A DNA stretch of 24,401 bases from a virus (lineage: Duplodnaviria; Caudoviricetes). Below, one piece after another: positions 1 to 24,401 of the stretch. The stretch lies in IMG/VR virus record IMGVR_UViG_3300032218_002933, positions 1 to 24,401 of that record, one strand, 5' to 3'. Numbering within the stretch: position 1 is the stretch's first letter; each line of letters opens with the position of its first letter. The translations under genes and the position numbers were made by a program. The notes under the pieces were generated by a model that saw nothing but the letters and a program-made list of their open reading frames with translations, did not search any database and had not been told where the DNA came from.

Positions 1-365
1 ACATGATTTGGATCTTTTTGAACTTTAATACTATCAATATCAATATTCATTTTGACTTGAGTTTCACCATCATCTGGACAGATGATATTAACTTCAACAC
101 TGTCTCAAACTGATTTTGCTCTTACGTTTAAGAAAATATATTCAATATCAAAAGTAGAAAGATCAGCAATCTTAATTCCTTTTGTAAGAATACATTCGGT
201 TAAAATCTGAACGATAGCATTAGTTATTTGCTTCATATCTTCAGATTCTAAAGCCATGATAAGAATTTTTTCTTCTTTTACAAGAAAAGGTCTGTACTTT
301 ATTTTCTTTCCTGTTGAAGGAATCTCCAACTCATATGTTGGAGTACTAATTTTAGGTAAAGGCAT
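1..365 (-). CDS. gp26: T4 gp26-like baseplate hub subunit; 3' part runs off the window; in-frame TGA at 105-107
   Basis: MPLPKISTPTYELEIPSTGKKIKYRPFLVKEEK...FDIEYIFLNVRAKSV is typical of cyanophage gp26. The frame continues past the TGA as DSVEVNIICPDDGETQVKMNIDIDSIKVQKDPNH, the conserved continuation. ATG at 365 is preferred over 380. Confidence 0.85.
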
Positions 366-392
366 AATCCTCGAATACAATTCAGGTTGAAT

Positions 393-399
393 TATTTAT
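393..399 (-). promoter_or_regulatory. T4-type late promoter (ATAAATA) for gp26
   Basis: Minus-strand ATAAATA about 28 nt upstream of the gp26 ATG. Confidence 0.6.
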
Positions 400-407
400 T
401 ACCTATT

Positions 408-1154
408 TTAAGCAATAGGATTATTTCCGATTGCTAAATCAACTCCAACATATCCTGATGTAGTTGCAGCATTTGGATTTTCTCCAAAAGTAACTTCAAC
501 TGTGGCATTTTCTCTTCTCATAATATACCTATCATAATTCATCGTAACAGTTACTTTCATTATCTCAGCATCTCCGTATGCAACTGGAATTGAAGTTACT
601 GATTTTGGAAAAGCATTAACTAATTGAAAAGAAATATTTGTTGCATATGCAGTTGCAAAATCTCTTTCAAATTTTTTAATATAAATTCCATCAGTTTTAT
701 AATCATCTGGATAATTAAATCTTCTATAATAACCAGGAGTCGGTGAACCTGCAGTTTGTTGTGCTAATGCACTTCCTCCAGAAATAAAATCCATCCATGC
801 TTCAAAAAATCCTAAAACTTTATATTGTCTGTCAATATAAAAAGTAAAATCAATATCTGTGTTTATTCTGGTATGAGCAAACTCTTGAGAAACTCCCATA
901 TAATTATCCTTAACTTCTGCAGTTGCATATGATGAAGTTGGAAGAGAAGCATCAGAGCACAAAAGTCCTAAATTAGTTTTAAAATCTGTATTAAAATCAA
1001 TTGACCCATATTGAGTTCCCGCCTTTAAAAAATTTTTAAATTTGTCTTTGGGTGGAAGAATAGTAACTTGAAATAAGTTTGACCTTGCCAAATTTAAAAA
1101 TGTTGGCAACGTAGTCATATTGACTGTGCCAACTGGTGGTATTGGAACTCCCAT
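408..1154 (-). CDS. gp54: Baseplate tail-tube initiator / tail-tube-fold protein (T4 gp54-like)
   Basis: ARSNLFQV, LLCSDASLP, DIDFTFYID, FFEAWMDFI, QLVNAFPKSV and VTVTMNY are tail-tube/gp54-type motifs; lies between gp26 and gp4. Confidence 0.7.
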   Translation of the reverse strand: MGVPIPPVGTVNMTTLPTFLNLARSNLFQVTILPPKDKFKNFLKAGTQYGSIDFNTDFKTNLGLLCSDASLPTSSYATAEVKDNYMGVSQEFAHTRINTDIDFTFYIDRQYKVLGFFEAWMDFISGGSALAQQTAGSPTPGYYRRFNYPDDYKTDGIYIKKFERDFATAYATNISFQLVNAFPKSVTSIPVAYGDAEIMKVTVTMNYDRYIMRRENATVEVTFGENPNAATTSGYVGVDLAIGNNPIA

Positions 1155-1195
1155 CTAAATATCTACAAGATACTATGTTATGAATTATTTAGATG
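1152..1195. promoter_or_regulatory. Pair of crossing late promoters: CTAAATA on + at 1155-1161 and on - at 1186-1192
   Basis: CATCTAAATA (1152-1161) and TATTTAGATG (1186-1195) form a perfect 10-bp inverted repeat that contains both start codons. Confidence 0.7.
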
Positions 1196-1627
1196 TCATA
1201 TAAGGGAAAATATAAACCATCACATCCACAAAAATACAAAGGAGATCCAACTAATATCATATACAGATCTCTTTGGGAAAGAAAATTTATGGTTTATTGT
1301 GACAATAATGACAGAATTTTGGAATGGGGATCTGAAGAAATTGCTCTACCTTACCGTTCTCCTGTAGACAATAGAATTCATAGATATTTTCCAGATTTTT
1401 ATATCAAAGTAAAAGAATCAAATGGACAAATTGAAAAATATTTAATTGAAATTAAACCATTAAAACAACTATCTCCTCCACAAAAACCAAAACGACAAAC
1501 AAAACAATACCTTTATGAAGCATATGAGTATGCAAAAAATCAAGCAAAGTGGAAAGCAGCAAAAGAATTTTGTGAAGATCGCCAATGGCAATTTAAAGTT
1601 ATTACAGAAAAAGAATTAGACATCTAA
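1193..1627 (+). CDS. gp4: Head completion nuclease (T4 gp4-like, TnsA/PD-(D/E)XK fold)
   Basis: YKGDPTNIIYRSLWERKFMVYCD, WGSEE, HRYFPDF, LIEIKP, NQAKW motifs. Confidence 0.92.
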   Translation: MSYKGKYKPSHPQKYKGDPTNIIYRSLWERKFMVYCDNNDRILEWGSEEIALPYRSPVDNRIHRYFPDFYIKVKESNGQIEKYLIEIKPLKQLSPPQKPKRQTKQYLYEAYEYAKNQAKWKAAKEFCEDRQWQFKVITEKELDI

Positions 1628-1628
1628 A

Positions 1629-2033
1629 ATGCCAAGAAAAACTTTAAAACAAAGAAATCAAGAAAATACTGATACTGATAGTAATGTTAATCGTCTTCGA
1701 AAAATAACAGATAACTTAATTGGAACTGAAGACGCAGATGATCTAATGCTTGAAATAATATCCGTTTTAAAAGAAAGTGGAAAAACTCCTAGTGCAGGAA
1801 AATACTATGTTTTTGTATATAATCCAAAGACTCCAAATATTGAATATGATCAAAATCCCCTAGTGGCAGTTACTGATGTTTTTTCTTGGGGATTTAGAGG
1901 AATTAATTTTCATTGGGGAAAAGTTCGCCAATATACTTGGGACGAAATTGCTGGAGGAATTTATGAAGTCTATTCTTCAGAACTAAAAGATTTAAAAACT
2001 ATTCCATTTGGTAAATTTCGTCTAAATAGTTAA
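1629..2033 (+). CDS. gp2: Short T4 gp2-like DNA end protector protein
   Basis: GKYYVFVYNPKT..YDQNPLV...GFRGINFHW resembles the gp2 core; adjacent to gp4. Confidence 0.6.
   Translation: MPRKTLKQRNQENTDTDSNVNRLRKITDNLIGTEDADDLMLEIISVLKESGKTPSAGKYYVFVYNPKTPNIEYDQNPLVAVTDVFSWGFRGINFHWGKVRQYTWDEIAGGIYEVYSSELKDLKTIPFGKFRLNS
2022..2028 (+). promoter_or_regulatory. Late promoter CTAAATA for gp48-gp53
   Basis: CTAAATA ends 14 nt before the ATG at 2043. Confidence 0.65.
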
Positions 2034-2042
2034 AAAACTAAT

Positions 2043-2921
2043 ATGGCCATAGAAGGCATAAGATATCCAGTAGATTTACAAATTGAAAAAGATACTGATT
2101 ATTTTAAAATACAAGTGCTTGATTATACAAGAAACCCTGATAAGGGTTTGATTAATAATGTAACAACTACTGAACTAGCAGCAAAATCGAATATTCTTTT
2201 GCCTATGCCTTCTAACATACAGGATGCCAATACTGTGAGTTGGGGTGATGAAAAGATGAATAGTATAACAGCAAATGTTCTCGGTGCTGCTTCAGATATT
2301 ATGGGAAAAATTGATTATAGTAAACCAGAAAAAGCGGTTGCATCATTTGGAATGGTTTGGGAAAACATTAAAGATACTATTAAACCAGATGTTGCAATAG
2401 ATTTATTTACAAAACAATTAGCATCAGAAGCAGTTAATGTTTTCGGAGCAAACGTAAGTGTTGATCAAATATTAGCACGTCAAAATGGAACAATTTTCAA
2501 TCCGAATTTAGAATTGCTATTTAATGGAGTAACTCTTCGTGATTTTAGATTTTCTTTTAAGATGACTCCAAGAAGTGATAAAGAAAGAAGTAACGTTATA
2601 AAAATTATAAGAACATTTAAAAAATATATGGCAGCAAAAAAAGATGGAGATAATAAAAATCTTTATTTGAGTGCTCCACATGTTTTTAAGTTATCTTATA
2701 TGAAAGGTGCTAAGGCACATCCATTTTTACATAAATTTAAAGATTGTGCATTAAAATCAGTATCTGTAAATTATACTGGTGAAAATGTATATGCAACATA
2801 TTGGGATGGTACTCCAATATCAGTAATTATAGATTTAAATTTCCAAGAATTAACGCCAATTTATCAAGAAGAATACATAGAACCATTAAAAGCAACTGAC
2901 AACTACGGAGTAGGATACTAG
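2043..2921 (+). CDS. gp48: Baseplate tail-tube cap (T4 gp48-like)
   Basis: ILLPMPSNIQD, IFNPNLELLFNGVTLRDFRFSFKMTPRS, CALKSVSVNYT, LNFQELTPIY. Confidence 0.88.
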   Translation: MAIEGIRYPVDLQIEKDTDYFKIQVLDYTRNPDKGLINNVTTTELAAKSNILLPMPSNIQDANTVSWGDEKMNSITANVLGAASDIMGKIDYSKPEKAVASFGMVWENIKDTIKPDVAIDLFTKQLASEAVNVFGANVSVDQILARQNGTIFNPNLELLFNGVTLRDFRFSFKMTPRSDKERSNVIKIIRTFKKYMAAKKDGDNKNLYLSAPHVFKLSYMKGAKAHPFLHKFKDCALKSVSVNYTGENVYATYWDGTPISVIIDLNFQELTPIYQEEYIEPLKATDNYGVGY

Positions 2922-2922
2922 T

Positions 2923-3627
2923 ATGGGATACTTCAGAGAACTACCAAACATAGAATACCAATCACCATTAATTGATAGAAACTCTTCTTTAGATTATGTT
3001 GAAGCTAAAAATCTTTTTCGAAGAGTCAAAGTAAGAGCAGACTTTGAAAATGTTTATACTGCATTTAATCATTATACAATTCAAGAAGATACTAGACCAG
3101 ATCAAGTTGCAGATGAATTATATGGATCGCCAGATTTAGATTGGGTTGTCTTAATTGCTGCAGGTATAACCAACATTAGAAATAATTGGCCTTTATCTAA
3201 TAGACAACTTTCAGATTATGCATTAGATATTTACGGAACGGAAATAAATTCTGTAAAATTCTATGAAACAAAAGAAATTAAAGATTCAAAAGGAAGATTA
3301 CTTGTTCCATCTGGAAAAGTAGTGGATAAAAATTATAAATTACCAAAACCTGAAGTAGATGATTTACCAACAAAATCTTATGTAAAATATTATGATGAAT
3401 CTACAAATTCTTATCAAACAATTTATGACATAACTGTTCCAGTAACAAATCTTGAGTATGAGACAAGAAAAAATGATTCAAAAAGAGAAATTATAGTATT
3501 AAAAAAAGGATATTTAGAAATGTTCTTAAACGATATGAGAAATGAAATGAAATATAAACCACTAGCATCTCAGTATGTTAATGATTATTTGAAGAGAGGA
3601 GAAAATTTAAGAATCACTTCCCCATAA
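2923..3627 (+). CDS. gp53: Baseplate wedge subunit (T4 gp53-like, LysM-like)
   Basis: YFRELPNIEY, KNLFRR, RPDQVADELYGSPDLDWVVL, NLEYETRKNDSKREI; follows gp48. Confidence 0.88.
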   Translation: MGYFRELPNIEYQSPLIDRNSSLDYVEAKNLFRRVKVRADFENVYTAFNHYTIQEDTRPDQVADELYGSPDLDWVVLIAAGITNIRNNWPLSNRQLSDYALDIYGTEINSVKFYETKEIKDSKGRLLVPSGKVVDKNYKLPKPEVDDLPTKSYVKYYDESTNSYQTIYDITVPVTNLEYETRKNDSKREIIVLKKGYLEMFLNDMRNEMKYKPLASQYVNDYLKRGENLRITSP

Positions 3628-4206
3628 GAGTTTTAGATTCTTATCAAACATCATTACATATCGGTGCTTGCGGGAGCGTTCTTTCCATTCTCCTGCAGCA
3701 CCTTTAATTTTGCCTCTAGAGTGTTTAGTTCCGTCTGCAAAGTAGAAATCTTTCTTTGAGTCTGTAAGTCCACAATATTTAAAGTTACAAGCGCGATAGA
3801 TTGTACCATGATGGAAATCACTATCAGCGTAAGAGATGATTGCTTTAACTTCAGTATCCTTCCGTAACTGTCTAATCGATCTTGAAACAAACCAAGAAGT
3901 GATATTATGCTCGTCAGATTGGGTGTCTGGGTGAATGCAGAGGCGCGAAAGTTCAAAAAGTCCTTGTTGTTCATTTCGTTCTAATCCAAAAGCACCCTTA
4001 GCAATTTCAGGAACAGGTAGTCCAGTAAAAACACAAACTCCCTGAATACCACCAATATTCAAAAAACTAAAATCATTCTTTTTAAAAAGACCGTAGTTAT
4101 ATCCAGATTTAAATCCCTTTGAAATATCTTTCAGATAATGGTATTCTAGTATTAATTCTTCTGCCTGTTTTTTAGAAATCCTATCAATATAAAAATCAGA
4201 TTTCAT
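3607..4206 (-). CDS. Mom-like (phage Mu Mom family) GNAT-fold DNA-modification enzyme
   Basis: N-terminal HYL, GVCVF, ELSRLC, N..SWFVSRSIRQL, AIISYAD, HHGTIYRACNFKYCG and terminal KHRY follow the Mom-family pattern. Confidence 0.75.
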   Translation of the reverse strand: MKSDFYIDRISKKQAEELILEYHYLKDISKGFKSGYNYGLFKKNDFSFLNIGGIQGVCVFTGLPVPEIAKGAFGLERNEQQGLFELSRLCIHPDTQSDEHNITSWFVSRSIRQLRKDTEVKAIISYADSDFHHGTIYRACNFKYCGLTDSKKDFYFADGTKHSRGKIKGAAGEWKERSRKHRYVMMFDKNLKLLWGSDS

Positions 4207-4234
4207 AAAAAGGGGGGAATCCCAAATCCCCCCT
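4207..4234 (-). terminator. Rho-independent terminator after gp32, directly abutting the Mom-like ATG
   Basis: Minus strand AGGGGGGATTTGGGATTCCCCCCTTTTT followed immediately by ATG: a G6/C6 stem plus U-tract. Confidence 0.75.
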
Positions 4235-4263
4235 AGTATAGCACAGGATCAATCTTCTGCCAA
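4235..4263 (-). promoter_or_regulatory. Sigma70-type (early/middle) promoter for the Mom-like gene
   Basis: TTGGCA (4263-4258), 17-nt spacer, TATACT (4240-4235), with an extended -10 TG. Confidence 0.6.
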
Positions 4264-5172
4264 GCGGGCAAAGTATGAGAGTGCATCATCATCTTCATCT
4301 TCCGCAGGCGCAGGAGCAGATCGTGTGGGTTTCAGATTGCTGAGTTCAGAACGAAGATCTTCATCAAGTTCTTTAGCAGGACCACGACTGTATTCTTCTT
4401 CATCAGCAACTTCAGAATCTTGATGGCGAGCACCTTTAGTACCAAGCACATATTCAAGACGCTTCTTCAGTTCATCATAAGATTTGAACTGATCAGCAGC
4501 AACGAGTTCTGCAAGAGAATATTGCTTCTTCCAGATTGATTCCATCGCATCATCATCGTCCAGCAGAGCACTTTGTGCGGCAAACTCTGAAGAATCATAG
4601 TTGCGATAACCAGCAACGTTCTTTGCCTTCAGTTTGAAGTTAGCACCTTGCCAGAAGTCAAACGGATCGATTGCTTGCTCATCCTCAAACTCTGGTTGCA
4701 TCGCAGCAGTCAGTTTATCAAAGATTTTCTTACCGTACTTATACAGGAAGACCTTACCTTCGTTCTGAGGATTTGCAGGATCTTTGACCACATAGATGTT
4801 GCTTACATAAGTCAGTTTGCGTTTCTGCTTACGGGCAATCTCTTTACCAGCATCGGTGCCGTTATTCCACAGTTCAGAATTCAGTTCCGACACAGGATCT
4901 TTTTGCCCCAGAGTTGTCAGAGAATTCTCAATATACCAACCACCAGGACCTTGGAATGCATGACTGTAGAGTTTAACGAACGGAAGGTCCTCACCGTTCG
5001 GAGCAGGAAGGAAACGGATAACGGCATAACCGTTGCCGCTTTTATCTACATCCAGTTTCCACAAGCGATCATCACTAGAACCGCTAGAAGTATTCATTTT
5101 TTCAACTTCCTTGACCAGTTTTGCAGTCAGGGAACCAAGTTTAGATTGTTTCTTAAGATCTGAAAAAGACAT
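4249..5172 (-). CDS. gp32: Single-stranded DNA-binding protein (T4 gp32)
   Basis: DDRLWKLDVDKSGNGYAVIRFLPAP, HAFQGPGGWYIENSLTT, DPFDFWQGANFKLK, and acidic tail DDDALSYFARLAED. Confidence 0.97.
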   Translation of the reverse strand: MSFSDLKKQSKLGSLTAKLVKEVEKMNTSSGSSDDRLWKLDVDKSGNGYAVIRFLPAPNGEDLPFVKLYSHAFQGPGGWYIENSLTTLGQKDPVSELNSELWNNGTDAGKEIARKQKRKLTYVSNIYVVKDPANPQNEGKVFLYKYGKKIFDKLTAAMQPEFEDEQAIDPFDFWQGANFKLKAKNVAGYRNYDSSEFAAQSALLDDDDAMESIWKKQYSLAELVAADQFKSYDELKKRLEYVLGTKGARHQDSEVADEEEYSRGPAKELDEDLRSELSNLKPTRSAPAPAEDEDDDALSYFARLAED

Positions 5173-5208
5173 TTGGATTTATTGGGTAAATTTGGATTTG
5201 TTGGATTT
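5173..5208 (-). repeat. AAATCCAA repeats in the gp32 5' leader (putative autogenous translational operator)
   Basis: ttggattt at 5173-5180, 5192-5199 and 5201-5208, plus variant ttgggtaa at 5182-5189; period about 9-10 nt. Confidence 0.6.
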
Positions 5209-5216
5209 ACTTAGAT

Positions 5217-5245
5217 AGTATAACAAAAATAATTTTACTTGTCAA
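5217..5245 (-). promoter_or_regulatory. Near-consensus sigma70-type promoter for gp32
   Basis: TTGACA (5245-5240), 17-nt spacer, TATACT (5222-5217), with an extended -10 TG. Confidence 0.85.
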
Positions 5246-5567
5246 CATGTTGTTTGAGAGATTCAATTGTTTTATCCATGCTGCTGAATAATAATGACAT
5301 ATCAGTTTCTGGTGGAAAACCCATCAGAGCAACTGACTTGCGAAGATTCTCTTTCATCTCAACTGCTTGTGGATCATCAGAAAGAGACAAACGTGTATAC
5401 ATTACACGTTGCTTTTCTAATAAAGATTGTAACTTCTCAATGTGTTCCAATTTTGTTTCACGGTCCATCGCACCAAAAGTGAGAATACTTCCGTAAATAT
5501 CTTCTTGTAACTTATTAATTTCTCTCAATTCTTCTTGAATAATATCAGAATCAAAAAATTTACTCAT
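5235..5567 (-). CDS. DUF1825 family protein (cyanobacteria/cyanophage)
   Basis: FFDSDIIQEEL...LLEKQRVMYTRLSLSDDPQA signature; conserved position upstream of gp32. Confidence 0.8.
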   Translation of the reverse strand: MSKFFDSDIIQEELREINKLQEDIYGSILTFGAMDRETKLEHIEKLQSLLEKQRVMYTRLSLSDDPQAVEMKENLRKSVALMGFPPETDMSLLFSSMDKTIESLKQHVDK

Positions 5568-6156
5568 TTATGATTTCCCGTAAAATCTTTTTAAATTGGA
5601 ACACATCAATATTTAGAAATGGATTATATTTCTTAATTTTTAAACTTACGGTTTCCCACACAGGATCTAAAAGTTTCTTATCAAACATCTTCCCGAACAG
5701 GAAGATTCTGTCATAAATGACTAGTGTTTCAAGGGTAATCTTCCCGCTCAAGAATTTTTTTAGAACTGGAGGATGCCCTTTGGAACAGTTCAAAGCATCG
5801 TCTAATTTTATTTCCGAGAACAATTCTTCCGATTGTTCTTTGAACAAGTAAGTCAAACTCTGCTGTCGTTTCATCCACTCCGCGTATGTTCTTTCGCCAG
5901 AATTGATAATTTCTCCAATCCATAAGTTTTGAGGATTATCTGTAGAAACAAAATTTGATACAAGAAAATCTACAATTTCTTTATCTGAATATTTTCTTGA
6001 AGATTTTTCAAACCAATACTTATCTTTACGTTTGTTGAAGGAAGTCAAAGTTGCTCTAGACTTCCCACCATATTTAAAGAAATCATATTTTGGATTTGTA
6101 AAATGATTTTTAAGTGACAAATAATGTTGATAAGTTTCAAAGGGTGTCACAATCAT
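5560..6156 (-). CDS. gp59: Helicase loader (T4 gp59-like)
   Basis: YLSLKNHFT..YDFFKYGGK, FNKRKDKYWFEK, GKITLETLVI, KIKKYNPFL. Confidence 0.85.
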   Translation of the reverse strand: MIVTPFETYQHYLSLKNHFTNPKYDFFKYGGKSRATLTSFNKRKDKYWFEKSSRKYSDKEIVDFLVSNFVSTDNPQNLWIGEIINSGERTYAEWMKRQQSLTYLFKEQSEELFSEIKLDDALNCSKGHPPVLKKFLSGKITLETLVIYDRIFLFGKMFDKKLLDPVWETVSLKIKKYNPFLNIDVFQFKKILREIINE

Positions 6157-6413
6157 AAAGGCAATCTTGCCCTAGAAGTTTTTTTCATGAAATTGAGGCG
6201 AGTTGCCTCCCATTTAAGTTTTTCTTTTAAAGGTTTAGAAATAATTTTAGTAATTGATTCTATTTCAACTTCATTCACTTCACAATAATAAATGATTGCA
6301 TCAATATAGTTAAAATTTTCTGTTGCTACTATTTTTTCAATCTCTAACGCAAATTTAGATGGCGTTAGAAATTTATTTTCAATAACCTTTTCTATTTCTT
6401 TATTTTGTTCCAT
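6153..6413 (-). CDS. gp33: Late promoter transcription coactivator (T4 gp33-like)
   Basis: FALEIEKIV..NYIDAIIYYCE..ISKPLKEKLKWEATRLNFMK..LPL. True start is likely MEQNK at 6413, not 6518. Confidence 0.88.
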   Translation of the reverse strand: MEQNKEIEKVIENKFLTPSKFALEIEKIVATENFNYIDAIIYYCEVNEVEIESITKIISKPLKEKLKWEATRLNFMKKTSRARLPL

Positions 6414-7086
6414 AGAGTTCCAACTTATCTCTAACAAATGTTCTAATATATTCGGAGAGCAATTTGATGTACTTTCCTTTGTCGTATTCTTCATAAACAA
6501 CACATTCTCCATTTTCACAAGCCATAATAATGACCAATTTCTTTACCATTATACCAGTAATTTCGTATAACATACAACCATATGCCATACATTGAACAAA
6601 ATAGTGTTCAATCCACCCGCGTGGTTTTGGTTTTTTAGAAGTCTTAAAATCTATAATTGCCAATTCGCCGTTATATTCGGCAATACAATCAACAGTTCCT
6701 GCAATACCTAATTGCTTACTATATAGGGAACCTTCAAGAGCATGAATATTATTTATATTCTTAAGAGTTGATTTGGAAATATTAAACAGAAACTCTGAGA
6801 TTGGAAGAATATCTGTAGGAAGATCCTGATTTTTTAGAAAATACTCTGTAAGAGTATGCATATCTGTACCACGACTGGTTGCTGCCTTTGTGATACGGTC
6901 TGCTTCCTCATCACCAACTTTCTTGCGCCACTTCACAAAAATTTCTTTATTGAAATGACTTGTAACAGAAGTAATTGAAACTAACTTGAGTAGTTCGTCT
7001 TCATCTGGAACTTTATAATACCGAATACCATCTATAGTCTCCCGTTCAAGTTGTGGAAGATTCAATTCAACATGATTAAAATTCAT
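6400..7086 (-). CDS. PD-(D/E)XK exonuclease (conserved cyanophage exonuclease)
   Basis: SITSV, RGTDMH, AGTVDCIAEY..IIDFKTSKKPK, YFVQCMAY. Confidence 0.88.
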   Translation of the reverse strand: MNFNHVELNLPQLERETIDGIRYYKVPDEDELLKLVSITSVTSHFNKEIFVKWRKKVGDEEADRITKAATSRGTDMHTLTEYFLKNQDLPTDILPISEFLFNISKSTLKNINNIHALEGSLYSKQLGIAGTVDCIAEYNGELAIIDFKTSKKPKPRGWIEHYFVQCMAYGCMLYEITGIMVKKLVIIMACENGECVVYEEYDKGKYIKLLSEYIRTFVRDKLELYGTK

Positions 7087-7837
7087 AACATTTTATAAAA
7101 AAGGGTTGCGTTAGTCTATCTTCAAAATCATTAACGTAAAAATGACTTGCAGTATGAAAATATGATGAATCGTATAAAACTATTCTATTATAAACATTTT
7201 CAACTTCAATCACTTTTTCAAATTTCGAATCAACAAATTGTTTATTTCTCAAAAAAAGATTCCAATATTTTCGTTTTGTAAGTGGATTATATAAATTTAC
7301 GTATTCATCAAATAATATTTCATAATCATAACCATCAAAAGAAGAATTAAATAATTTGTAGTTATTATTATCATTTATTTTTATATTTTTATTTTCTGTA
7401 CATTTCATTTTAAAAAAACTTGTTCCAGAATTAGAACGTGTTACTTTATTCAAATAAATTAAACCAGCAAATGTTTTTCTATTAGGATATTTAAGTCTAT
7501 ATTCAAGCGAATCAACATGTATATATCCAGTATTTAATATAGATTCTAAATTATGGTCAATAATTGGAATTTTATGAAATCCTGTTGAAATATCAAGACA
7601 ATCATCAAGATCAAAATGTAATATTTTTTTAGATAATTCTTCTAAAAAATATGAATAAAACTTTTCATCATTACAAACTTTTTTACACATTTCATTAGTT
7701 CTAATTCCTGGATACAAATTAGGTTTATCCATATTATAATTTACAGATAAAGCATAATTTCTTATATGATCTGGATCATCATAAAAATTATCCAAATACC
7801 ATATGTCATAATTAGAGACTTGAGTTAATTTTTGCAA
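7076..7837 (-). CDS. DUF6445-like 2OG-Fe(II) oxygenase
   Basis: DNFYDDPD, YPGIRT, HVD (HxD), AGLIYLN, SGTSFF, NVYNRIVLYDSSYFH (distal His), RLTQPFF (2OG-binding Arg). Confidence 0.72.
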   Translation of the reverse strand: MQKLTQVSNYDIWYLDNFYDDPDHIRNYALSVNYNMDKPNLYPGIRTNEMCKKVCNDEKFYSYFLEELSKKILHFDLDDCLDISTGFHKIPIIDHNLESILNTGYIHVDSLEYRLKYPNRKTFAGLIYLNKVTRSNSGTSFFKMKCTENKNIKINDNNNYKLFNSSFDGYDYEILFDEYVNLYNPLTKRKYWNLFLRNKQFVDSKFEKVIEVENVYNRIVLYDSSYFHTASHFYVNDFEDRLTQPFFIKCYEF

Positions 7838-8570
7838 TTATATACTCCTTGACAAGTCCAGAACGAACAATATCATCAACACCAAACTCTATTATATCAA
7901 TAGATGGCATTTTACGCAAAATATTCATAAAATCAACAATTCCATTGCGCTCATTAGATTTCTGCAAATCCGACTGAGTAGCATCTCCACAAAACATAAT
8001 CTTAGAGTTCTCACCGACACGAGTGATGATTGAATCCAGTTCATGTGCTGTGCAGTTTTGAAACTCATCTACAATCACAATTGAATTATCAAGCGTGGTT
8101 CCTCTTAAAAATGAGGTGCTCCAGAACTTAATTGTTTCTTGTGCCTTGAGATTACCATAAAGCATCTCAAACTCAGCATCAGAAGGCATCTGGAACATAT
8201 ATTTGACCATATTCTTATAAGGAATTTGGTAGATATCTGACTTATCCTCATAAGAACCAGGAAGAAAACCAATTTCTCTGGTAGCAACTAAAGATCGAAC
8301 CAGATAAATTTTCTCATAAGGAGTTCTTTCATCAAGAACTTCACAAAGAGCATTATAAAGAGTAATGAAAGTTTTACCCGTTCCTGCACAACCATATGCT
8401 ACAAGATGTTTACCTTCTGCATATGCATCAAAAAGTTTTCTTTGATTGTCTGTAAGAGGTTCAATATCTAATAGATATTCACTTCCAAGTGCCTTTTTTC
8501 TCTTCATCTGACGGGTTGTAATACCAACGCCGATTGGTTGGTCATTCGTCGTTCTTTTTCTTCTTGCCAT
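7812..8570 (-). CDS. phoH: PhoH-like ATPase
   Basis: GCAGTGKT Walker A, REIGFLPG, FLRGTT, IVDEFQN, GDATQSDL, DIVRSGLV. Confidence 0.96.
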   Translation of the reverse strand: MARRKRTTNDQPIGVGITTRQMKRKKALGSEYLLDIEPLTDNQRKLFDAYAEGKHLVAYGCAGTGKTFITLYNALCEVLDERTPYEKIYLVRSLVATREIGFLPGSYEDKSDIYQIPYKNMVKYMFQMPSDAEFEMLYGNLKAQETIKFWSTSFLRGTTLDNSIVIVDEFQNCTAHELDSIITRVGENSKIMFCGDATQSDLQKSNERNGIVDFMNILRKMPSIDIIEFGVDDIVRSGLVKEYIIAKINSSL

Positions 8571-8812
8571 TAGATTTTCTTTACGTTAGATCCAGGCATT
8601 TTAGCAGCACGTCCTAAAACGTCATTCCATCCTGGGTTTTTTTGAATCAGTTTATTTTGCCAATCTCCAACTTCTCCAGGAGAAGCAGATCCTTGAGACC
8701 AATCACGTTGCCAATCGGGATTTTCTTTATACCAATCCATGATGTCATTAACACTCATTTCAATCACTTTAGTTTCGCCAGTTTTTTTGTTTATAATCGG
8801 ATATATTGCCAT
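8570..8812 (-). CDS. Conserved cyanophage hypothetical protein between thyX and phoH
   Basis: YPIINKKTGE...NPDWQRDWSQG...GWNDVL..KMPGS; conserved position; coupled to phoH. Confidence 0.75.
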   Translation of the reverse strand: MAIYPIINKKTGETKVIEMSVNDIMDWYKENPDWQRDWSQGSASPGEVGDWQNKLIQKNPGWNDVLGRAAKMPGSNVKKI

Positions 8813-8834
8813 GAAATTTAATAATGTGTATCGT

Positions 8835-8841
8835 TATTTAG
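8835..8841 (-). promoter_or_regulatory. Late promoter CTAAATA overlapping the thyX stop codon
   Basis: tatttag at 8835-8841, about 22 nt upstream of ATG 8812. Confidence 0.55.
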
Positions 8842-9473
8842 ACCCACTCAAGGGCTTGCGAAACTGATGGGAATTGTTCGATAAATACCTTCTTACATTC
8901 CTCTGCAATTATCATATGTTCTTTCTGAGTTCCATGAGCAGAGCGTAGATTAATATAATGTATCCATGACCTGCACGAACCTGTCATATAGATTCTAGTG
9001 GGAACTGCCAAGGGCAATACAAACCTTGCACACTCTTTTGCAACTTCTGCCTCTAAGAGTTCCTTGTAAAGGTTCTGAGCAGCATTAAAGTGATCTTGGA
9101 TCTTGGAGTATAGTTGAGCAGTAAGATCTGCTGGAAGATCATCTGTGGAGTTCTGACGGTTCTTTGTGTCTTGCCTACGAAGTTCGGGAAGAGGAATCTC
9201 TTCTGCAATCAGATTTGTGTCCGCATAACGCTGCGAAAACTCTTGAAATGTAAAACTGCGATGCCTTAGAATCTGTGCGGCAATACCACGAGTAGTCTCA
9301 ATTTCAAGAGTCATAGAAGATTGCTCAAACACAGACCAATGATTATGCTTAATACAATAAGCAAGCAACTTGGAATAGTTTTCGTTGTCTTGATTCGCAG
9401 GATTAGAAACTCGTGCAATAAATGCCATTGTTTTTTCTGCATCTGGAGTTACGCTAATAAGTTTTACTGTCAT
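8838..9473 (-). CDS. thyX: Flavin-dependent thymidylate synthase
   Basis: HWSVFEQ, ThyX motif RHRSFTFQEFSQRY (RHRx7S), KECARFVLP, RSWIHYINLR. Confidence 0.97.
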   Translation of the reverse strand: MTVKLISVTPDAEKTMAFIARVSNPANQDNENYSKLLAYCIKHNHWSVFEQSSMTLEIETTRGIAAQILRHRSFTFQEFSQRYADTNLIAEEIPLPELRRQDTKNRQNSTDDLPADLTAQLYSKIQDHFNAAQNLYKELLEAEVAKECARFVLPLAVPTRIYMTGSCRSWIHYINLRSAHGTQKEHMIIAEECKKVFIEQFPSVSQALEWV

Positions 9474-9640
9474 TTTTTTCCAAATCCTTTTGATGTTTGT
9501 GCTTCTAATTCTAAAAGTTCTTCTTCCAAAATTCTAAGTTGTGATTTCATTTCAATCAATTGCTCTGAAGTATATAAATTCTCTTGTTTAATCAATCTAC
9601 GAAGCAATTTCATCATTTTTCTTGCTCTGTCAGTCGGCAT
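9470..9640 (-). CDS. Small conserved coiled-coil hypothetical protein
   Basis: KMMKLLRRLIKQENLY...KGFGKK; ATGA overlap with thyX; start at 9640 is a best guess. Confidence 0.6.
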   Translation of the reverse strand: MPTDRARKMMKLLRRLIKQENLYTSEQLIEMKSQLRILEEELLELEAQTSKGFGKK

Positions 9641-9797
9641 ACTCATCACCATCCTCAAAAATTTCGTCGTAATCTAATTCTTTTGGGTTAATATCATCAT
9701 ATCTATATGATGCTACATCAGAATAAATTTCTGCTTTCAAAGAATCAATTAAAAGTTCAAGATTACGGATAATAAGTTTTACTTTTTCTTGGTCCAT
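9630..9797 (-). CDS. 55-aa acidic conserved cyanophage protein (not in ORF track)
   Basis: Manual translation MDQEKVKLIIRNLELLIDSLKAEIYSDVASYRYDDINPKELDYDEIFEDGDEYAD*; a promoter lies just upstream. Confidence 0.75.
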   Translation of the reverse strand: MDQEKVKLIIRNLELLIDSLKAEIYSDVASYRYDDINPKELDYDEIFEDGDEYAD

Positions 9798-9818
9798 AAG
9801 TTAGAATTCTTTCAATTT

Positions 9819-9847
9819 ATTTTAGCATAAAAAAAGGAGGGGATCAA
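9819..9847 (-). promoter_or_regulatory. Sigma70-type promoter embedded in the upstream terminator
   Basis: TTGATC (9847-9842), 17-nt spacer, TAAAAT (9824-9819), with an extended -10 TG. Confidence 0.55.
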
Positions 9848-9854
9848 CCCCTCC
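9829..9854 (-). terminator. Rho-independent terminator of the riboswitch-peptide transcript
   Basis: Minus strand GGAGGGG-TTGAT-CCCCTCC-TTTTTTT: perfect 7-bp stem followed by U7. Confidence 0.88.
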
Positions 9855-9860
9855 AGAATA

Positions 9861-9959
9861 TCAGCGCATCGCCATCGCTAGTTTTGCTTGGTGTTTACGC
9901 TGTTCTTTTTCTTTTTGCTGTTTGATTAAAATAAGTTGCCAGTTGCTTTTTGTTTTCAT
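9861..9959 (-). CDS. 32-aa basic peptide downstream of the glutamine riboswitch (not in ORF track)
   Basis: MKTKSNWQLILIKQQKEKEQRKHQAKLAMAMR*; strong SD AAAGGAG 7 nt upstream of the ATG; own terminator. Confidence 0.8.
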   Translation of the reverse strand: MKTKSNWQLILIKQQKEKEQRKHQAKLAMAMR

Positions 9960-9989
9960 TAGGGTGCTCCTTTACTTTATGGGTATTGG

Positions 9990-10034
9990 TGCGTTCCTTC
10001 GGTATTCCTACTTCCGCCCATAAGGGTGAACGTT
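9990..10034 (-). ncRNA. Glutamine riboswitch (glnA RNA motif, glutamine-I)
   Basis: Minus strand CGUUCA-CCC UUAU GGG-CGGAAGUA-GG AAUA CC-GAA-GGAACG gives P1 (CGUUC/GAACG), P2, the AGUA/GAA E-loop and P3, as in cyanobacterial glnA RNAs. Confidence 0.85.
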
Positions 10035-10038
10035 CGAT

Positions 10039-10045
10039 TATTTAG
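10039..10045 (-). promoter_or_regulatory. Late promoter CTAAATA directly upstream of the riboswitch
   Basis: Predicted +1 near 10032-10034 coincides with the 5' end of the aptamer. Confidence 0.6.
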
Positions 10046-10056
10046 TCAATCAATTT

Positions 10057-10072
10057 TGTAACATTTGATACA
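10057..10072. promoter_or_regulatory. NtcA binding site
   Basis: TGTA-ACATTTGA-TACA is a perfect GTA-N8-TAC with flanking T/A, next to a nitrogen-sensing riboswitch. Confidence 0.78.
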
Positions 10073-10132
10073 ATTTTAAAAACCTTCGCGTGAGAAAATT
10101 TTGGGGAGATTTTTTTTCACCTATTTTGGAAA

Positions 10133-10489
10133 TCACTTCCGTTTTTTCTTTTCGGGTGCCTTGTATCCCCAAAGTTTTGGACTAATTCTACCATATCCAA
10201 AATCAATTTTCTGAACTACACCAGGTCCAAATTTATCATAGTAAAGATCAAAAATTTTAGATCTGGTTCCCCTACAAAGATCCATATGATTTTCCTCACC
10301 TATTTGATACCAAATTAAATATGCATCATTAGGCCAAGAAGGATCCTTTACTTGATCAAGAGTTGCATTTTCAACCAAAATTTGGCATCCATACCTTGGA
10401 GGAAGACTTTCTTTTTCTTCTTTTGTCCATTCAGTCATTTCTTCCTCCTCCCTAACACTTTCAATAACATCACGAAGTTTACTACTCAT
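10133..10489 (-). CDS. Conserved cyanophage hypothetical protein
   Basis: YGCQILVE..PNDAYLIWY..DLCRG..IFDLYYDKFG..IDFGYGRISPKLWGY; start MSSK at 10489 gives an ATGA overlap with the upstream gene. Confidence 0.75.
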   Translation of the reverse strand: MSSKLRDVIESVREEEEMTEWTKEEKESLPPRYGCQILVENATLDQVKDPSWPNDAYLIWYQIGEENHMDLCRGTRSKIFDLYYDKFGPGVVQKIDFGYGRISPKLWGYKAPEKKKRK

Positions 10490-11094
10490 ACACGATTTCC
10501 CCATTTAATATCTGGATATGCTTCTGCAACAATTTCTTTAGTAATTTTATATTTTGTTTCTAATTTTTTATCTTTAACAAGAATAAGAATTTCTGCTTCA
10601 AGTGGATGAAGACCTTGAAGAACATTAATAAACATAGTTTCTCTACGAAGAGAACTTAGTCCATCATTACCACCACGAATAAAATTATAGAAGCGATTAT
10701 ATTCTTTACGTATTGTGGTTTGTCCCTGATCGTTCATTCCTAAAGAATTAGATCCCATCTCCTCCATTTTATTTACTGCATCAATCACCTTATCACTCAT
10801 AGTACCGCTAAATGAGTTTTGCTCTCCAGTACTAGCATAAGGAACATCTCCTTCTGGAAGAGCAGATACAAGGCTCTCATCAAAGTTCCAAATAAAGATT
10901 GCTTTCAAAGAAGGATCTTCATATTTTTTAAGAAGTTCAACTTTTTTAGAATTAACTCTTTGATTAGAAACCAATTCTAAAACTTCAAACGAAAAAGGAT
11001 TTACAGGAAGATCCTCTAATATTTTCTTAGTCTGTGCAGATGTTGTCCTTGGTTTAGAAGTTCTATTCGTCTTCTTCTGTGTCGTCGTTGTCAT
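10486..11094 (-). CDS. Conserved T4-like phage protein (DUF6433-like)
   Basis: IFIWNFD..SALPEGDVPY, FYNFIRGGN..LRRETMFINVLQGLHPLEAEIL..VKDK; likely start MTTTT at 11094. Confidence 0.75.
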   Translation of the reverse strand: MTTTTQKKTNRTSKPRTTSAQTKKILEDLPVNPFSFEVLELVSNQRVNSKKVELLKKYEDPSLKAIFIWNFDESLVSALPEGDVPYASTGEQNSFSGTMSDKVIDAVNKMEEMGSNSLGMNDQGQTTIRKEYNRFYNFIRGGNDGLSSLRRETMFINVLQGLHPLEAEILILVKDKKLETKYKITKEIVAEAYPDIKWGNRV

Positions 11095-11287
11095 AATAGT
11101 TCTCAAAATTAAATGCAATTACCTCATCGGGTATAAGATTACCCTGCGAATCAAACATTTCAGGGTGAGGTCTTGGAATTTCCCTGTAATTCATCACATA
11201 CTCTCTAGCGACCCATCCAGATAGCAATCCAACAATAAAAAACAAAATGGTCAGGAATGAACCAAACACTAAACTTGTTGCTAACAT
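11063..11287 (-). CDS. Small single-pass membrane protein, conserved in cyanophages
   Basis: Hydrophobic N-terminus, HPEMFDSQGNLIPDE motif, acidic tail. Confidence 0.7.
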   Translation of the reverse strand: MLATSLVFGSFLTILFFIVGLLSGWVAREYVMNYREIPRPHPEMFDSQGNLIPDEVIAFNFENYYDNDDTEEDE

Positions 11288-11490
11288 TTTTCTTTTCCTC
11301 GGGAACTACTGGATTTCTTTATATCTAAAGAAAATTCAAGGTAAATGGTTAACTCCCGATTAAGAAAGCAAACCAATTTTTCAAAAATAATCTGAAAATA
11401 TTTGGGGCGCTTTCTTTTACCTCCGCTTAGGATAAGTTCTAGACCACGATTAATGTGAATCTTAGAATTATTTATATTCGTATCAGACAA
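11281..11490 (-). CDS. Conserved hypothetical protein
   Basis: INRGLELILSGG motif; overlaps both neighbours. Confidence 0.6.
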   Translation of the reverse strand: MSDTNINNSKIHINRGLELILSGGKRKRPKYFQIIFEKLVCFLNRELTIYLEFSLDIKKSSSSRGKEKC

Positions 11491-11719
11491 TTTGTCTCTC
11501 TTTTAAAAATTTAACAGTATCAATACACCCACCGAGTTTCTTATCATCACAAAGAACTTGTGGAAATGTGGATCCTTCACCAAACTCAGAATAAAACTCT
11601 TCTTTGGTAAAATCTTCTCCTAAAGTATACACCACAAAGTTATTTCCTGTCAACTCCAGTACTTGTTTAACTTTATGGCAATAGGGACAATCTTGTTTTG
11701 AATAAATTGTAAAGTTCAT
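11483..11719 (-). CDS. nrdC: Glutaredoxin
   Basis: CPYC active site, TFPQV, GGC. Confidence 0.93.
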   Translation of the reverse strand: MNFTIYSKQDCPYCHKVKQVLELTGNNFVVYTLGEDFTKEEFYSEFGEGSTFPQVLCDDKKLGGCIDTVKFLKERQIV

Positions 11720-11741
11720 ATTTCTTAATGATTTTAATTAT

Positions 11742-11748
11742 TATTTAT
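11742..11748 (-). promoter_or_regulatory. Late promoter ATAAATA for the glutaredoxin operon
   Basis: tatttat at 11742-11748, about 22 nt upstream of ATG 11719. Confidence 0.55.
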
Positions 11749-11749
11749 T

Positions 11750-12334
11750 TTACAATTTTATATCAAAACTTATCACAATTTTATCCAAATCAGTTTTATT
11801 AGGTTCACTATAATAAGTCAAAGTAGATGGAAAAATAATTAATCTTCCATCTGCAGAAGGGATATTAACATTAGTTGAAAAATACATGTCCTTCATATTT
11901 TTATTCAGTATTCTATGAAAGAAATGATTATGGTGTTGTGAAAGAAAAACAAAATCTCCAGAAAATCTAAATGGACAATCAACAACTAAAATACCTGTTA
12001 TATCATATTCAGAACGAACTTGTGGTTCAATATACCCATTCGGTTTAATTACAGAAACATCAGACCTAACAATAGATGATGGAGATATTATATTTAAATC
12101 ATCTATCACAGGGGATAGAGAAGTTTCAATCTCACTATAGATTAGGGGAAAATATTTCTGAAATTTAAGTAAATTAAATATATTTTCAGTAGTGACGTTT
12201 ACATTTTCTTCAACATATTCACGTATATCCTTAATAAAATCATCCTTTACTTTATAAAAATTAGGTACTTCCCTAATAATAATGGGCGTTGGAAACGCTG
12301 GAAAAACATCAACTGCAGTTTCTTCTTGATTCAT
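11750..12334 (-). CDS. TIGR02466-type 2OG-Fe(II) oxygenase-fold protein with degenerate metal ligands
   Basis: FPTPI start, GDFVF, GRLIIFPSTL..SEPNK...IVISFDI scaffold; HxH replaced by QVR and distal His by Y; SD AAGGAG present. Confidence 0.65.
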   Translation of the reverse strand: MNQEETAVDVFPAFPTPIIIREVPNFYKVKDDFIKDIREYVEENVNVTTENIFNLLKFQKYFPLIYSEIETSLSPVIDDLNIISPSSIVRSDVSVIKPNGYIEPQVRSEYDITGILVVDCPFRFSGDFVFLSQHHNHFFHRILNKNMKDMYFSTNVNIPSADGRLIIFPSTLTYYSEPNKTDLDKIVISFDIKL

Positions 12335-12357
12335 AACTAATAACTCCTTTTAATTTT

Positions 12358-13164
12358 TTAAAATCCGTCTTCATGCCAACATTCATTATACCCATATTTT
12401 TGTTCTTCATATGGATAAGAATTTAAATTTTTCTTTGGCCAACTTAAATCAACATTTGTTCTTGGAAAAGATTTAAATAAATTTTTCGTAATTGTATTAC
12501 TTACTACCAAAGATTCTTGCCAATTAGAAGACCCATCAAAGAGATACTTTTCTGGTTCAATAAGAAAAATTTTAATCCTATCATCAAAATTTGAAGCATA
12601 ATTAGCACCAATATATGTTTCAGATCTAATAAAGTATCCATAGTATTTCCAAAGATCTTGTTTTGGAATTCTAACTTTATCAGTAACATTATTAATTTTA
12701 AGTGGTATATCAAAAAGTTTAATTAAATCACTTGTTTTACCCCAGAATAAATGATCTCTGGGATGAAACAAAAGATGTGGATACATTCCAGGAACAAATA
12801 TAAGATGATCTTTCCTATTCTCTATAAAAAAGTTATACATGACCATCATACTATTATAATCGTATAACTGATCAGTACGCATTTTAATAGCATATTCTGT
12901 TTTAACTTTTTTCAATCCATTGAAAGAACTAACTATTTGCAAATTAATATTATCATCACCAAAAGTTATTGGTTTTTGATTACTGACTAATACAATTCCA
13001 CTACTAAAATTTCTTTTGGAATGAACATTATCTTCGTTCCAACAAGAAAGAATGATGTTATTTACAAATGGTAACTTAGAATAATTTTCAATTATCTCTT
13101 CAGTAAATTCTGTATATTGACCCTGCAGAACAATATCTAATTTTTCATAGGAATTGTTCTGCAT
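12358..13164 (-). CDS. wavE: WavE lipopolysaccharide-synthesis family protein
   Basis: DIVLQG, IILSCW, NINLQIVSSFNGLKKVKTEYAIKMRTD, HPRDHLFWGKT.DL, SETYI. Confidence 0.75.
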   Translation of the reverse strand: MQNNSYEKLDIVLQGQYTEFTEEIIENYSKLPFVNNIILSCWNEDNVHSKRNFSSGIVLVSNQKPITFGDDNINLQIVSSFNGLKKVKTEYAIKMRTDQLYDYNSMMVMYNFFIENRKDHLIFVPGMYPHLLFHPRDHLFWGKTSDLIKLFDIPLKINNVTDKVRIPKQDLWKYYGYFIRSETYIGANYASNFDDRIKIFLIEPEKYLFDGSSNWQESLVVSNTITKNLFKSFPRTNVDLSWPKKNLNSYPYEEQKYGYNECWHEDGF

Positions 13165-16100
13165 TAGATTTTTTTTTCAATATGAATGTCAAAGTTTTTT
13201 AAATTTTCAACCACAATATTGTAAATATCTTGAGGTAGATCTGGATCATTTGAAATATCTAAAAAGATATTTTTCGATTCTTCAACCTTACCCCAATACC
13301 ATCCAGACAAAGCTTTCTCAAATAAAAGACCACACTTGCCAGGATATTCAACATTTGTAGAAGTTTTTTCAGAAGAAAAATCACAAATACTCAATCCCAA
13401 AGAAGAATACTTATAACAATCGCTCCATTGATGCCTCTTTTCATGGAACCTAGCAAGTAAGAAATAAGCTTCTGGTCGATTTGGCATTAAGCATAATGCT
13501 TGTTGCAGTAAAGAAATTGCTGTACCATCTCTAGTTCCTTGCTTATCATAACAATGATGGCATTTGATTAATGACTCATAGATCATATTTTCATCTTCAA
13601 ACCTTTCAGAAGATCTTAAGAAGTATGATAATGCTGGTGCAGTATGTCCTTCTTTTTCATACCACAATCCAACATTAAAATTATTTTGAGGATTTTCTGG
13701 ATCTAATGAATACTCTGTTAAAATAGTTTCCAATTCAGTTTTAACTCTAGGAATATCAATTTTGTTTTGAGATTCTTCAATAACAAGTTGAGTAGGAATA
13801 AAATCAGAAACAATTTCTGAAAGTTTTAACTTATCATTATTTTTCCACCAATCAATTACATATTGATAAGTTTCTTGATGATATTCTTTATTTTCATTTT
13901 CAAGTTCAGTATGTCCATAAAAAGTAGAAGTCAAATTTTGATCTTCTACAAAAAGATTGATAGCATAAACTTTACCCATCCCATAAAATAAAACATTTTC
14001 TGGCATAGGATAAAAATTTGTTCCTGGAATTTCTAACCTATAAGAATCACCATCACAATATCTTTCGATAACTTTTCTGGCATAATCTCTAGTTAAAATA
14101 TAAGCAGTAACAGACCAATCATACATCGATCTCTCTCTGAGTTTAATCTCATCATAATTGGTTTTAATACAACAAAGTTGAACACACTCAGCATCTTCTG
14201 GCAACAATTCAATAAAATCATTCCAAGTAAAATTCCAATACTGAACTGTTTCTAAACTTAAATCATCTTCACAAAAGAACCCATAATCTTCATCAGTTTC
14301 TTCATACCATTTTTTAATCATCTTAATGTGAGAAACTACACAACCAATAGTTCCATCATCAAGAATATGAAGTTGTTCTCCATAAACTTTATCATCACAA
14401 TATTTAAATCTCCTAGAGAGAACTTCTCTGAACTTTTCAACTCCGCTGTAAAAAAATTGAGATCTTAAAGACTCTCTTCTTTCAACACTTTCATCCAAAC
14501 TTATATAATTTACACTAGGAAAATCTAAAAGTTTAATTCTATTTGTAAGAATTTTATTTGCACTTAAGTTAAAACCCATTTCTTTCCACCAATTAATTAC
14601 ACTATTATAGGACATATGGTGATCATAATCAAGATCACTTGTGTTATTTTCTATCTGATAAGAAGATTTAAAAGAAGTATCTTCAACAAAAAGAGGGAAT
14701 GTATAAACTCTATTAGTTAAACTAAAGAGAACTGTTTCGACAACAGGAACCAAAGCCCAATCTGGTCTGTGTTGCATATCGTGACATTTAGAATCTAGAT
14801 AAAAATTATCATCAAAATGATAAGTATCAATCAGTTTTTGTGCATAATCTCTTTTGATCAAATATGCACATGCAGACCAATCTCCCCAACATCTATTTTT
14901 AAATTCAATATTAAATTCAACTCCTTGAATAACACATAACTGAATACAATCCCACTTTGAAGGAAGAGTATCCACAAATTCTTCCCAAGTAAAATTCCAG
15001 TATTGAACCGTTTCTAAACTTAAATCATCTTCACAAAAGAAAGCATATTCATCATTTGTATTATTCAACCACTCTTTAATTGCTTTTAAATGTGACGTAA
15101 CTGGTCCTCTACTACCTTGACTTAATCGATAATCACCATTATCTTCTAGATAATTACTAATTATTATATGATCGTCATCACTATATTTTTTAAATATATG
15201 AGGTGTTATATTTTCTATATGAAATATTTTAAATTTTTCATATAAATTTTTTCTTCTTTCTTCAGAATGATCAACACTTATAAAATGAACAGGAGGAAAA
15301 TTTTTAAGGCGATCTGTTATAGTATCATCAACTATTTTTGCAAGATAGTAATTGTTAGATTTTTTATGTATCATCCAATTAGTATGAGTATCATCATAGT
15401 AATTTTTAATCTCACCAGATTTTTGAGCGTTTCTTTCATTATGCTTTAATGTTAAAACATAATCAACTTGCCATTGCAATTCTTCACCAGAATATTTTGT
15501 AGATAATAGATTTACTAAATCATCTCTTAAATTCGGTTCTTCACTAAAAGATTTAAAATTCTCAAAACGTTTTGTATCTTGATGAGGAATGTGGAAAATA
15601 TGATAATCATAATCCAATTTTTTATGTTCAAGACCAAGTAATTCTAAACGTTTATAAATTTCATCATCTTCATAAGAATAATGCTCTGATAAATTTTCAT
15701 TATACCCATTAACCTTTAAAAGATTTTCTTTGGAGATATACAAAAGACCTGTTAAAAATTTATAATAAGAACTATAAGTATTATGATAATCGGAAAATTC
15801 ATCCATGGTCATTTTTGACCTATCTACCAAATAAGATCCAGTAGCTTCATCATAAAATTCTGGACTTTTATAAGATGGTTTACCACTAACAAAAGAATTA
15901 TCGTCTATTTTATACTTATCAAAAAAACAATAATAAGGACTTAATACATAATCACAGTCAACTTTTATAATATAATCTCCTTTAGTTTGTGATATAGCAA
16001 GATTTAATGGTTGAGGTTGGTTAAAATATTTTTGGTCTTCTACTCTGATAATTTTTATTCTACTATCCAAACAAGTCAAGTTTTCTAAACTTTCATCAGA

Positions 16101-16214
16101 ACTCCAATCAACTATAATAAACTCCTCAATTTGTTTATAATTTAACCATGAATTTAAAGAAACTTTCAAGGCTTCATTACGATTTTTGCAAGCACATATT
16201 AAAGAAATACTCAT
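13164..16214 (-). CDS. Multidomain glycosyltransferase: GT2/GT7C + GT25-like + GT25-like + TPR
   Basis: N-terminal CACKNR, IIVDWSS, KVDCD, GYNE..YEDDE. Two copies of ISxD...RR...SH.K.IK.W...FFCEDDLSLETVQYWNFTW...WS..AY...RDYA. C-terminal TPR-like helices (ALSYFLRS, PNRPEAYFLLARF). Confidence 0.8.
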   Translation of the reverse strand: MSISLICACKNRNEALKVSLNSWLNYKQIEEFIIVDWSSDESLENLTCLDSRIKIIRVEDQKYFNQPQPLNLAISQTKGDYIIKVDCDYVLSPYYCFFDKYKIDDNSFVSGKPSYKSPEFYDEATGSYLVDRSKMTMDEFSDYHNTYSSYYKFLTGLLYISKENLLKVNGYNENLSEHYSYEDDEIYKRLELLGLEHKKLDYDYHIFHIPHQDTKRFENFKSFSEEPNLRDDLVNLLSTKYSGEELQWQVDYVLTLKHNERNAQKSGEIKNYYDDTHTNWMIHKKSNNYYLAKIVDDTITDRLKNFPPVHFISVDHSEERRKNLYEKFKIFHIENITPHIFKKYSDDDHIIISNYLEDNGDYRLSQGSRGPVTSHLKAIKEWLNNTNDEYAFFCEDDLSLETVQYWNFTWEEFVDTLPSKWDCIQLCVIQGVEFNIEFKNRCWGDWSACAYLIKRDYAQKLIDTYHFDDNFYLDSKCHDMQHRPDWALVPVVETVLFSLTNRVYTFPLFVEDTSFKSSYQIENNTSDLDYDHHMSYNSVINWWKEMGFNLSANKILTNRIKLLDFPSVNYISLDESVERRESLRSQFFYSGVEKFREVLSRRFKYCDDKVYGEQLHILDDGTIGCVVSHIKMIKKWYEETDEDYGFFCEDDLSLETVQYWNFTWNDFIELLPEDAECVQLCCIKTNYDEIKLRERSMYDWSVTAYILTRDYARKVIERYCDGDSYRLEIPGTNFYPMPENVLFYGMGKVYAINLFVEDQNLTSTFYGHTELENENKEYHQETYQYVIDWWKNNDKLKLSEIVSDFIPTQLVIEESQNKIDIPRVKTELETILTEYSLDPENPQNNFNVGLWYEKEGHTAPALSYFLRSSERFEDENMIYESLIKCHHCYDKQGTRDGTAISLLQQALCLMPNRPEAYFLLARFHEKRHQWSDCYKYSSLGLSICDFSSEKTSTNVEYPGKCGLLFEKALSGWYWGKVEESKNIFLDISNDPDLPQDIYNIVVENLKNFDIHIEKKI
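14223..15041. repeat. 57-nt direct repeat (14223-14279 and 14985-15041) in the duplicated GT25-like domains
   Basis: 54/57 identical, all 3 differences synonymous; offset 762 nt (254 codons). Confidence 0.9.
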
Positions 16215-17053
16215 TTTATAAATTCTCCATTTTCATAACAGTTTGGTGAAGTTTTTGCATTAGGATTTTCACATAAGGCATGTTCATTTTCATATTTTAT
16301 ATAAAGATCAGTATGTCCAGGGACCAATAATGTTCCACCTTCTGGTCCAACCCACCATCTTGTAGAATCTCCATAAGTTCTTACTGTAAATTGAACTCTT
16401 TCAAATTGTTTTATTTTTTTAGAATATCCAATTCTTCCAAAATATTTGATGTAACATCTTTCAATATTAAGAAGTTCAAAATTATGTCCAAAATCTTCAA
16501 TTATATCATTACTATTAACATAATTATTAACTATTCCTAAAACACTATCAATATCCGAAGATGGGAAAATGTGATGCCTATCTGTTATTCCACCATAACC
16601 TTCTCCAAAAGGAATCCAAAAATGAGAATTATCTAAAATAGGATGTTGCCTATAATAAAAGTAATCCGATCTTGTAATTATTATACGATCATATTCTAAA
16701 AGTACATTCTTTTTATTTTTTAATATCCAATCTCTAATAGCAAAAGTAATTGCACTAGAACCTATAGAATGATATAATCCAGAAAATCCATTATTTCCGA
16801 CCATAGAAAAAACTTTTTTCCAAATACCATCTTCTCCAAAATTTTCAACATAATAATCTGCCCACTCAGTATACTCTGGCAATTCCCAAACATACTTTGA
16901 TCTAGTATATAAAGATTCTGTTTTATTCTCTTTATATCCAAAACAAATTGCAAGATCTGCATTATATGGAACTAATAAATTCTCATACATGCTATGCCAA
17001 GTTTTTTCTCCTCCCCTAGCATTACCAATCAATATAACTAATGTTTTTTCCAT
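16211..17053 (-). CDS. Putative glycosyltransferase-like protein (R-x-D family)
   Basis: LVILIGNARG, YDRIIITRSD, IPFGEGYGGITDRH, ERC; same motif pattern as 20391-21092; lies in the glycan cluster. Confidence 0.55.
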   Translation of the reverse strand: MEKTLVILIGNARGGEKTWHSMYENLLVPYNADLAICFGYKENKTESLYTRSKYVWELPEYTEWADYYVENFGEDGIWKKVFSMVGNNGFSGLYHSIGSSAITFAIRDWILKNKKNVLLEYDRIIITRSDYFYYRQHPILDNSHFWIPFGEGYGGITDRHHIFPSSDIDSVLGIVNNYVNSNDIIEDFGHNFELLNIERCYIKYFGRIGYSKKIKQFERVQFTVRTYGDSTRWWVGPEGGTLLVPGHTDLYIKYENEHALCENPNAKTSPNCYENGEFIK

Positions 17054-17505
17054 AAAAAATCTTTATAATAAATTACTTTGTCTGTACAAATACCGTATAC
17101 TTGATTTATATATTCATCAGAACAATATGCATTTTCTGGCATAACTAAAACAGAATTTGAATAGGGTTTTTTACCTGGATAAACCCATCCTATGCCTTTA
17201 CTGGTAATTGTATAGGAATCAGTTTCGTGCCAAAAGTAATTAAATTCTACCACAGAATTTGACATTTTTTCAAGTGCTTCTAAATTCTTGCAATGAATCC
17301 AAAGCACATCTTTATATTTCACCAACCAACTCATAGGTACATAATACTGTGGTTCATCATGCCCCAGATAAAAATTATGATCTTCATGTCTTATATCTAC
17401 TTCAACATCAAATCCTTCGGCAATTGCTTCTTCAATATACTCAATACTATTTTCTTTGATTGGATTTGGTCCCGTTAGATTTCCTCGATGTGCAATTAAT
17501 CTCAT
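17038..17505 (-). CDS. Small GDPD/PLC-like phosphodiesterase
   Basis: IAHRGN, EN, GFDVEVD, LGHD, WIHCKN, GICTD. Confidence 0.85.
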   Translation of the reverse strand: MRLIAHRGNLTGPNPIKENSIEYIEEAIAEGFDVEVDIRHEDHNFYLGHDEPQYYVPMSWLVKYKDVLWIHCKNLEALEKMSNSVVEFNYFWHETDSYTITSKGIGWVYPGKKPYSNSVLVMPENAYCSDEYINQVYGICTDKVIYYKDFLWKKH

Positions 17506-18872
17506 CCTTTATAATGCTCCAAGAAATAATTTAAATCTTCTGGAGTTCCAATTCCCCACATTCGCTCAATTTCTTTCACTCTGATTTTTTTATCATCAGC
17601 AATTGCTTCATTAAATACTGGGCAAACATAGAACTCACCATTTGTTCTAATGTTCTTTTCAATCATTTGTTCTGCATACTTGACGTAATCAGATCCCTTC
17701 TTCCAGAAGTAAATTCCAACGGTTGCATTATTGCTAATTGGTTTTTTCTCCGCAACTTCAGAAACAAAACCATCAGAACCAATTTTTGCATAAGACCATT
17801 TTGGATGGGTTGCTTCAAAAGTGACTATACCACCATCAACTCCATCGGCGTTAAAAGCATACAAGCACTCATTACTATTCCACTCCACAAATTGGTCAGA
17901 ATTTGCCATCACAAGAGGGGCATCATTATCGATAAACTCTTTGGCAAGAAGAGTTGTGCAAGCAGCACCTTCAGTTAATCCATCAACTTGAACGATATTA
18001 CAATTAGGTGCAATAAGGTTTAAAAGATACTGTAGACTATACTTTTCATAATGTTCTTTTTGAACAATAAAAGTATAATTTGCTTCTATGTTTAGGTTTT
18101 CAACTACAACCTGAATCATCGGTTTACCATCAACCTCAATTAATGGTTTAGGAAATGTGTACCCAGCATTCGCAAAGCGACTACCAGCACCTGCCATAGG
18201 AATAAGAACATTCATTTTATCAGACTTCCAAGGTACAATCGTAAGTTTTTTAGATGCAAATATTTCAAATAGTTTATTAATTTTATCTTGATTTAAATCA
18301 AACCTATTTTCAATTGCAATAAGAGTTGCTCCACTATCTAAGGCACCTTGCCTTCCAATATGACTGTCTTCAAAGATTACAGTATCTTTTGGAAGAGCAT
18401 TACATACAGTCATACATTTCCAATACATTTCAGGAAATGGTTTGTTTCTTACAACATCTTCATTACTTACATAATAATCAACAAACTCCAAAAGACCCAA
18501 CTTAAGAAGAACAAGTTTAACAGTATTCCTAATACTGTTAGAAGCAACTGCTACTTGGTATCCTCTTTGCTTTAGTTGCTGGAAATAATACATCAATTCA
18601 TAATCATGTTCCAATTCGGAAAAAATTTCAAGAGTTGCTTTCTGTTTATCTTCCCAAATTTGTTGATGTTTTTCTACAGAAAGACCTTTCTTTTCTGTAA
18701 GCATAGAAAGTTTTCTTGAAGTAGGAAGTCCATCATAAAGACTTAAATGTTCTTGAATATTAATTACATATTCATGCCCAACATTTCTTAATGCTGCATT
18801 TAATGCCTCATAGTGCATATCTCGACTATCAATTAATACACCATCGAGATCAAATATTACTAATTTATTCAC
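17502..18872 (-). CDS. Bifunctional HAD phosphatase + sugar-phosphate nucleotidyltransferase
   Basis: N-domain FDLDGVL, ASNS, KPFPE, FEDSHIG. C-domain LIPMAGAGSRF..PKPLI, TEGAACT, NSDQ, AEKKPIS, NGEFYV, GIGTPEDL. Confidence 0.9.
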   Translation of the reverse strand: MNKLVIFDLDGVLIDSRDMHYEALNAALRNVGHEYVINIQEHLSLYDGLPTSRKLSMLTEKKGLSVEKHQQIWEDKQKATLEIFSELEHDYELMYYFQQLKQRGYQVAVASNSIRNTVKLVLLKLGLLEFVDYYVSNEDVVRNKPFPEMYWKCMTVCNALPKDTVIFEDSHIGRQGALDSGATLIAIENRFDLNQDKINKLFEIFASKKLTIVPWKSDKMNVLIPMAGAGSRFANAGYTFPKPLIEVDGKPMIQVVVENLNIEANYTFIVQKEHYEKYSLQYLLNLIAPNCNIVQVDGLTEGAACTTLLAKEFIDNDAPLVMANSDQFVEWNSNECLYAFNADGVDGGIVTFEATHPKWSYAKIGSDGFVSEVAEKKPISNNATVGIYFWKKGSDYVKYAEQMIEKNIRTNGEFYVCPVFNEAIADDKKIRVKEIERMWGIGTPEDLNYFLEHYKG

Positions 18873-19474
18873 TTTCTTTTAAACTCAATATTTACTTCGT
18901 TTTGTTGAATATCGTTAGAATGAACATCAGTAATAATAAAATTATTTTCTTCAAGAAATTTTGTAACTGAATCTACACTATTATCTACAGATTTATATAA
19001 AGGATTTTGATTTGCAGCTTCAACAACACCCTCTTGAAGAATAGAAATATATTTTCCAAATGATTTTAATACTGTTAAATCATTTCCCTGAGTATCACAA
19101 TGCATATAATCAATTCTTTCAATATTATTATTTTTGATAAAAGTATCCATTCTTCTTACTAAGACTTTTATTTTCTCAGTAACTTTAAAATCTGTTCTTC
19201 CTGGCCATGTTTTATCAAGATCATCTTCAAAATCATGTATAGAACTACATCCCCAATCAGATTGCCCAGCAATATTAAATGTAGTTTCACCATCAAAATC
19301 TGATATAGCGTATGGAATTACTATGTAATTTTCCTTTTGTTTAGGGTAAAGGCATTCTTTCAATAATCTTGGAGTAGGTTCAAATGCATAAACTATGGTA
19401 GAAGGATCTTGTGAATAATGATGACAACTATTTCCATCATTCGCACCAACATCAAATACTATTCTTTTAAACAT
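18869..19474 (-). CDS. FkbM-family SAM-dependent methyltransferase
   Basis: VFDVGANDG, YAFEP, AISD, IDYMHCDTQGND. Confidence 0.85.
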   Translation of the reverse strand: MFKRIVFDVGANDGNSCHHYSQDPSTIVYAFEPTPRLLKECLYPKQKENYIVIPYAISDFDGETTFNIAGQSDWGCSSIHDFEDDLDKTWPGRTDFKVTEKIKVLVRRMDTFIKNNNIERIDYMHCDTQGNDLTVLKSFGKYISILQEGVVEAANQNPLYKSVDNSVDSVTKFLEENNFIITDVHSNDIQQNEVNIEFKRK

Positions 19475-19503
19475 GTATGTAAAATTAAATCATAATTTAT
19501 ATA

Positions 19504-20394
19504 TTATAGCAGATTTTGAACTAATTTTTTCGTGGTCAAATTTTCTTTAGTATAATTTATTAAATACTCAATAAATTGATCATAGTAAAAATGCACTTTT
19601 TCAGTTAAAGAATATTTGTTTATTTCCAGTATAATAGATTTTGGAAAATTGACCATGATATGAGGAGGACATTCTTCCAAATTTTCAAAAGCAGGTATAC
19701 ATCTATTTGCTAAAATTTCATAATGCCTCATACAATCCCAACCCATTTTTTTGCATGTGTATCCATAATAAGATTTAGCATACTCTTGATAATATAATTT
19801 TTCATCAGTAAAAGTATATAATCTTGGATCACAACCAGCGTTAGAAATAGGTCTATTTATTTTTGGAGAAAAAATATATTCTTTTTTTATTTTTCCAAAA
19901 GTATCAATTTGAGACTCTGGAATTGCAAAAGATATTGGATTTCCATAATATAAATCAGTCAGTTCTCTTTTCCATATTATACCATACTCATTTAAACCAT
20001 AATCATGTCCAAAGTTTTTAATGTCATCAGATCCATCTAAAAAATAAACTTTATTTTTGGGATAGAACTCTTTAACACAATCCAAATAATCTAAACATTG
20101 CCTATTCGGAAACCAATCGTGCGTATAGATGCATCCGTAAATAATCAAATCATAAAATTTTGACTTTATTTTGTCGATTATATCTTCAGAAGATTCTACT
20201 CTAGGTTGATGATTTAATTTTGCAAATATAGTAAATCCATTTCCATATAATTGCTGTGGATTTTCATAAGAAGAATGCATATAATTTGGATGAGATGTTT
20301 CATAAACTTCCAATCCACTATCAACCAATCCATGATAAACACAATCTGCAAGATATTCTGGATTGTTAAAATTATATACAAATAATATTTTCAT
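19504..20394 (-). CDS. Putative GT-B-type glycosyltransferase
   Basis: YLAD..YHGL, YG.GFT, FLDGSD, WKREL, PISFAIPE, KKMGWDCMRHYEILANRCIP; start MKILF at 20394 gives an ATGA overlap. Confidence 0.6.
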   Translation of the reverse strand: MKILFVYNFNNPEYLADCVYHGLVDSGLEVYETSHPNYMHSSYENPQQLYGNGFTIFAKLNHQPRVESSEDIIDKIKSKFYDLIIYGCIYTHDWFPNRQCLDYLDCVKEFYPKNKVYFLDGSDDIKNFGHDYGLNEYGIIWKRELTDLYYGNPISFAIPESQIDTFGKIKKEYIFSPKINRPISNAGCDPRLYTFTDEKLYYQEYAKSYYGYTCKKMGWDCMRHYEILANRCIPAFENLEECPPHIMVNFPKSIILEINKYSLTEKVHFYYDQFIEYLINYTKENLTTKKLVQNLL

Positions 20395-21092
20395 CGTTGA
20401 TCCCAAGAAAGTCTTGATGATGATATTAAAATTTTGAAATCAAATCTAGAAATTTGAACATTCCTAATTTTTAAATATTCTCCCAACATGCTTTCTGCAT
20501 GATATGGAACATGCTTAATCATAGAAAAAGAATTATATAAATCACAATAGATATCCATACTTTCAGAAGACCCTATTGCAAATTGATCATTAAGTCCCCC
20601 ACACCAATCATTACCAGAAGGGATGGATAAATCTCCCAAAATAGTTTTTAAATCAAGATTTTTATTTTCAAAATCACTATCAAAACGAATTCTTATGACT
20701 TTATCAAACTTCATCTTATTTGAAAGTTCATATTTTCTTTTCAAATAATTACTTTGATAAATTGAATAAAACATACTTATGATTCCCAAATCTGTTCTAG
20801 GTGGGGAATCATGAAGTTTAAAACTAAAAAAATCATACATTTTTTGGAAATGTATTTTTTTAGTTTTATAGTTTTCCACTAATAAAGTTTCAAAATTAAA
20901 CTTTTCAAGAAGTTCAAAATTAGACCCCCTATTAACATCTAAATTGGAATTTACATAATTTTTTTCATTTGCTAAATTTATCCACGTATGACCAAAAACT
21001 TTTATATTATCATTTGGTAATATCAATTTTAAACTTTCTAATCCATTATCAGGAGTTCTTGATGTTCCAGAAAAACAAACAGCTACCTTCAT
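20391..21092 (-). CDS. Putative glycosyltransferase-like protein (R-x-D family)
   Basis: MKVAVCFSG..R, HTW, SMFYSI, FDKVIRIRFD, GLNDQFAIG, HAE. Confidence 0.6.
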   Translation of the reverse strand: MKVAVCFSGTSRTPDNGLESLKLILPNDNIKVFGHTWINLANEKNYVNSNLDVNRGSNFELLEKFNFETLLVENYKTKKIHFQKMYDFFSFKLHDSPPRTDLGIISMFYSIYQSNYLKRKYELSNKMKFDKVIRIRFDSDFENKNLDLKTILGDLSIPSGNDWCGGLNDQFAIGSSESMDIYCDLYNSFSMIKHVPYHAESMLGEYLKIRNVQISRFDFKILISSSRLSWDQR

Positions 21093-22081
21093 GCTTTAAA
21101 AATATAATCCTGAACAAAAGACTTAGAAACTTTTAATAAGTATGCAGCATTATCTTGGAATCCAAATGTAATTAAATAATCATCACCATACTCACACATA
21201 CCAACAGCAAATTCTATCTCTCCATTTAAGAAAGAAAATCTTTCCGAAACTTTTACAATATTCCAATCATCATCCCATACGATAAATCTATGACGATAAG
21301 TTCCATCTTTTCTACCAATTGGACTTTGGAATAAAAATGTTTCATGATTTAAACAAAATCTATATTCACCTAGTTTAAGAACTTGAGATCCACCACGAAG
21401 ATCAATACATCCCAAATCTTTCCAGTCAGTAACAGTTACTCTCTCTGTAGTGTTTGTTTCAATATCATACTTAACAACTTCAGTCCCATTAGTCCACTTA
21501 ACAAAGTGAAATGGAAGATCTAAAATTGGCATCCAATTCTTTTCACAATAAGAAGTTTCATCACCAAGATCAATTCCAGGAACAGGAATACGATATTGTT
21601 TTAATTCTTTAACTCCATCATCAGTTATTTCTATTTCAGATAACTCCATCCTACCCTGCCCATTATGAGTAGTATCTCTTCTTACACCACAAACATAAAG
21701 TTTTCCATCCCATCGAACGATACGGCAATCTTCAAGACCTACAAATTCCCAAAGTTCTTTATCTGGAAATTGTGAAGTATCAATATGATGATATTTTTCA
21801 ATCGTTAAATCATCATTCATTTTGCACATGATATTCCATGTGCGAAGACGTACATCATTTTCTGGATGAATGTAAACTAAAGGACCCCAATGGTGTTCAA
21901 ATTTTTTCTTTTCAGAATGATAAAGCGTATAGTTAATATTTCTTAAATTAACAAGAATTTTACCATTATCATTATAAATGGAAGGATTGGTTAAAGACGG
22001 TCCTTTCAAAGATGTTGAAGGAATAATAAGGGGATGAATAGATCCACCATTTTCAATAGCAAGTTTAACAAAGTTAGTCAT
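21089..22081 (-). CDS. Five-bladed beta-propeller glycoside hydrolase/phosphorylase-like protein (GH130/GH43/GT108-like)
   Basis: NPSI, GLEDCRI, EKNWMP, LRGGSQ, YRHRF, IEFAVG, ITFGFQD. Confidence 0.7.
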   Translation of the reverse strand: MTNFVKLAIENGGSIHPLIIPSTSLKGPSLTNPSIYNDNGKILVNLRNINYTLYHSEKKKFEHHWGPLVYIHPENDVRLRTWNIMCKMNDDLTIEKYHHIDTSQFPDKELWEFVGLEDCRIVRWDGKLYVCGVRRDTTHNGQGRMELSEIEITDDGVKELKQYRIPVPGIDLGDETSYCEKNWMPILDLPFHFVKWTNGTEVVKYDIETNTTERVTVTDWKDLGCIDLRGGSQVLKLGEYRFCLNHETFLFQSPIGRKDGTYRHRFIVWDDDWNIVKVSERFSFLNGEIEFAVGMCEYGDDYLITFGFQDNAAYLLKVSKSFVQDYIFKA

Positions 22082-22117
22082 GAAAGTTTATTCTAAAAGA
22101 TTATTTTTAAAGGAAGT

Positions 22118-22342
22118 TTATTCAGGAACTGATGCTTCAGGGACTACAGGAACTGATTCTTCAGAACCTGGTGGTTCATAAACTGGAGTTGTGATTGTAA
22201 TTTCAATTTGGTGATCTGGGCCATATTCTTTCAAAAGATCTGTAGCTTGCTCCATAGTATAACCAGTATCATTTGCAGGATCTGCAGTCAGGTAATAAAC
22301 ATGCATCACAGGCATGGTTAAAGTTTCAGTTTTCGTTGCCAT
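22118..22342 (-). CDS. 74-aa acidic hypothetical protein
   Basis: Start MATKT at 22342 avoids overlap with the upstream gene; a TAAATA late-promoter-like motif lies about 30 nt upstream. Confidence 0.55.
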   Translation of the reverse strand: MATKTETLTMPVMHVYYLTADPANDTGYTMEQATDLLKEYGPDHQIEITITTPVYEPPGSEESVPVVPEASVPE

Positions 22343-22361
22343 TTGAATTTTACTTAAACTC

Positions 22362-23078
22362 TTACTGTATATATTTAAAATGTTTTGGGTTACTTTTGTT
22401 GAAGCACAAATAGTTGTCAAGATTATCGACTGGATATTTTACATAACCAAGATCTAAAAGTATTTGAGATGCTGATTTACTAATAGGAATATACGAATCA
22501 TTCATGTCTTCTGTTGTCGGAACTCTTTCCAGTTCCAAAAATAAAACTGGTTTATACTTTTCAATAAGTCTAATAGCACCATCAAGAATATAAGGTTCAA
22601 AACCTTCTGTATCTATTTTAACATAATCTACATTCTGAAAATCATAATCATCCAATCTTGATATTTTAATTTCTTCTCCACCCTTTCCAACTTGTAAAGA
22701 TCCAAGATTGAAAGGTAAAGAATGATTGATTGGAATACTCATGTTTGGTCCATGAGAGCAATATTTACTCATAAAAGATTTACATCTTTTATTTCCCAAA
22801 GCATTATTGAAAGTTTTTATATTTGTTATATTGTTATCTTCTATGTTTTTACATAGAATATCATACATAACCTTCTGCGGTTCAAATGCAAATATACTTG
22901 CACTCGAATTTATTTTACTGTAAATTATACTATGAGATCCACAATGGGCACCAATATCAATAATAACTTTAGATTCTTTTACAATATCGTAAAGACATCT
23001 CTCAATAACTTCTTCTTCATGAATTTCATTTCTAAACAAAGCACCCGAAAAATAAAGATCATTCTTCAGATAACTCAT
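22362..23078 (-). CDS. FkbM-family SAM-dependent methyltransferase
   Basis: IIDIGAHCG, FAFEPQ, NNALG, N.GSL, VDYVKIDTEGFE, KPVLFLE. Confidence 0.9.
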   Translation of the reverse strand: MSYLKNDLYFSGALFRNEIHEEEVIERCLYDIVKESKVIIDIGAHCGSHSIIYSKINSSASIFAFEPQKVMYDILCKNIEDNNITNIKTFNNALGNKRCKSFMSKYCSHGPNMSIPINHSLPFNLGSLQVGKGGEEIKISRLDDYDFQNVDYVKIDTEGFEPYILDGAIRLIEKYKPVLFLELERVPTTEDMNDSYIPISKSASQILLDLGYVKYPVDNLDNYLCFNKSNPKHFKYIQ

Positions 23079-23119
23079 TATACCATACTTAGTGGTATTT
23101 GTTATTATCTCATAAGCGT

Positions 23120-24400
23120 TTACTTTTTTTTTAGAAAATTATAATCACTCAAATCCTTTCTCCAAAGTTCTTTGGAGAAGTTAGACCATTCCTTTACTCT
23201 TGTTTCCCAACTGTAATACTTATTAATGACTTCAACCTGAATAGTATTGTCAAACTTACCTTCTCGATATTCTGTAATTGTTTGTTTAAGTTCTCTTGCA
23301 AAACGTTCAACATGTTTTTGACGATCAGGAATATATCCATAAAGACGAGCAAATCCTAAAGAAGTTTCGGGAAGTGCGGCAAGATTACTTGAAACTACAG
23401 AACATCCAGCAGCAAGTGCTTCAATCAAACAAATACAAGATGTTTCCTGGAAATAAGAAGGATATGCAAAGATATGAGTCTTCATTAGTTGCTCACGAAT
23501 CTTAGAGTTATTTGTTCTTGTATGACGAACAACTCTGCTGTCAGCATTTGCAAGTGCTAAACAATAACGAAGAAACTGTTCTTCTTCTGGAACAACATGA
23601 GAATATTCATAACTCTGCAATCCTTGAGTGTATTGTTTCTTTCTTTCATCAGGATCTAATTCATGAAAAACATGAAGATCAAAGTCTTCTTCAGGAATAA
23701 GTTTAATCGCATCAAGAAGAACATCCAGTCCACGAATTGGATTGGGATGGAACATCAGTTGAAGTTTTCCTTCTGGTTTCTTGTGCGGTTCAAATGGATG
23801 AATGGCATTCTTAAGAACAAAACATTTTTCCATAGGAAGATTAAACTTCTCACCAAATCTTTCGTACTGCCAATCAGAAACAAAAACATACGCCTTGAAA
23901 TGTTTTTGGAACTGCTTATCCATCAACTGCTCAAGACCAACCTCATTATGATGAGGATGCAACCAAACAATATTAGAGTTATCTGGTGCAATCACATTAT
24001 CACCAGGAATTACACACCAATGCCAATCAGCAAGATCTGGTGCAGCAGGAAGAACTAAATCTTGCCAGGCACGACCCATAATCTCTGTGCCACCAGTTCC
24101 ATCAGGATTTAATGATGCCTCAAGAAGTGGTGGCATATTGTTGTGAAGAAACTCTGGTTTTGTTACAACTTCTGGTTCTGGCATGTTATAGTATTCTTTT
24201 GGGAATGTTTTAATTATAGCATCTTTTAAATCTTCTGGAAAGTATGAAAAATCATATTTGATAAAATGTTTATTTTCATGCTTACGATCTAGAAGATCAG
24301 TTCCAGTTTTAATTGCTTCAAGAATGTGCTGTTCGTTTTTAATTTCATCTTTATTGAACTCTTGATGAGCATAAGATTCTATTTTTGTTTTGATTTGTTC
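23120..24400 (-). CDS. GT17-like + GT4 (GT-B) fusion glycosyltransferase; 5' end lies outside the window
   Basis: The frame stays open upstream of the Met at 24184: EQIKTKIESYAHQEFNKDEIK...DLLDR...YFPEDL..., typical of a GT17 C-terminus. GT4 part: GGTE, FVSDWQ, RGLDVLL, YPSYFQETSCICLIEALAAG, ALPET. Confidence 0.8.
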   Translation of the reverse strand, partial: EQIKTKIESYAHQEFNKDEIKNEQHILEAIKTGTDLLDRKHENKHFIKYDFSYFPEDLKDAIIKTFPKEYYNMPEPEVVTKPEFLHNNMPPLLEASLNPDGTGGTEIMGRAWQDLVLPAAPDLADWHWCVIPGDNVIAPDNSNIVWLHPHHNEVGLEQLMDKQFQKHFKAYVFVSDWQYERFGEKFNLPMEKCFVLKNAIHPFEPHKKPEGKLQLMFHPNPIRGLDVLLDAIKLIPEEDFDLHVFHELDPDERKKQYTQGLQSYEYSHVVPEEEQFLRYCLALANADSRVVRHTRTNNSKIREQLMKTHIFAYPSYFQETSCICLIEALAAGCSVVSSNLAALPETSLGFARLYGYIPDRQKHVERFARELKQTITEYREGKFDNTIQVEVINKYYSWETRVKEWSNFSKELWRKDLSDYNFLKKK

Positions 24401-24401
24401 A

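Follow-up and report, generated by a model that had tools for sequence, protein, structure and literature searches.

A phage cassette with an NtcA-type box, a late-promoter motif and a glutamine aptamer ahead of a small basic peptide related to the DUF4278 N-terminal helix

Layout and phage setting of the cassette

The window analysed here is a virus record of 24,401 nt (24.4 kb; IMG/VR IMGVR_UViG_3300032218_002933) with T4-like gene content, including genes for a single-strand DNA binding protein and a thymidylate synthase. It contains a cassette of about 245 bases, every part of which is read on the minus strand, with the following features.

10057..10072, no strand assigned: TGTA-N8-TACA palindrome of NtcA type with its centre at about -31.5 relative to the predicted +1; predicted site of repression
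10044..10049, minus strand: TTGACT, likely the relic -35 of a sigma70 promoter
10039..10045, minus strand: CTAAATA, T4-like late-promoter motif; TAAATA begins 13 nt past the NtcA box, predicted +1 near 10033
9988..10034, minus strand: single canonical glutamine-I (glnA) aptamer; RF01739, 55.6 bits, E 5.9e-10
9961..9998, minus strand: predicted expression platform, the aptamer 3' strand and next bases against the Shine-Dalgarno (SD) sequence and the pyrimidines before the start codon
9967..9973, minus strand: SD sequence AAAGGAG; in two-gene relatives this leader precedes the YRG ORF
9861..9959, minus strand: ORF of a 32-aa basic peptide, homologue of the DUF4278 N-terminal helix and, via its family, of phrog_545
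9829..9854, minus strand: intrinsic terminator, 7-bp stem plus 7 T

The initial annotation had described a self-contained unit of box, late motif, aptamer, SD sequence, ORF and terminator, and each part was recovered where it had been placed. The palindrome is perfect, CTAAATA and AAAGGAG were found as well, and the terminator, called strong, has its stem at 9836-9854 with 6 GC pairs among 7 bp (-14.8 kcal/mol).

Relatives of the gene at 10133-10504, upstream of the cassette, occur in 109 records of cultured phages, which are labelled Synechococcus (92), Prochlorococcus (8), marine virus (7), and cyanophage (2). The best-ranked cultured relative by this gene is the reservoir phage S-SRM01, and we infer that the source phage is a freshwater-type picocyanobacterial myovirus. 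No tRNA genes were detected in the window by a tRNA scan. A long run of cell-surface or glycosylation-type genes occupies 12358-24184 on the minus strand, one of which encodes a protein of 1016 aa that contains two glucosyltransferase stretches (phrog_2835).

In run X1, possibly the source sample, 9600-10500 is spanned by two contigs that overlap and show no sequence difference inside the cassette. The cassette is therefore not an assembly artefact. No RNA library was listed among the sequencing runs with this sequence. Contigs of related phages from runs X5 and X9 skip it entirely, jumping from 9834 to 10095 and from 9851 to 10131, and one of these empty sites carries 33 other bases where the cassette would stand. 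The cassette is therefore a discrete and dispensable module.

NtcA-type box, late-promoter motif and glutamine aptamer

Both promoter motifs are short, and neither is above chance in the window alone. GTA-N8-TAC occurs five times where 3.0 are expected (a count reached in 20 of 100 shuffles), TGTA-N8-TACA twice against 0.5 (10 of 100), and CTAAATA seven times against 8.3. Their standing comes from their conserved position in relatives. The other four GTA-N8-TAC matches of the window all lie inside ORFs, and five of the six other CTAAATA copies are situated 15-43 nt ahead of a same-strand start codon.

Among 80 loci picked by the neighbouring gene only, 32 distinct cassettes were present, and in 24 of them a box upstream of the aptamer was evident at once. 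Of the remaining eight, six carry two aptamer cores and show the box ahead of the outer one; no such box was seen in L311 and L318. A scan of viral contigs for the aptamer only gave 119 stretches (approximately 380 estimated). At 99 distinct aptamer loci with enough upstream DNA, the window included, GTA-N8-TAC is found at -38/-39 from the CGTTCA of the aptamer in 11 cases, and just one other match lies within 60 nt of an aptamer. The combination of box and aptamer was likewise detected in 119 viral stretches (approximately 320 estimated), and the unit is not rare. Counts in relatives overstate the evidence, here and below, because related sequences are not independent.

The spacing between box and promoter was examined in 128 distinct box-plus-spacer sequences of short, long, and intermediate type. 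Of 95 distinct short-type cassettes, 67 have a TA[ATG]ATA that begins 12-14 nt past the box (mean of 4.2 and maximum of 11 in shuffles), as have 12 of 21 long-type cassettes (shuffled 0.34) and 2 of 10 intermediate ones. Since this spacing is fixed while the distance from box to aptamer varies from 38 to 62 nt in relatives (39 nt in the window), the box is tied to the late-type motif. The predicted +1 presumably lies near 10033, for which we assume the spacing of T4 late promoters. The initial annotation had put the box about 32 nt upstream of this +1 and called the position repressor-like; the computed distance of 31.5 nt bears this out, being close to the NtcA repressor positions reported for gifA (-30.5; PMC6316151, PMC8092223) and pirA (-33.5; PMC8092223), with activation at approximately -41.5 (PMC6316151, PMC8092223). 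CTAAATA of the cassette is one position away from the published cyanophage late-promoter consensus NATAAATA (PMC2984593). In case of S-CAM22, the box is placed right after TATAAATA, so that it overlies the start; this second position, too, is compatible with repression but not with activation.

The long-type relatives carry a full sigma70 promoter composed of a TTG hexamer, a spacer of 17-18 nt and TATAAT, of which the -35 overlaps the late motif. A TTG-type hexamer is located 8-9 nt past the box in 18 of 21 long-type cassettes, and the box lies near -51 to -55 from the sigma70 start. For 18 of 20 cases (e.g., L242, L249, L256, and L262), TATAAT is situated inside the loop of a hairpin of 5-6 bp, which would belong to the leader of the late transcript. 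A host sigma70 promoter was not found in the cassette of the window: the sigma70 scan gave no site, and a -10 hexamer is absent both 22-23 nt past the box and 17 nt past TTGACT, which is itself kept. TTGACT is likely the relic -35 of a sigma70 promoter whose -10 survives in the long-type relatives.

The aptamer, proposed in the initial annotation, passed the Rfam check as a full-length match (model positions 1-53, gathering score 35), which is also the sole Rfam match in the window. It shows the three-way junction of P1, P2, and P3 with conserved junction bases, and the alignment marks no broken pair. Located in the 5' leader of the ORF, it is predicted by folding and sequence statistics to be able to cover the ribosome-binding site when ligand-free. 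RNA folding of the ligand-free form pairs the aptamer 3' strand with the SD sequence and the pyrimidines ahead of the start codon. Forcing the aptamer raises the unpaired probability of the SD sequence in the window from 0.35 to 0.56. The SD sequence was opened in 38 of 49 NtcA-type leaders and closed in three, compared to only 8 of 76 other viral leaders that opened, although forcing a structure next to an SD sequence has an inherent tendency to open it. The spacer between SD sequence and start codon contains CC or CTTC, which can pair with the 3' junction of the aptamer, in 79 of 87 leaders compared to 28 of 247 control ORFs. Compensatory changes in the SD-covering helix were not detected in 14 sequences; 81% of cells in this helix pair compared to 27-47% for slid versions, yet 250 of 500 shuffles score as high. 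By folding, the cassette RNA is predicted to be a translational ON switch for glutamine, as reported for the glutamine riboswitch of gifB, for which release of the ribosome-binding site was proposed as mechanism (PMC6212724).

Several further arrangements of glutamine aptamers were observed. DSL-LC02, S-SRM01, and S-CAM22 carry two interlocked glutamine-aptamer cores, one of which encloses a complete ORF (L120:3045-3260, L320:2675-2890, and L588:430-670). A variant single aptamer with a CGTTGA start and a changed 3' strand, missed by the standard pattern, occurs at L253:2727-2870 and in L258, L264, L269, and L314, with the box 44-45 nt upstream and a possible second palindrome ahead of the box. 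Most viral glnA aptamers are without an NtcA box (the non-NtcA loci of L003-L119); they are often arranged in tandem or located after TAAATA, and the peptides encoded behind them are other small basic ones or YRG peptides. Many tandem glnA aptamer copies were also seen in SAR86 and alphaproteobacterial genomes.

The peptide and its relatives in phages and hosts

The 32-aa peptide was confirmed as originally read and is strongly basic (pI 10.7, nine K+R and two D+E residues). Its 16 DNA versions vary at 21 third, nine first, and six second codon positions, six of seven X-run variants in the ORF fall on third positions among the variants listed (40 of 129), and the 90% cluster of the peptide has 67 members. 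Judged from these patterns, the ORF looks like a real gene. The peptide is likely helical; A25 is the sole invariant residue of its family and K18 is nearly so. Pfam and NCBIfam searches with the peptide gave no match, and the absence of a YRG motif, as annotated, agrees with the Pfam result for PF14105 (DUF4278). A PDB sequence search returned one chance match (E 5.9), the ESM Atlas no usable match, and blastn of the peptide gene against cultured phages chance matches only.

A search of 1.84 billion proteins with a profile of 40 sequences retrieved 69 cluster representatives, almost all of them 27-60 aa long. One representative led to proteins of 59-60 aa named Prochlorococcaceae or Synechococcus, one of which is named DUF4278. 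The first 28 residues of the host DUF4278 proteins match the peptide family with an hhalign probability of 96.2% (E 2.3e-9), and the matching part is a helix of 27-28 residues outside the YRG part. The initial annotation had set the peptide apart from the DUF4278 proteins usually found behind such riboswitches. This was correct as regards the YRG motif; yet the peptide is homologous to their N-terminal helix and is found as the second ORF of a phage gene pair.

In DSL-LC02 and most relatives, the leader serves a YRG (DUF4278-like) ORF first and the peptide homologue second, the two being translationally coupled. Among 164 helix matches (not deduplicated), 102 are located after a YRG ORF, 32 are solo, 13 form the rear part of a fusion with YRG, and the other 17 could not be classified. 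A set of 98 distinct candidates defined by the regulatory end, with 800 nt downstream, was reduced to 96 cassettes, since L071 and L138 are chance pattern matches. It comprises 76 cassettes with helix and upstream YRG, 19 with helix but without YRG, and one with YRG but without helix (L156). Hence the helix is retained in 95 and YRG in 77 of the 96 cassettes. A second case of YRG without helix, L141, is located outside this set owing to the 800-nt filter. The solo peptides fall into four sequence types, two of which are much nearer to YRG-coupled peptides than to the other solo types, which suggests repeated loss of YRG; the direction is taken from these similarities and not from a tree. The peptide type of the window itself also occurs as second ORF in L169 and L171. 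Judged by these sequence comparisons, the cassette of the window represents a stripped-down form that points to the helix as the payload.

The DSL-LC02 homologue matches positions 1-24 of phrog_545. Of the peptide family, 26 of 40 members match this group at E <= 0.1; the window peptide itself scores below the model and is linked through its family. By sequence, phrog_545 corresponds to the fused helix and YRG form, which also occurs among marine myoviruses and siphoviruses in culture (29 records at E <= 10, most of the matches being weak). Many cassettes carry a hydrophobic peptide of 27-29 aa after the helix ORF (L008, L018, L240, and L266), some a further ORF of about 50 aa that holds one YRG. 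Furthermore, many relatives (L260, L266, L280, and L291) have a 108-aa ORF between the anchor gene and the cassette, which resembles an S-adenosylmethionine decarboxylase gene.

On the host side, 301 genomes from the family around G144, which we infer to be picocyanobacteria, were searched for the helix, and 90 contain it (E <= 0.01). The glutamine-II aptamer RF01704 is present at all host loci scanned, namely 6 of 6 and 18 of 18 out of 28 further loci. The 30 best host loci comprise 21 with helix and YRG and nine without YRG, and 20 of them have an NtcA box 34-37 nt ahead of the aptamer. G144 possesses three glutamine-II aptamers, which serve a helix and YRG gene, a helix-only gene, and a YRG-only gene, respectively. 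In case of host YRG-only genes of 33 aa (L508-L510), the box lies directly against the aptamer, similar to gifB, and for helix and YRG genes it is situated 34-38 nt upstream. A host unit of NtcA box, glutamine-II aptamer, and DUF4278 gene has been described, its function being unproven (PMC6212724; PMC6316151, section 2.7). This unit, and not gifB/IF17 of Synechocystis, which the initial annotation had used as its model, is the closest host counterpart. Neither a consistent nitrogen gene nor any hint to a target was seen among the 63 ORFs scanned next to the host genes.

Relations to known effectors were sought by profile comparison. The annotated lack of similarity to IF7 was borne out, with an hhalign probability of 0.12% against 117 IF17 C-termini and 86 of 100 shuffles as high (0.1-0.4% over the hhalign comparisons). 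An IF7/IF17 homologue was rejected as well on the grounds of NF052599 (IF7A), which matches two of two IF17 controls and none of four phage peptides. Three arginines are conserved in the 117 IF17 C-termini, a pattern that is missing from the peptide family. A PirA homologue, suggested by eye, was discarded since a 31-sequence profile gave at most 1.5%, with 4-8 of 40 shuffles as high; NF050139 (PirA) matched none of four host helix proteins, and a search for short PirA relatives with the C-terminus of one fusion yielded no candidate. IF7 was not found in any of the 301 genomes around G144. In a phylum sample of 201 genomes, the helix occurs in four small genomes (one match with stops) and is absent from all 66 PirA genomes. 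Considering that the 301 genomes lack IF7 and that PirA and helix do not overlap, the helix would therefore fill a vacant slot. Many of the 66 PirA genomes show a second, weaker PirA match in a longer frame.

YRG repeats elsewhere are fused to IF7-type and PirA-type effectors, and such fusions agree with an accessory role of YRG and with the helix being a third effector. In filamentous cyanobacteria, DUF4278-PirA fusions are preceded by both an NtcA box and a glnA aptamer (L329:423-854 on the minus strand, L334:1007-1432, L348:1008-1430, and L342), and three of the fusions match NF050139. By sequence these suggest a riboswitch-controlled PirA; N-terminally extended PirA forms have been called elusive (PMC8092223).

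Proposed function and relation to known systems

We propose that the cassette is a two-input switch for plentiful nitrogen which makes a basic peptide late in infection, and that this peptide most likely acts on host nitrogen assimilation. Taken as a whole, including the view of the cassette as a pared-down phage counterpart of the picocyanobacterial nitrogen-regulated gene unit, we hold this explanation with modest confidence. The regulatory logic, i.e., release of NtcA combined with activation by glutamine, is the part of which we are fairly sure on the basis of the sequence features. When nitrogen is short, host NtcA loaded with 2-oxoglutarate would block the phage late promoter from about -31, as judged from the conserved spacing. 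Under ample nitrogen, low 2-oxoglutarate would release NtcA, and the late polymerase would transcribe approximately 200 nt beginning at the aptamer. Without glutamine, the aptamer 3' strand would cover the ribosome-binding site, and glutamine binding would free the SD sequence; the aptamer class is established by the Rfam match, the switching is predicted. Being homologous to the helix, the peptide may represent the effector half of the host DUF4278 protein, with the YRG half as a dispensable accessory, and the phage-made copy would stand in for that of the host. Its partner might be an acidic nitrogen enzyme or signal protein, which is a guess. The peptide would build up late in infection of nitrogen-replete cells and likely damp host nitrogen uptake or assimilation.

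As regards the target, a host nitrogen protein is mildly favoured. Glutamine synthetase is the lead guess, though a tentative one that rests on analogy, since the peptide has neither IF7/IF17 homology nor the three-arginine pattern; PII or another nitrogen protein ranks just behind as an equally cautious guess, and the remaining share falls to a non-nitrogen or phage target. A complex prediction with two glutamine synthetase chains (G435 locus) and the peptide scored 0.00, the mark to reach being 0.32, which is informative neither way. For marine picocyanobacteria, IF-type control is reported to have been ruled out by earlier studies (PMC6316151), and PirA is reported to be absent from them as well (PMC8092223). 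It is tempting, albeit rather speculative, to see in the helix a third effector family under nitrogen control, small in size and unrelated to IF7 and PirA, namely the missing post-translational brake on picocyanobacterial glutamine synthetase or PII, placed on an NtcA-gated phage late promoter and present in the window in its minimal working form.

The regulation could be as proposed and the peptide could still act outside nitrogen assimilation, on RNA, the ribosome, photosynthetic turnover, or lysis timing, so that nutrition tunes the late programme. We regard this as possible but unlikely. A peptide without homology to IF7, IF17, or PirA would fit such a role, its K/Q-rich sequence could bind nucleic acid, a third, hydrophobic peptide comes next in many relatives, and control of lysis by a glutamine riboswitch was speculated for another phage (PMC9004378). 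A host metabolic role is favoured instead because the same peptide with the same double control is encoded by a scattered chromosomal host gene; moreover, gifA and pirA, two characterised cyanobacterial genes with this promoter geometry, encode nitrogen-protein binders (PMC6316151, PMC8092223). Considering that pirA shares this geometry, that DUF4278-PirA fusions occur behind glnA aptamers, and that PirA and helix were never found together in the 201 sampled genomes, the peptide might be a PirA-like PII binder or a diverged PirA and not a glutamine synthetase inhibitor, but the profile scores against 31 PirA sequences and the failure of NF050139 to match the host helix proteins render this improbable.

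As regards the promoter, NtcA might activate under starvation, or a host sigma factor might read it, in which case the two sensors would be opposed and expression would come as a pulse on nitrogen resupply. NtcA-driven phage expression was proposed by Sullivan 2010 (PMC3037559), the long-type relatives with a full sigma70 promoter and a box near -51 to -55 would allow it, and TATAAT replaces the late motif in 9 of 74 short-type cassettes. The window has no -10 hexamer and gave an empty sigma70 scan, and box spacing is fixed to the late motif and not to TATAAT, so that we give this reading little credence. Least probable, and by a wide measure doubtful, is that the RNA itself is the product (a small RNA or glutamine buffer) or that helix-only cassettes are in decay and depend on the lost YRG partner. 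Yfr6, a host transcript of this family, was originally reported as non-coding RNA despite a frame of 33 aa, and relatives without the cassette at the same site exist; against this stand the third-position bias, the intact SD sequence, the 67 cluster members, and the occurrence of helix-only forms as four phage sequence types and as host genes.

Picocyanobacteria lack IF7, IF17, and PirA, and their post-translational control of glutamine synthetase is described as an open question (PMC6316151, section 2.7). Attention has so far been on DUF4278 (PMC6316151). Given that helix-only forms exist as four phage sequence types and also in hosts, the helix would be a better candidate for study than the YRG repeat. 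Should the promoter model be correct, a phage late promoter is under the control of a regulator of host metabolism, and infection would respond directly to the 2-oxoglutarate and glutamine levels of the host.

Compared to known systems, the cassette is most similar to the host DUF4278 units termed IF17-like (RF01704; PMC6212724, PMC6316151, PMC2864571), which likewise combine an NtcA box at the repressor position, a glutamine aptamer, an SD sequence, and a small basic protein. It differs in being phage-encoded, in using a glutamine-I instead of a glutamine-II aptamer and a late motif instead of a host -10, and in the absence of YRG; the distance from box to aptamer is 34-38 nt in the host unit compared to 39 nt. 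The helix is not mentioned as a separable module in the accessible text of these three reports. With gifB/IF17, the cassette shares the aptamer class RF01739 and the predicted ON mechanism, and with gifA/IF7 the NtcA position (-30.5) and a small basic product, whereas the peptide is unlike IF7/IF17 (NF052599) in having no homology to the glutamine synthetase-binding region, and its likely hosts are without IF7. PirA (NF050139; PMC8092223), an NtcA-repressed PII binder, resembles the cassette in promoter geometry (-33.5), in size, and in its occasional DUF4278 fusion behind a glnA aptamer, but gives no significant profile match to the peptide. Finally, phrog_545 is the fused helix and YRG form, and the window peptide consists of the helix only.

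Glutamine riboswitches and NtcA boxes of phages, as well as the host unit, have each been published before. glnA RNAs are known from cyanophages, including S-CREM1 (PMC9964418; see also PMC9602691), a glnA riboswitch from phage Melnitz (PMC9004378), and predicted NtcA sites, read as activating, from 16 cyanomyoviruses (Sullivan 2010, PMC3037559). The ORFs of Downstream-peptide RNAs are reported to range from 17 to 100 aa (PMC2864571). In a literature in which subscription papers and supplements were thinly covered, we found neither a publication that connects the box with late promoter, aptamer, and helix in phages nor one that views the helix as a module in its own right. Since the parts themselves are known, the surprise is limited. 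To these known parts the present analysis adds the minimal form, the count of helix retention, the helix-only host genes, and the fixed spacing between NtcA box and late motif.
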